Shown here one piece after another: positions 1 to 51,506 of a stretch of DNA of 51,506 nt. The stretch is from an uncultured delta proteobacterium. GTDB lineage: Bacteria > Desulfobacterota > Binatia > UBA9968. The notes beneath the pieces are model-generated. The model searched no databases. It was not told the DNA's origin and saw only the letters and a list, made by a program, of their open reading frames with translations. The translations under genes were made by a program, and so were the position numbers. The stretch is taken from assembly GCA_963755715.1 (NCBI GenBank), contig CAVWLW010000062.1, positions 1 through 51,506 of the forward strand, in the 5' to 3' direction. Position 1 is the stretch's first letter. The number at the start of each line of letters is the position of its first letter.

Positions 1-66
1 TTACGCAACGTGGGCCAGTCTGGATACCAGGCTCCCGCTGCAATTTGGCACTGAGGAGAAAACAAA

Positions 67-1260
67 ATGAAAAATCGTAACCGCCTCATTTACGACTGCT
101 TAGTGGTGTTCGCAATAATCATGACTGCCGGATGCTCGACGGGAACGAGTAATTCGCGCGCTCCGCTGGTCATCGCTGAACAAGGCTTCTTCTTCGTGGG
201 CGGTCGCTACGTTCCCGTCGCCAAGGATGACTACATCATGGCCGACCAGATGTACGTGCACTATCAGATCCCGCACGAAAAAAAGCATCCCTATCCGATC
301 ATCATGATTCACGGCGGCGGGCAGACGGCGAACAACTTTGAGAGCACGCCCGATGGCCGAGAAGGTTGGGCGACCAATTTTCTCCGCGCCGGATTCGCTG
401 TTTATCTCGTCGACCAACCCGGCCGAGCGCGCTCGCCCTATCAACCTGAAGTCTACGGCCCGCTTGCCAACGGTTCCCGCGCCAAGGCTGGGGTCGAGCA
501 ACGTTTCACCGCGCCGCAGCAGGAAAATCTTTATCCCCAAGCGCGACTGCACACTCAATGGCCCGGCAGCGGCACCAAAGGCGATCCGGTCTTCGATCAA
601 TTTTTTGCCTCACAAGTTTCGGGAATCAGCGACGGCGCAGTCAGCGAAAAATTGAACCAAGCCGCAGTGGCCGCGCTGCTCGACAAAATCGGCCCAGCGA
701 TCGTCCTCACCCATTCCATGTCGGGAACCTCCGGCTGGCTGATCGCCGACTCGCGCCCCAATCTCGTCAAAGGCATCGTCGGCATTGAACCGAGCAGTCC
801 GCCGTTTCGCAACTTGGAGGAGATCGGGCCGCCCGACTGGTTTCGCTATTCGCGAAACCTCGACAAGCCCTGGGGCATCACACGTCTCCCGATCGCCTAC
901 AGCCCGCCGGTGAAAAGCCCCGAAGAATTAAATCCGGTGCTCGAAGAAAAAGCCGATCGTCCCGATCTCACCCGCTGCTACCGTCAAAGCGAGCCGGCAC
1001 GCAAACTCGCTAAACTCGTCGGTGTGCCGATCTTAATCGTCAGCGGCGAAGCATCGTTTCACGCTCCTTGGGACCACTGCACGTCGAAGTACCTTACCCA
1101 AGCCGGCGTCGCCAACGAGCACGTACGCCTCGAAGACCACGGCATACACGGCACCGGTCATATGATGATGCTGGAAAAGAATAGTTTGGAAATTGCACAA
1201 CTCATCGCGCGCTGGCTTGAGCGACATGTGGACAATCGAGTGCCGATTCCAACGAAGTGA
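67..1260 (+). CDS. Alpha/beta-hydrolase fold lipoprotein (esterase-like)
   Basis: RBS GAGGAG upstream; lipobox-like MTAGC; HGGG oxyanion motif, VYLVDQPGR, nucleophile elbow THSMSG, C-terminal GHMMM catalytic His. Confidence 0.85.
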   Translation: MKNRNRLIYDCLVVFAIIMTAGCSTGTSNSRAPLVIAEQGFFFVGGRYVPVAKDDYIMADQMYVHYQIPHEKKHPYPIIMIHGGGQTANNFESTPDGREGWATNFLRAGFAVYLVDQPGRARSPYQPEVYGPLANGSRAKAGVEQRFTAPQQENLYPQARLHTQWPGSGTKGDPVFDQFFASQVSGISDGAVSEKLNQAAVAALLDKIGPAIVLTHSMSGTSGWLIADSRPNLVKGIVGIEPSSPPFRNLEEIGPPDWFRYSRNLDKPWGITRLPIAYSPPVKSPEELNPVLEEKADRPDLTRCYRQSEPARKLAKLVGVPILIVSGEASFHAPWDHCTSKYLTQAGVANEHVRLEDHGIHGTGHMMMLEKNSLEIAQLIARWLERHVDNRVPIPTK

Positions 1261-1333
1261 GATAACGCTCTTGCAACCAAAACCAGTCTTGACATTAATG
1301 CCGCCGCCGGCGAAGTAGCGGCAAGGTGGTCTG

Positions 1334-1732
1334 TTAGAGAATTTCGTTTAGCATGTAGAAAGCGTTGTCTTTCAGTTTGTGCCATAGCCCGCGCTTGCGC
1401 CACGCCTCAAGCTCAATTTCCTTGCAATGGGGTACGTACTTTTCGAAGACTGCATCGAGCCGCTGTGCCGTTGTTGCGTCCCGGATGCCGAGCGTAATTT
1501 CATCGTTGGTCTCGAAAGAACGGTCGTCGAAGTTGCTTGAACCGACGGCACTCCACACACCGTCAATGGTCATCACTTTCTGGTGCAGCAGCGTGTGCGG
1601 ATACTCCAGCAGACGCACGCCGCAGCGCAGAAGCTTTTCGAAGTTGCGGTGCCCGGCGTGTTGCACCATGGGATTATCGGACCCCCCAGCCGAAGGCATC
1701 ATCACGCGCACATCGACGCCCACTTCAACCAA
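1334..1732 (-). pseudogene. C-terminal fragment of a cardiolipin synthase / phospholipase D family protein
   Basis: Single HKD motif (HQKVMTIDGVWSAVGSSNFDDRS) and typical Cls C-terminus; first HKD domain missing, frame closed just upstream. Confidence 0.75.
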
Positions 1733-1875
1733 CTACAAAGTCTGATAAATTGAGCGGAATGGTTTTGCTGGCTCCCTTGCTGATCACTTTGTGCTGTGCA
1801 GCAGGCATCACGCGTTCGTACACCACCTACTGATCGGCTAAAACGTGGCGTGTTGACGTGATGGAAAGGAAAGAC

Positions 1876-2625
1876 ATGAAGAAGTCCAGGCGCCGCCAAA
1901 GAAGTTTAGTGCTATCATACCTTGTCGCCGCAGTTACAATTGCCTCAGCCGCTTTTGCCGCCAATACCGCCATTGAGCCCATGTCCCAGGCGGGCCAGGC
2001 GAACTGGATGGCCCGGTACCAGGCCATGAACGATAGAGCCAAGCAAGGCCATATCGATCTGATCTATGTAGGTGACTCCATTGTGCAGAACTACGATACA
2101 CAGGGCAAAGACACCTGGAACCGCTACTATGCCCCCCGCAACGCGTTGAATCTGGGCATCAGCGGGGATCGCACCGAACACGTCCTGTGGCGCCTCGACC
2201 ACGGCAACATCGACGGCATCTCGCCGAAACTGGCCATCGTGATGATCGGTCAGAACAACGGCGGCCGTAATACCGCCGAAGAGATCGGCGCCGGTGTTAC
2301 CGCGGTCGTGCAGAAAATCCGCGCCAAGCTTCCCACCACCAAAATCTTGATTTTGGCGATCTTCCCCCGTCGCGAGAAGCCTACCGAGGAACGCGATGTA
2401 CTCGCAAAGGCCAGTCTCCTCGCGGCCAAGCTGGCGGAGAACAAAACCATTTTCTACATGGACATCAACAAGATTTTTCTCCGTCCGGACGGGTCCATTC
2501 CGGCCGAATTGATGCCCGACTTCGAGCACCCCAGCGCAAAGGGCTACCGTATTTGGGCCGAGGCCATCGAACCCAAGGTGGCTGAACTCATAGGTGACAA
2601 GGCCATCGCTCCCGCCGCGCCATAG
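1876..2625 (+). CDS. Secreted SGNH/GDSL hydrolase (PAF-acetylhydrolase Ib-like)
   Basis: Signal peptide; blocks VGDSI, NLGISGD, IGQNN, DFEHP; RBS GGAAAGGA favours the ATG at 1876. Confidence 0.9.
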   Translation: MKKSRRRQRSLVLSYLVAAVTIASAAFAANTAIEPMSQAGQANWMARYQAMNDRAKQGHIDLIYVGDSIVQNYDTQGKDTWNRYYAPRNALNLGISGDRTEHVLWRLDHGNIDGISPKLAIVMIGQNNGGRNTAEEIGAGVTAVVQKIRAKLPTTKILILAIFPRREKPTEERDVLAKASLLAAKLAENKTIFYMDINKIFLRPDGSIPAELMPDFEHPSAKGYRIWAEAIEPKVAELIGDKAIAPAAP

Positions 2626-2719
2626 CCAATCTCGAACGCTCAATTTATAGCAGTTTGTAGCGCGGAAATACTGGCTGAGGAGCTACGCATCTCCTCGCCG
2701 TTTTCGAGCCAAAGCGACT

Positions 2720-3058
2720 AAAGGGGGTCAAGTCCGCTTTTTGCTTTTTGTTAAGGCTTCTTCAATCTTCCGCACTCTTTGCTGAAGCTGCTTCTCCTTC
2801 GCCACTCGCTCCTTCATCAGCAAATAGGCCGAGCTCACCGACGACGCTTTCCCTAGTCCAACCGTTTTGCCGATCTCTTCATGCTTGTGACCGCCCAATT
2901 GCCGGCCGAGATAAATCGCTACCATCCGTGCCTCGTTCTCCCGGCTCATGACGCTGATAGTACGCGCCGGGATATTCGATCCGTAACGGTCTGGCCATGC
3001 CGACCTTCTATTTCATCTAAATCTCGTTCAATAGCTAAAAGCGGACTTGACCCCCTTT
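2720..3058. mobile_element. Internally deleted element bounded by 22-bp perfect inverted repeats
   Basis: AAAGGGGGTCAAGTCCGCTTTT at 2720-2741 is the reverse complement of AAAAGCGGACTTGACCCCCTTT at 3037-3058. Confidence 0.75.
2728..2949 (-). pseudogene. C-terminal DnaA_C-like HTH remnant, probably of a Y1/REP-associated tyrosine transposase
   Basis: EARMVAIYLGRQLGG..EEIGKTVG....SSVSSA resembles the DnaA C-terminal HTH; the stop codon lies inside the inverted repeat; no HUH domain remains. Confidence 0.6.
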
Positions 3059-3267
3059 CTCTTTACAATCGCGGCACTCGCGCTGATGAAAAGCGCCAAT
3101 TGAAGCTCCCAAACTGAGGAGCATTCGATCTCCGACTACATATCAGAGGCGGTTGAAGCGAGATGATCTCGATGCTCGTCATCTATTGGACCAAAGTCCA
3201 ATATACAGCCTTTTAACGTTTCGGTAGGAATGAACGACTCGTGGAGACGATCTAGGAGGGAAAGAAC

Positions 3268-3864
3268 ATGAAGGCAACCGATTTGTTGGCGATGTTTTCG
3301 TTGAGTGTTGTGCTTTCTGCGTGCGGCGGCGTTCAAGCCGGCGGCAATGTTCAGTCAGGAGTACAGGCGATGCTTGCTGGCAACAATCAAACCGCCCTCA
3401 GTTATTTTCAAGCTGCCGCTCAACAAGATCCTACTTACATATACAACGCGCAGCTACAACTTGGAGTCATGAGTTATCTTGGCAGGGCCCAATACCTTAC
3501 CGGAAACTACGCGCAGGCCGTCCAGACTTTGGAGCAAGCGCGGGTTCAGAACTCGGGTGACAATCTCGCACAGCTATATCTTGGTCTGAGCCAGGCTCGT
3601 TTAGGGAACCAGCAGGCAGGGCTGCAGAATATTGCAGCCAGCATGAAACAAATTATGGTCTGGCTCAATTTCTTAAACGGGAACTATCCCGGCCAGGGTT
3701 GGGACCCCGATGGAGCAATCCAAAGCCGCATTCAAAATGCCCAGGCCATGATGTCCAGCGGCAACGTCGAGTGGTACAGACTATTCGCCGATGGAGAGGC
3801 GGTAGGGCTAGGAGTGGCACAACAGGAACAAACATTTCGCCAGCTCAACATTGACGCTACTTAG
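3268..3864 (+). CDS. TPR-repeat lipoprotein, Gln/Asn-rich
   Basis: RBS AGGAGGG; lipobox VLSAC; TPR-like helices (YLGRAQYLTGNYAQAVQTLEQA; LYLGLSQARLGN). Confidence 0.8.
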   Translation: MKATDLLAMFSLSVVLSACGGVQAGGNVQSGVQAMLAGNNQTALSYFQAAAQQDPTYIYNAQLQLGVMSYLGRAQYLTGNYAQAVQTLEQARVQNSGDNLAQLYLGLSQARLGNQQAGLQNIAASMKQIMVWLNFLNGNYPGQGWDPDGAIQSRIQNAQAMMSSGNVEWYRLFADGEAVGLGVAQQEQTFRQLNIDAT

Positions 3865-3877
3865 AGCGTGTCCATTG

Positions 3878-4083
3878 CCGGGGTCTGACATAACAATCGA
3901 TTCTGCTGAAAAACCCTCTAGGTATTACGTCATATCAATAGAATAAATGTTGACAATGGACAGAGTGGGCCTCAAGGTTTTTCCATGAGCGTGAGACCGA
4001 TCGATGGACAGAGAAGTTTTTATCATACTGATTATCTAGCTGGAAATCTTTTCGAGGAGAGGAAGGGGGACGTTGTTGATTAA
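3878..4083 (+). mobile_element. IS left-end remnant with the first ~25 codons of a transposase (IS1182-like)
   Basis: End-like CCGGGGTCTGACATAACAATC at 3878, TTGACA promoter element, then ATG at 3985 giving MSVRPIDGQRSFYHTDYLAGNLF, cut off at the 4067 repeat; family call from recollection. Confidence 0.45.
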
Positions 4084-4169
4084 GTAGACTAGTGTTGTTT
4101 CCGAAGAGTCAAATTTGCGGTTGCTAACTCTGAGGCCCTAGAGTTTGTCCAGTTAGTCAACAACGTCCC
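4067..4169. repeat. Imperfect 23-bp inverted repeat pair (MITE-like)
   Basis: GGGACGTTGTTGATTAAGTAGAC (4067-4089) versus the reverse complement of 4147-4169, GGGACGTTGTTGACTAACTGGAC; 20 of 23 match. Confidence 0.7.
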
Positions 4170-4644
4170 TCCGTGCTCTCCCGATAAGCAGCGAAAATTC
4201 TGAAGGTGGTCCGCGATGGCTGATCCCCGTCGTCGAGAAACCGACAATGCACGTCTGCTCTTCATTGACGCGAAATGTCAAATTATTGGCGTTTTGAGTA
4301 AAGTTTTTTCACCCGAAACTAGATTAGATTTACGCGTCGCATCGTCGTTCTATCGGTTACCCTAGAGCGGGCTTTTGTTAACCGCGAAGTCTTCGTGCGG
4401 AATCGCGCCGGGCGCTCGATGGGTAAGCTGTACCTTGGCGCGGTTGGCATAACGGCCTATGTGGCCCCGTGTAGTCGGCCGGCGGGAGGCAGCACCCGTA
4501 CGGGAAGAAACGAAGATGACGGGGTTCTCTCTGGTCCTTTAGATAGTTCCGAGAGAGACGGCAGGGAACTCCTGTCCCGCATGGGGGCGTCCGTGAAGCG
4601 CCCCCGCCAAATCGTGACGCTCATAACCTTTCCTCCCTATTTTT

Positions 4645-4830
4645 TTAATCAGTCTGGTACGTCCGATAGTTGATTGGTTGGTATGGCCTATTTTTATAAT
4701 AGCGCTCGCTGTTGTCCAGCGCCGAACAACCGGACAACAGCAAGGCATCGAGGATCAAGAAGCAGAGCAGAACACCCGCCCGCGCAAGACCACCCAGGAA
4801 CCGAACCCCCACTGGTGTTAAGAATCCCAT
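4645..4830 (-). CDS. Small putative lipoprotein (61 aa)
   Basis: Strong RBS AGGAGGTG; hydrophobic stretch followed by LLSGC. Confidence 0.55.
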   Translation of the reverse strand: MGFLTPVGVRFLGGLARAGVLLCFLILDALLLSGCSALDNSERYYKNRPYQPINYRTYQTD

Positions 4831-5177
4831 TCAATCACCTCCTACTTGCGCCCATGCCGAGCAACGAACAAATCAAGATAATCTCAAACTCCGACAGGTG
4901 ACTTATCGGAGACAGCCAAGCATCTTATCGCGATCCAACTCAACGCAGACTTTCAAGCGCGAGCAAGTGTTTATAGTTTCAATCTGTCTAAGTTAACGAC
5001 TATGACGCTTAATCGACCGATCCAAAATCCATAGCCAACGGACAAGCGGGCGATCCCCATGAATCTGCCATAGCGCCTGTCCCAGTAGATTCTGATTCTC
5101 ATCGTCGTTCATCCTGAAGGAGAGGTCATTTACAAACATAATCTGATTAGGTCATGCGAAAGGCTGCTCTTTGACGC

Positions 5178-5324
5178 CTACGCCGCTTCCCTCGATGCCT
5201 CGTGCTCCTCGTACGCCCTCTGCCGCCAGTCCGGCACGTAGCCGCAGTTGAGGCAGTAGAACTCCTCGGGAATGTGCTCGTGACATCGTGGGCAGCTACA
5301 CCAATCGTCCGTTTCGGCTTTCAT
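5178..5324 (-). CDS. 48-aa zinc-ribbon micro-protein (not in the ORF track)
   Basis: MKAETDDWCSCPRCHEHIPEEFYCLNCGYVPDWRQRAYEEHEASREAA; CPxC plus CxxCG knuckles; GAGGG upstream. Confidence 0.65.
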   Translation of the reverse strand: MKAETDDWCSCPRCHEHIPEEFYCLNCGYVPDWRQRAYEEHEASREAA

Positions 5325-5897
5325 GTCCCGCCCTCATTTCACTGTAGATGACCTTGCCAAGGCCTGGACTTGAAGCGTGACCAGAATCAACACCTTTTGG
5401 ACGGCCGGCCCGGTGAGGTCGTCAGCGGATTATCGAGATGAGGGATGTTTCCAGTTGGAGAGCTCTACGAGCAGTGTTGCGTTCCCCGCTCAAGCTTCTA
5501 GTCCAGGCGCGGCGTTTTAACGCAATGCTTGGGCCGATAGCGCGTTGAATATAATCGCGGACTTATATCCAGGCATATTCATGCCGAACGTAAGCTTTGA
5601 TTACAGAAATTTGGAACTTCCTGAGTTTGCACAAAAAAACCTAACATCGCAGCGCGTTACACGTGCAAGTTAAATTGTAAGCAGTCTTTACAGAATAAGA
5701 GATTGCGCGATGTTGGACTCGCTGTGCCGGATGCGAACCCGCCGAATCCATCACGTCCGCGCGGATGCGTGTTCGCGTGCACGCTCATCACTCGTCGGCG
5801 AATCGCCACGCCATATAAATTTCTTTCGTGGTCGTCAGTCGACACTTTGACCTGATGCCATCCGTATAAAAAGTTTCAGGCAAAGTCGCCGTCCGCC

Positions 5898-6134
5898 TTA
5901 CGAACCTTCAACTCCCGCGCATTGACCAGACCTCTCCAAAGTCCTGTCGAGGTTTAGGGCACAATCCGTGCACATAGGCCATTCAGCTGGGGTAAGGAAA
6001 CCGCAGCTCGATACGACATCTTTGAACTTCCTTACCCTAGCGCCACAGGGAATGTCGAAATTTAAAACATTACCCTTCTGGAACGCAGTAACTCTGGTAA
6101 TTCGCGGCATAGCCGTTGCTCTAAGCAGGCGCAT
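5898..6134 (-). CDS. Hypothetical small Cys-containing protein
   Basis: 78-aa ORF with CTDC in the accessory patch; no recognisable family. Confidence 0.25.
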   Translation of the reverse strand: MRLLRATAMPRITRVTAFQKGNVLNFDIPCGARVRKFKDVVSSCGFLTPAEWPMCTDCALNLDRTLERSGQCAGVEGS

Positions 6135-6214
6135 CAGCTCCCGCGTGATTCTAGCGAGCCGCTGGATTCGATCAAATGGGATTAAGCTAATCTTAATCCA
6201 AAAAAGGAGTTTTT

Positions 6215-6663
6215 GTGAATAACCAAGGCCAAGCCATCGTCGAGTTTACCCTTTGCGTAATCCTAATGCTCGTCATTGCGTGGATACCTGCGGACTTTGG
6301 TTGATGTTCTATACAGGGCAGCTCAGTCAGAATGCTGCGAGGGAAGGGGCTAGAGTAGCCGCAGCAGACCCTACGATGAGCACGCAGGTAGGGACATGCA
6401 CGATGCCCTGTAGTGGAGGGAGTAACTTGCTCCAGCAGGTAGCCAAGCGGGTAGCTAATGGAATCATGTCAGGCGCGAATACAAACATCACCTTGGATAC
6501 TCCAACGGGATCAATCGCTACGTGTGACCTGCGAATAAGGGTAGCGATAGGACAGGACTACAGACCATTTTTCAATAAAATCCTCAGGATGATGGGAATG
6601 ACCGTAACGGATGTGGTGAGGCTGAATCGCGTTGCCACCATGAGATACGAACACCAATGTTGA
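6215..6663 (+). CDS. TadE/TadG-like pseudopilin (1-nt frameshift near 6300)
   Basis: RBS AAGGAG and GTG at 6215 give MNNQGQAIVEFTLCVILMLVIAWIPADFG, continuing in another frame as LMFYTGQLSQNAAREGARVA; G-Q-x-x-x-E-F prepilin motif and AAREGAR are TadE hallmarks. Confidence 0.8.
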
Positions 6664-6883
6664 AGATAGCTTTTATTGTATTGGTAGCTTTGCCGTTGCT
6701 ATGTGCGCTGAATAACCCATTTGGCCCGGTGGACACGATGGGTGCAGCGGCGCTGGGCGCGGCGTGGATTGTAGGCGGGTTTAGGGTGATGAAGCGGCTT
6801 GGCCGGGGCGTAGCACAGCCGCTTAAACGTCAAATTCGAGACGCGATAGGAAAATTCATCCAATCACGCCCGCGAATGCGCTT

Positions 6884-7060
6884 TCACAGTTCCTTCCGCC
6901 CAAACAGCCACCGACCGGTAACAATCGTCAGATAGGCGAACACCAAACAGAAGGCCATGCTCGCCATAAAGCCGAACGGCTTGACCCATCGCGCTACGAT
7001 GACGATGGTCAAAACGTTGGCGACGAAAATGTAGGCGTAGAACTTGACGGCGTATGGCAT
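6884..7060 (-). CDS. 58-aa two-TM membrane micro-protein (not in the ORF track)
   Basis: MPYAVKFYAYIFVANVLTIVIVARWVKPFGFMASMAFCLVFAYLTIVTGRWLFGRKEL; GC-rich third codon positions. Confidence 0.55.
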   Translation of the reverse strand: MPYAVKFYAYIFVANVLTIVIVARWVKPFGFMASMAFCLVFAYLTIVTGRWLFGRKEL

Positions 7061-7253
7061 GACGTCAGTGCAATCAGGACCTCCGGTTGCAATACGATGG
7101 GTCGATAAGCGGCTTGCAGAAATTTAGAGTGAGCAAATTTCCTAATGAAGCTCTTTGGTTTTTGTTATGCCGGTTTCATCGGCGAAGCGAGACAAAGACT
7201 CGCGTTCGGTCGCCCATTGACTTTCCCCCCTCCGAGCACTAAACACACTTCCA

Positions 7254-7487
7254 ATGAAATACCTGCCGCTAATCCTCCCCCTCCTGCTTGCCGCCTGCGG
7301 CGTCCCCAAAATGGTCAAACCTGGAGTCCCTCAACAACAATATGCCCAGGACCATTACCAGTGCCTCCAAGAATCCAAATCGACATATAACTGGTCCTTA
7401 CTCGGCATCATCGGCCATTCCGAGGCCAGCTACGACTCAACCCTCTACAGTTCCTGCATGGAAGCACGGGGATACGCGAAAGAATAA
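7254..7487 (+). CDS. Small lipoprotein with a Cys pair
   Basis: Lipobox LLAAC; QDHYQC...YSSCMEARGY pattern typical of small exported lipoproteins; TTGACT upstream. Confidence 0.75.
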   Translation: MKYLPLILPLLLAACGVPKMVKPGVPQQQYAQDHYQCLQESKSTYNWSLLGIIGHSEASYDSTLYSSCMEARGYAKE

Positions 7488-7598
7488 ATTCATTTTGCGC
7501 CCCCCGTAGCTTAACCTGCTTCTTGTGCCATGACTGTACCACTGCGGCACCACCCGTTTCTCAGCTTGGCGATTCCTAGCAGGGAGCAATATTTTAGA

Positions 7599-8747
7599 CT
7601 ATTGTAAAGAGCTTACATTATCCAATCGCTTCACTAGGCTCTCGAACAAAATATTCGCCGCCAGTTGATTGCCTAAGCGATTCCAATGAGAATCTCTCAA
7701 TACATAAAGATCGTTCTCCTGGCCCTCTGACCTGAACCGGTCTGTCAAATCTATGTAAGAAATATCCTTTGATTGAAGGAATGACTTTAGGATGTTCTGG
7801 GCCAAATCCAGGTCATAATCCTCCATGCGCAATCGGAATCGTTCGAAGATCACCTTTAATAGGTTTTTATTGATCTGAAATACGTCGGGATATATAGCGA
7901 CAATGAATTTGATATTTCGAGATTTCAGAAGGCCGTCCATCTCGGCAATGCTCTGTAGAATATAATTGATATTCTTCTGAAAACGTCCCTTGCGTGCCGA
8001 GTTTATGTTGAAGAACTCGAGCCGGGCTCTTTCTAAATCCAAGAACGTCCCGTCGGATAAAGGTCCTCGCTCTTCTTGACTAAGAGACCCGCTGGGTTTG
8101 ACCCTTTCCGCTTTTCTCAGCTCAGTGAAAATCTTGTACTTTTGTTTTACGTAGAGAAGCAAGCGGGATTGAAAAACGATAGGGTAACCGAGAATGATGT
8201 GTTCTCGCCGCTTGTCTATGTCGATATACAAATCGTTGACAACAATTCTTTTGCGGTTTGGGTTGCCATCGATAAAATCATTACCAACAAAAAATCCTAG
8301 AATTACTAGATCAGGATGGTATTGCAGTCCATACTTCTTGAGCATCACCAACTGTTCCGCAGTCTGTGTCATTAGATAGCCTGAATTAATGACGTCAATG
8401 CGGTGATAGCCATAGTGGTTTTCGAGCTGTCGCTCGAGTATGGCCGTGTAGTTACCTTCCCGACCTCCAGCCCAGCCGAAAGAGTCACCAACGACCAAAA
8501 TTTTATAGATACCGGGTGTTTTTTGTAACGGATAGTCATCGTCGTTGAAGCCAAACTTATTCGTGATGGTTCCCTGATCGATGGGGTAATAGGCACGCAC
8601 TCGGAATCCCAAATCAGGATCGTACTCATAGAGACCTTTGAACAGATAAGGCTCCAAAACGATCATCAAAATCTCCACACAAATCAGAGGTAAAATTAAC
8701 CACAAGAAAATACGAAGCGAGAATTGAGATAGCTTCTTGGTTAACAT
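7599..8747 (-). CDS. Membrane-anchored SGNH hydrolase (AlgX/AlgJ-like)
   Basis: N-terminal TM; VVGDSF, INSG, GND, DSHWN; AT-rich codons. Confidence 0.8.
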   Translation of the reverse strand: MLTKKLSQFSLRIFLWLILPLICVEILMIVLEPYLFKGLYEYDPDLGFRVRAYYPIDQGTITNKFGFNDDDYPLQKTPGIYKILVVGDSFGWAGGREGNYTAILERQLENHYGYHRIDVINSGYLMTQTAEQLVMLKKYGLQYHPDLVILGFFVGNDFIDGNPNRKRIVVNDLYIDIDKRREHIILGYPIVFQSRLLLYVKQKYKIFTELRKAERVKPSGSLSQEERGPLSDGTFLDLERARLEFFNINSARKGRFQKNINYILQSIAEMDGLLKSRNIKFIVAIYPDVFQINKNLLKVIFERFRLRMEDYDLDLAQNILKSFLQSKDISYIDLTDRFRSEGQENDLYVLRDSHWNRLGNQLAANILFESLVKRLDNVSSLQ

Positions 8748-8847
8748 AGATGATAGTCCACAATTTTTGATGAAACGGAGCTATCAATCACGCACTAACG
8801 GGCCTAAAGTAGGCTAAACCTAAAAAGCGCCAAGTCATAGGGAGTTG

Positions 8848-8877
8848 AGAAAAGCCTGGGAAACTGGGCTTTTTCTA
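8848..8877. terminator. Intrinsic terminator-like hairpin
   Basis: AAAAGCCTGG-GAAA-CTGGGCTTTT stem with G:U pairs, flanked by A and T tracts. Confidence 0.5.
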
Positions 8878-8951
8878 TTTGAGCATGTTACCGTGTGCTA
8901 CGGTTTATTGGCTTTTCGATTCTCATTCAGTCTTGGACCTCTTGGGGAAGG

Positions 8952-8977
8952 ATTACCGGGGTCTGGACATAACAATC
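8952..8977 (+). repeat. Second copy of the IS-end-like sequence at 3874-3898
   Basis: ATTACCGGGGTCTGGACATAACAATC versus ATTGCCGGGGTCTG-ACATAACAATC. Confidence 0.65.
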
Positions 8978-8998
8978 TTATCAATCTGGCGATTGGCT

Positions 8999-10297
8999 TT
9001 AGTGGATCGGCGTCCGAGCGGACGTTCCGAGTTTCGCCCACGGCTTGATCAGGAGCGCCGTCATCGCGGTGGAAATCAGGAGCGCGATCGTGATGCCGGT
9101 AAAGACCAGCTCGTAGCTCTGCGTGCGGTCGTAAATCGCGCCGGCGACGAAAGGGCCGAGGATGGCGCCCCAGGTGTAGAAGAGATTCATGTTGCCGCGG
9201 ATTGTGCCGAAGGATTTGCGGCCGAAGAAGTCGCCCACCGAGGCCCAGAAGACCGGGATCGATGCGTCGAGCACGCTGTAGAGCCCGGTAAAAAACCACA
9301 GCGCCCAGAGTGACTTGCTCCACAGCATCGGTGCAACGGCGACCACGCCGAGAAACAGGCAAAAGGTCACGAGCTTGGGTTTGTTGACGAAGTCGGCGAT
9401 CCAGCCGAGCAGAAAATGGATCGGCAGATTGACGATGGCAAAGCCGGCGAGAAATACCGACGCTTCGGTCTGGCTCAATCCTTTCCACACCATCATCGGA
9501 ATGAAATGAGTCGTCACGGTGGTGAACGCGACCGAGCGGCAGGTCATCGAGCAGATGAGATTCCAAAAAATCGGCGAGCGGAACGCTTCGCGCGCGGAGA
9601 CATCGGGCGCAGGTTTTTCACCGGCGGGTCGATCGCTCGCAGCACCGGCACCAGCGTCCGGTTCGAGAGGCAAGCCGTCGGGGCGCATGCCGATGCTCTC
9701 GGGCGAACGCTTTATCCCGATGCACAACGGCACGCCGGCTACGAGAAACAGCACGCCGGCGAAAAACGCCGCCCAGCGCCATCCGAAGGTATGGACTGCG
9801 ATCCCGAGAAGCGGCGTGATCAATGCGCCGCCGACCGGCACTGCCGCGCTGACGACGGTCATCGCGCGAGCGCGCAGACGGATGAACCAACTGTTGGCGA
9901 TAACCGTCGGCGCGTGCACGAAACCGGCGGTGAAAGAGAGTGAGATGACGCCGAGGTAGACGATAAGAAAGGTCGCGTAGCTGTTCACCCAGGAAAAGAG
10001 AATGTAGCCGATGCCGGCGAGCAGCGCGGCGGTAAACATCATCGGTTTGGGGCCGTAGCGGTCGATCAGGTAGCCGACGATGGGCGCAGCGAGCGATCCT
10101 TCGGCGCGCGCCAGGGAAAAAGCCAACGAAGTAGAGGCGCGGGTGAGGCCGAGATCTTGGGTGACCGGCAGAAAGAAAACCGTGAAGCCGTATTGGTGCA
10201 GGCCGCCGCCGAGAACGCGCAGCGCAGAAACCAGGCCAATCATGCGCCAGCCGTAGTAAAGGCCGGCGAGGCGTTTGCGCAGGTTGTTCGTGCTCAC
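8999..10297 (-). CDS. MFS transporter
   Basis: About 12 hydrophobic segments; motif A GYLIDRYGPK; YYGW N-terminus. Confidence 0.9.
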   Translation of the reverse strand: MSTNNLRKRLAGLYYGWRMIGLVSALRVLGGGLHQYGFTVFFLPVTQDLGLTRASTSLAFSLARAEGSLAAPIVGYLIDRYGPKPMMFTAALLAGIGYILFSWVNSYATFLIVYLGVISLSFTAGFVHAPTVIANSWFIRLRARAMTVVSAAVPVGGALITPLLGIAVHTFGWRWAAFFAGVLFLVAGVPLCIGIKRSPESIGMRPDGLPLEPDAGAGAASDRPAGEKPAPDVSAREAFRSPIFWNLICSMTCRSVAFTTVTTHFIPMMVWKGLSQTEASVFLAGFAIVNLPIHFLLGWIADFVNKPKLVTFCLFLGVVAVAPMLWSKSLWALWFFTGLYSVLDASIPVFWASVGDFFGRKSFGTIRGNMNLFYTWGAILGPFVAGAIYDRTQSYELVFTGITIALLISTAMTALLIKPWAKLGTSARTPIH

Positions 10298-10411
10298 GGA
10301 TGTCGGAACGCTTTTCCGTTGGCCGGGTAAGCTAAATTTGTTTTTAGACTGCTAGACAAGAATTCATTTCACCACGAAGGCCAGTGCGGCGAGGGGCAAC
10401 GAAAGTCGGAC

Positions 10412-10629
10412 ATCTCCCGCAAAGACGCAAAGGCGCAAAGTCGGAGATTGGGTGAAAACATTTGTCTTTCCCCAAACTTGGCGCCTTGCGACCGAGAGAT
10501 CGATCGAATTTGCAGCATTAACTAAAACGAAGACGAAGAAAAAACCATCGCAGAGGCTCGGCGTACGCCGAGAAAAAAGTTGTCATTCACCTTTCCGAAC
10601 TCTGCGAACTCGGCGTCTCTGCGGTGAAA
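10412..10629. repeat. Cluster of REP-like imperfect palindromes
   Basis: CGCAAAGACGCAAAGGCGCAAAG ... CTTGGCGCCTTGCG and CGCAGAGGCTCGGCGTACGCCGAG ... CTCTGCGAACTCGGCGTCTCTGCG. Confidence 0.65.
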
Positions 10630-10707
10630 TGTTCTTTGGTTACGGTCAGAAATCGATTCCTTTACGGATTCAGAAATTTCTCCCGCCAAGGCTGAAAAAC
10701 CCGGATT

Positions 10708-10836
10708 GCAGGCTGCTCAAAAAGATCTCAGAGGCGAGGCGCGCGAAAAATCGGCGAGCGGAGGCGTACATCGGCAGTACGTTGACGCGAGACGATTGAG
10801 CGTAACGAAGCATATGAGTCTTTTTCAGCAGCCTGC
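10708..10836. mobile_element. 129-bp MITE
   Basis: Terminal IRs GCAGGCTGCTCAAAAAGA and TCTTTTTCAGCAGCCTGC (17 of 18 match); no coding capacity. Confidence 0.75.
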
Positions 10837-10840
10837 GGCG

Positions 10841-11233
10841 TCACTTGGCGCCGACCCAGCCGGCGTTGGAGACGTCGATGACCTGATCTTCGGGTCCGAC
10901 GCATTTTACTTCGAAGTAGGACTGCGGTTTGGACGGGTCCGCGGGCGTGACTTCGTGGCGGTCGTTGAGCGATTTTCCGCCCAGCTTCTTGATGCGCGCC
11001 ACCGCCGCGTCGACATCGTCGACCTGGAAGCCGATGTGGTCGACGCCGAGCTTCATGGTCTCGCCTTCGACCACGCCGCGAAAACTCAGAATCGCAATAT
11101 TCAAATGGCCGTCGGTGAGATAAACGCCGCTCTGGCCGACCCCGACTTGCTCCAAGCCGAATGCATCTTTGTAGAAGGCGGCGGTTTTTTCGACGTCATG
11201 AGTGCGGATCGCGATATGTTTGATTTGCGCCAT
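10841..11233 (-). CDS. VOC/glyoxalase family protein
   Basis: IKHIAIRTHDVEKTAAFY, VDHIGFQVDDVD. Confidence 0.9.
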   Translation of the reverse strand: MAQIKHIAIRTHDVEKTAAFYKDAFGLEQVGVGQSGVYLTDGHLNIAILSFRGVVEGETMKLGVDHIGFQVDDVDAAVARIKKLGGKSLNDRHEVTPADPSKPQSYFEVKCVGPEDQVIDVSNAGWVGAK

Positions 11234-11266
11234 GGTTAGGCTCCTTTCGCCGCGCGAGCGGCGCGG

Positions 11267-12211
11267 TTACTTTTGTCCCAGCACTTCCTTTAAAAAACGC
11301 CAATCCATGATTTTGTCTTCGCTGATTTCTTCGGAAATTTTCAGTTGCTCCCTGGCCAGGCGGATTTCCGAGTCCATGGTGTTTTTCGCGACCCAGCCGT
11401 CGTAGTTGAGCGAGCGCAGCGAAAAGTCGTGAACTTTGGCGGCGCCTTCGGCGCTGACATGAAGATAGTCGCGCATGATCGAGAGCGTCTCGGGCTTATT
11501 GTCTTTGATAAAGCGCACGCCTTTCAGCGTCGCCCGGATGACGCGCACGATTTGACTCGGATTTTTTCGTATCTTGTCCAGCGATACGCCGAAACCGCCG
11601 AGGCGCGTGTGCACGACGTCGCCGAAATAGACAACGGAGACGAGCCCGAGTTTTTCCGCTTTCTCGACGTAAGCCACGTCGAGCGGTGTGGCGTCGACGG
11701 TGCCGGCGATCAATGCCGCAAGCCGTTCGCCGGAGCCGCCGATCGCGAGCGCCGTCACGTCGCGGTCCGGGTTCATGCCGGCCTGCGCCAAAGCTTCGCG
11801 TAAAACGATATGCGGCGCCGAACCGATGGAGCTGACGCCGATCTTTTTGCCCTTAAAGTCGGTCAGCCGCTTGAACCCCGGCTTGGCGATCAAAATATGC
11901 AGCGGGCGGTCGAACCAGCCCATCACGCCTTTGACCGGCAGACCCTGGATGGACGCGCGGGCGATATTCCCGCTCACCGTGGAGTAGTCGAGCTCGCCGG
12001 CGATCAGCGCGGCGGCCTGCAGATTGGTGCGCACGACGACTTTGCGCACCTCGAGGCCTTCGTCTCGGTAAAAGCCTTTGCGCTGAGCGATCTCGGTCGG
12101 CAGCTCATAGAGACCGGGCGTGGAAATGCCGATATACACGACTTCGGCGCGGGAGCCGGCCGGCGCCGCCAGCGCGAGAACAAAGATTGCCAAAGCGAAA
12201 AATCTTGTCAT
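11267..12211 (-). CDS. ABC substrate-binding protein, SsuA/THI5 (NMT1) type
   Basis: Signal peptide; AQRKGFYRDEGL, KGKKIGVSSIGS. Confidence 0.85.
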   Translation of the reverse strand: MTRFFALAIFVLALAAPAGSRAEVVYIGISTPGLYELPTEIAQRKGFYRDEGLEVRKVVVRTNLQAAALIAGELDYSTVSGNIARASIQGLPVKGVMGWFDRPLHILIAKPGFKRLTDFKGKKIGVSSIGSAPHIVLREALAQAGMNPDRDVTALAIGGSGERLAALIAGTVDATPLDVAYVEKAEKLGLVSVVYFGDVVHTRLGGFGVSLDKIRKNPSQIVRVIRATLKGVRFIKDNKPETLSIMRDYLHVSAEGAAKVHDFSLRSLNYDGWVAKNTMDSEIRLAREQLKISEEISEDKIMDWRFLKEVLGQK

Positions 12212-12466
12212 TGACTGCTACCCGCTCGGCGGTGCGGTTAAACTAATACAACAAGCTGCGTGGCCGCAACCGGAATGCGGACAAAATGGCGGGTGCGTGC
12301 GCGATATCCCTGGAAAATTGCCAGATGAATGATCGCCGATGCGAAATCGAATCCAAGTTTAAATTTGTGCTGACTCACGAGACTTTCGTCCGAGGCAAGA
12401 TGCCGGACAGGAAAAACTTCCGAACGCTTTATCAGGATTTTTTCGCGATGATCGGTGGCGACCGCT

Positions 12467-13522
12467 TCAGCGCTTTTTTCCCGGCACCTCGTCACCCCAG
12501 AGCTCTCGGAGGAAGCCGCTCTTGGCGAGATTTTCCGCGAAGCTGTTATCGTAAATTTCGCCAGGCTTGCGGCGTACGTTGGCGCCCGACTGACGCAGAT
12601 TGTCGATCGCTTCGGTGACTCGCCAAGCCGGTACCGTGACGCGGCGGTTGACCAACTGCTTGGCGTAAGCGTCGTAGGCGGATTGCGCAGATTCGGGGTC
12701 TTTGAGCGCCAGCACTTTGCTGACGGATGCCTTGGCTTTGTCCGGGTTTTTCTCGACAAAAAGAATGGCTTCTGCCATGGCGGCCGTAAATTTCTGGACA
12801 ATCGCGGGGTGTTCTCTGAGCAGTTTATCATTAGCAAACACGCTGCTGTAAATGGCGGGCAGGTTCAGATCGTCGAGATGGTAGATAACGTTCAGTCCGT
12901 CGCGCTTGGCGCGCGCATCGAGCGGCGGTGTCACCATCGTCGCCTGTCCCAGGTCTTGCTGCAACGCCGTGTAGATTTCGGTTTGGCCGGCGCCGCCGAT
13001 ATGGCGGATTTTTAGATCGTCGGCGCTGAAGTTGAGTTTCTTCATCAAGGTGCGAATGAGCGTGTCCGGCGTGCCGCCAGGGCGGGTCGCGATGAAGATT
13101 TTACCCTTGAGGTCGTCGATGCGCTTGATGTCTTTGCGCGCGATGATCACCCACGGTAAGCCGATCAACGGCGAGGCGATCATCTTGGCCTCGGCGCCGG
13201 CGGCCAAGCTGGGAATGATCGCGTCGGCCGTGCAATAGAGAAATTGTAGCTCGTTGGCCGTGAGCGCCGCCGCCGAAATTCCGGCGCCGCGCACGAGCAG
13301 CAACTCCGGCTTGAGACCGTATTTGTCAAAAAGGTGATTATCGAGGGCGGTGTTGAGATGGATAAATCCGCCGCTGATGGCGCAGGTGGCGATGCGAATC
13401 GGCACGATCGGCTCGCCGGCTTTGGCCAGATATGGATTGGCCTGAAGCTTCATCGGCGATGATGCCGCGAGGAGAAGCCAGCCAAACAAGCTCGCGCGGG
13501 AAATTATCGGGTGCAACTTCAC
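12467..13522 (-). CDS. ABC substrate-binding protein, SsuA/THI5 type
   Basis: Signal peptide; LFDKYGL, DDLKGK..ATRPGG. Confidence 0.85.
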   Translation of the reverse strand: MKLHPIISRASLFGWLLLAASSPMKLQANPYLAKAGEPIVPIRIATCAISGGFIHLNTALDNHLFDKYGLKPELLLVRGAGISAAALTANELQFLYCTADAIIPSLAAGAEAKMIASPLIGLPWVIIARKDIKRIDDLKGKIFIATRPGGTPDTLIRTLMKKLNFSADDLKIRHIGGAGQTEIYTALQQDLGQATMVTPPLDARAKRDGLNVIYHLDDLNLPAIYSSVFANDKLLREHPAIVQKFTAAMAEAILFVEKNPDKAKASVSKVLALKDPESAQSAYDAYAKQLVNRRVTVPAWRVTEAIDNLRQSGANVRRKPGEIYDNSFAENLAKSGFLRELWGDEVPGKKR

Positions 13523-13554
13523 TTTTCCGGGGGCCTTGCGCAGTGTGAATCGGT

Positions 13555-14190
13555 TTACATGGGCGGCATGATTCCGCCGATGCCGGCGGTGATGCGGGTC
13601 GCCGTGATCGTGCCGTCTTCGCCGCGCACGGCGGCAATGTAAACGCCGGTGCCGGGCTGGAGCAGCGAACGATCGCCGGCGACGTTCTTCACGATCGGCG
13701 TGCCGGGCGGAACGAAGATTTTTTGTTCACCGTCTTTGTATTTCAAAGTCAGAAGCTGGCCCTGCACCTTTTCGGCGGCGAATGCTTCGATCTTGTCAAC
13801 ATTGGCGTTGGTCATGGTCGAGCCGGGTTGGAGATCCCACGGCCGGTGTCCTTCGCCCGTGCCGCGCGAGCTCTCCGGAAAGATGTGCACTTCAAGCGCT
13901 TTGAGCGTGCCGTCCGGCTGTTTCACCGCCGTGGTGCCGACGTAGTTGCCGGCGCCGATGTCGGAGAGCTTGGCCGCTTCGACCGCGCCGACCCGCACGT
14001 CGTCGGCAAACTTCACCAGGACATCGCCCGCCGACGTGGTGACTTTGAGCGCGCCTTTTTCCACGGCGGCGATCTTGCCGCGAATCGTCAACGGCTTGCC
14101 TTGCGGCGCTTGCGCCCGTGCAGATTCGAATTGGCTCACGCTTAGCGCGAGCAAGATTGTCAACCCTGAGCCAAGCAGTACGCGTTTCAT
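13555..14190 (-). CDS. Conserved exported beta-rich protein (DUF5666-like)
   Basis: Signal peptide; ALEVHIFPES.RGTGEGHRPWDL.PGSTMTNA motif. Confidence 0.7.
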   Translation of the reverse strand: MKRVLLGSGLTILLALSVSQFESARAQAPQGKPLTIRGKIAAVEKGALKVTTSAGDVLVKFADDVRVGAVEAAKLSDIGAGNYVGTTAVKQPDGTLKALEVHIFPESSRGTGEGHRPWDLQPGSTMTNANVDKIEAFAAEKVQGQLLTLKYKDGEQKIFVPPGTPIVKNVAGDRSLLQPGTGVYIAAVRGEDGTITATRITAGIGGIMPPM

Positions 14191-14240
14191 GGAATCATGT
14201 CCTTTGGGTGGAATTTGCAAAACTCGGTTTACGGCGCTTA

Positions 14241-15224
14241 TCACTGTGTCAGCGTCGCCAGCGCTTTTTTGTAAAATCGCTCGTCAACGTACTTTTCCGG
14301 TTTGGGCACCGGTGCTTTCATCAGCCCGGCGACTTCGCGCAATTCAATAATCGTGCGGATGCCCTCCATGTCGATGCGGCTGCGCGGCGTGAGGCCCATG
14401 GTCGGGCTGAGCGTGAGGTTGTACAGCGATTCGGCGCGGGCTTTGTTGTTTTTCGTTTCGCCCAGCAACAGTTGGACGGCTTCGTCCTTGTTTTTCGGGT
14501 CTTGCAGCCAATCCGTGGCGCGGATCATCGCGCGGTTAAAGCGCACGACGAGATCTTCGTTGGCGTTGGCCCACTCGCGCCGCGTCGCGCCCAGACCGCG
14601 GGCGTAGTGTTTGACATAATCTTGCGCGTGCGCGAGCACTTTGAAATTGCGTTTCTGGATCTCGTCGTCGGCCAGGCTCATCATCGCGCCGGCGGCGTCG
14701 CCGCGGCTCATGGCATCGGCCCGCGCCGTGGTATTGCCGAAGGATTTAAACGTATAGTCGCGGTTCCACTCGAGGCCGTGCTTTTTCAGGATGTAAACAC
14801 CGACGATGGCATAGCCCGTTGTCGGCGCGTCGACGGCGAAGACTTTGCCTTTGAGATCCGGGTAGCCCGCGATTCCCGGCGCAACGATGAGCTTCTGGTC
14901 GACGCCCTGGCTGCCGCCGAGAAAAATCACGAAATCGTTTTTCTGCGGATCTTCTCCCTGGCCTTCGGCCCAGGCGATGACGTTGTCGGCGTTGTTAAGG
15001 ATGAGATCATATTGACCGCGGATCAGATTGCGCAACAGCGTGGGCGAATCGGTCACTGTGTTGATTTCCACTCGGATGTTTTCTTGTTTGAGAAAACCTT
15101 TGCCTTCGGCGGCGATGATCGCCGCGTCGCGATTGAACAAGCCGATTTTTATCGTATCTTCAGCCATGGCTTCGAGCGGCAGCAACGCCAATATCGCTGC
15201 CATTACCCCCTTGATGAGCTTCAT
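14241..15224 (-). CDS. ABC substrate-binding protein, SsuA/THI5 type
   Basis: Signal peptide; AEGKGFL, DLKGKVFAVDAPTTGYA. Confidence 0.85.
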   Translation of the reverse strand: MKLIKGVMAAILALLPLEAMAEDTIKIGLFNRDAAIIAAEGKGFLKQENIRVEINTVTDSPTLLRNLIRGQYDLILNNADNVIAWAEGQGEDPQKNDFVIFLGGSQGVDQKLIVAPGIAGYPDLKGKVFAVDAPTTGYAIVGVYILKKHGLEWNRDYTFKSFGNTTARADAMSRGDAAGAMMSLADDEIQKRNFKVLAHAQDYVKHYARGLGATRREWANANEDLVVRFNRAMIRATDWLQDPKNKDEAVQLLLGETKNNKARAESLYNLTLSPTMGLTPRSRIDMEGIRTIIELREVAGLMKAPVPKPEKYVDERFYKKALATLTQ

Positions 15225-15363
15225 TCCACCCACCTCCGCGGAGCTGTGCGCCGCTTGTGCCTGTTACTTGTCAAATTTAGCCACCGACCGCAAGGCGAAG
15301 GCGGAAAATTTTTCCGTTGGGTCCGGTGAAGAAAAAAGAATCTGGATCGGCGCGCGTTGCGCT

Positions 15364-15702
15364 TTACAAAGTCGATCGGTGGGATTCGATCGGATCGCTA
15401 AGCTGGATCGTCGGGCCGCTCTCGTCGTCATGCGGCTCTGTTATAGGATCCAGCGCCGTCGTCACTGTGTTGCGCAAGGTCTGCAGCGACTTGGTCAACT
15501 CGCCGCGGATCGCTTCGGTGGTGCGGAAGGCTTCCTGTAAAATTTCTTCATCGCGTCGCTCTTTGAGGTCGGCCAGGATGCGCGCTCGCGTCTCGATGCG
15601 CTTTATCCCGGTGCTCTGGAGATAGGGTTTGAGGTGGGCGATTAAAATTCCGCCGGTGATGCCGGCGGAGAATATCAGCAGGTCGGAAATCCAGTCGCGC
15701 AT
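15364..15702 (-). CDS. Small single-TM protein with a helical/coiled-coil region and acidic tail
   Basis: RBS GGAGG; TM LLIFSAGITGGILIA; charged amphipathic helix; third gene of the amidase-actin unit. Confidence 0.7.
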   Translation of the reverse strand: MRDWISDLLIFSAGITGGILIAHLKPYLQSTGIKRIETRARILADLKERRDEEILQEAFRTTEAIRGELTKSLQTLRNTVTTALDPITEPHDDESGPTIQLSDPIESHRSTL

Positions 15703-15776
15703 TTGCACCTCCATTCGATGGCCGCACGGTGCCTGCAAGCTGAAGAATAATTTCTGCCGCGAATCATGTGCTTAGA

Positions 15777-16808
15777 CTAGAGCGACAGTTTCTCCCAGTC
15801 CGCAGTCGAAGCGTCGCGGGCGATCGCCAGGCTGCCGTCCGATCCGGCAAAAACCGGATCTTTGACTACCGTTGCGCGCCCGCCGCCCAGGTCGCTCAAA
15901 GCCTTAGTCACCGCCTCGGACAGCCCCGAAATCAGCGACGTGCCGCCGGCGAGGATGATGTTGTCGCGAACCTTGTCCTGAAATTCCGGCTCGACTTTTG
16001 TCAGCAACGTCGTCATCGTCTCGCACACCGGCGGCAGGATGCTTTCGCACGCCGCGCGCATTTCCTGGGTGATATCGATTTCCGTCGCCTTGCCCTTGAT
16101 CGGCACGGTGACCATGACGTGGTTTTTGGGCTCGCCGACGAAACTCCACTTTTCCTTCCACTCGCGCAACATGTGGATGGAAAACTGCGCGTCGGGATGG
16201 CGTTCGCGAATCAGCTTGATCAATTGTTCGTCGATCGAATCGCCGGCGTTGGGCAGAGTTTTCTGGTCCTCTTCGGTCGGATAGCGGCCTTGCATGACGC
16301 AGAAATCAGCCGTGCCGGCGCCGATGTCGATGACCAAGGCGTGCAAGAGCGCTTCCAAACCGTAGGCCACGGCGAAGGGTTCGGAGACGAGCATCACACT
16401 GTCGGCGACCCCTTCTATCGTATTGCGCAGATTTTGCCGGCTGACCCGGAAAGCTTCCGCCGGCACGCCGACTACGGCGCGCACCTTGGATTTGTTTTTG
16501 CCTTTTTGCTTGATGCCCGCGAGCGAGATCAGATGGCGCAGGATCTCTTGCACGGCCTCCTGATCTTTTTCGGAGCCATCTTTCATAATGCCGCGCTCGA
16601 GCGGCCGGCGCAGATCGAGCATGGGCCGGTTATCGAGAGCCTCGCGGCCGACTAGGACCGATTTTTTTACCAACTTGCGCGCGACCATGTCGACCGGCCA
16701 GCCGACATAGCTATCGACGACGTGCCGCTCGCCGGTGGACGCGGAGATCGAGCTTCGAGAAGTGCCGAGATCGATGCCCACGCAAAGTGGTTCGTTGGTT
16801 TCTTCCAT
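15777..16808 (-). CDS. Actin-like ATPase, MamK/Mad28-like (MreB superfamily)
   Basis: Phosphate-1 GIDLGTS, VSEPFAVAYGL, phosphate-2 DIGAGTAD, adenosine AGGTS; MamK-like segments PTEEDQKTL..AG, KEKWSFVG, VKDPVFAG..G.L and C-terminal W..L. Confidence 0.85.
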   Translation of the reverse strand: MEETNEPLCVGIDLGTSRSSISASTGERHVVDSYVGWPVDMVARKLVKKSVLVGREALDNRPMLDLRRPLERGIMKDGSEKDQEAVQEILRHLISLAGIKQKGKNKSKVRAVVGVPAEAFRVSRQNLRNTIEGVADSVMLVSEPFAVAYGLEALLHALVIDIGAGTADFCVMQGRYPTEEDQKTLPNAGDSIDEQLIKLIRERHPDAQFSIHMLREWKEKWSFVGEPKNHVMVTVPIKGKATEIDITQEMRAACESILPPVCETMTTLLTKVEPEFQDKVRDNIILAGGTSLISGLSEAVTKALSDLGGGRATVVKDPVFAGSDGSLAIARDASTADWEKLSL

Positions 16809-16811
16809 GAA

Positions 16812-17813
16812 TCAGCTGCCTTTCCTGTCGGCGACGGTAAAGCGATGTGCGTATTGGCGAATCCCTTGTGCGAGCGCCAGCGCGATATTTTCCCGATAAT
16901 CCGGTTTTGTCAACAATTGGACCTCGTCTTCATTGGACAAACAGGCGATCTCAGCCAAGATGGCCGGCATCTGCGTGCCGATCAAAACGACGAAGGGCGC
17001 GGTCCGGACGCCGCGATTTTCCAAATCGGGATTGGCGGTCTTGAGCGACTGAAAGAGCCGGCTTTGAATGGTCCTGGCAAAAACGCGCGATTCGTCGCGT
17101 CGGGCATCGACATAAATCTTTTCGAGGATTTTTTTATAATCCGCGAGGGAATAGTCCGACTCTTTATTTTCCCGGCTGGCGAGCTTGAGCGTGACGGGAT
17201 CGTCGGTGGGACCGACGTAATAAGTTTCCAGCGCTCGGATCGTGTGCGGCTCCATCGAATTCACATGAATCGAAAGGAAGAGGTCGGCCTTGTGCTCGTT
17301 GGCAAAAGCGACGCGCTGGTCGAGAGATAGGCGCCGGTCGGTTTCGCGCGTCAATAAGACTTCGAAGGGGCTGTTGCTCAACAGCCGGCGTAGGCGCAAT
17401 GCGACATCTAAGGTGATCTCTTTTTCGGTAAGACCCGATTCCGCCGTGGCCCCTGGCTCGCCACCGTGGCCGGGATCGATGACGATAGTCTTGATGGAGA
17501 GCGGAATCGCGGTCCGGTCGATCGGTCGAGGGTGTGACAACGGCACGGTCGCTTCCGGTGTCAGGTCGACGTTGATGGCTGCGGCACTGACAGGCGTTGT
17601 GCTCTGGACGGACGCACGGTTGGGCAGGAATTGTGCTGGCACGGCCAACAAATAGACGAGTGCAATGGCGCTCAACGCGCCGAAAATCCACACCCCAAAC
17701 CGGCGACGTGCCTGCGGTTTGGTGCGAACAATCCGGACGCCTTGGACAGTGGCGATATTATCTTGGACCGCGCCACGAAGCAGTCGAGCCTTCGTTTCGC
17801 CGATGCTAGCCAT
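16812..17813 (-). CDS. Membrane-anchored N-acetylmuramoyl-L-alanine amidase (Amidase_3)
   Basis: IVIDPGHGG, EK, LTR, FLSIHVNS, MPAILAEIA (Zn ligands H, E, H and catalytic E); TM at about aa 39-60 and a Pro/Thr linker. Confidence 0.9.
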   Translation of the reverse strand: MASIGETKARLLRGAVQDNIATVQGVRIVRTKPQARRRFGVWIFGALSAIALVYLLAVPAQFLPNRASVQSTTPVSAAAINVDLTPEATVPLSHPRPIDRTAIPLSIKTIVIDPGHGGEPGATAESGLTEKEITLDVALRLRRLLSNSPFEVLLTRETDRRLSLDQRVAFANEHKADLFLSIHVNSMEPHTIRALETYYVGPTDDPVTLKLASRENKESDYSLADYKKILEKIYVDARRDESRVFARTIQSRLFQSLKTANPDLENRGVRTAPFVVLIGTQMPAILAEIACLSNEDEVQLLTKPDYRENIALALAQGIRQYAHRFTVADRKGS

Positions 17814-18092
17814 GCACAGCCTTACAAATAAAACGACAATTTAGTAAAATATTTGCTGATGTTACATTATGTCGGCCCTAGTGCGCAATCCGAAAGGCAG
17901 AGGTCGGGCCACGGATGAACAAAGATTTCCGCTGGAACTTTTTACCCGCGATAAAGCTGTTGCGTAAAATCCTCGACACGATTAATGAGATAGGCGCCGG
18001 CTGATCGAAGGATTTGAACGATTCTTTTACGTGGATTGGCCGAGCAGAAAACTGCCCGGCGATCAGTTCATTTTTCATTTTAGGAGATTCTG

Positions 18093-19065
18093 ATGCCGCT
18101 TTTGCTCAGTGAGACTGACTTGGCGCCGTTGTATCGCGACCCCGCCGCGATGGATAGTTTGCTCGACCGTATCGAAGAATCTATGCGCGCGTTTAACCGC
18201 GGCGCCGTCGCCGGCCAGGTCCGTTTGGAAACGAGCCTGAGCGATCGAACAAAAAAATATCGTATCACTACTTCAGCAGTCCCAAGCGCGGGTCAGGGGA
18301 TGCGCATCAATGCGCTTTTTCGCGGCGCCAAAGATTCCTATTTTATTTTGCTCTTCGATGAAGAACGCGGCGATTTGCTGGCGCTGGTAGCCGGCGCGGC
18401 GCTCAACGTCTGGCGCACGGGCGCTCCCGCCGGCGTCGCCAGCCGATATCTCGCTCCGCCGGGCGCCGATGTGCTGGGACTCATCGGCAGCGGGCGCCAA
18501 GCGCGCGGTCAACTTTTGGCGATTCGCCGGGCTTTGCCGTCGTTGAACAACGTCAAAGTTTTTAGTTCGACCGAAGCGCACCGCGAGAGCTTCGCCAAGG
18601 AAATGAGCGTTTGGCTTGGCATCGATGTCGAAGCGGTAAATAATCCGCGCGCGGCGGTCGAGCATGCGCCGATCGTTAGCATTGCAACCAGCACTCGTTC
18701 GCCAGTCATCGAGCCCGAATGGGTTCGGCCCGGCGCCTTGGTCGTATCGATTACGAGCGGGCAACTGCCGCGCGCGACGATTACAAATTCGCGCGTGATC
18801 GTGTCCTGGAAAGAGGAAGTGCTCGGCGGCGAAGCGCCGCGGCAGCCCTACGCCGGTATGATCGCCGACGGCTCCTGGTCGGCCGACCAAATCGCCGGCG
18901 AGCTTGGCGATGTGCTGCTCGGAAAAATTCCAGCGCGGGTCAGCGAAAACGACACGATCGTTTTCGAATCGGTCGGCATGTCTTTGTGGGACACCACGGC
19001 CACGGCATGGGCTTATCACTGGGCTTTGGAACGAAGGCGTCGGACGCCAATTTTCGCTGGCTTAG
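18093..19065 (+). CDS. Ornithine cyclodeaminase / mu-crystallin family protein (probable +1 frameshift near 19035)
   Basis: WRTGA, GLIGSGRQA Rossmann motif, ELGDVL.GK..R, FESVG.S.WD; the shifted frame gives the typical end GVGRQFSLA* and removes a 170-nt convergent overlap. Confidence 0.85.
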
Positions 19066-20460
19066 GGCGTCGATTGCGCAGGAAAGTTATTTGTCACAAA
19101 TTTCGGCAAAAAATCTTCCAGACGAATTTTTTTCATCACTTCATCCGGCACTCTCAGCTCCGGGGCGAAACCCGTGAGCGGTTTCGTCGCATCCAAGCCC
19201 ATTTTTGCGTTGACGCCGCCGGGACCGGCTGACGGATCGAGCTCGCTGCCCTGGGCGTTCGGGATCACCACCAAGCCGTGATCGGCTTGAAAGCGATTCG
19301 ACACCGCCCAGAGGACCTGTTCTTCATCGAAGACGTCGATGTCGTCGTCGACCACGATCACATGTTTCAGCAGCATGTCCGACGCGAAGGCGGCGCAGAT
19401 CGCGTTCTTCGCCTGACCGGGCGTGCGCTTGGCAATTGAAATATAGGCGTGAAAGCGGCAGTTGCCCGACACCGGCATGCAGACATTTTTCACCGTCGGC
19501 ACGGTTTGGCGCACGGCTTTGATCAGCGCGGCTTCGCGCGGCACCGCGCCCATCAGCTTGTGCTCGGTGTAGCCGGCGTGCACGTCCTGAAAAATATAAT
19601 TCCTGCGATGCGTGATCGCGGTCACTTCGATCACCTGACGATCATCTTTGGAGACTGCGTGGCCGGTGAATTCGCCGAACGGACCTTCTTCGCGCCGGAC
19701 ATCGGGAAGAATTTTTCCTTCGATCACCATCTCGGCGTCGGCGGGAACCAAAATCGGCACCGTCTTCGCTTTCACGACGCGCAGCGCTTCTTCCATCATG
19801 CCGCCGATGACCGCGTATTCGTCTTCCGTCGACGGCGTAAACGCCTGCGCGCCCAAGGAGAACAGCGGATGAACGCCGATAACGATCGCGATGGGAAGCG
19901 GCTCTTTGCGCCGTTCCAATTTGTTGTGCAGCGTCCAGAGATGACGGCCGACCGCCATGAAAATGCGCAGCTCGCGCTTGCGCGCCATCATGAGCCGGTT
20001 ATAGCTGGTGTTTCTCACGCCGCTGTCGGGATCGGCGGCCACGACGATGCCGGCGGTGATATACGGCGCCGCGTTTACGTCATAGTGAGTCAGCAGCGGC
20101 ACTTTTGTCAGATCCACATCAGCATCGACCTTGACGACTTCGTGCACCGGCGCATCTTTGACTTCCACCGGCGCAATCGGCTTGCCTTGCCGCTCGGTGA
20201 ATTTCGTTGCCAGCTCTTCGGGTTTGCACTGCAAGGCCAGCGCCATCAGCTTGCGGCTCGCTTGCACATTGACCACGACGGGAGCGTCGCTGCCTTCGAC
20301 GTTCTCACAAAAAAGCAGCGGAAAACGTTTGCTGCTTTTCCAACTGAGTGAGCAGCGCCGTGATTTCGTAACGCGGCGAGATCGGTTTCGTCACACGGGC
20401 AATTTCTTCCGGCGACGCGGCTTCCAGCTCGGCGATGAAACTGCGCAGGTCTTTGGCCAC
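19062..20460 (-). CDS. UbiD-family decarboxylase (+1 frameshift near 20335)
   Basis: GTG at 20460 gives MAKDLRSFIAELE..ITALL, joining RFPLLFCENV; EGPFGEFTGH, VIVVDDDID, LDPS, KMGLDATKP. Confidence 0.85.
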
Positions 20461-20505
20461 GTTAGAATTCAGCTTTTCTGAAGAATTGACTCAAGGTCAA
20501 TAGGT

Positions 20506-21573
20506 TTATAACGCGTACAGGGCACGTGGGTTATCGTCCAGGATCTTCTTCTTGACCGGATCGGTGACAAGATCGCTCGCTCGGAAGATGTCGATGGCGT
20601 CCACTTCGCTCGACGCGTCGGTGTGGCCGTAGTCGGTGCCGATGACGACGTTATCTTCGCCGGCGTAGCGCAGAACGTATTCGAAGTCGTCGTTGGTCTC
20701 GGTGGTGACGTAGATATTGAATTCTTTGAACGGCAGCTTGGGAAAGCCTTTCGTGCCGCTGCGCCGGATCGCTTCTTTAACGACCCAGGGCACCCATTGG
20801 GCGGAAGCTTCGACAAACGCCCAACGCAGTTTCGGAAAAGTTGTCGGCACGTCGCTCATCATTAAAGACAGACAAGTGATGACCGTCGGTATACGGAACT
20901 GAGCGAAGCCGCCCATGCGATCGTAGCGCGGCTTGAATTGGTCCATCAGTTGCGGACTGCCGTTGGCGATGTGCACGGCGACGACGAGATCCAGCCGTGT
21001 CGCTTCTTCGTAGATCGGATAGAAATACGGATCCACGAGATGCTTGTCGTCTTCGAACGGGCGCAGGCTTACGGCGACGGCGCCGTTCTCCTTGGCGTAG
21101 CGCATTTGCTGGATTGCCTCGTTCAAAGTCATCGCCGGCACGACGCACGACCAGCGCAGCCGATTGTTGCCTTGTTTCCAGACTTCCGCCATCCAGCGGT
21201 TCCACGATTTGCACAGCGCGATTTCCGCTTCGGCTTTATCTGCGACCCGGGCGATCCACATGGTGTTGAAAAGAATTTGCACGTCGATGGCGAGCTTGTC
21301 CATGTGCTTCAAGCGCAGCTCGACGTCGCGCAGCTCGCGCGCCTCGGGCGCGGTTTGGAGCTCCCGTCCGGTTTGTTTGGAAAGGGCGATCAATTCCTGT
21401 TCGGTCAACGTCGGCGGGCGGAACCCGACCGATTTTCCCTCGACGAACCAGTACTGCATGTTGGAGTTGTCGACGGAGCTAAAAAGTTGCGGCCGGAACT
21501 TTTTTTCTGACGCATCGAGAAAATCCCACGTGTGTTCGGTTTCAACGACGTGGGCATCGGCATCGACAATCAT
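20506..21573 (-). CDS. Amidohydrolase_2 family protein
   Basis: DADAHVVE, AVH, GTDYGH; RBS AAGGAG before the ATG at 21573. Confidence 0.9.
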   Translation of the reverse strand: MIVDADAHVVETEHTWDFLDASEKKFRPQLFSSVDNSNMQYWFVEGKSVGFRPPTLTEQELIALSKQTGRELQTAPEARELRDVELRLKHMDKLAIDVQILFNTMWIARVADKAEAEIALCKSWNRWMAEVWKQGNNRLRWSCVVPAMTLNEAIQQMRYAKENGAVAVSLRPFEDDKHLVDPYFYPIYEEATRLDLVVAVHIANGSPQLMDQFKPRYDRMGGFAQFRIPTVITCLSLMMSDVPTTFPKLRWAFVEASAQWVPWVVKEAIRRSGTKGFPKLPFKEFNIYVTTETNDDFEYVLRYAGEDNVVIGTDYGHTDASSEVDAIDIFRASDLVTDPVKKKILDDNPRALYAL

Positions 21574-21744
21574 GGTTTGCTCCTTGAGCGAATACGTTTG
21601 CGACATATTACCAGTGAAACTGACAGCCAACTTCGGACCCATTCTACCTAAGCGAACCCACGGGTCAACCGACGCGTCCCATGCGACGAAGCCTTGCGGC
21701 GGTTTGGCGCTTTTGCGAATCGTGGCTGATGGCGCGAATTCAAA

Positions 21745-22716
21745 CTAAGGCAGAAAACTCAGGTCCATCAACTGCTGCGGCGTGAAAGTTTTTGCTTTGG
21801 GATCTTCGAGCGCTGCGGCATCGATGACCAGTTGCACGCCTTTGACGCTCACCCGGGCGTCGTCGGGCAACGTTTTCAAATTGATCTCATAGGCCTGCTC
21901 GGCGATCTGCCGATCCAAATTCTTTTGCAGTTGTAACGATTTCTTGACGGCTTCTTCTTTGTGCGTCTTGTGATAGCGGATGGCATCGACGTAGGCCCGC
22001 AAAAACCGGCGCAACATTTCCGGCTGATTCTTTAACGTGTCTTCGCGAGCGATGACAGCGATGTGAGCGTACTCGATGTCCTTATCGATGAAATCGAGCA
22101 GCAAATTGTAACCGAGTTTGCGCGCGACCATCGCTTGTTCGAGATTAAAAAAAGTCGCATCGATGACGCGGGCGCGCATGGCGTTGAGCCGGGCGTCCGG
22201 ACTTCCCGACTGGATGATCGTGAGATCGGTCTTGGGATTCAAGCCGAACTCCGCCGCTGCCAACCGGGCGATAAAATCGGTATTGCTGCCAAATCGGGTT
22301 ATGCCGAGCTTCTTGCCTTTCAATTGCGCGCCATTGCGAATTTCGGGCTGAGAAAGCAAGGAGAAGGGAATCCGGTTGTTCAGGCCGGCGACGATTTTCA
22401 TCTCGGCGCCATGTAAGACGGCGTAGAGCATCGGCGTCGCACCGCCGAGCAGGAGATCCAAGCTCTTGCCGAGCAATGCCTGTATGGATGTCGAGCCGCC
22501 GGTAATTAGCACCGGTTCCAAGTTGAATCCGTGCTTGGCAAAAATCCCGGCATCGCGGCCGACATAAAAGGGCACCTCGCTGGTAAGACCATTGTGGCCG
22601 AGCCGTATAGTGGTCAGTTCGGCTGCCCCAAGCGGCCGAAATACGGCGAGAAAAATGGAAAGCGTAAGAACAAAAGTTGCGAGATGTCCGCGTAGCCGTG
22701 CGGGAGATATTTTCAT
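21745..22716 (-). CDS. ABC substrate-binding protein, SsuA/THI5 type
   Basis: Signal peptide; GIFAKHGF, LKGKKLGITRFGS. Confidence 0.85.
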   Translation of the reverse strand: MKISPARLRGHLATFVLTLSIFLAVFRPLGAAELTTIRLGHNGLTSEVPFYVGRDAGIFAKHGFNLEPVLITGGSTSIQALLGKSLDLLLGGATPMLYAVLHGAEMKIVAGLNNRIPFSLLSQPEIRNGAQLKGKKLGITRFGSNTDFIARLAAAEFGLNPKTDLTIIQSGSPDARLNAMRARVIDATFFNLEQAMVARKLGYNLLLDFIDKDIEYAHIAVIAREDTLKNQPEMLRRFLRAYVDAIRYHKTHKEEAVKKSLQLQKNLDRQIAEQAYEINLKTLPDDARVSVKGVQLVIDAAALEDPKAKTFTPQQLMDLSFLP

Positions 22717-22830
22717 GACGACTCTCAGGCCCGGAGGTTATCTGATTTCCTCGCCCGCAGGCAACAGTGAATTTTTCTGCGCCTGGGGTTTGTGGTACGT
22801 TGGCAGTATCGATCGAGACAAGGAGTAAAC

Positions 22831-24297
22831 ATGTTCGATAGCTCGAAGATTCAATCTCATATCGCTTTCACCGATCTGCGCCAGTGGATAAGCGAAGCTG
22901 AAAAGCTCGGCGAATTGAAGACCGTTCTCGGCGCGTCGTGGCAGGAAGAAATCGGTTTGGCGACGGATGTCGTAGTTCCTCCGGACGACGGGCCGGCGGT
23001 GCTTTTCGACGAAGTGCCCGGTTGCCCGAAGGGGTTTCGCCTGCTGATCAATTGTTTTGCCGGCAAGCGGCGCGCCATGACGCTCGGGTTTCCTCAAGGT
23101 TTGACCAAGCAGGAGTTGAGCGACGCCTATTTCTCGCACTACCAGAAAGATCCCAAACATATCCCACCGGTGATCGTCGATGACGGGCCGATTTTCGAGA
23201 ATACTCTCAAAGGCGACGATATCGACATTCTCAAATTTCCCACGCCGGTCTGGCACGTCAACGACGGCGGCCGCTACATCGGCACGGGCTGTTTTTCAGT
23301 TACGATGGACCCAGACGAAAAGTGGATAAACGCAGGCTGCTACCGGGCCATGATTCAAGATCAGAAAAGCGTCAGCCTGCTGATGGTTCCAGGCAAACAT
23401 GGCTACATGCATCGCGAGAAATATTTCAAACGCGGCGAGAAAATGCCGCTGGCGCTGGTAATTGGCGGCGATCCGCTATTTTTTTTCATGGCGGGAACCG
23501 AGCAGCCGTATGGGCTCTGCGAATACGACATCGTTGGCGGCATGCGCCGAAAGCCGGTCGAGTGCGTGCGCGGAAAGATCACAGGTCTGCCGTTCCCGGC
23601 CAATTCAGAAATTGTTTTCGAAGGATTCCTCAATAACGACAACCGCAAGTTCGAAGGTCCGTTCGGCGAGTGGACCGGCTATTACGCGTCCGACGAGAGC
23701 GCCCAGCCGGTATTGGAAATCGAAGCGATCTATCATCGCAACGACCCGATCATTCTCGGTGTGCCGCCCATCGGCGGCGGCTCGGACGAGATGGCGCGCT
23801 ATCGCGCGATCATGCGCTCGGCGATGCTCAAGCAGCAACTCCAAAGCGCCGGCGTGCCTGACGTGACGCAAGTGTGGTCGCACGAGATCGGCGCGTCGCG
23901 CATGCTGATCGCGCTCGCGATCAAGCAGCGCTACGCAGGCCACGCCAAACAGGTCGGCGTGCTGGCGGCGAGCTGCGGCGCGAGCGTTTACGGCTGCAAA
24001 ATGGTCATCGTCGTCGACGATGATATCGACGTTTCCAATCTGGATCAGCTCATGTGGGCGATGCTGTCGCGCTACGATCCGGCGACTTCGGTGGACATCT
24101 TGCGCCGCATGCGCAGCACGCCGGCCGACCCGCGGCTCACACCCGAGCAGCGTAAGGTCCGCGACTTTACCAACTCGCGCATGGTCATCGACGCCACGCG
24201 GCCCTACGAATGGAGAGACAAGTTTCCGAAGGTCAACGCGCCGAGCCAGGAGGTTACACGCAAAGCGCGCGAAAAGTTTGGTTATCTGTTGAAGTAG
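22831..24297 (+). CDS. UbiD-family decarboxylase
   Basis: DLRQWI, DGGRYIGT, NAGCYR, EGPFGEWTGYY, VIVVDDDID, IDATRP; RBS AAGGAG. Confidence 0.92.
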   Translation: MFDSSKIQSHIAFTDLRQWISEAEKLGELKTVLGASWQEEIGLATDVVVPPDDGPAVLFDEVPGCPKGFRLLINCFAGKRRAMTLGFPQGLTKQELSDAYFSHYQKDPKHIPPVIVDDGPIFENTLKGDDIDILKFPTPVWHVNDGGRYIGTGCFSVTMDPDEKWINAGCYRAMIQDQKSVSLLMVPGKHGYMHREKYFKRGEKMPLALVIGGDPLFFFMAGTEQPYGLCEYDIVGGMRRKPVECVRGKITGLPFPANSEIVFEGFLNNDNRKFEGPFGEWTGYYASDESAQPVLEIEAIYHRNDPIILGVPPIGGGSDEMARYRAIMRSAMLKQQLQSAGVPDVTQVWSHEIGASRMLIALAIKQRYAGHAKQVGVLAASCGASVYGCKMVIVVDDDIDVSNLDQLMWAMLSRYDPATSVDILRRMRSTPADPRLTPEQRKVRDFTNSRMVIDATRPYEWRDKFPKVNAPSQEVTRKAREKFGYLLK

Positions 24298-24328
24298 AAA
24301 TCAAGAAGAATTAACCACAGAGACCGTA

Positions 24329-24360
24329 GTGTAGGGGCGCAGCATGCTGCGCCCCTACAC
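24329..24360. repeat. GTAG-type REP, perfect 32-bp palindrome
   Basis: GTGTAGGGGCGCAGCA|TGCTGCGCCCCTACAC. Confidence 0.85.
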
Positions 24361-24392
24361 GCCACCCGGCCGTCAGCAAGAAACACATTTCC

Positions 24393-25388
<996 letters not shown>

Positions 25389-25493
25389 AACCAATCTTGC
25401 CAGTCGTTGCTTCGGAAAAAAGTTCAAAGATTCGAGATTGAGAGCGCTCGTGCCGTTCCACGACTAATTCACTAACACGATCACGTATCACGT

Positions 25494-26012
25494 TCAGAGT
25501 GATTCCGGCGCGGGCATGATCTCGCGGCATTTTTTGCACGTGCGGAATTCTTCGCTATCGAAAAAGCGCTTGTACGCTTTCGAGACGGGGTCGAGCGCGT
25601 AGTCTTCCACGATGAAGCTCTCTTCGTGCAAGCGCGTATCACACTTCGGGCAATACCAGTGAAAACGGTCAATCTCGCCGTCTCGTCTTTTTCGTTCTGA
25701 GATCAGCGCAAAGGCGTCCGGCGCGAAGCGCGGCGAGTGGGGCGTTCCCGCGGGCGTGTGGATGATCGAGCCTTCGGCTATCCGCGCCACGTCTTCTCTG
25801 CCTTCCGGCGTGCGGTAATGCAGGCGCATTTCGCCCTTGATCATCTGCATGGTCTCGTCGCTCGGATTGATGTGAAACTCGCTCCGATATTCACGCCCGC
25901 GCGCCAGAAAAACCAAAGTGTCGGAGTGCTGCCAGAGCACGCTTACGCGCTTGCCGGTCTCGATGAGCTCACGCCCGCGCTCGAGCAGATTGACTATAGG
26001 CATGGAAAACAT
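25494..26012 (-). CDS. nbaC: 3-hydroxyanthranilate 3,4-dioxygenase-like cupin
   Basis: R.EFHINPSDE, PHSPR, ERKRR, WYCPKC...RTCKKC rubredoxin-like site; RBS GGAAGGGAG. Confidence 0.75.
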   Translation of the reverse strand: MFSMPIVNLLERGRELIETGKRVSVLWQHSDTLVFLARGREYRSEFHINPSDETMQMIKGEMRLHYRTPEGREDVARIAEGSIIHTPAGTPHSPRFAPDAFALISERKRRDGEIDRFHWYCPKCDTRLHEESFIVEDYALDPVSKAYKRFFDSEEFRTCKKCREIMPAPESL

Positions 26013-26217
26013 CGGCGACTCCCTTCCGGTAAAAAAATCTCTTGTCCCTAGCATGCAGCGAAGGCGAGATGACTGCAATGGTTGAGTGATGGACATCGGG
26101 CAGTTTCATTCTTGCCAAGCTCCCTGGGTTTTTTAAACGGCCTAGACGAAAGTCGAACAGCTCGCGACGATCGCTAATCCCTTCGATGGCTTTGAAAGTT
26201 GGACGCGGTCGCGTAAG

Positions 26218-27519
26218 ATGAAAAATACCAACTCCGTCGTTAAGCCGAACATGCCAAACCTCCGCGATCTGCGAACGCTCCGCTCTCTTAAGCATCGAAA
26301 TTTCCGTCTGCTGTTGGAAGGCGCGCTGATCTCCAGCTCCGGCGACTTCATGCAGAACGTGGCGCAAAGTTGGCTGGTGTGGCACGTCTCGAATTCGCCC
26401 GTCGCTATCGGCGTCATCGCTTTTTTTGACACGTTGCCGCGGTTGTTGGTCGGCGCCGTGGGCGGCGCCATCGCCGACCGATTCGACCGCAGGCGCGTGC
26501 TGATGATTACGCAGACCGCGGCGATGATCCAAGCGATCATCTATTGGCTGCTGGTACAGTTTGAAGTGATCGAGTTGTGGCATATAGCCGTCTTGGCATT
26601 TTTTCTCGGCATCGTGAACACGATCAATCAGACGTCGCGCCAATCCTTGGTCAATAGCCTCGTGCCCAAAGAGGAGCTGCTTAATGCCATCGGGTTACAA
26701 TCTTCGGTGTTCAACTTCTCAAAAATTTTGGGACCTTCGGCCGGTGGATTGATCATCGCGTCGGTCGGCATCGCCGGGTGTTTTTTGGTTAACGCAATCA
26801 GTTTCGTGTTTCTGCTTTTCAACCTTTACCTGATGGAGTTGCCACCCTGGGAAAAGCGCAAAGATGAACAGAATATGTGGGCCGACGTCAAGGAAGGGTT
26901 TAGCTATTTGCTGAGCAACCGGCGCCTGCTCTATATCGTCGGTTTGTCTTACGTGATCGCCACCTTCGGCGCTCCATACAATCGATTTGTGCCGATCTTT
27001 GCGACCAATGTTCTGCACGTCGGCGCGTCGGGCTTTGGCTTGCTCATGTCCGCGCCTGGAGTCGGTGCCACGGTGGCTGCTTTGGTGCTGGCCTCGGTGA
27101 ACAAGCTCCGCGTCGGAGTCCGCTCCATTTGTTTCAGCTCTTTGGGTTTTGCGGTGTCTCTTGCTTTATTCGCCTTCTCTCACAATTTCGTTTTGTCCTT
27201 TCTCTTTTTGGCGATGATAGGCTTTTGCCAGATCTCAGGACGGGCACTTTCCAACACGGCGATTCAAACCGCGACGCCGGATAATTTGCTGGGACGGGTA
27301 TTGAGTCTGTTCTTTATGGATCGCGGACTGTGGTCGCTGGGCAGCATGCTCATCGGCGCCTCGGGGGCGGCGATTGGCATGGATTGGACCTTCGCCATCT
27401 GCGGCGCGGTTTGCGCGATCACCGCGATGACGCTGCTGATCGTCAGCCGTAGATACCGAGCCGAGTTAGCGCGTCAGCGCGTAGATCTTAGCGCCATCAC
27501 GCAACAATCGGATCTGTGA
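26218..27519 (+). CDS. MFS transporter (MFS_3/EntS-like)
   Basis: SLKHRNFR, GGAIADRFDRRR, LLGRVLS. Confidence 0.88.
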   Translation: MKNTNSVVKPNMPNLRDLRTLRSLKHRNFRLLLEGALISSSGDFMQNVAQSWLVWHVSNSPVAIGVIAFFDTLPRLLVGAVGGAIADRFDRRRVLMITQTAAMIQAIIYWLLVQFEVIELWHIAVLAFFLGIVNTINQTSRQSLVNSLVPKEELLNAIGLQSSVFNFSKILGPSAGGLIIASVGIAGCFLVNAISFVFLLFNLYLMELPPWEKRKDEQNMWADVKEGFSYLLSNRRLLYIVGLSYVIATFGAPYNRFVPIFATNVLHVGASGFGLLMSAPGVGATVAALVLASVNKLRVGVRSICFSSLGFAVSLALFAFSHNFVLSFLFLAMIGFCQISGRALSNTAIQTATPDNLLGRVLSLFFMDRGLWSLGSMLIGASGAAIGMDWTFAICGAVCAITAMTLLIVSRRYRAELARQRVDLSAITQQSDL

Positions 27520-27883
27520 CCGGTATGTGACTGGGAATCTTCGGCACGCGGGTTCTCGGCTTGCCGTCGACCCCCGAGTTGCCGGCGCCGAGCAGCAGCA
27601 TTCTCCCCGTGCCCGTGTTGCAGAGCTGGTAAGCCTCGCCGGATTGGAGCAGCACCGTGTCGAACTGCTTCAGAACAAACTCTTTGTGGGGAGTGCGGAT
27701 GGTGCACTCGCCTTCGAGCAACATGAAAATATGATCATCGTTATCATGGTAGTGCATGTCGTCCTGGAGCCGGCCTTCGCAATTGATCACCCAAAAATAC
27801 GCAAGATCGGTTCTCCACATACTCAGGTGATTGATGCCCGGGTTGGCGTTGGCTTCCTTAACGGGATTTTTCATCTCGACCAT
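27497..27883 (-). CDS. Cupin domain protein
   Basis: MHYHDNDDHIFMLLEG...YQLCNTG. Confidence 0.8.
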   Translation of the reverse strand: MVEMKNPVKEANANPGINHLSMWRTDLAYFWVINCEGRLQDDMHYHDNDDHIFMLLEGECTIRTPHKEFVLKQFDTVLLQSGEAYQLCNTGTGRMLLLGAGNSGVDGKPRTRVPKIPSHIPVTDPIVA

Positions 27884-27908
27884 GGTGTTCCTCCTTTAAG
27901 TTAAAACT

Positions 27909-27944
27909 GGTTCAAATCGTTCAAGCCGTTCAAAAGGTTCAAAG
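27909..27944. repeat. Short tandem GTTCAA repeat, 4 units with 9-bp period
   Basis: GGTTCAAATC GTTCAAGCC GTTCAAAAG GTTCAAA; related TTGAAC/TGGAAC units near 46085-46149. Confidence 0.6.
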
Positions 27945-27980
27945 TGTTTTGAATCTCGTTACGCTTTCGGTTCGACACGG

Positions 27981-28253
27981 TTAATCATGCTTTCTCGGCG
28001 GCCTTTCCTTGGGTTTTACCAGCCGTCCGTGTGTGCCGTCGCAGTAAGGATGATCTTTCGACTTCCAGCAGCGGCAGATGGCGATGGTCTCCGGTCGTTC
28101 GAGCTCGAGAACAAACGGCTGGATGTTGGTTGCCGCGTGTGATCCGTCGCAAAACGGCAAATTCTTGCTTCGAGTGCAGCGGCAGTAGGCGACGCTTTTC
28201 GATACTTGTTTAACGATCGTCGGTTCGATGAGGTCGTCGTAGGATAGCGTCAT
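27981..28253 (-). CDS. Tandem CDGSH [2Fe-2S] protein (MiNT/CISD3-like)
   Basis: CRCTRSKNLPFCDGSH and CRCWKSKDHPYCDGTH. Confidence 0.92.
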   Translation of the reverse strand: MTLSYDDLIEPTIVKQVSKSVAYCRCTRSKNLPFCDGSHAATNIQPFVLELERPETIAICRCWKSKDHPYCDGTHGRLVKPKERPPRKHD

Positions 28254-28328
28254 GATAAATTCCTTCCTGAACGGGGAATTTATTACACTTTGCTCGCCAT
28301 TGGCAAATGCGCGCTGGTCGCGTCGTCG

Positions 28329-29255
28329 TTAGCGCTGCAGCAATTTCAAGGCATTCCGGCCGAAGATGTCTTCGCGCTCCGCATCGGTGATCGGTAATTC
28401 TTCGATAATTTTCTTGGCGCGCGGCAGGAGCGGCAAAAGCGGTGGCGCATCGCTGCCGAAGAGCAACTGCTTGGCGCCGACGGTCTGGTAGGCGCACATG
28501 ACGGCCGGCGGATGATAAGCGACCGTGTCCATGAAGAGCTTTTTTAGATACTCGCTCGGACGCTTGGTGATCAGCATCGGCTCATAGGGTCCCAGGCCGG
28601 AAGCCAAGTCGCCGAGCTCATAGGCGTAGTCCATGCGGCCGATGACGTCGCAAATGCCGCCGCCGAGATGGCAGCCGACGAATTTCAGGTTCTGATGCCG
28701 TTCGAAAACGCCGCGCACGATCAACCGGGCGATGCTCAAGCACTCGTCGAAGGGCCGGCCGACGCTCGAAGCCAGCCGATAATCGCGCATGCGCTCTTCG
28801 CCGAAGCCGACCGAAGGCGCGTGCATCATGACGGGTATTCGCAAACTCGTGACCAATTCAAAGAAAGGCTGGGCCTCGTCGTCATCGGGGTAGGCGCGCT
28901 GGTGGCTCGAATTGATCAGCACGCCATGCAGGCCGTATTGCACAATCGCGCGCTCTAGTTCTTGGATAAACGGCGCGCCGCCGCAGGGCAGCGTGCTGGT
29001 AAAGACGATAACTCGGTCTTTATATTTTTGCTGGATCTCCGCGGCGTATTCGTTCCAGCGTTGCAGAAACGCCAACGACTCTTCGTTGGTTTTGTCTTTC
29101 AGATAATGAATGGTGTTGCTGACGACGCAGCGCTCGATGCCGGCCTTTTCGTGCGCTTCCAGGAGATTGTCAATCGTCAATGGAGAAGTGCCGCCCCAAC
29201 GGCGCTCTCTGGCCATTTCCGGCGGATAGACGTGAGCATGCCAATCTACAATCAT
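28329..29255 (-). CDS. Amidohydrolase_2, ACMSD-like decarboxylase/hydratase
   Basis: DWHAH, MMHAP, CHLGG, LLFGSD. Confidence 0.85.
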   Translation of the reverse strand: MIVDWHAHVYPPEMARERRWGGTSPLTIDNLLEAHEKAGIERCVVSNTIHYLKDKTNEESLAFLQRWNEYAAEIQQKYKDRVIVFTSTLPCGGAPFIQELERAIVQYGLHGVLINSSHQRAYPDDDEAQPFFELVTSLRIPVMMHAPSVGFGEERMRDYRLASSVGRPFDECLSIARLIVRGVFERHQNLKFVGCHLGGGICDVIGRMDYAYELGDLASGLGPYEPMLITKRPSEYLKKLFMDTVAYHPPAVMCAYQTVGAKQLLFGSDAPPLLPLLPRAKKIIEELPITDAEREDIFGRNALKLLQR

Positions 29256-29277
29256 TTGTGACTCCTTGAGCGCTGAA

Positions 29278-30243
29278 CTAGCGCGCTTTGATTCCTAACT
29301 CCGCCTGCGCTTCGTGAAGAAACGTCAAATCCACGACTTCGTTGGGCATGATTTCGCGTATGACTTTGGCGTTGCGCCGGGCTTGCTCGATAACAAGTTT
29401 CAATCCGTCTTCCGGCACGGCACCGTCGGCGTTGAAAAGATTTCTCAGCGCGTCGTAGGACGCATAGGCGAATTCGCGCTCGACCTTGCCCCAGGCGATC
29501 AGCGCGCGCACGGCTTCGTCGCGATTGTCTCGGATGAAGCGATTGGCGCGGATGGTCGCTTTGATCACGCGGCGAATTTCGTCTGGCTTCTCTTTGATTT
29601 TTCGCGTGTGGGTGCCGAGCCCGAGATAAGGAAAACTGAAGAGTTCGTAGGCCCGCGCCAAGATGCGATAGCCCTGCTTTTCCATCTGAGTGTCGGCCGG
29701 CGGGGAGATGACGACCACATCGACGACGCGCTGTTTCAATGCCATGAGGCGCGCGGCGTCGGATCCCAGAGCGAGAATCTTAATTTCTTTATCGGCATCG
29801 ATGCCGGCTTGTTTGATCATCATGCGCGCGGCGACGTCCGGTGTGGCGCCGAAGCTGCTGATGCCCAAGGTTTTGCCCTTGAGGTCTTTCAGTGCTTTGA
29901 GCTCCGGCTGAGCGATCAGCGTCATCGGCCAGTTATCGAGAAAGCCGGCGACGATTCGTACCGGCAAGCCGGCAATCGCGCCGCCGACGACGGCGCCGAA
30001 CAGTTGACAGTAGTCGACGTCTCCTGTCGCCAGGGCGGTGATCGCGACGTTGGGATTCATCCGAATGATCTCGGCTTCGAGAGCCTCGTCTTTGAACAAC
30101 CCGTTTTTTTGCGCCATCGCGACCGTCAAGTTCGGCATGTTCGGATTGGACACCGCGACGCGAATCCGGTCCAGCGCCATCGCCGGCGCGCCGAGGAAGA
30201 TCACGATGGCGATTAGGATTGGTAATTTGGCGATGGCTTTCAA
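29278..30243 (-). CDS. ABC substrate-binding protein, SsuA/THI5 type
   Basis: Signal peptide; GLFKDEAL, DLKGKTLGISSFG. Confidence 0.85.
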   Translation of the reverse strand: MKAIAKLPILIAIVIFLGAPAMALDRIRVAVSNPNMPNLTVAMAQKNGLFKDEALEAEIIRMNPNVAITALATGDVDYCQLFGAVVGGAIAGLPVRIVAGFLDNWPMTLIAQPELKALKDLKGKTLGISSFGATPDVAARMMIKQAGIDADKEIKILALGSDAARLMALKQRVVDVVVISPPADTQMEKQGYRILARAYELFSFPYLGLGTHTRKIKEKPDEIRRVIKATIRANRFIRDNRDEAVRALIAWGKVEREFAYASYDALRNLFNADGAVPEDGLKLVIEQARRNAKVIREIMPNEVVDLTFLHEAQAELGIKAR

Positions 30244-30248
30244 ATCGT

Positions 30249-30668
30249 CTAGCGCTCCTGCAGCACGGTAAAGCCGCTATAGCCGCGGATCTTGTCGATG
30301 CGCACGAGCACGCCGTAACCTTTGCGTTCGGGATCTTTGTCGAGCTCCGCTTTGACCGTGCGCTTCAAAATGTTTTGCCGTAGGTCGCCCTCTTTGTAGA
30401 CCGAGGCCTTGCCGTAGAAACGCCAGCCGATGCGGCCGGGGCCGTCATAGTAGAGCATGCAGACGTTGGGATTTTTTTCCAGATTGGTCGTGCTCTGGCC
30501 AAGGGAACGGTCCCAGAAGGCAATATGCTCGTCGTCGTAAACGAACGTGCTGCCGCGAAAGCTCACGTCAGGGTAGCCCTCGTCTGACGTGGTGACCCAA
30601 ACGCAATATTTCTTTTCCTGGAAGGCCTTATCGACCCGTTCTTTCATCTCGTCGGTGAGCTTGATCAT
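30249..30668 (-). CDS. Pyridoxamine 5'-phosphate oxidase-like FMN-binding split-barrel protein
   Basis: TTSDEGYPDVSFRGS, NLEKNPNV, RFYGKA. Confidence 0.8.
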   Translation of the reverse strand: MIKLTDEMKERVDKAFQEKKYCVWVTTSDEGYPDVSFRGSTFVYDDEHIAFWDRSLGQSTTNLEKNPNVCMLYYDGPGRIGWRFYGKASVYKEGDLRQNILKRTVKAELDKDPERKGYGVLVRIDKIRGYSGFTVLQER

Positions 30669-30708
30669 GCCTGCTCCTTATCTTTGTTCGGAGGTAAGTT
30701 TGTAGCGC

Positions 30709-31599
30709 TTATTCGAAGCCGTACAAACGCGCCGGGTTGTCGACGAGAAGTTTTTTCCTCGTCACTTCGTCCGGCGCGAACGCGGCTAACAAATCGAGCA
30801 AATCACCGTCATTGGGCGTATGGCCCGGCGCGAAATTATTCGAGTGGGGCCAGTCGGTGCCCCAGATGATCCGATCCGGCGCCGCCGCGATAACGGCCTG
30901 GGCATAGGGAATCACCTCGACGAAGGGCAGGCCGAAATAATCCCGCACCCGCGTGTTGCAAATTTTATCCGCGCCGCTGACTTTTACCCAGACGTGCTTG
31001 AGCTTGATTAAATCGAGCAGCAGTTGAAATCCCCGCTGGTTCGGTCCTTCAGCCGGTTTCACGCGCGCGATGTGATCGATGACCACGGGCAGCGGCAGGT
31101 GGCGAATGCGGTCTTCCTGGTCGAGCAAATTTTTCATGTCGATATGAAGATCGACCGACCAACCCAGTTCAACGATGTTCTCGACGCAGCGGTCGAGCAC
31201 GTCGAGCTTCACATTGCCGCGCGGCCGATCGAGGAGGTTGAAGCGCACGCCGCGAATGCCGCCGTCGTGGAGCCGCCGTAATTCGTCTTTCGGCGTCGTG
31301 TCATCAATCCGTCCGACGCCGCGAAATTTGCCGCCGGAGCTTTTGATCGCATCGAGGGTCGCCGAATTATCCAAACCGTGCACGCTCGGCTGCACCACGA
31401 CGGCGCGTTCGATGCCGATGACCGCGAGCATTTTTTGATAGTGCTCCAAGGGAGCGGCGGGCGGCGTGTATTCATGGGTCGAGACAAACGGAAATTTTTC
31501 CGGCGGACCGAAGACGTGGAAGTGCGTGTCGCACGATTTAGCGGGCGGCGTAAATTTCGGCTTGCGCGTGTTGGGGTCGGGCGGATAGCAGTACGGCAT
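30709..31599 (-). CDS. Amidohydrolase, 2-pyrone-4,6-dicarboxylate lactonase (LigI)-like
   Basis: CDTHFHVFGP, VVQPSVHG.DN, GIRGVRFN, IDHIAR, WGTDWPH, PNDG.L. Confidence 0.8.
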   Translation of the reverse strand: MPYCYPPDPNTRKPKFTPPAKSCDTHFHVFGPPEKFPFVSTHEYTPPAAPLEHYQKMLAVIGIERAVVVQPSVHGLDNSATLDAIKSSGGKFRGVGRIDDTTPKDELRRLHDGGIRGVRFNLLDRPRGNVKLDVLDRCVENIVELGWSVDLHIDMKNLLDQEDRIRHLPLPVVIDHIARVKPAEGPNQRGFQLLLDLIKLKHVWVKVSGADKICNTRVRDYFGLPFVEVIPYAQAVIAAAPDRIIWGTDWPHSNNFAPGHTPNDGDLLDLLAAFAPDEVTRKKLLVDNPARLYGFE

Positions 31600-31760
31600 T
31601 GCTGGTTCTCCAGAATCTTTTAGCCTAGAGCAGAGCCGCTGTCCAACTGTTCGAAGCTGCCGCGCTGGACAAAAGCTCGCCTTGATTGTCGTTCATGCTC
31701 GGGGTAAAAGTGGGCGAATCGCGGCGATCTTGGTTAAATGGCCGAGAAAGGAATCCACAT

Positions 31761-32636
31761 ATGGGCAAATTCCGCATTCAGTCGCATGGACGTTTGCAGG
31801 AGTGGGTCGCTGAAGAAAAAGGCTACTTCAAGGACGAAGGGTTGGACTACGAATTTATCGTCAAGCCGATCATTACCTGGGCGGCGGGCGTAGAAAACGT
31901 CCAGTCAAGCCCCGGCGATATTCAGCGCGGCGCGTTCGAATCGTTCGAAGAGGGGCGCGGCTGTAACGTGAGCGCGGCCTGCCACTGGACGGTCAACATG
32001 GCGGCTTCCGCCGATCACGGCAAGATGTGGGGGCGCGCCTATTCGGTTTCGCCGTCGGCAATATTCGTCGCACCGGACTCGCCGATCGACAAACCCGGGG
32101 ATCTCGCCAACGTGCCCGTGACCGTGGGCTATCATTCGGGCAGCCATTATTCGACTTTGCAGGGGCTCGAAGCGTTTCTCAAACGCGCGGAAATCAAGTT
32201 GCACTTCGGCGGCCTGCTGCTCGACCGCCTGGCGTTGCTCGTTGACCGCCAGGTGCCGGCGGCGAGCCTGTTCGGCGCGCCGTTTTACGTCGCCGAACAA
32301 TTAGGTTTCAAAAAAATTCTCGACACGACATTCATGATCGGCCATTTGCTCACCGAGCACGCCGATCTCAAAGCCGTCGAGCGCTATTTCGAAGCGTTGC
32401 GCCGCGCCCAGCATGACATCGATCTCGAGCCGGAAGCTTACAAGCATTACTTTCTGAGAGAGCTTCCCGAACGCTATCACGCTGTCGATATTCGACGCTT
32501 TGGTCCCGGCGAGCGCATCGTCTTTGAGCCTTATCCGCAGGCGGCGTTTGAGCGCACGCGCCGATGGATCGAATCGTGGGATCTCTTTCCGCCGGAACAG
32601 AAAGGCCGCGCGGGCTACGACACGGCGGTTGTTTAG
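31761..32636 (+). CDS. Periplasmic-binding-protein fold protein lacking a signal peptide
   Basis: WVAEEKGYFKDEGL, DLANVPVTVGYHSGSH; no hydrophobic N-terminus from the RBS-supported ATG at 31761. Confidence 0.75.
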   Translation: MGKFRIQSHGRLQEWVAEEKGYFKDEGLDYEFIVKPIITWAAGVENVQSSPGDIQRGAFESFEEGRGCNVSAACHWTVNMAASADHGKMWGRAYSVSPSAIFVAPDSPIDKPGDLANVPVTVGYHSGSHYSTLQGLEAFLKRAEIKLHFGGLLLDRLALLVDRQVPAASLFGAPFYVAEQLGFKKILDTTFMIGHLLTEHADLKAVERYFEALRRAQHDIDLEPEAYKHYFLRELPERYHAVDIRRFGPGERIVFEPYPQAAFERTRRWIESWDLFPPEQKGRAGYDTAVV

Positions 32637-32712
32637 TTTGCATCGCGCATGGATATCTAAACAATCTTTCCGTTTAGTAATCGTCCGACGGTGTCAACCC
32701 GATTAAGCGATT

Positions 32713-34467
32713 CTAATCTCCATACTCCCGATACAAATCCTCGATTTCCTGCTTTACCTGACTGATTTTCTTGGCCAGGTCGTTGATTTGAGCGAGATTA
32801 TTACGATTCGCTTCGATCTCGAGTTGCTCGTGGTATTTCTTTAGCGCGGTTTCACTTTTCAAAATCTGCGCTTCGAGCTTTTCGATTCTGGCTTTTTCTC
32901 TGCGTTGCGCTTTCTCGCGTTCTTTTTTCTCATTGTAATTATGCCGCGACGTGGGCTTCTTCTTTGCGCCGTTGTTATCGCTTTCGTCCTCCCAGCCGAT
33001 CTTTTCCAGAAACTCGTCATAATCGGAATCGAAGACCTCTACTTTGCCGCGGTGAAAGACGATCAGCTTCGTCGCCAGAGCGCGAAGAATCCGTTCGTTG
33101 TGGGTGACGATCAACAAAGCCCCGGGGAAGTCTTGCAGGCTCTCGATCAGGGCGTCGATGGATTCCATGTCGAGGTGGTTGTTCGGTTCATCCAATAAAA
33201 GCAGGTTGGACGGATGAGCCAGGATCTTGCCCAAGAGGGTTCGGCTTTTTTCGCCACCCGACAACACGGAAACTTTCTTTAATGCCAAATCGCCGCCGAA
33301 CATCATCGTGCCGCAAATATTTCGCACCTGCGTGCGCGTCAGCGCCGCATTGGTCTGTTCGATTTCCTGTTCGATGGTCAGCTTGGGGTTGAGCCGCTGA
33401 ATGTTGGTTTGGCCGAAGTATCCCAGTTTCATGTCGGGGTGAGCTTTAAGCTCGCCCGTCACCGGTTTAAGGCCGCCGGACAATACATTCAACAACGTCG
33501 ATTTGCCCTTGCCGTTGTTGCCGATCACGCCGAATCTGTCGCGCGCGTTGATGGTCAGGTTGATATGCCGAAACAAAAGATGGTCGGGCGTGTAGCCGAA
33601 TGAAATATTGCGCGCTTCGAGCAAGGTCTTGGCGGCAAAGGCGGCGTGTCTGAATTCGAAATCCAAAGACTCGATCTCGGCCAGCTCATCGAGCTTGGGG
33701 AGTTTCTCGAGCATCTTGATGCGCGACTGAACCATTTTGGCTTTGGAAGCCTGGGCGCGAAACCGATTGATAAAAGCCTCGGCATGGGACCGTTTGCGGT
33801 CTTCGTTGGCGCGGGTTTTTTCGTGGATCTCGTCTTCGAGGACGATTTGCGCGTATGCTTTGGCGGTGCCGCCTTCGAATTTGCGAATTTTCTGGCGATG
33901 GATCACCGCCGTGTGCGTCGTGACGCTGTCCATGAAGTCACGATCGTGCGAGATCAAAATCAGCTCGCCTTTAAAATTGGCAAGAAATCTGGCGATCCAA
34001 CGTACCGACGTGATGTCGAGATAGTTGGTCGGTTCGTCGAGCAAGAGGAGATTGGGCTCGGAGAGCAGGAGTTTCGCCAGATTGATACGAATCTGAAAAC
34101 CGCCGGAAAACTCGCGCGGCGGTTTTTCGAGATCGGCGTGGGAAAATCCCAAGCCAAACAAGATGGCTTCAGCCTTATAGATCGAATGGGATTCTTCTTC
34201 CGGCAATCCTAACGCCGCTTCCGCCAAAATCGTTGGTTGAGTAAAGTGTAGATGCTGCTCGAGATGGCCGATGCGATAGTTTCGCGGGATAGTGATCGCT
34301 CCGGAGTCGGGCTCTTCTTGTCCTAAAATGAGCTTCAAGAGGGTGGATTTGCCGTGGCCGTTTCGGCCGACCAAGCCCAAGCGCTCGCCGGCATTCATCT
34401 GCAAAGTAACGTCGGTGAAAAGCTCGCGCGCGAAATACGATTTGGAAAGTTGGTTGATCTTAATCAC
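32713..34467 (-). CDS. ABC-F family ATPase
   Basis: Two NBDs (GRNGHGKS, GNNGKGKS; DEPTNYLD, DEPNNHLD), no TM segments, C-terminal coiled coil. Confidence 0.92.
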   Translation of the reverse strand: MIKINQLSKSYFARELFTDVTLQMNAGERLGLVGRNGHGKSTLLKLILGQEEPDSGAITIPRNYRIGHLEQHLHFTQPTILAEAALGLPEEESHSIYKAEAILFGLGFSHADLEKPPREFSGGFQIRINLAKLLLSEPNLLLLDEPTNYLDITSVRWIARFLANFKGELILISHDRDFMDSVTTHTAVIHRQKIRKFEGGTAKAYAQIVLEDEIHEKTRANEDRKRSHAEAFINRFRAQASKAKMVQSRIKMLEKLPKLDELAEIESLDFEFRHAAFAAKTLLEARNISFGYTPDHLLFRHINLTINARDRFGVIGNNGKGKSTLLNVLSGGLKPVTGELKAHPDMKLGYFGQTNIQRLNPKLTIEQEIEQTNAALTRTQVRNICGTMMFGGDLALKKVSVLSGGEKSRTLLGKILAHPSNLLLLDEPNNHLDMESIDALIESLQDFPGALLIVTHNERILRALATKLIVFHRGKVEVFDSDYDEFLEKIGWEDESDNNGAKKKPTSRHNYNEKKEREKAQRREKARIEKLEAQILKSETALKKYHEQLEIEANRNNLAQINDLAKKISQVKQEIEDLYREYGD

Positions 34468-34606
34468 GATGGCCTTTTTCGCTAGAGGATAAAATCACTT
34501 AACAAGCGGGCGGCTCGGGAATTTAGCTTGGGCACGGTGCCAGGATGTCGCGGTGGGGCATGAGGATAACTCTAGCAGAACATCAGGCATACTTCGAATC
34601 TGCGGA

Positions 34607-34640
34607 AATCCCTCCTAGCCTCCCTTTTACAAAGGGAGGA
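34607..34640. repeat. REP-like element
   Basis: AATCCCTCCTAGCCTCCCTTTTACAAAGGGAGGA containing the hairpin CCTCCCTTT-TAC-AAAGGGAGG. Confidence 0.55.
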
Positions 34641-34970
34641 ACCTGAGTGCTGCTAGTGCAACATTCCCGGCCAATCGCTAGTGCCGAAACAGAAGACCAC
34701 CGGCTGAGGCGGATTATGTTGATCGGGTTAAGGGTGTCCTTTTCGCGGCGCAACGTCTGGCCCGACCAATCACGCCTGACGCCCGTAATCGTATCACCAA
34801 AATTGCGCCTGAAGTCTATTCTGCGATTATGACGATTCCCCTCCTGGAACAATGATTGTAAAACTTGTTATCTTTATTTTTAGTGGCTGCGAAAGGGCCA
34901 GAGTGGGTTCGACGAAGAAAAGTAGTCGGATGCTTAGCGGCAAATGTCAGCTGAGCAGGAAGTCAAAGTA

Positions 34971-36437
34971 ATGTTCAGAGCAGCAATTTCACTTCTACTG
35001 ATCGGCCTGCTGGTTTATGGCTGCGTCACCGATATCGTTCCAGCTACGGGGGAAAGGCGTTATCTCGGCTACACCTGGCAACAGGAAACCGAGATCGGCA
35101 AAAAAGCCAGCAAAGAAGTCACCGCTCTCTTCGGTGCTTACCGCGATCCTAAACTGGAGCACTATGTTAACGATGTTGGTAATCGCGTGCTGGCAACCAG
35201 TCATCTGCGGCGTCCCGGCGCTGACGAGCAAGTTCGCAATACCCCGGTTACGTTCGGGGTCCTCGATAGTCCCATCATCAACGCCATGGCGCTTCCCGGC
35301 GGGTATATCTATGTCACGCGCGGGATGCTTGCCCATCTGAATAACGAGGATCAACTGGCGACCGTGATCGCGCACGAACTCGGCCACGTCGCCGCGCGGC
35401 ACGCGGCGCGCCAAGCGTTTCAGCAACAAATCGGTCAAGGGCTCCTGCTTGGCGGCGCGGTCCTCGGTCAGTCGCTGGGCCTTCCTGCAGATATTCTCAA
35501 TCTCGGCGGCATGGCCGCGCAGCTCATTTTTCTTCGCTACAGCCGCGAAGACGAATTGGAAGCCGACAAATTGGGCGTCGAGTATGCCTTAGCTGCCGGC
35601 TACGACGCGCGCGAGGTGATCACGTTTTTCCAGACGCTCAACCGCATTCAAGAGAAGGAGGGACAAGGGATGCCGAGCTTTCTCTCTACGCATCCCAATC
35701 CCGGCGACCGCATTCAGCGCATCAGGGAGCTGACAGGGCGCTCCATTGACAGACGGCCAATGCCTGCCGATTCGCGCTATTTAAACGCGATCGAGAACCT
35801 CGTGGTCGGCGAGGATCCGCGGCACGGATTCGTCGAGGGCAACGTTTTTTACCACCCGGACTTGCGCTTTCGTTTTCCGGTGCCGCGCGGGTTTAAGCTC
35901 ATCAATCAACCGGCGCAGGTCGTAATGGTCGAAGGGCAGAATCGCGCGATCGTGGGCTTTACTTCGACGGGGGAAAAATCGCCTGAGGCGGCCGCCGCCA
36001 AATTCCTCAACCAGCCGGGCCTGAGAATCATCGAGCGAGGAGCGACACGCTCCGGCGGGTTGCCAGCCTCCCTCGCCGTAGCCGATGCGCAGATGCAAAA
36101 CGGCCAAGTCGTCAGGGTGATGGTTTATTTTGTCGAGTACCGCGGCAGCGTATATCAGTTCGTCGGATATGCTCCGCAGCAGACGTTCGAGACATTTCGC
36201 AGCGCGCTTCTTCAATCGATGCAGGGCTTCGCCGAGCTTCAGGATCCGCGGATCTTGAACCGACAACCGGTCCGGCTGACGCTGCAACCGGTTACGCGAG
36301 CGGCATCATTCCGGGACCTGATTCCCCGGAACTTGCCTGCGCCATTCACGCCGGAAGAAGTCGCGATCTTAAACGCCGTCGAGTTGAATCAGGAAATCGG
36401 CCCTGGAAGAATCCTCAAAATACCGGTCTCGCGTTGA
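34971..36437 (+). CDS. M48 family metalloprotease lipoprotein with C-terminal extension
   Basis: Lipobox VYGC; NAMALPGG, HELGH, YSREDELEAD, FLSTHP. Confidence 0.9.
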   Translation: MFRAAISLLLIGLLVYGCVTDIVPATGERRYLGYTWQQETEIGKKASKEVTALFGAYRDPKLEHYVNDVGNRVLATSHLRRPGADEQVRNTPVTFGVLDSPIINAMALPGGYIYVTRGMLAHLNNEDQLATVIAHELGHVAARHAARQAFQQQIGQGLLLGGAVLGQSLGLPADILNLGGMAAQLIFLRYSREDELEADKLGVEYALAAGYDAREVITFFQTLNRIQEKEGQGMPSFLSTHPNPGDRIQRIRELTGRSIDRRPMPADSRYLNAIENLVVGEDPRHGFVEGNVFYHPDLRFRFPVPRGFKLINQPAQVVMVEGQNRAIVGFTSTGEKSPEAAAAKFLNQPGLRIIERGATRSGGLPASLAVADAQMQNGQVVRVMVYFVEYRGSVYQFVGYAPQQTFETFRSALLQSMQGFAELQDPRILNRQPVRLTLQPVTRAASFRDLIPRNLPAPFTPEEVAILNAVELNQEIGPGRILKIPVSR

Positions 36438-36533
36438 TGGTCAGATCACTGGCTTTGCCTGGAAGATTTCGGGATACCAACGCGGAATCTATTGGACTTG
36501 CAGAGCGACCCCTCGCGGCGGTAGATTTCCGCC

Positions 36534-37371
36534 ATGATCAATAACATTGAATACGAAGTAGACGTGCGCGATGTCGAGTATCAGCGCCTGGCAGGGAAGC
36601 CCTGGCTCGCTCGCATTTATCAACCCAAAGGAACCGGACCGTTTCCGACCATCGTCGACGTGCATGGCGGCGCGTGGCACAACGGCGATCGGACCAATAA
36701 TGAAGGCATCGACCGAACGCTGGCGGCCAAAGGCATCGTGGTCGCTGCACTCGATTTCCGCCAGCCGCCGGAGGCGGGCTATCCTGCTTCGATCTGTGAC
36801 GTAAATCTGGGCGTTCGCTGGCTCAAGGCGCATGCGGCCGACTTCAACGGAACCGACCGTTGTCGGCGCGTTCGGCAATTCCAGCGGCGGCCATCAAGTC
36901 GTGCTCAGCGCGCTGCGGCCGCGCCACGCGGCTTACACCGCGCTGCCGCTGGCGAATCATTCTGAGATCGATGCCAGTCTCGCCTATGTGATCGCCGGCT
37001 GGCCGGTGATCTGCCCGCTCTATCGCTTCCACTTCGCCAAAGAGTTCAACCGCCAAGAACACATCCAGGCGCATGTCGACTACTGGGGCACGGAAGAAGC
37101 GATGGCCGAAGGCAGCCCGCAGACGATTGTCGATGGGGATGAGCCGATCGATTCGCCGCCGATATTATTTTTGCTGAAGGCGAACGACAAGAACCATCCG
37201 CTGGAGATGCAGCAGCGCTTCATCGCGTCCTATCGCAAACGCGGCGGTGTGCTCGAAGATCACACGTTCGAAGGCTTGCCCGAGCACCGCATGGTGCCGT
37301 CACCAAGCCAGCCGGAAACCATGCATTTGATCGATACCATCACGACGTTCATTCGGCGGCAAACCGCCTAA
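36534..37371 (+). CDS. Alpha/beta hydrolase, HSL-like (+1 frameshift near 36857)
   Basis: HGGAW in the first ORF and GNSSGGH in the second; the two halves are contiguous. Confidence 0.8.
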
Positions 37372-37391
37372 CGCTCAATCGTCTCATCGGG

Positions 37392-37450
37392 ACTGGAGCG
37401 TTGGAGTGGTGGAGTGAAGAGCTTAAGATCCCAATACTTCTAACGCTCCA
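37392..37450. repeat. Imperfect palindromic intergenic element
   Basis: TGGAGCGTTGGAGTGGTGG ... CCAATACTTCTAACGCTCCA. Confidence 0.5.
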
Positions 37451-37587
37451 TTTTGTGCTGCGCCTCGCCTCTTGGGAATCTTTTTTAGGGCCTGCAATCA
37501 GAGTTTCGCACGCTGAAATACCTGGTCGCTCCGCATCCCTTACGCTTACGCGGTTAAGCCAAGATTAGTCAGTGTTAACACTGCTGA

Positions 37588-38664
37588 TTAATTCGGAAGC
37601 CGAGCTCTGGAGGATGAGAAAATATCCCATACGGCCATGAACATCGCGGCGATCACCGGCCCGATCACAAAACCGCTGAGACCGAAGATCGCCATGCCGC
37701 CCAGAGTGGCGATCAGAACGACGTAGTCGGGCATTTTGGTGTCCTTGCCGACCAGGATCGGACGGAGCACGTTGTCCACCAGGCCGATGACGAGCACGCT
37801 AAAGGCGATCAGAACGATGCCTTGCCAGGTCGCGCCGGTGACCAGAAAATAAATCGCCACGGGCAGCCAAACCAGGGCGCTACCGACCGCCGGTAGCAGC
37901 GATAGAAAGGCCATCACCACCGCCCACAGCACCGGCGCATGGACGTTCAAAAACCAGAAGGCCAATCCGCCGAGTGCACCTTGCGCGATCGCGACGACGA
38001 CGTTGCCCTTGACCGTGGCGCGGATAACAGTGGTGAAGCTGGTCAAGAGCTCGCGCTTTTGATCGTCGTGCAAAGGAATTGCGGTCCTGATGCGCCCGGC
38101 TAGGTCGTCACCGTCGCGCAGTAGAAAGAACAGCAGGTATAAGACGATGCCTAGGTTGACGATGAAGTCGAACGTGTTCTGACCAATGTTTAGAGCCTTG
38201 GCGGCGACGAACTGACCGCCCTGCACCATGCCCGTAGACAGTTTTTCCTGTAACGCGCCAAGATTTGTCAGGCCAAAGCGATCTATCACGTTGCTTACCC
38301 AGCTCGGTAGCGCTCCAAGCACCTGCTGAAAATACCTGCCGGGATTCAGCTCCCCCGACTGAATCTTCTCGTAGACGCCGAGGCCTTCCTGCACTAACAA
38401 CGCGCCGATCAGCGTTAGCGGCAGGATCACTATGAGCAGGACGATCGTCACGGTTGCGAGCGCAGCCATCGCGCGTCTCTGCTTCATGAAATCGACCAGC
38501 CGCCGATAGAGCGGCGCAAACAAAATCGCCAAAATAGTTCCCCATAAAATCGCACCGAAAAAGGGCCAGAGGATCCACGCGAATGCAAGCGATACGACGA
38601 TTACGAGTAGTAGGAACGTTTTGTCTTCAAGGCCAGGGAAGTTGGCTGAGTTTGGCGATTTCAT
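37588..38664 (-). CDS. AI-2E family transporter
   Basis: FFLLRDG, AQGALGG, DNVLRPILVG, GFVIGP. Confidence 0.9.
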   Translation of the reverse strand: MKSPNSANFPGLEDKTFLLLVIVVSLAFAWILWPFFGAILWGTILAILFAPLYRRLVDFMKQRRAMAALATVTIVLLIVILPLTLIGALLVQEGLGVYEKIQSGELNPGRYFQQVLGALPSWVSNVIDRFGLTNLGALQEKLSTGMVQGGQFVAAKALNIGQNTFDFIVNLGIVLYLLFFLLRDGDDLAGRIRTAIPLHDDQKRELLTSFTTVIRATVKGNVVVAIAQGALGGLAFWFLNVHAPVLWAVVMAFLSLLPAVGSALVWLPVAIYFLVTGATWQGIVLIAFSVLVIGLVDNVLRPILVGKDTKMPDYVVLIATLGGMAIFGLSGFVIGPVIAAMFMAVWDIFSSSRARLPN

Positions 38665-38817
38665 AATTTGTAGAATTGCGTGAGCGTGCTCGCGGCTGCG
38701 GCTGCCTGGCAGGGTTGGAGTGGAGTCAAAGCCAAGCTCGAAATCGTATTATCCAGGCATTAGCATCAGTAGAGCATGGCCTCTGCTCGGGTTCCAACTC
38801 GATCCGAGATAAGATCG

Positions 38818-39753
38818 TCAACTGCGCCGATCAATTTGCTCTAGCCAGGATGTCGGCGCCGTCGGCGTTGCTTTTGGCGCTTCTCCCTGATCTTTGCTCG
38901 GCCGGTGCAGCGGCACATAAAGCACCGAGGGCCGGCCCGTGCCCGCCTGCGGATATAAATCCATTAAGTCGTAAACCATGCGCGGCATGTTCGTCGACAC
39001 TTTCAGTCCGAGTTGCAGTGCGCCGTCGACCATGATCGGAAAATCGTGCGTCCAACGGCCTTCGCTCAAAATGGTTGCGATCTCCGCGGCTTTCTTTTTT
39101 GGATAATGTTTAAGCAGAATATCGGCGACGAACGTAGCGACCTGAACACGCGCTTTCGCCGCCATATCGATGAGAACCAGCATCTCATCGCCTACTTGGC
39201 TGGGCTTTTTGAAGTCGAGAATTTTTACAATCGACGCCGCCGGCATGTCGCCGATCTGGGGGTCGACGGGTCCAAGCACGGCGTTGCTATCCATGACGAT
39301 CTCGTCGGCAGCCAGGGCGATCAAAGTGCCGCCGCTCATAGCGTAGTGCGGCACGAACACCGTGATTTTCCCCTTGTGGTCAACCAACGCTTTGGCGATC
39401 TGCTCGGCTGCGAGAACCAATCCTCCCGGAGTATGAAGAATCAAATCGATGGGTTGATCGTTGGGTGTCGCGCGAATGGCGCGCAATATTTCTTCGGAGT
39501 CTTCGATGTCGATAAAATTGCTGACGGGAACACCCAACACGCTCACGGTTTCTTGACGGTGAATCATGGCGATCACCCGGGATTTCCGCTCGCTCTGAAA
39601 CCTCTCAAGCAGTTTTGTTCTCGCCCGATCCGTCCAATAAGTGCCGCAGGCCTGGGGAATGATAATCAACGCGACGATCACCCAGACTAAAGAATTGACG
39701 ATTCGCAGCGATCGCCGCCACCAGCTGCGCCGAACATCCGCATTCTCCTCCAT
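38818..39753 (-). CDS. SDH-family ClpP-fold serine proteinase (DUF114)
   Basis: IHRQET, LHTPGG, HYAMSGGT, LGPVDPQ, WTHDFPI; N-terminal TM. Confidence 0.88.
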   Translation of the reverse strand: MEENADVRRSWWRRSLRIVNSLVWVIVALIIIPQACGTYWTDRARTKLLERFQSERKSRVIAMIHRQETVSVLGVPVSNFIDIEDSEEILRAIRATPNDQPIDLILHTPGGLVLAAEQIAKALVDHKGKITVFVPHYAMSGGTLIALAADEIVMDSNAVLGPVDPQIGDMPAASIVKILDFKKPSQVGDEMLVLIDMAAKARVQVATFVADILLKHYPKKKAAEIATILSEGRWTHDFPIMVDGALQLGLKVSTNMPRMVYDLMDLYPQAGTGRPSVLYVPLHRPSKDQGEAPKATPTAPTSWLEQIDRRS

Positions 39754-40339
39754 AATCGTCTGCACCTCCCCGGCAAAGCTTTTCAAATTACAGTAGCAAA
39801 TGAGTCTGGCCGAAGCATCCTGCCGCTGTGAATATCATGGTAACGTCTTGTTTAGTGACCCAAGCTCGACTTGACGCAGGATCGTATGGTCAGACGTGTA
39901 CATGGAATCGGATTTCTTGCTGGAAATTGGCTTCTTCGCGCCGATCTGTCGCGGATTGGGGGTCGAGTACAATTGCGCCAGGTCGCTGTCTTTAAAAAAA
40001 ACTTGTGGTTTCTCGCTCTCTGGTTTGATGTCTTCAGTGATCAATATAAACTAGAGCTATGGTTATCCGTTTGAGAGCTGACTGGCGCGCCTGCCTGCTT
40101 GACAGCAGCCAACCCGGATCTCTCGTCCACGATGTTCTTGCGGGCGCCCGGTGATCAGCAGACCCGGCGACCCGGCGGGTGGGCTTTACGAGATAGACTG
40201 CAGCGGCGCCGACTGTCAGGAGCTCCTGACGATCGCCGCGAGGTATTGTCCCGAGGCATTGGGTGAGATCAAAGCAGCGATTGGCCGCGGATGATACGCA
40301 GTGCGCTTTGTTGTTTTGGGAACGCCGGCGATTGGCGCA

Positions 40340-40580
40340 AAGCATTTTTTTCCGTCATCCGCACCTGCGTTGAAAGCTGGCGCCGTCGACCTTGTAATCC
40401 AGCTCGCCGAAGAAAGCGAATGGCCTTGTTCGGCGGCGTGAATTCGCCGATTATTTTGCCGTCCGAAAAGCTCACTTCCTGCTCGTGCTATTGGACCGTG
40501 CGAAAATCCGGCGTCAGCGATTAGGCGCGATCCAAAGTCTGACGCGCGGTCGGAGCAGCGGTAAGCGGCGCAGAAAAAGG
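40340..40580 (-). pseudogene. Decayed C-terminal fragment of a PqaA-like (PhoPQ-activated pathogenicity-related) protein
   Basis: Pieces across frames and stops: RLWIA / SLTPDFRTVQ*HEQ / GELDYKVDG / LSTQVR; family recognised from memory. Confidence 0.35.
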
Positions 40581-41151
40581 TCTAGACCCGGACGCGGAGC
40601 CTAAATGAAAGTCTTTCACGTGGATTTAGTTTGACGGATCCAGTTTGACGATTGCCTGCAACATCACTTGCTCGCTCATAAAATAGTCCGCACCCGGTTT
40701 ACGACTTCGGCTAGTGTCACAATTTCGTTACAATCGTCGGGAAAATGCGAACAAAGTCTGCTCAGCCGAATCCATTCATTTGATCTTTTCATCAAGTCTA
40801 AGGCGTGCACTCACAATCTGTCACGTGTGCCACAAAGCTTTTTTCGGAAATGAAATCTTGTGAACTGAGCCGCCCGAGCGGGTTCTAAAATATTGGGCAG
40901 TAGAAGAAAAAGAGAATCGCCCGCAGAGGTTCCGGCCGACGCTGTGCCGATGCGATCAGGCAGTTGAACGGGACCATTTGAAGGGCGTTTGTCCTAGTTT
41001 TTACATACGACTCTGCCCGGCGCGGTATCCAAAACTCTTTAAAAATAAAGCATCGGCGCATCGGTATCGTTTTTGCGAAACATGGGCCTAATGCACTTAG
41101 GCGCGCGCCATTTATCAATGCGCACTCTCGCAGAAATGAAAGGAGACCATC

Positions 41152-41685
41152 ATGGCGAATCAAAAAAATAGCGTTGGTGAAGTTCAGCAAGCCATCAAGC
41201 AAGGCGCGATAACTCGCGAATACAAAGCCGATGTGGGACATGTGGTCCGAGCACTGAACAGTTTACGTTCCACCGAAATTATGAGCTACCTGCAATACAT
41301 GCAGCACCAGTACATGGCGGTGTCTCTGCTGTCGCCGGGCATGAAGACCGAGTTCGCGGCGCATGCTACCCAAGAACTCGATCATGCCAATCGATTGGCA
41401 GATCGAGTGCAGCAATTGGGTGGTGTCCCTATTTACGATCCGAAAGAAATTTCTTCCAAGGCAGCCAACGTGGGCGTCGCTCCGGAGCAAGGCGCTACTT
41501 TGGCAGAAATGGTCACGGAAGATTTAATGCTGGAAAGGCAGCAAATAGAAGTTTATACCGCTCTCATTCGCGAGATCGGCGACCAAGATTTGGTAACGCG
41601 GCAAGTCTTATTAAGCATTCTCGTAGAAACAGAAAAGCATGCCAGTGAATTGGCCGATTATCTCAAGAGATCGCCGAACCAATGA
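41152..41685 (+). CDS. Ferritin-like diiron protein (bacterioferritin/Dps-like)
   Basis: RBS AAGGAG; E..SYLQY..H, ELDH, LGGVP, ED.MLE, EKH. Confidence 0.85.
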   Translation: MANQKNSVGEVQQAIKQGAITREYKADVGHVVRALNSLRSTEIMSYLQYMQHQYMAVSLLSPGMKTEFAAHATQELDHANRLADRVQQLGGVPIYDPKEISSKAANVGVAPEQGATLAEMVTEDLMLERQQIEVYTALIREIGDQDLVTRQVLLSILVETEKHASELADYLKRSPNQ

Positions 41686-42008
41686 GATACAGCTGATGCT
41701 CCATCCACTTTAAGCGTGTCCGGCGCTGGAGTGCCGCGCGATCGGCGCAGCATTGTCTGTGCCGGTGCGGGCCCCGGCGCCGCTCCGAGGATGCCATCAT
41801 CGCGGTTCTCCTTGCCATCGGACCACACGCTGCGTCATTACCTATCTCGACCTTATTTCCAGACGTTCAATCGCTTCGCTCAAATCTTTTAGACCGGAAC
41901 TTTTTGGCACGTCGCTGTTCTTTATCGATCGGCTGTATAGTGTGTATATTGCAGAGTGATCGAGGCAGCCTGCCAAGCGGTCATTCAAAGCCTTGCGAGC
42001 ATCCGATC

Positions 42009-42902
42009 ATGGAACTTACGATCGAGACGAAATTAGCACTCAACGATGGGCGGCAAATCCCTCAGCTCGGCTTGGGCGTGTGGCAGACTCGCGCCGGCGC
42101 GACCTGTGAAGCAGCCGTGCTCGCCGCGCTGGCAGCAGGATACCGGCACATCGATACTGCGGCCATGTATGGCAACGAGGAGAGTGTGGGCGCCGCCATC
42201 AGAACGAGCGGCATTCCCCGGGAGCAGATTTTCATCACGACCAAATTGTGGAACTCCGATCATGGAAACCCCGAGCGGGCGCTGGACACGAGCCTGCGCA
42301 AGCTCAAGTTGGATTACGTGGATCTTTACTTGATCCACTATCCCGTGCGCGAACGGCGGCAAAGCTGGCGGACTTTGGCAGCGCTGCGAGCCGAGGGCAA
42401 GGCACGTTCAATCGGCGTGAGTAATTTCACGATCAGACACTTGACCGAGCTACTTGCCGAGACGAACACAGTTCCCGCGGTCAACCAGGTGGAGTTTCAC
42501 CCCTATCTATATCAGCGGGATTTGTTGGACTTCTGCGCCGGCAGAGGCATAGTCCTCGAAGCCTATAGTCCCTTGACCAAGGGGGAGCGACTGAAGGATC
42601 CAAAACTCGTCGCAGTCGCCAAAAAATATTCGACAGCGGGAGCAAAGCCGGCGGCTCCGAGGTCGCGATTGCCGCTCGTCGACAGGCTCTCCCGCCGTTC
42701 GGAAACCAAGTCGACTGCGCAAATCCTGATCCGTTGGGCGCTACAACATGGATTGGTGGTGATTCCCAAATCGGCCAATCCTAAACGCATCCTCGAAAAT
42801 GCCGATATCTTTGACTTTGAGATTGACGCCGCGGATATGCAGCTCCTCGATAGCTTTAATGAAAACCTTCGAACCTGCTGGGATCCGACTCATGCACCCT
42901 GA
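42009..42902 (+). CDS. Aldo/keto reductase (AKR5 / 2,5-DKG reductase-like)
   Basis: GYRHIDTAAMYGNE, TTKLWN, DLYLIH, IGVSNF, IPKS. Confidence 0.92.
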   Translation: MELTIETKLALNDGRQIPQLGLGVWQTRAGATCEAAVLAALAAGYRHIDTAAMYGNEESVGAAIRTSGIPREQIFITTKLWNSDHGNPERALDTSLRKLKLDYVDLYLIHYPVRERRQSWRTLAALRAEGKARSIGVSNFTIRHLTELLAETNTVPAVNQVEFHPYLYQRDLLDFCAGRGIVLEAYSPLTKGERLKDPKLVAVAKKYSTAGAKPAAPRSRLPLVDRLSRRSETKSTAQILIRWALQHGLVVIPKSANPKRILENADIFDFEIDAADMQLLDSFNENLRTCWDPTHAP

Positions 42903-43125
42903 GCAGAACTTGCCGCGACTCTGGGTTTTCTTTGGGAACTACTTTGCAACAATTAGTTTAGTCGCGCTTGGCCTCGTCACACTTCGCTTTCGATTCAACT
43001 GAGATTCCCCGCAGCGTAGGGCCGCCGGCTTATCGAAAAAAAATTATTATTTATTTTCTCGTCCGGGATTGATATGCAGTTGAACGGGTCGGTTTATCGG
43101 TTGGCAAGCTGGAAGGGGTCATACC

Positions 43126-44172
43126 ATGACGCGCTTTTCCACTCATGCAAATCGTTGCCTATCAATCCGGCTTTGCTTGGTAACCGCGTCGATTGCCATT
43201 GCGGCTCTGGGAAAACCAGGACAAGCCGAGTGCGCCGGCGCGCCAACCCGCGTCGTGATCGCCTATCCGAGTCCGACCCCTAGAGTGGCGCCGCTCTGGC
43301 TCGCCCAAGACTTGGACTTCTTCGGCAAATATAACCTTGCCGCGCAAATCGTGCTGGTGCGCAATAACCAGATGCTCGCGGCGGGACTCGCCGCGGGCGA
43401 CATCGACGTCGGCTATACCGGTGGGACCACGGTGCTCGGCGCCGCGGCAGCCGGCGTGGAGCTAAGATTGGTCGCCGGGTTTGTCAGCCGCGGCCGAGGT
43501 TACCTGGTGGTTCGACCCGACATCAAGAAACCCGCGGATTTGGCCGGCAAACGGGTCGGCGTGCAAAGCATCGGCGGAACGCTCTGGATGTACGTCATCC
43601 TGACTCTCGAACAACTTGGTTTGGATACGACGCGGGACCGCATTCACCTGCTCGTGATCGGCGATCAAACGATCATCGGCCGGGCGCTGGAATCGCAGGT
43701 GATCGACGCTGCGGTCTTGACGACGCGCACTTACATTCCGGGTCTCAAGCAAAAGGGGTTTTCGGTCTTGACGGAAGTCACGCCGGCGATGGCCGCGACC
43801 GGGATCGTCGCGCGAAAAAGTTATCTGCAGAAAAATCCCGAGGTCCTCGAGAACATCATGAAAGCGCTGATCGAGGGCGAACATTACATGATGGCTCCCG
43901 GCGGCAAAGCCCAATCGATCAAGACCATCATGTCACGGCTCAAGCTGGCCGACCCCGCAGTCGCAGAAGAAGGGCACGCCGACGCGATCAAAGAATTCGA
44001 TCCCAAGCCCTTCCCGTCCCTTGAAGGACTCAAAAACATGCAAAGACTGTTGGCGATGCAAAATCCCCGGCTCGCCGACGTCAACGTGGCAAATCTCATC
44101 GATGTCACACTTATGCGCAAGCTCGAAGACGGCGGTTTTTTCACCCAGCTCCAGACGCGTTATCGGGAATGA
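43126..44172 (+). CDS. ABC substrate-binding protein, SsuA/THI5 type
   Basis: Signal peptide; FFGKYNL, DLAGKRVGVQSIGG. Confidence 0.85.
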   Translation: MTRFSTHANRCLSIRLCLVTASIAIAALGKPGQAECAGAPTRVVIAYPSPTPRVAPLWLAQDLDFFGKYNLAAQIVLVRNNQMLAAGLAAGDIDVGYTGGTTVLGAAAAGVELRLVAGFVSRGRGYLVVRPDIKKPADLAGKRVGVQSIGGTLWMYVILTLEQLGLDTTRDRIHLLVIGDQTIIGRALESQVIDAAVLTTRTYIPGLKQKGFSVLTEVTPAMAATGIVARKSYLQKNPEVLENIMKALIEGEHYMMAPGGKAQSIKTIMSRLKLADPAVAEEGHADAIKEFDPKPFPSLEGLKNMQRLLAMQNPRLADVNVANLIDVTLMRKLEDGGFFTQLQTRYRE

Positions 44173-44262
44173 ATCGAGAAGCTGTCGCGTATCCGCGGGC
44201 CGCGCCAGCAACCTATTACTTGAATTAACCGCAGCAGCAAAAACTCGGAAGGAGAAAAACTC

Positions 44263-45306
44263 ATGGGCCAGCTCACCGCCATCGACGCCGACGGACACGT
44301 GATCGAGAAGGAAAGCGAGATCCGCAAGTATCTGAAAGCGCCTTGGAACCAACGTTCGACGGCGCTTCGTCCCGGCGACCAGCCCTGGGACAATTATATG
44401 TTCGACCACTTTGTCACCGAGCGCACCTGGAGCCGGCTCTCCGCCCGCGAGCAAGTGGAGCGCTGGGAGGACATCTTGGACGAACATCAGATCGAGACCG
44501 CCGTTTGTTTTCCGACGGGCTCGGGCAGCGTGGTGCGGCTCCAGGAGCTGCAGTTTCAAATCGCCGTGGCGCAAGCGTGTAACGATCACTTCGCCGCGGA
44601 GTATAACGCGCTCTCCGAGCGCGTGAAGTGCGTCGGCGTTTTGCCGATGCGCTCGCCCCAGGCCGCCGCCGAAGAGCTGGAGCGCGCGGTCAAGGAGCGC
44701 GGGCTCATCGGTTTTGAGATACTGCCGGTCGGTTTGCCGATGGCGCTCGGCGATTCTTTCTACGATCCGGTGTATGCCGCGGCGGAAAGGTGCGGCGCGA
44801 CGCTCGGCATCCACGGCACGCGGAGCTGGTCGCGCGAGCTGGGCGCCCAGGGCCTGAACACCTTCGCCGAAGTGCACGCCTACGCCTTTACCGCCGGCAT
44901 CCTGCTGCAGTTTACCAGCATGATTTGCCAGGGCGTGCCGCTGCGGTTTCCCAAGCTGCGCCTCGCCTTCCTGGAAATCGGCGCGACATGGCTGCCGTAT
45001 TATTTGGATCGCCTCGACGAGCATTGGGAGAAACGCGCGGCCGTCGAGATGCCCCTGCTCAAAGAAAAGCCCAGCGAATTGGTCAGAAAGTCCGAGGTTT
45101 ATTTCAGCATCGAACCCGGCGAATCGCAGTTGGCGCACACGATCGATTACCTCGGCGCCGAGCATTTTCTCTTTGCTTCGGATATTCCGCACTGGGACTG
45201 CGAGTTTCCCGGAAACCTGCAGCATATCCGCAACCACGCGGCGTTATCTGACGAGGTTAAAGAACAAATCCTTTACAAGAACGGCAAGCGGCTTTTTAAC
45301 TTGTGA
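44263..45306 (+). CDS. Amidohydrolase_2 family protein
   Basis: IDADGHVIE, GIHG, FASDIPHWD. Confidence 0.9.
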   Translation: MGQLTAIDADGHVIEKESEIRKYLKAPWNQRSTALRPGDQPWDNYMFDHFVTERTWSRLSAREQVERWEDILDEHQIETAVCFPTGSGSVVRLQELQFQIAVAQACNDHFAAEYNALSERVKCVGVLPMRSPQAAAEELERAVKERGLIGFEILPVGLPMALGDSFYDPVYAAAERCGATLGIHGTRSWSRELGAQGLNTFAEVHAYAFTAGILLQFTSMICQGVPLRFPKLRLAFLEIGATWLPYYLDRLDEHWEKRAAVEMPLLKEKPSELVRKSEVYFSIEPGESQLAHTIDYLGAEHFLFASDIPHWDCEFPGNLQHIRNHAALSDEVKEQILYKNGKRLFNL

Positions 45307-45402
45307 ATGTGTCGACGATGAATCGCCGGCAGTGGAGTTGACAGGATAGTGCGCTAGCGCATACGTTGGCCTCAAAACAATTCGAAAGTGAGGAGTATTC
45401 CC

Positions 45403-46032
45403 ATGCTGACGCTCTATTTCAGTCCCGGCGCATGTTCTTTGGCCTCTCATATCGGTCTCGAAGAAACCGGCGCGCCTTATGAGGCAAAGCCGATCCTGCT
45501 CGCCAAGGGACAGCAGAGGACCGAGGAATATCAGAAGATCAACCCGCGCGGTAAAGTACCGGCGCTTAGTGTCGACGGCAAGATCCTTGTCGAGAACACG
45601 GCGATACTCACTTACCTGGCGCGGCGGTTTCCGGAAAAGAAACTGATGCCGGCCGATCCGTCCGAGGAGGCGCGCGGCATCGGGACTATGTGCTGGTTCT
45701 CCAGTATCGTGCATCCCTCGTACCAGCGCGTGAACCGGCCCGAACGGTTTGCTGAAGGCGAAGCGGCGCACGCCGGGGTAAAAGAAAACGGAAGGAAATC
45801 ATTCTGGGCCAATTGCCAGGAAATCGACTCCATGTTCCGGGGAAACGAGTGGATCATGGGCAATGATTACACGCTCGTCGATCCCTACGCGCTGGTTTTC
45901 TACGGCTGGGGTGTGCGCGGCGGATTTCCCATGAAGGAGCTCAGCGCTTACACGGCATGGCAGGAACGCATGATGAAGCGCCCGACGGTTAAGAAAACCG
46001 TAGACGCCGAGCAGAACGTTTCGACATCATAG
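45403..46032 (+). CDS. Glutathione S-transferase (beta class-like)
   Basis: YFSPGACSLASHI, INPRGKVPAL, ENTAI. Confidence 0.92.
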   Translation: MLTLYFSPGACSLASHIGLEETGAPYEAKPILLAKGQQRTEEYQKINPRGKVPALSVDGKILVENTAILTYLARRFPEKKLMPADPSEEARGIGTMCWFSSIVHPSYQRVNRPERFAEGEAAHAGVKENGRKSFWANCQEIDSMFRGNEWIMGNDYTLVDPYALVFYGWGVRGGFPMKELSAYTAWQERMMKRPTVKKTVDAEQNVSTS

Positions 46033-46413
46033 CTTGACTCAAGTCAGACTTGGCTTGTCACTGATCCGTTTGATTCTTGAAAGATTTGAACGAAGCGAAG
46101 CGTTTGAACCCTTCGAGAAACTCCGCAGGCTCTTGGAACGACTGGAACCATTTGGGCTCGTAGCCGTTCCGCGCCTGATACTCTGTAGCAACACATTTGA
46201 TCTCTCCCGTCGGTCAAAGCACAACCGGGAAAAGCGCTCGAAAAATTGCGATAGACATTGAGATCTCGCTGCAGTAGAGAAGCTTTCAGAAGCGCAGCGA
46301 ACGTTCAATCTGTTTCGGTGCCGGAGGAGAACCCGGTCATCTCTCGATAAGCGCTTCTTTGCTTGGGGTTTCGAAACGGCTAAAACTTCACGTCGCTGAC
46401 GCAAGGCGCACCC

Positions 46414-47580
46414 ATGGCCACCGGAGAGACTCGATCGCCGCTTGACGCCGCGCAGGAGATGGCCCCGACCATCCGATCCTGCGCCGATCGGATCGAAAAG
46501 GATCGGGAGCTGCCGCGGCCGCTTTTTGAGGCGTTGGCGGCCGCCGGCCTTTTCGAGCTGTTGATTCCGCGTACCGTCGGCGGCGCCGAGGTCGACTTGC
46601 CGACCTACGTGCGAGTTCTGGAAGAGCTCGGCAAAGCCGACGCGAGCACCGGCTGGGTCGTCAATCAGTGCGCGGTCTTCGCAACCTACGCCGCGCAAAT
46701 GCCGCGCGACATCGCGCGCTTGATCTGGATCGACACGCCGCACAGCGTCGTCGCCAATACTCCGGTGGCCACGGCCCAGGCAGTCGTAGTCCCCGGCGGT
46801 TACCGGGTCAGCGGGCGACAGGGCTTCAGCTCGGGTTGCCGGCACGCGGCCTGGCTGGCGGCACGCGCTCTGATCCAGGAAAACGGCCAACCCAGACTTT
46901 CAGACGGTCAACCCGAGGAGCGCTACCTGTTTGTGCCCGCTGCCGAGGCCGAGCTGCTGGACACGTGGAACGTGCGTGGTATGCGCGGGACCGGGACCCA
47001 TCACTTTGTCGTGAAGGATATCTTCGTGCCCGCCGAGAGAACGGTTCTTCAGGCCGGAGCGCCGCTCTTGGAAAGCGGACCGCTCTACCAATTCCCACGG
47101 AGATTGCTGTTCGCCTCCGGCGACGCTGCGGTGGCGTTGGGAACAGCGCGCGGGTGCTTGGATGCGTTTTTTGACCTTGCCGGCGCCAAGACGCCTCGCT
47201 CCATGCAGGCCACCCTGCGGGATCAACCGGCGATTCAAGCGACCGTCGGCCGCAGCGAAGCTCAACTACGATCCGCGCGCGCCTTTTTGATCGAATCGGT
47301 GCGCGACATTTGGAGCGAGGCGGTGTCCACCGGTGCCATCAGCTCGGACCGGCGCGCCGTCCTCCGTCTGGCTACGACCCATGCGATTCGGCTGGCGGTG
47401 GACGTCGTCGATTCTGTTTACAATGCTTGCGGCGTTACGGCGATCTTCGAAGGCAACCCGATCCAGCGTTACTTCCAAGACATTCACGTGATCAGCCAGC
47501 ATACCCAGGCCCGCCTCGCCCACTACGAATTGATCGGAAAACATGCGCTGGGACTGAAGGTCGATCAAGCGCGATTCTAA
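46414..47580 (+). CDS. Acyl-CoA-dehydrogenase-fold flavin-dependent monooxygenase (HsaA/group D-like)
   Basis: ADASTGW, FSSGC.HA.W, TW...GMRGTGT, QRYFQDIH..SQH. Confidence 0.85.
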   Translation: MATGETRSPLDAAQEMAPTIRSCADRIEKDRELPRPLFEALAAAGLFELLIPRTVGGAEVDLPTYVRVLEELGKADASTGWVVNQCAVFATYAAQMPRDIARLIWIDTPHSVVANTPVATAQAVVVPGGYRVSGRQGFSSGCRHAAWLAARALIQENGQPRLSDGQPEERYLFVPAAEAELLDTWNVRGMRGTGTHHFVVKDIFVPAERTVLQAGAPLLESGPLYQFPRRLLFASGDAAVALGTARGCLDAFFDLAGAKTPRSMQATLRDQPAIQATVGRSEAQLRSARAFLIESVRDIWSEAVSTGAISSDRRAVLRLATTHAIRLAVDVVDSVYNACGVTAIFEGNPIQRYFQDIHVISQHTQARLAHYELIGKHALGLKVDQARF

Positions 47581-47724
47581 TCCGAACATACCTCAGCGGA
47601 TTCGAGCGCTGATCGCGCTGCGCCTGCGGCTGAGCACGCCGTCGTCTTCGTGGATCCTACGGGATATCGGACAGCAGATGCCACTTATCTCTCGCTACCG
47701 AAGCTGCCCAAGAGCGCGACGTTC

Positions 47725-47850
47725 GACCGTATCCCACAGGCTGGGATTCGGGGCAACGACCACATCATGATGTGGAACACCAACAGCGATCAAATCGCCG
47801 ACCTGGTGCTCAAGTGGATTGAAAAACATATCGAGAAAAAAGAAAGTGAA
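47725..47850 (+). pseudogene. C-terminal fragment of an alpha/beta hydrolase related to the gene at 67-1260
   Basis: GIRGNDHIMMWNTNSDQIADLVLKWIEKHI versus GIHGTGHMMMLEKNSLEIAQLIARWLERHV. Confidence 0.65.
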
Positions 47851-48093
47851 GACGCCTTGGTGAGCCGTTGGGGCGAAAGATCGTTCAGTTTTAGAGAAAT
47901 TGTTTCTGTCTTTGTTTATAGGCAGCTAAGCCAAGTCCGACGGTTGATTCCCGTAGAGACACATTAGGAATCAAAGTCCCGCCCCTCATGTTCCCTTGCT
48001 CTGGGATCGATCTTGTCCAGCTGGGCGACAGCGTCCTTGAGAGTGTACTGGAAGGATTTGAACTCCCCAAGTGGATGAATCGCGACAGTTCTT

Positions 48094-49351
48094 TTACTCG
48101 AATTTTTTGCCGCCGAGATAGATCGTCTGAATAGTCCGCATGTTCGTGATGTTTTCGAGCGGATTTTTCTCCAGCACCAGCAGGTCGGCGGCCTTGCCTT
48201 TGGCGAGGACGCCGAATTCCTTGTCGATCCCCAGGGCTTCCGAGGCGCTCTTCGAAAAGGACTGGATCACCTGCATCGGCGTCAGACCCGACTGCACCAT
48301 CAGCTCCATCTCCCGGTGTTCTGAATAAGCCCTGGATGAAGAAGCGGTCGGCGGCGCCTCCGCTATCGGTGCCGAAGGCGATCCGCACTCCACCGTCGGA
48401 CAATTTCTTCAGATTGACCTTGTTCATTTCGAAGCCCGCTTTGATCAGGGCTCGCTGCGGGTTCTTCAACTGCTCCTCCCGGATCTTGGTTTTCAGCACC
48501 GTCAAGCGCTCCGGCGGCACGAACTTGAGGAAGAACGGATCGTCGATCCAAGCCGGCGCGTCGCCGTAGACGAACAGCAGTTCGTCGCGGACCAGGGTCG
48601 GAATGAGCGTCACGTTGCGCTGCTTGAGCAAGGAGATAAATTCGCCGTCCACTTCCCGGTCGCGCACGTTGTGGGCCAGGACATTCAGCCCCCGCTCCAC
48701 GAGCATCTTCGCATCGACAAGCTCGTAGGCGTGGCCGAAGGTGAGCTTGCCGTGCTTGCGCGCCTGATCGATGACGGCGGCGCAGAACTCAGGACTGAGC
48801 TTGGCCCGCGTGCCGAACCCGCTGTCCACCCACAGCTTGATATAGTCGGCGCCGGCGGCAACGGTCTGGTCGACCTTGGCGCGCGCCTGCTCCGGCGTGA
48901 CCACCTCGGGGTCGGGCGCAAAGCGGTACTTTATCGTGGAGACTCTCGCGCCGCGCAACTCGCCGCGCTTTTGCGCTTCCCGCACCTGGACGACTTCATC
49001 CGGATCAGTCTGCATGCTCGTCGTAGTGGTCACGCCGTAAAGCGCGTACTGGCGCAGTTGGGGCTCGGTTTTCGCTCCCACGTGGCCGTGCGCGTTGATG
49101 ATGCCCGGCGCGATGAACTTGCCGCTGAGGTCCAACACGGTGGCGCCGGCCGGAACCGGCGTCTTCGATGACGGTCCCATATCGCGGATGCGGCCGTTCT
49201 CGATGATGATGGTGAAGTCTTTCTGCGGGCCCGCGCCGGTGCCGTCGACCACGGTGGCACGAGTGAGGACAATGACTTGCGCCGCCGCGCTCACCGCAAA
49301 CAAGAGCGCCGCCGCTAAAACAAGAACGATCAGAATTCTCGGCTCTCGCAT
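48094..49351 (-). CDS. Secreted amidohydrolase (Amidohydro_1; +1 frameshift near 48330)
   Basis: Signal peptide; PGIINAHGH, YGVTT, FGTDSG; the second ORF supplies HREMELMVQSGLTP...GKAADLLVL..NPL. Confidence 0.85.
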
Positions 49352-49645
49352 ATCGATTCTCCCTAAATGGTTTGCCCTTTCGCCTTCGTTTGTCTTTCTT
49401 GCGTCCACCGCCGGTGGCGCGATTGCCTTTCCATCAGACCGGGCATCCGTCCCGGCCTTCTGGAGCAGATCTTCCAACCGCCGGCGTAATTGTTGCCGAC
49501 GCGTTTCTCGGGCGGCTTTCACGTCTCTGTAGAGTTGCTACGTATCTTCATGAAGGATTGGAAATCGCGGCTGCCCGCTCTGATCGACCGAACGGACAAA
49601 TTATCAGCGTCCGGTCGCGCCTGAGAAAAAGAAACCGACGCCGGT

Positions 49646-50032
49646 TTACCTTCTCCGCATGAGGACTTTTTGGATGTTTTCCGCCCTGCTTTCGACGACG
49701 TCGGCTAGGAAGCGCCCCGTCTGGCTTTCTTCGATGGCTCTCTTCATCACGTCCGCGCCTTCGGCGCGCCATTCCGCGACTTTGATGAACGGATACTTCT
49801 TCTGAAACTCCTGGGCGACGGCTTTAAACCAGGTATGCGAGTTATAGAAAACAACCTGTCCTTCCTTCTTCGCGCCCTGAACAAGAACGGTCTCACGATC
49901 TGCGCCCTGGTAAAGCGCAAGCTGCGAAACGGGCATGGGCGCGCTGGCGGCAAGCGCATTTGTGGCAGCGAAAATTAAAATCCCGACGGTAAGTAAATTA
50001 TTTACCGTTCGAAGGCCTCGAAACCGGAACAT
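49646..50032 (-). pseudogene. Truncated extracellular solute-binding protein (Fe3+/polyamine-type)
   Basis: Signal peptide; GAKKEGQVVFY, FQKKYPFIKV; ends at 128 aa with no continuation in other frames. Confidence 0.65.
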
Positions 50033-50291
50033 GTTGTCTCCTTTGCCGGAAGTATGGCTAGCCGGATGCTAAGAATTACCGCCACTGCTGTCAATCCAAA
50101 AAAAAATGGCATGCGTGTCGTGTTCGAGTGTCACCGATAGCAGGTTCGCTCATAAGGCAACCAAGTCTGATATCGTGCTGAACGATTTGAACGCTCGCGA
50201 AGGTTGTTGGACATCTGAAACTGCGCGAGGCGCTGAAAAATTTGGAACACTTCCGACTCACAGTGCTATAATTCCACGCATCAGGTGGCCT

Positions 50292-51467
50292 ATGGCGAAC
50301 CAGGATTTGAAAAGCCTCGACGAATACGAAGTTTTTCTCACCGAGAAGATGACGCCGTGGTCGCCGCAGCAGCGCGTGGCGTTGGCAGCGGCCATCGCCG
50401 AGCACTGGCTGCCGGCGTACGAGTCATTCTCCGCAGAGGAGGATTGGGGCGACCCCGCTAGCCTGCGCCGGAGTTTGGACGCGGTGTGGAGTTATGTCCA
50501 AGGGCGCGTATTAGCGGAGAGGGATGTGGCCCGCCACATCCAACAGGTCGAAGAAATCACCCCGCATATGGACGATTTCGACGCCGAGCAGGCGCTGATC
50601 GCCTGCGCGGTCATTATGGGCGCGCTGCAAACTTGCGGCGGCCCCGAAAGCACGATGCCGTACGCGCTGCGAGCGGCGCTCGGCGTCTTCGAGGGGTTGG
50701 CGCCGGAGTGGCCCGCCGACCCAATCTCCCAAGCGCGCGTCGGGAAAAAAAGCGTGATTCGCAAAGAACTCCAAACCCAATTGAAACTGATTGAGGAGAT
50801 CGACGCGCTCACGACCTTCGATGCCGAAACCGTCAAGACGCTGCGCGGCCGCATTGCCGGACTGAAGGTCAAGGCTAGCGCACGGCCAAAGCCTAAAGGG
50901 CCTCCTGCACTGACCAACCAAACGCTCTTCGATCAGTATCGCCGAATGGTCGAAAGCGATCTCAAGGGACAGGTCAAGGGGCAAGCCGCGCCGACTGCGG
51001 ATTTTTATCTCTTCGCGCTTACGTACCTTGGTTACTGGCTGGCTCGCTATTCGCGGCGGCTGCAAACCATCAATGGGAGCTACGGCCGGTTCGCCGATGA
51101 GCAGGGGCAGCGGGCTCTGATGGCGCGGAACCGCGCCCGCGACCTGGCGGAAAAAGATTCGCCGCAATGGAGCGGCGACGTGCGCAAAGCGATCGAGATG
51201 TGTTTGCAGAACAACAGCGCGATCAACGTCGTCGATGCTGCTTCCGTGGAGACGCCGCATGCGTATGGACCTTCCATGCGCCGACTATGGCTGGAAGGGC
51301 GACGAGCGGGCCAGTCGGATGCGGACGGATGGAAACAGATCCGCGCCTGGGCAAGCCACCGACCGGCGGTTTGGGAAGTCGAAGACCGGCGCAAAAAGAG
51401 AGGATTGGCTGACGCTGCGCCCGAGTTGGGGGACAACTTGCTCGAGACACTCCTGGAGATCGACTGA
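50292..51467 (+). CDS. DUF416/YjaG-like N-terminal domain protein with a long C-terminal extension; may continue past the window end
   Basis: QRVALAAAIAEHWLPAYESF....WGDP..LRRSLDAVW, ITPHMDDFD; an alternative frame at the end reads WRSTDDPIYPWAAEVDG. Confidence 0.6.
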   Translation: MANQDLKSLDEYEVFLTEKMTPWSPQQRVALAAAIAEHWLPAYESFSAEEDWGDPASLRRSLDAVWSYVQGRVLAERDVARHIQQVEEITPHMDDFDAEQALIACAVIMGALQTCGGPESTMPYALRAALGVFEGLAPEWPADPISQARVGKKSVIRKELQTQLKLIEEIDALTTFDAETVKTLRGRIAGLKVKASARPKPKGPPALTNQTLFDQYRRMVESDLKGQVKGQAAPTADFYLFALTYLGYWLARYSRRLQTINGSYGRFADEQGQRALMARNRARDLAEKDSPQWSGDVRKAIEMCLQNNSAINVVDAASVETPHAYGPSMRRLWLEGRRAGQSDADGWKQIRAWASHRPAVWEVEDRRKKRGLADAAPELGDNLLETLLEID

Positions 51468-51506
51468 CGATCCGATTTATCCTTGGGCGGCCGAGGTCGA
51501 TGGAAA

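What the first reader, a model, noticed from the sequence alone, without database searches (positions are those of the whole stretch)
15364..17813. Orphan MamK-like actin coupled to a membrane-anchored peptidoglycan amidase and a small membrane protein: candidate cytoskeleton-guided wall-remodelling module
Seen: three co-oriented genes. The amidase stop is 3 nt before the actin ATG, and a 112-aa single-TM protein starts 74 nt after the actin. An AT-rich promoter-like region lies upstream (about 17820-17875). No mreC/mreD/pbp2/rodA, mam/mad, gas-vesicle or partition genes are in the window. Established: MamK filaments position magnetosomes and are encoded in magnetosome islands; MreB normally sits with mreCD; bactofilins pair with wall hydrolases to shape cells. 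Inference: a MamK-clade filament may localise an amidase to cut the wall at defined sites (curvature, stalk, budding, cell-cell pores or organelle anchoring), with the small protein as membrane adaptor. I do not know of a described system with this combination.
Basis: partly seen in the sequence, partly recalled or inferred. Interest (0 to 1): 0.9.

Follow-up and report, generated by a model that had tools for sequence, protein, structure and literature searches.

The report
Actin-like filament tethered to wall amidase
A soil bacterium encodes a MamK-like actin right behind a membrane-anchored cell-wall amidase whose short cytoplasmic tail is predicted to dock on the actin, and this gene pair recurs in several bacterial phyla that show no sign of making magnetosomes.

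Summary
They are an Amidase_3 enzyme (16812-17813), a MamK-like actin (15777-16808) and a 112-aa single-pass protein (15364-15702).

The actin is not an orphan. The amidase lies directly upstream of it in 79 of 80 loci from Binatia, Methylomirabilota/Rokubacteria, Acidobacteriota and Entotheonellaceae. It does so in 74 of 80 metagenome loci of a sister actin clade. The genes usually overlap or lie a few bases apart.

The amidase has a conserved N-terminal cytoplasmic helix, a membrane helix, a disordered linker and an AmiA-like catalytic domain with invariant residues at my recalled zinc/catalytic positions. A structure model docks the helix into the actin (ipSAE 0.85; best control 0.07).

The genome also holds mreBCD and an AMIN-type amidase elsewhere. 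Searches for MamI, MamP and MamQ found nothing above cut-off.

The small protein occurs only in close Binatia relatives.

My reading is an actin counterpart of the bactofilin-LmdC module, in which a cytoplasmic filament positions a wall hydrolase. Binding and function are predicted, not shown. I found no description in print. Novelty: a new variant of a known kind. Interest: high.

The parts
17814..17877 (-). AT-rich region upstream of the amidase gene; a candidate promoter on composition alone
   Evidence: GC is 0.34 here against 0.56 for the window. The scan found no minus-strand sigma-70 consensus site. The next gene upstream, 18093-19232 on the + strand, is divergent and OCD-like.
16812..17813 (-). 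Bitopic N-acetylmuramoyl-L-alanine amidase, 333 aa
   Evidence: Pfam Amidase_3, E 2.1e-48. Best solved relatives are AmiB 3NE8 (E 5.5e-32) and AmiA 8C2O. AlphaFold2 model has mean pLDDT 81.4. Foldseek top hit is E. coli AmiA, target TM-score 0.84. H116, E130, H183 and E288 are invariant in 39 sequences.
17745..17804 (-). Codons 4-23 of the amidase: the conserved cytoplasmic helix, predicted to be the actin-docking peptide
   Evidence: Helix 4-23 in the model. N19 is at least 90% conserved. The motif is found in 68 of 74 clade-A and 64 of 65 sister-clade amidases, against 5 of 410 control ORFs. Tail residues 7-20 form the predicted interface.
17643..17702 (-). Codons 38-57 of the amidase: transmembrane helix (signal anchor), preceded by a basic stretch
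   Evidence: Helix 38-57 in the model. Kyte-Doolittle mean over 19 residues is 2.26. A basic flank lies on the N-terminal side.
16833..17489 (-). Codons 109-327: periplasmic Amidase_3 catalytic domain carrying an AmiA/B/C-type insert (about residues 203-250)
   Evidence: Pfam match spans 110-319. AmiB, AmiA and AmiC chains align in one stretch across the insert, whereas CwlV, AmiC2 and CwlD align in two stretches. Residues 58-108 form a disordered Pro/Ala-rich linker.
15777..16808 (-). MamK-like actin, 343 aa, of the amidase-linked subfamily
   Evidence: NCBIfam MamK 376.3 bits against a cut-off of 400. MamK 5LJW E 1.4e-75. It falls in a clade of 27 rows with SH-aLRT 100. The blocks around G11-S17, D161-G165 and G288-G289, and E143, are invariant. 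Their reading as nucleotide-binding motifs is recalled.
15364..15702 (-). 112-aa single-pass membrane protein found only in close Binatia relatives: N-terminal TM, then a conserved charged helical region (residues 25-80) and a variable acidic end
   Evidence: GGAGG lies 5 nt upstream of the ATG. No Pfam, NCBIfam or PADLOC family matched. 171 relatives were found, all unnamed or from Binatia/Deltaproteobacteria MAGs. Conservation profile.

Best explanation
The amidase and the MamK-like actin form a two-gene module that is co-transcribed and probably translationally coupled.

The amidase is a type-II membrane protein. From N to C it has:
- a short cytoplasmic helix, with a core of the form [ILV]-L-R-G-[AV]-[VY]-x-[ED]-N-[LIV] and a basic residue a few positions before;
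- a basic stretch;
- one transmembrane helix;
- a disordered Pro/Ala-rich linker of about 50 residues;
- a periplasmic AmiA/B/C-like zinc amidase domain that keeps its regulatory insert.

The cytoplasmic helix docks into the cleft between actin subdomains IA and IIA. In this way a cytoplasmic ATP-driven filament decides where in the envelope this extra amidase can strip peptides from peptidoglycan.

In close Binatia relatives a third gene adds a small single-pass protein with a cytoplasmic helical domain. It is possibly a second membrane attachment or a regulator.

Shown here: gene order, conservation, domain architecture, the conserved residues, and the presence of the genes in RNA-library contigs.

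Inferred: topology, filament formation, tail-actin binding (model only), enzymatic activity, and the cellular process served (cell separation, pole or septum remodelling, or shape).
For: Synteny.
- The amidase lies directly upstream of the actin in 79 of 80 genome loci (63-99% actin identity). They come from Binatia, Rokubacteria/Methylomirabilota, Acidobacteriota and Entotheonellaceae MAGs. The one miss, L075, is cut at the actin start.
- The same holds in 74 of 80 metagenome loci of the sister clade.
- The amidase stop and the actin start mostly lie -3 to +7 nt apart in clade A, or overlap as ATGA.
- Outside Binatia I noticed no recurring neighbour in the gene-order listings; the gene calling there was noisy.

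Tree. The amidase-linked actins form one clade (SH-aLRT 100). With the sister group the support is 99. The clade is separate from the one holding the best MamK-model scorer, P0022. In G000's phylum the actins at 49-53% identity have the amidase. Those at 34-42% do not, within the DNA fetched.

Tail. It is conserved across phyla, and N19 is as conserved as the catalytic residues.

Complex model. ipSAE was 0.86, 0.85 and 0.85. The best of 3 controls was 0.07. The partner's pLDDT was 66-68 and the runs agreed in at least 87% of contacts. This mark was reached by 58 of 80 solved complexes and 2 of 110 mismatched pairs, counts that hold only roughly because I used my own alignments.

Interface. Interface residue R128 is basic in both amidase-linked clades (100% and 90%) and hydrophobic in the other clades.

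An extra enzyme. This genome also has an AMIN-Amidase_3 protein and mreBCD. Four other carrier genomes have 2-3 Amidase_3 genes each.

RNA. Contigs from RNA libraries of two studies bridge the amidase/actin junction, and contigs cover the small gene.

Precedent. [quoted passage not shown]
Against: - No experiment exists. Binding rests on one model, and such models can pass from likeness to solved actin-peptide complexes. ParM-ParR and actin-WH2 are the examples I recall.
- The cleft is conserved in the whole MamK superfamily (F145, Y149, L154 and G174 in all groups). Interface conservation is therefore only slightly above the rest of the protein (0.88 against 0.77).
- The tail motif regex was written after I had seen the sequences.
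- A twin arginine precedes the hydrophobic helix in 39 of 52 clade-A proteins. A cleavable Tat-type signal is therefore not excluded.
- The RNA-library contigs may contain DNA and cannot show a single transcript.
- One sister-clade locus, L201, has an M48-TPR gene upstream instead of the amidase.
- The distribution is patchy within phyla: 25 of 301, 14 of 151 and 12 of 301 genomes sampled. The module is therefore dispensable for most relatives.
Confidence: 0.6

Rival explanations
1. End-tracking or anchoring machine of the ParMRC kind. The tail binds only the free cleft at one filament end. Growing MamK-like filaments would then push or carry the amidase through the membrane, or the wall-bound amidase would anchor the filament ends. 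The filament would not act as a static scaffold. This is a variant of the best explanation with a different mechanism.
For: The predicted contacts are actin residues 124-155, 174-176 and 329-341. By my reading this is the cleft between subdomains IA and IIA. From recall, ParR binds ParM there, and neighbouring subunits insert there in actin-like filaments. The ATGA overlaps suggest matched, coupled synthesis.
Against: The model used a monomer and says nothing about filament ends. The subdomain assignment and the ParM analogy come from recall and were not tested here. No centromere-like or adaptor multimer is evident.
Confidence: 0.15
2. Export-coupled interaction only. The N-terminus is a cleavable (Tat- or Sec-type) signal with a long n-region. 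The actin-fold ATPase binds it before export, as a dedicated chaperone or targeting factor. The mature amidase is then free in the periplasm.
For: RR lies within 12 residues before the hydrophobic helix in 39 of 52 clade-A amidases. From recall, E. coli AmiA and AmiC are Tat substrates, and Tat signal-binding chaperones exist. The best fold match is AmiA.
Against: RR is present in only 17 of 49 sister-clade proteins. The helix is strongly hydrophobic, with a median Kyte-Doolittle value of 1.9-2.1 over 19 residues. A disordered Pro/Ala-rich linker follows the helix in both clades (median 54.5 and 85 residues), as expected of a tether. The actin is 63-90% identical across phyla with invariant motifs, which is typical of a polymer. 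No signal-peptide predictor was available.
Confidence: 0.12
3. Co-regulation without contact. The two proteins act in the same process, for example division or cell separation, and are merely co-expressed. The conserved tail binds something else, such as a divisome protein or lipid.
For: Operon neighbours often do not bind each other. The tool's own text says 7 of 44 blind-picked neighbours passed its mark. The tail's partner has not been measured.
Against: Adjacency is near-obligate across two actin clades and several phyla. The tail motif shifts between the clades together with cleft residues: tail A-V with actin Y176/A333/D337, against tail V-Y with actin I/M/Y. This is a single event and so weak evidence. 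The complex score was 0.85 against a best control of 0.07.
Confidence: 0.1
4. Displaced remnant of a magnetosome gene cluster, or a misassigned MreB.
For: The NCBIfam MamK model gives the top hit at 376 bits.
Against: MamI gave no hit. That search also rang in none of the 14 control genomes, so it does not show absence. MamP reached at most 31.5 bits against a cut-off of 300, and MamQ at most 86 against 250, which is the level seen in control genomes. The subfamily is separate from the clade with the top MamK-model scorer. MreB models score 63-87 bits, while the genome's own MreB scores 500 and sits with mreC and mreD.
Confidence: 0.02

Closest known systems
MamK, the magnetosome actin of Magnetospirillum (PDB 5LJW, 5JYG, 5LJV)
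   Same: It is the closest solved relative: E 1.4e-75, aligned over residues 7-341. E143 and the conserved glycine-rich motifs are kept. NCBIfam MamK is the best-scoring model.
   Different: The score is below the family cut-off (376 against 400). The representative that scores highest on the MamK model (P0022, 508 bits) is 41% identical and lies in another clade. No MamI, MamP or MamQ hit reached its cut-off in the genome. The partner here is a wall amidase, not magnetosome proteins.
Bactofilin BacA with the M23 endopeptidase LmdC (Hyphomonas neptunium, Rhodospirillum rubrum; PMC10945521)
   Same: A cytoskeletal gene lies next to the gene of a bitopic peptidoglycan hydrolase. The hydrolase's conserved N-terminal cytoplasmic region binds the polymer. 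The pairing is conserved in many species (passages read). This is the closest functional analogue.
   Different: The polymer there is a nucleotide-independent bactofilin, and here it is an actin-fold ATPase. The hydrolase there is an M23 endopeptidase with a coiled coil, and here an Amidase_3 enzyme with a disordered linker. The tail there is a beta-hairpin, and here a predicted helix. Binding here is predicted, not measured.
Cell-division amidases AmiA/AmiB/AmiC (PDB 8C2O, 3NE8, 4BIN)
   Same: The catalytic fold is the same and an insert is present where their regulatory helix lies. H116, E130, H183 and E288 are invariant.
   Different: There is no AMIN domain. The N-terminus is a conserved cytoplasmic helix plus a TM anchor. 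The NCBIfam equivalog cut-offs are not reached. The genome has a separate AMIN-Amidase_3 protein.
LytH-ActH of Staphylococcus aureus (PDB 7TJ4)
   Same: It is a membrane-anchored Amidase_3 enzyme that depends on a membrane partner (entry title; the biology is recalled).
   Different: The partner there is a polytopic membrane protein acting outside the cell. Here the predicted partner is a cytoplasmic actin. The sequence match is weak (E 4.2e-14).
Other MamK-like actins from outside known magnetotactic bacteria: BeeR (Verrucomicrobiota, PDB 8R2N; PMC11929497) and saltatorellin (bioRxiv 10.1101/817700)
   Same: They are actins nearest to MamK, found in bacteria not known to be magnetotactic, with unknown cellular roles (passages read).
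   Different: The BeeR model scores 218.8 against a cut-off of 530. The 30-50-residue N-terminal extension described as BeeR's hallmark is lacking. Neither paper mentions an amidase: the term occurs 0 times in each.
ParM-ParR, MreB-RodZ and MreBH-LytE (recalled, not tested here)
   Same: These are bacterial actins that bind a short partner peptide or domain (ParR, RodZ), or that direct a wall hydrolase (MreBH-LytE).
   Different: They belong to different actin families and have different partners. None couples to an Amidase_3 enzyme through a transmembrane tether, as far as I recall.

Membership tests
MamK family (NCBIfam NF040964) | Whole-protein score at or above the curated cut-off of 400 bits | tested here: not met
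   376.3 bits. Clade relatives score 371-425, and P0022 scores 508.
MamK family (magnetosome function) | Encoded in or with a magnetosome gene cluster (mamI, mamP, mamQ and others) | tested here: not met
   MamI gave no hit, but that search rang in no control genome either, so it does not show absence. MamP reached at most 31.5 of 300 bits and MamQ at most 86 of 250, as in the control genomes. The genome is 93.6% complete. The scanned flanks (window about 13.5-19.2 kb) gave Pfam matches only to NMT1-like, DUF5666 and ornithine cyclodeaminase families.
MamK family | ATP-dependent polymerisation into filaments | not testable with these tools
   Only the invariance of G11/D13-S17, D161/G163-G165, G288-G289 and E143 was seen. 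Their role in ATP binding and hydrolysis is recalled.
MreB | Score above the MreB model cut-offs, and linkage to mreC/mreD | tested here: not met
   TIGR00904 63.1 of 365.75 bits; NF010539 75.8 of 293. The true mreB-mreC-mreD set lies on contig C34.
BeeR | Score at or above 530 bits, and a disordered N-terminal extension of 30-50 residues | tested here: not met
   218.8 bits. The MamK model's position 1 already aligns at residue 8, so no such extension is present. The extension is described in PMC11929497.
Amidase_3 (PF01520), N-acetylmuramoyl-L-alanine amidase | Domain match above the gathering score, with the zinc and catalytic residues kept | tested here: met
   165.1 bits against 27. H116, E130, H183 and E288 are invariant in 39 sequences. 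Their assignment as zinc ligands and catalytic Glu is recalled, not computed.
AmiA/B/C-type regulated division amidases | Regulatory (autoinhibitory) insert in the catalytic domain | tested here: inconclusive
   AmiB, AmiA and AmiC chains align in one stretch across residues about 203-250, whereas CwlV, AmiC2 and CwlD align in two. The top fold match is AmiA, target TM-score 0.84. The model's pLDDT is 67-70 over residues 221-240. Whether the helix blocks the active site was not examined.
AmiA/B/C-type regulated division amidases | AMIN targeting domain or equivalog-level similarity | tested here: not met
   Pfam reports only Amidase_3. AmiA scores 106.5 of 400, AmiC 78.8 of 700 and AmiB 71.9 of 532.
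CwlD (sporulation amidase, TIGR02883) | Score at or above 221.55 bits | tested here: not met
   119.8 bits.
Cytoskeleton-hydrolase tether of the bactofilin-LmdC kind (works-like class, not a sequence family) | Conserved adjacency of the polymer gene and a bitopic hydrolase gene | tested here: met
   79 of 80 and 74 of 80 loci. Tail, TM, linker and catalytic-domain architecture.
Cytoskeleton-hydrolase tether of the bactofilin-LmdC kind | Direct binding of the hydrolase's cytoplasmic tail to the polymer | tested here: inconclusive
   The model supports binding (0.85; best control 0.07; mark reached by 58 of 80 solved and 2 of 110 mismatched pairs). No measurement exists.

The most novel reading that the evidence does not exclude
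The amidase-linked clade shows a non-magnetosome, possibly older, job of MamK-type actins. In this reading they are an ATP-driven filament system that grips a bitopic peptidoglycan amidase by its cytoplasmic helix at the barbed-end cleft. The filament then moves or holds the amidase like ParM holds ParR-bound cargo, giving processive or site-specific wall cutting from inside the cell. Magnetosome MamK, the coiled-coil-linked MamK-like actins and the long fusion proteins would be later re-uses of the same cleft-and-peptide docking principle.
Probability: 0.15. Interest if true: 0.9.

Novelty: new variant of a known kind. Interest (0 to 1): 0.78.

Why it matters
MamK is known as the magnetosome actin. 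What its many relatives do outside magnetotactic bacteria is largely open. BeeR and saltatorellin have structures or filament images but no known cellular role.

This module gives one large MamK-like subfamily a concrete, testable partner and a defined docking peptide.

It also extends a principle shown so far for bactofilin and an M23 peptidase to an actin-fold ATPase and an amidase. The principle is a cytoplasmic polymer that holds a bitopic wall hydrolase by its tail. This suggests the design evolved more than once.

The carriers include Binatia, Rokubacteria and several Acidobacteriota lineages. By my recall these are abundant and mostly uncultured soil groups whose cell biology is little known. 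Near-identical DNA was found in soil and rhizosphere runs of 13 studies.

There is a practical point for annotation. The NCBIfam MamK model scores several proteins above its cut-off although the neighbours I scanned matched no Mam model. A 'MamK' label alone is therefore no sign of magnetotaxis.

Tried and rejected
Magnetosome remnant. Rejected. MamI, MamP and MamQ family searches of the genome gave nothing above cut-off. One further guessed accession, NF040962, turned out to be an unrelated family, near_HgcAB, so that call was wasted.

Conserved third gene. Rejected outside close Binatia. The downstream genes differ by lineage. By eye from their first residues they look NUDIX-like, SelA-like and LigA-like. 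I did not scan them.

Conserved upstream genes. In Binatia these are UbiD-like and amidohydrolase-like genes, judged by eye from the translations. I noticed none that recurs beyond Binatia.

Gene calling. My own longest-ORF and codon-usage gene calls on the loci were noisy, with antisense shadow ORFs. I relied on tblastn and on targeted ORF reading instead.

Amidase-actin fusion. Open frames of 666-726 aa around the actin in some genomes suggested a fusion. On inspection the two genes are in different frames with ATGA overlaps. The long frames are an effect of 66-76% GC.

Defence system. PADLOC gave only a weak 18.7-bit hit for the actin and nothing for the other two proteins.

Small protein. 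It matched no Pfam, NCBIfam or PADLOC family. The protein-atlas hits were at most 0.79, below the level that means anything.

RNA data. Parts of the stretch without cover in the RNA-library contigs are not evidence of anything.

Literature. The searches were: 'MamK' with 'amidase' (2 papers, both unrelated); 'actin-like' with 'N-acetylmuramoyl-L-alanine amidase' and 'filament' (12 papers, of which the ParM paper I opened lists a sporulation amidase only as a neighbour of chromosomal ParM genes); MamK with the phylum names; and MamK-like with cell wall. None described this pairing. Subscription journals and supplementary files were not searchable, so a mention there cannot be excluded.

Unpublished genomes. 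G005 and G035 are flagged unpublished. Both had an actin match and are included in the counts 29 of 61 and 28 of 36. No other claim rests on them.


Full report
OBSERVATION

- The 333-aa protein (16812-17813) is an Amidase_3 enzyme (165 bits, cut-off 27).
- The 343-aa protein (15777-16808) scores 376.3 bits on the NCBIfam MamK model, just under its cut-off of 400. It scores 218.8 on BeeR and only 63-76 on MreB models. Its best solved relative is MamK of Magnetospirillum (5LJW, E 1.4e-75), followed by BeeR (8R2N, 2.9e-42) and MreB (1JCE, 8.2e-15).
- The small protein most likely starts at the ATG at 15702, behind a GGAGG. The amidase stop and the actin ATG are 3 nt apart.
- The region 17814-17877 has GC 0.34 against 0.56 for the window. 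The consensus scan found no sigma-70-like site on the right strand.

THE GENOME

The window is contig C62 of a 7.4-Mb assembly in 76 contigs, 93.6% complete. Record titles of near-identical and related contigs name Candidatus Binatia MAGs.

The genome has a canonical MreB (500 bits) followed by MreC and MreD on another contig. It also has a second amidase of the AMIN-Amidase_3 type, 569 aa.

Searches with the NCBIfam models gave the following.
- MamI: no hit. That search also rang in none of the 14 control genomes, so it does not show absence.
- MamP: at most 31.5 bits against a cut-off of 300.
- MamQ: at most 86 bits against 250, the LemA-like level that control genomes also reach.

SYNTENY

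Within the genus, all 19 fetched loci hold the amidase next to the actin, and 15 of 19 hold the small protein. Actin identity there is 84-99%, amidase 63-95% and the small protein 42-75%. The family-level count (28 of 36 genomes with the actin) includes two unpublished genomes, G005 and G035.

A scan of one genome per species found 181 relatives. Of the best 80 loci (63-99% actin identity), 79 have the amidase immediately upstream, and the one miss is cut at the actin start. By record title these loci come from Binatia, Rokubacteria/Methylomirabilota, Acidobacteriota (Thermoanaerobaculia, Holophagae, Terriglobia), Entotheonellaceae and a few differently labelled MAGs.

The amidase stop and the actin start mostly lie -3 to +7 nt apart. 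In the high-GC Acidobacteriota and Rokubacteria loci checked they overlap as ATGA.

tblastn found the small protein in only 15 of these 80 loci, all close Binatia. Its 171 database relatives carry no family, and their only names are Binatia or Deltaproteobacteria MAGs, or 'hypothetical protein'. Downstream and upstream genes differ by lineage. The conserved unit is therefore the pair.

PLACE IN THE ACTIN FAMILY

A search of 1.84 billion representatives gave 1131 hits at E up to 0.001, and 186 at E up to 1e-30.

I built a tree of 99 rows with a quick IQ-TREE search, SH-aLRT support only, rooted on the genome's own MreB. The rows were the window actin, 22 amidase-linked actins, the representatives of 325-430 aa, and the C-terminal 345 residues of the long representatives. 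Shorter fragments were left out, as were P0018 and P0113.
- The amidase-linked actins form one clade of 27 rows (support 100) with short internal branches.
- Its sister is a small group around P0005 (97). Together they have support 99.
- The representative that scores highest on the MamK model (P0022, 508 bits) sits in a different, well-supported clade.

I then fetched 80 metagenome loci of the sister group (45-54% identical to the window actin). Of these, 74 have the amidase directly upstream. Five of the six misses have under 175 nt of upstream DNA. One, L201, has an M48-TPR protease gene there instead.

In the phylum that the tool assigns to this genome, 12 of 301 sampled genomes have a MamK-like actin at E up to 1e-60.
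- Besides G000, only the two at 50-53% identity by that search (G084, G346; 49-53% by tblastn) are amidase-linked.
- The loci fetched for six of the other nine genomes (34-42% identity) show no amidase. For five of them about 5-7 kb was fetched on each side; the sixth, L211, is only 3.4 kb long.
- Of the two loci whose neighbours I scanned, one has a long SMC-like coiled-coil gene next to the actin and the other a short coiled-coil ORF between two tandem actins.

In samples of the phyla of two other carriers, 25 of 301 (Acidobacteriota by record title) and 14 of 151 (Rokubacteria/Methylomirabilota) genomes have the actin. The module is widespread but patchy.

THE AMIDASE

An AlphaFold2 model from 39 sequences (mean pLDDT 81.4) shows these parts:
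- a helix at residues 4-23;
- a second helix at 38-57;
- a disordered stretch at 58-108;
- a compact domain at 109-327.

The second helix is strongly hydrophobic (Kyte-Doolittle 2.26) and is preceded by a basic stretch. This fits an N-in signal anchor.

The catalytic domain's best fold match is E. coli AmiA (target TM-score 0.84). AmiB, AmiA and AmiC chains align in one stretch across residues about 203-250. Amidases that lack the regulatory insert align in two stretches. H116, E130, H183 and E288 are invariant in 39 sequences. Their assignment as zinc ligands and catalytic Glu is from recall.

The first helix is the surprising part. It lies in the cytoplasm, yet it is conserved from Binatia to Acidobacteria and into the sister clade.
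- A loose pattern written after inspection finds it in 68 of 74 and 64 of 65 full-length amidases, against 5 of 410 unrelated ORFs from the same loci.
- N19 is at least 90% conserved, like the catalytic residues.
- The order of tail helix, basic spacer (14-34 residues in most), membrane helix and Pro/Ala-rich linker (median 54.5 residues in clade A, 85 in the sister clade) is kept. This was measured on the 52 and 49 proteins that have both the motif and an exact DPGHG.

THE PREDICTED CONTACT

The verdict was that the model supports binding and does not show it.
- ipSAE was 0.86, 0.85 and 0.85. The best of three controls was 0.07.
- The partner's pLDDT was 66-68, and the runs agreed in at least 87% of contacts.
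- This mark was reached by 58 of 80 solved complexes and 2 of 110 mismatched pairs. These counts hold only roughly because my own alignments were used.

Tail residues 7-20 touch actin residues 124-128, 138-155, 174-176 and 329-341. I read this as the cleft between subdomains IA and IIA. From recall, that is the pocket used by ParR on ParM and by neighbouring subunits in actin-like filaments. The pass may therefore partly reflect likeness to solved actin-peptide complexes.

The core cleft residues (F145, Y149, L154, G174) are conserved in all MamK-like groups. R128 is basic only in the two amidase-linked clades (100% and 90%). Y176/A333/D337 in clade A change to I/M/Y in the sister clade, while the tail changes from A-V to V-Y. 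This is one event, so it is a hint and not a test.

EXPRESSION

Near-identical DNA occurs in soil and rhizosphere runs of 13 studies. Contigs from four soil RNA libraries cover parts of all three genes at 90% identity or more. Two of them, from two studies, bridge the amidase/actin junction: 16417-16972 and 16764-16914. Such contigs can contain DNA and cannot prove a single transcript.

INTERPRETATION

The simplest account of near-obligate adjacency, coupled translation, a conserved cytoplasmic peptide on a periplasmic enzyme, and the docking model is a physical tether. A MamK-like filament in the cytoplasm would hold or move an extra, probably regulated, wall amidase.

This is what bactofilin BacA does with the bitopic M23 peptidase LmdC through LmdC's N-terminal cytoplasmic region. 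That pairing is also conserved as neighbouring genes (PMC10945521; passages read).

Which process is served cannot be read from the sequence. Candidates are cell separation, pole or septum remodelling, and shape.

The rivals are an end-tracking, ParM-like mechanism; a cleavable export signal with the actin-fold protein as a pre-export partner (RR before the helix in 39 of 52 clade-A but only 17 of 49 sister-clade proteins); and mere co-regulation.

PRIOR DESCRIPTION AND NOVELTY

MamK-like actins outside magnetotactic bacteria are described: BeeR (PMC11929497) and saltatorellin (bioRxiv 10.1101/817700). I read matching passages of both papers, and neither mentions an amidase.

Full-text searches for MamK with amidase, and for actin-like with the amidase name, found no description of this pairing. 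Subscription journals and supplementary files were out of reach.

I class the finding as a new variant of a known kind: a cytoskeleton-hydrolase tether with new parts.

TOOLS NOT AVAILABLE

Noticed in passing
P0016, P0017, P0019, P0021, P0023, P0026-P0029, P0033-P0035, P0042, P0043: Fourteen representatives of 523-1232 aa carry a C-terminal MamK-like domain (39-43% identical to the window actin). It follows a long N-terminal region that looks coiled-coil-rich from its first residues. They form their own clade with SH-aLRT 99. Their context and function are unknown.
   Followed up: partly
P0071 (768 aa): Its N-terminus reads like an FtsZ/tubulin GTPase start (judged by eye, not scanned), and its C-terminus is a MamK-like domain. 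In the tree it sits in the clade of the top MamK-model scorer P0022. It may be a tubulin-actin fusion.
   Followed up: no
L206:4992-8335 (G186) and L209:6986-9839 (G330): These MamK-like actins are 34-42% identical to the window's and score 435 and 459 bits, above the MamK cut-off. No amidase lies nearby. In L206 the actin sits beside a long SMC-like coiled-coil protein. In L209 a short coiled-coil ORF lies between two tandem actin genes. None of the neighbours I scanned matched a Mam model, so the curated model names proteins 'MamK' where I saw no magnetosome context.
   Followed up: partly
window 11267-15233 (minus strand): A run of ORFs that look like three related periplasmic binding proteins (14241-15233, 12467-13522, 11267-12211), interleaved with a 229-aa secreted protein that has a weak DUF5666 match (13555-14244). 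This run follows the trio in many Binatia loci. Only 14241-15233 (NMT1-like) and 13555-14244 were scanned against Pfam.
   Followed up: partly
window 19062-21642 (minus strand): A UbiD-like decarboxylase ORF and an amidohydrolase-like ORF, judged by eye from their translations and not scanned. In other Binatia loci homologues of these lie directly upstream of the amidase in the same direction. In this window an ornithine cyclodeaminase-like gene on the other strand (18093-19232) separates them from the amidase.
   Followed up: no
G547, G557, G595, G631, G770, G718; L212-L217: Stop-to-stop open frames of 666-726 aa around the actin look like amidase-actin fusions. They are an effect of 66-76% GC: the two genes are in different frames with ATGA overlaps.
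   Followed up: yes
L201:3020-6029: This is the only sister-clade locus with ample upstream DNA and no amidase. An M48 peptidase with TPR repeats lies upstream of the actin, and a 122-aa ORF with no family match lies downstream.
   Followed up: partly

Follow-up and report, generated by a model that had tools for sequence, protein, structure and literature searches.

A MamK-like actin encoded beside a cell-wall amidase with a predicted actin-binding tail in a soil bacterium without detectable magnetosome genes

MamK is the actin of magnetotactic bacteria (NCBIfam NF040964; structures 5ljv, 5ljw, and 5jyg), but related actins are known from bacteria that are not magnetotactic. BeeR of Verrucomicrobiota (NCBIfam NF053558; structure 8r2n) is reported to be 25-30% identical to MamK and has a disordered N-terminal extension of 30-50 residues (PMC11929497). 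"Saltatorellin" of Saltatorellota, from the PVC group, is a MamK-like actin that is found beside a canonical MreB and that formed filaments when it was expressed in E. coli and Magnetospirillum (bioRxiv 10.1101/817700). Here, we describe a MamK-type actin from an uncultured soil bacterium. It is encoded in a 51,506-nucleotide stretch of DNA (contig CAVWLW010000062.1 of assembly GCA_963755715.1), which we will term the window, and its gene lies just after the gene for an amidase of the Amidase_3 family (PF01520), which also includes the cell-division amidases AmiA, AmiB, and AmiC (structures 8c2o, 3ne8, and 4bin). The features of the locus are listed in the table.

Features of the actin/amidase locus (positions in the window)
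Feature	Coordinates	Strand	Product or residues	Remarks
MamK-superfamily actin gene	15777..16808	-	343 aa	ATG start; stop codon at 15777-15779
Bitopic N-acetylmuramoyl-L-alanine amidase gene	16812..17813	-	333 aa	3 nt upstream of the actin gene
Codons for the conserved cytoplasmic N-terminal helix of the amidase	17745..17804	-	res 4-23, ...TKARLLRGAVQDNIATVQG...	Proposed actin-binding peptide
Codons for the single transmembrane helix of the amidase	17643..17705	-	res 37-57	Preceded by a basic stretch
Codons for the periplasmic Amidase_3 catalytic domain	16833..17489	-	res 109-327	Follows a disordered linker (res 58-108)
Small ORF	15364..15738	-	124 aa as listed	38 nt downstream of the actin gene; one hydrophobic helix near the N-terminus; possible third gene, uncertain
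Intergenic region between the amidase gene and the divergent ornithine-cyclodeaminase-family gene	17814..18092			Presumed operon promoter region

An earlier note, made from the sequence alone, proposed that this actin carries MamK-type rather than MreB-type signatures, and we found that this is correct. All ten of the motifs that it listed are present (GIDLGTSRS at residues 11-19, SYVGWPVD at 33-40, LDLRRPLERG at 64-73, VGVPA at 113-117, VSEPFAVAYGL at 141-151, DIGAGTAD at 161-168, PTEEDQKTL at 177-185, KEKWSFVG at 218-225, VKDPVFAG at 315-322, and WEKL at 338-341), although WEKL is not quite terminal as the note had it, because the protein ends WEKLSL. The MamK motifs that the note gave for Magnetospirillum agree with the residue-by-residue alignment to the solved MamK chains 5ljw and 5jyg, and the MreB motifs that it gave are found in the genome's own MreB, which carries DLGTAN, EEPMAAAIGSG, and DIGGGTTE.

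Profile searches lead to the same conclusion. Among the NCBIfam models, the actin scores 376.3 bits on MamK (E = 1.2e-112), 218.8 bits on BeeR, 75.8 and 63.1 bits on the MreB models (NF010539, cut-off 293, and TIGR00904, cut-off 365.75), and 27.6 bits on FtsA. Among PDB sequences, the best match is MamK (257.7 bits; E = 1.4e-75 to 5ljw_A), followed by BeeR (148.3 bits) and MreB (58.1 bits). The AlphaFold model of the protein (pLDDT of 79, with low confidence in subdomain IB, residues 34-78) is closest to the MamK filament subunit 5ljv_A (TM of 0.85/0.90, E = 2.7e-33, 38% identity), then to BeeR, and then to MreB. The catalytic Glu of the SEP motif (E143) and the residues of the phosphate and adenosine loops (D13, G15, D161, G163, G165, G288, and G289) are invariant in 34 of 34 aligned members of the clade. 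The note's suggestion that the filament is probably dynamic rests only on inference from such conserved residues.

However, this is a MamK-superfamily actin and not a magnetosome MamK. Its score is below the curated MamK cut-off of 400 bits, while the MamK of Magnetospirillum sp. SS-4, scored in the same way, gives 544 bits. The window protein is 37-40% identical to Magnetospirillum MamK. No magnetosome gene passes a curated cut-off in the 7.4-Mb genome, which is 93.6% complete: MamI and MamL have no matches, MamP gives only PDZ-region hits of at most 31.5 bits, and MamB (58.7 bits) and MamE (188 bits) are far under their cut-offs. (As a positive control, the MamI search does find a match in a Magnetospirillum genome, at 106 bits.) The neighbors of the actin gene in the window encode the amidase, substrate-binding proteins, UbiD-family enzymes, and similar proteins. 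Also, a tblastn search with six Magnetospirillum Mam proteins hit 0 of 80 loci from related genomes. It is not a BeeR either: it is far below the BeeR cut-off of 530 bits, its matches to the MamK and BeeR models start at residue 8, so there is no N-terminal extension, and it falls outside the BeeR-like clade.

In a phylogenetic tree of 62 sequences (IQ-TREE with LG+C20), the actin and its relatives form a well-supported clade (SH-aLRT of 100, and 99 with its sister sequence) that is separate from the clade that holds the MamKs of Magnetospirillum and Magnetococcales (98-99). FastTree suggested that BeeR was the sister of the window clade, with support of 91, but this was not recovered with the mixture model. 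The note also suggested that the protein could be informative about where magnetosome actins came from. This is only partly borne out, because the backbone of the tree and its root are unresolved.

The new observation on this actin is its genomic partner. An Amidase_3 gene lies directly upstream, on the same strand, in 79 of 80 related loci, and the other locus has no upstream DNA. The gap between the two genes is mostly −4 to +7 nt. These loci are from uncultured soil lineages, and the titles of their records name Candidatus Binatia, "delta proteobacterium," Syntrophobacter, Rokubacteria/Methylomirabilota, and Thermoanaerobaculia, among others. The pairing also holds in 73 of 73 loci from a second scan, which partly covers the same contigs, and in two relatives that are 49 and 53% identical and whose amidases keep the tail motif that is described below. 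In contrast, it is absent from all 120 loci that were retrieved by a pattern search for MamK motifs, which include the magnetosome and Planctomycetota MamK-like genes. We found no description of this pairing in the literature, although the supplementary tree and table of the Saltatorellota preprint and the appendix of the BeeR paper might already show this clade. The main text of the BeeR paper does not contain "amidase" or "operon," and we found no amidase partner in the parts of the saltatorellin report that we read. The Planctomycetota clade in our tree has no amidase neighbor.

The pair is not universal, even among close relatives. Samples of its own phylum and class gave 7 of 301 and 3 of 151, respectively, but the pair was found in 53 of 90 genomes of its own GTDB family (50 of 87 without three unpublished genomes). 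In all 53 of these genomes the actin is under the MamK cut-off. Within its own genus, the pair was missing from some genomes that are 98-99% complete, and it was missing from whole genera (for example, 0 of 12 genomes in the genus coded g201). It is therefore dispensable in close relatives. Every record that was listed in the two scans (80 loci each) is a metagenome-assembled genome, so no cultured host is known.

The amidase has a conserved N-terminal helix that is predicted to be cytoplasmic, one membrane helix, a disordered linker, and a catalytic domain that resembles those of AmiA and AmiB. It matches Pfam Amidase_3 at 165.1 bits (cut-off of 27) over residues 110-319. The model of the protein has a pLDDT of 81.5, with values above 90 over most of residues 120-330 and below 50 in residues 63-84. 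Its closest folds are E. coli AmiA (8c2o; Foldseek E = 2e-19, TMt of 0.86) and Bartonella AmiB (3ne8), and the match extends over the full AmiA-length domain of about 230 residues rather than the shorter CwlV- or LytH-type domain. H116, E130, H183, and E288, which are probably the zinc ligands and the catalytic Glu, are invariant in 34 of 34 sequences. However, the amidase resembles forms of AmiA and AmiB that are autoinhibited. Unlike septal amidases of the AmiC/AmiB type, it has no AMIN domain and no exported N-terminus. The genome encodes a separate amidase with AMIN and Amidase_3 domains, as well as a canonical MreB and FtsA (457.7 bits), so the actin/amidase pair is an extra module.

The tail motif is conserved in all 34 aligned amidases, which come from several phyla, while the rest of the N-terminal region varies; K8 and N19 are at least 90% conserved. 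The position of the membrane helix is also conserved. A search of all six frames of the genome found only one match to the tail motif, in this amidase, so with this pattern we saw no second client for the filament. To ask if the tail might bind the actin, we modeled the complex, and tail residues 2-25 form the predicted interface. The ipSAE was 0.85, 0.85, and 0.84 in three runs, while the best of three controls was 0.01. The runs agree in at least 87% of contacts, and the pLDDT of the partner is at least 66. (In the calibration of this method, 58 of 80 solved complexes and 2 of 110 mismatched pairs reached the threshold, but these counts hold only roughly because we used our own alignments.) Also, 6 of the 20 predicted interface positions on the actin (Q125, R128, R175, Y176, A333, and D337) carry residues that are conserved in the amidase-linked clade and that differ from those in the magnetosome, Desulfobulbaceae, and Planctomycetota clades. 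Nevertheless, the score is a model's confidence, and as peptide-in-groove complexes of actin-family proteins have been solved, part of it could come from likeness to those. If this groove is the one that is used for longitudinal contacts between subunits, then it may be free only on monomers or at one end of the filament.

The small downstream ORF has no Pfam match, and tblastn found it only in the closest relatives (17 of 80 loci, at 32-75% identity); the downstream genes differ in the other lineages. A consensus scan upstream of the amidase gene found no minus-strand sigma-70-like site (there were 2 plus-strand sites in the region, with 1.0 expected), and neither a promoter nor a terminator was located; nothing exceeded the shuffled expectation. 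Contigs from the RNA libraries of three soil or rhizosphere studies bridge the amidase/actin junction, but such contigs cannot prove transcription or a single transcript.

Based on these data, we propose that the actin is an ATP-dependent, filament-forming member of the MamK superfamily and that it is the second gene of a tightly packed two-gene operon. In this model, the actin polymerizes on the cytoplasmic face of the inner membrane, and the conserved amphipathic helix of the amidase docks into the groove between the actin's helix 139-155, loop 174-176, and C-terminal helix 329-341. The membrane helix and a flexible linker of about 50 residues would hold the catalytic domain at the peptidoglycan layer, so that the filament decides where, and perhaps when, stem peptides are cut from the glycan strands. 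The logic would be similar to that of ParM-ParR, MreB-RodZ, and FtsA-FtsN, in which an actin-like polymer seems to bind a short cytoplasmic segment of a partner, except that here the partner is itself a periplasmic peptidoglycan hydrolase that is encoded in the same operon. We consider this explanation to be more likely than not, but it is entirely computational, and polymerization, dynamics, binding, the membrane topology, and the role in wall remodeling are all inferred.

The main alternative, which we consider to be much less likely, is that the filament positions some other cargo or the membrane and that the amidase serves mainly as its membrane and peptidoglycan anchor, much as adaptor proteins tether other bacterial filaments. 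The gene pair, the tail motif, and the complex model fit an anchoring role as well as a guiding role, and the actin is much more conserved than the amidase (mean column identity of 77% versus 44%). However, the invariance of the amidase's predicted zinc and catalytic residues suggests that enzyme activity is under selection, the tail motif occurs only once in the genome, and there is no other conserved neighbor.

Other roles seem very unlikely. Close relatives are named "rod shape-determining protein MreB" in databases, and the broad Pfam model MreB_Mbl is passed at 87.1 bits (gathering score of 27), but an MreB/Mbl paralog that works in elongation is contradicted at the family level by the NCBIfam scores and by the presence of a canonical MreB, which sits in the tree on a very long branch outside all of the MamK-like sequences. 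A true magnetosome MamK in a cryptic or former magnetotactic bacterium would account for the best-scoring family and the best structural match, but not for the sub-threshold scores, the separate clade, or the lack of detectable magnetosome genes in this genome and in the related loci. Many divergent bacterial actins segregate DNA, and the patchy distribution of the pair within its family might suggest a ParM/Alp-like actin of a plasmid, phage, or other mobile element. But the contig has the typical composition of the genome (rank 17 of 76 by tetranucleotide distance, GC of 0.561 versus 0.560), the neighbors are chromosomal metabolic genes that are conserved in synteny with relatives, the partner is an amidase rather than a DNA-binding adaptor, and the actin is 63-99% identical across the related loci. 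Also, FtsA from another contig is 81-83% identical to FtsA in four of the five genomes we checked that carry the pair, and 53% identical in the fifth. The composition and the FtsA comparison also argue against a misbinned contig.

This clade is abundant in soil metagenomes: of 8000 candidates scored, 5839 protein clusters matched at E of 1e-10 or better. The best 120 were 87-99% identical to the window protein, and those that carry a source name are called MreB, so these proteins are being named MreB while they fall just under the MamK cut-off. The 77% mean column identity of the actin, across 34 sequences whose record titles span several phyla, is unusually high and is what one expects of a polymer under many constraints. 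Bacterial actins are few, and each characterized family has revealed a distinct mechanism; a dedicated pair of an actin and a peptidoglycan hydrolase, joined by a short and mutable peptide, would be an easily testable case of a cytoplasmic polymer controlling a periplasmic enzyme. More tentatively, it is possible that this is a third kind of actin-guided cell-wall machine, beside the MreB elongation complex and the FtsA-anchored divisome, in which a treadmilling MamK-type filament holds the amidase by a 20-residue helix and so patterns or moves wall cleavage from inside the cell. MamK-like actins without magnetosome genes now form several clades around the magnetosome one, and this clade, the Planctomycetota clade, and the Desulfobulbaceae pairs all lack magnetosome genes where we looked. 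On this tentative reading, magnetosome MamK would be one specialized offshoot of an older family of envelope-associated actins, rather than that family's founder.

The actin gene is a single ORF on the minus strand of the window (coordinates of this and other features are in the table below). The earlier note had proposed that this actin carries MamK-type rather than MreB-type signatures, and all ten of the motifs on which it relied are present in the protein, at residues 11-19, 33-40, 64-73, 113-117, 141-151, 161-168, 177-185, 218-225, 315-322, and 338-341. (The protein ends WEKLSL.) The MamK motifs that the note had used for comparison agree with the alignment to the solved MamK chains, and its MreB motifs are found in the genome's own MreB.

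Features discussed in the text, with their coordinates (res, residues of the encoded protein)
Feature	Coordinates	Strand	Length
MamK-superfamily actin gene	window 15777..16808	minus	343 aa
Amidase_3 gene	window 16812..17813	minus	333 aa
Predicted N-terminal helix of the amidase	res 4-23		
Predicted membrane helix of the amidase	res 37-57		
Predicted disordered linker of the amidase	res 58-108		
Predicted catalytic domain of the amidase	res 109-327		
RNA-library contig X3, bridging the amidase/actin junction	window 16417-16972		
RNA-library contig X7, bridging the amidase/actin junction	window 16764-16914		
RNA-library contig X13, bridging the amidase/actin junction	window 16661-16943		
Surrounding genes, apparent aromatic-acid catabolic neighborhood	window 11267-15233 and 19062-24297		
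Second amidase of the genome (AMIN plus Amidase_3)	G000:C20:28013-29722 (contig C20 of the genome; also L204:214-1923)		569 aa
Tandem MamK-like genes in locus L110	L110:1090-3902		

Comparison with family models clearly favors MamK. The protein scored 376.3 bits against the NCBIfam MamK model (curated cut-off 400), 218.8 bits against BeeR (cut-off 530), and only 75.8 and 63.1 bits against the NCBIfam MreB models (cut-offs 293 and 365.75, respectively). The broad Pfam model MreB_Mbl gave 87.1 bits. Among sequences in the PDB, the MamK chains gave 254-258 bits, BeeR gave 148 bits, and Thermotoga MreB gave 58 bits. An AlphaFold model that was built with 34 clade members (pLDDT 79, with subdomain IB poorly defined) is closest to the MamK filament subunit 5ljv (TM 0.85/0.90, 38% identity), then to BeeR 8r2n, and then to MreB. 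Also, the phosphate loops, the adenosine loop, and the Glu of the SEP motif are invariant in 34 of 34 aligned sequences. So, the note's statement that the protein is MamK-type and not MreB-type is right, although the protein falls just short of the curated MamK threshold. (As a control, MamK from Magnetospirillum sp. SS-4 scored 544 bits against the same model.)

The window protein is not a magnetosome protein. The window is contig C62 of a 7.4-Mb assembly in 76 contigs, which is 93.6% complete with 4.2% contamination. When we searched that genome with curated magnetosome families, MamI and MamL had 0 matches, MamP had only PDZ-region hits of at most 31.5 bits (cut-off 300), MamB had one generic CDF transporter at 58.7 bits (cut-off 350), and MamE had generic HtrA proteases at up to 188 bits (cut-off 800). 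The same MamI search does give a hit of 106 bits in the Magnetospirillum genome, so the method works. A tblastn search with six Magnetospirillum Mam proteins found only HtrA-like hits in the genome and nothing in 80 related loci, but it did find the expected genes next to MamK in the alphaproteobacterial loci. The neighbors in the window are an amidase, NMT1-type binding proteins, UbiD-family enzymes, an amidohydrolase, and transporters. In particular, the surroundings hold four NMT1/SsuA-type substrate-binding protein genes, two UbiD-family decarboxylase genes, an Amidohydro_2 gene, an aldo/keto reductase, and a 3-hydroxyanthranilate-dioxygenase-like cupin, which looks like an aromatic-acid catabolic neighborhood that is unrelated to the actin. 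The genome also encodes a canonical MreB, FtsA (457.7 bits), and a second amidase with AMIN plus Amidase_3 domains, which is the usual septal type.

Relatives of the protein are numerous. A search of protein clusters returned 5839 clusters at E 1e-10 or better among the 8000 candidates scored; the best 120 were 87-99% identical, and those that carry a source name are called MreB or rod shape-determining protein. In species-representative genomes, 181 stretches encode a relative. The best 80 of these are all from MAGs (63-99% identity), and their record titles name Candidatus Binatia, "delta proteobacterium", Syntrophobacter, Rokubacteria/Methylomirabilota, Thermoanaerobaculia/Holophagae/Acidobacteriota, and Entotheonellaceae. 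A degenerate DNA pattern for a MamK motif brought in bona fide MamK loci (Magnetospirillum, LM-1, and Magnetococcales), many Planctomycetota loci, and Desulfobulbaceae/Desulfurivibrionaceae loci. Identity to the window protein is 37-40% for Magnetospirillum MamK and 41-48% for the Planctomycetota proteins. One contig (locus L191), from a MAG titled Methanosarcinaceae archaeon, encodes a MamK-like protein that is 38% identical to the window protein, which could be due to misbinning or gene transfer. Finally, an exhaustive search of 1.84 billion representatives gave 186 proteins at E 1e-30 or better. These include proteins of 700-1232 aa (P0138, P0140, P0142, P0144, P0147, P0154, and P0164) whose last 330 residues or so are a MamK-like actin domain, 40-43% identical to the window protein. 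In the one that we scanned (P0138), Pfam finds nothing in the first 900 residues or so.

To place the protein among these relatives, we built a tree with IQ-TREE and a site-heterogeneous model on 62 rows. (The rows were chosen from 106, which came from 218 collected; we dropped close duplicates, fragments, and the longest branches, P0247, P0255, P0176, and P0236.) The window clade (11 rows) had SH-aLRT support of 100, and of 99 with one sister representative, P0126. The clade that holds the MamKs from magnetosome clusters had support of 98-99 and is clearly apart. A BeeR-like clade, which we identified by a family scan, had support of 100, and a group that holds the Planctomycetota rows had support of 86-89. 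The long proteins with a C-terminal actin domain form their own clade, and the protein from L191 branches deep, with P0152. However, the branches that join these groups have support of 80-86 or less, and the only outgroup is the genome's own MreB, which is on a very long branch. We therefore cannot say which clade is oldest or whether the window clade is the sister of magnetosome MamK.

Other MamK-like actins in this tree also lack magnetosome genes nearby where we looked. The Planctomycetota loci (among L083-L202; e.g., L092, L121, and L122) represent a large clade, and its representative P0131 passes the NCBIfam MamK cut-off (420.5 bits), yet almost no hits to Mam proteins lie nearby (only weak MamE/HtrA-like hits in L106 and L169) and no amidase lies nearby either. 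Similarly, MAGs of Desulfobulbaceae, Desulfurivibrionaceae, and Thermodesulfobacteriota carry two MamK-like genes in tandem, with a 164-aa gene of no known family between them (loci L110, L103, L105, L152, L126, L140, L117, and L164). In L110 the flanks are radical-SAM, Usp, and PilZ genes, not magnetosome genes. Even so, both copies group with bona fide magnetosome MamKs (support of 98-99).

The window clade is defined by a conserved partner. An Amidase_3 gene on the same strand ends three bases upstream of the actin's start codon, and tblastn found this amidase directly upstream on the same strand in 79 of 80 related loci. (The one miss, L051, starts inside the actin gene.) The two ORFs are mostly separated by -4 to +7 nt, but five loci show 25-160 nt, and some large negative values arise because we took the longest ORF. 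A second scan, with a Holophagae member as the query, gave the same arrangement in 73 of 73 loci that had at least 700 nt of upstream DNA, although many of these contigs are the same as in the first scan, and in one of them (L254) the two matches overlap by a base or two. Two relatives that are 49 and 53% identical, from the same GTDB phylum as the window, have the amidase too. In contrast, none of the 120 pattern-derived loci has it, and these include the magnetosome, Planctomycetota, and Desulfobulbaceae MamK-like genes.

The alignment of the amidases and a structural model (pLDDT 81.5) show five parts: an N-terminal helix, a basic and variable stretch, a membrane helix, a disordered linker, and the catalytic domain. 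The N-terminal helix carries a motif that is kept across all 34 aligned sequences and in the two distant relatives, although its surroundings are not conserved. The motif reads roughly K-R-R-L-L-R-x-A-V-x-E-N-L-x-x-I-x-G, with K8 and N19 at least 90% conserved, and a regular expression for it matched only once in all six frames of the genome, at this N-terminus. The catalytic domain is closest to E. coli AmiA (8c2o, TMt 0.86) and Bartonella AmiB (3ne8), over about 230 residues, and H116, E130, H183, and E288 are invariant.

We folded the actin together with residues 1-40 of the amidase, each with its own 34-row alignment. The ipSAE was 0.85, 0.85, and 0.84 in three runs, as compared to 0.00, 0.01, and 0.00 for the three controls. 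The runs share at least 87% of their contacts, and the pLDDT of the partner is at least 66. In the calibration of this method, 58 of 80 solved complexes and 2 of 110 mismatched pairs reached the mark, but these counts hold only roughly with user-supplied alignments, and likeness to solved complexes can inflate a score. In the model, tail residues 2-25 touch actin residues 124-128, 139-155, 174-176, and 329-341. This is probably the hydrophobic cleft between the two halves of the molecule, which is the site used by many actin-binding peptides and by ParR on ParM, but this mapping is an inference from the actin fold. Of the 20 interface positions, six (Q125, R128, R175, Y176, A333, and D337) carry residues that are conserved in the amidase-linked clade and differ from the other clades. 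The core of the groove (V141, F145, Y149, L154, and G174) is shared by most of the family.

The gene is frequent among close relatives but not universal. We found it in 53 of 90 genomes of the own GTDB family (12 of 31 if only high-quality genomes are considered), in 15 of 23 genera within that family, and in 24 of 30 other genomes of the own genus. (Three of the family genomes, G467, G502, and G484, all with a match, are unpublished; without them the count is 50 of 87.) None of the 90 family genomes is over the MamK cut-off. As some nearly complete genomes of the own genus lack the gene, the module is common but dispensable. The gene is rare in samples of the own class (3 of 151) and of the own phylum (7 of 301, at E 1e-80 or better), yet near-identical proteins occur in MAGs whose record titles name other phyla. 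This could reflect inconsistent naming of MAGs or lateral spread of the pair. The contig is not a binning error. Contigs assembled from four soil or rhizosphere RNA libraries, from four studies, cover parts of both genes at 90-100% identity, and three of them bridge the amidase/actin junction. Such contigs show presence in an RNA library but do not prove transcription or a single transcript.

MamK-like actins outside of magnetotactic bacteria are already known in principle. BeeR is a MamK-related family in non-magnetotactic Verrucomicrobiota (PMC11929497), and the main text of that paper has no occurrence of "amidase". A MamK-like "saltatorellin" from Saltatorellota forms filaments in heterologous hosts (bioRxiv 10.1101/817700), and the Planctomycetota proteins described here may be its relatives. 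A Thiomargarita preprint mentions mamK homologs next to a flotillin-like gene, and a study of MamK orthologs (mBio 2023) used only ParM as its non-magnetotactic actin. A full-text search found no paper that mentions MamK together with N-acetylmuramoyl-L-alanine amidase, and further searches with MamK turned up nothing on this pair, although supplements, which may hold relevant trees, were not covered.

The simplest reading of these facts is a two-part module, although every functional step is still to be shown experimentally. We propose that a MamK-type polymer forms on the cytoplasmic side, that a single-pass amidase is held to it by a short helix, and that the catalytic domain of the amidase reaches the wall on a flexible linker. 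A rival explanation is that the amidase mainly anchors the filament. We cannot exclude this, but it seems less likely because the catalytic residues are invariant. Also, if the groove is the longitudinal contact site as well, then the tail may bind only monomers or one end of the filament, as ParR does on ParM, which would change the mechanism from a rail to end-tracking.

Overall, our results confirm the observation in the earlier note and support its interpretation, but the protein should not be filed as a magnetosome MamK, because we tested for three defining features and did not find them. Rather, it is a member of the MamK superfamily, in a distinct clade that is defined by a conserved amidase partner. 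If our reading is correct, the filament would set the place, and perhaps the timing, of amidase action.
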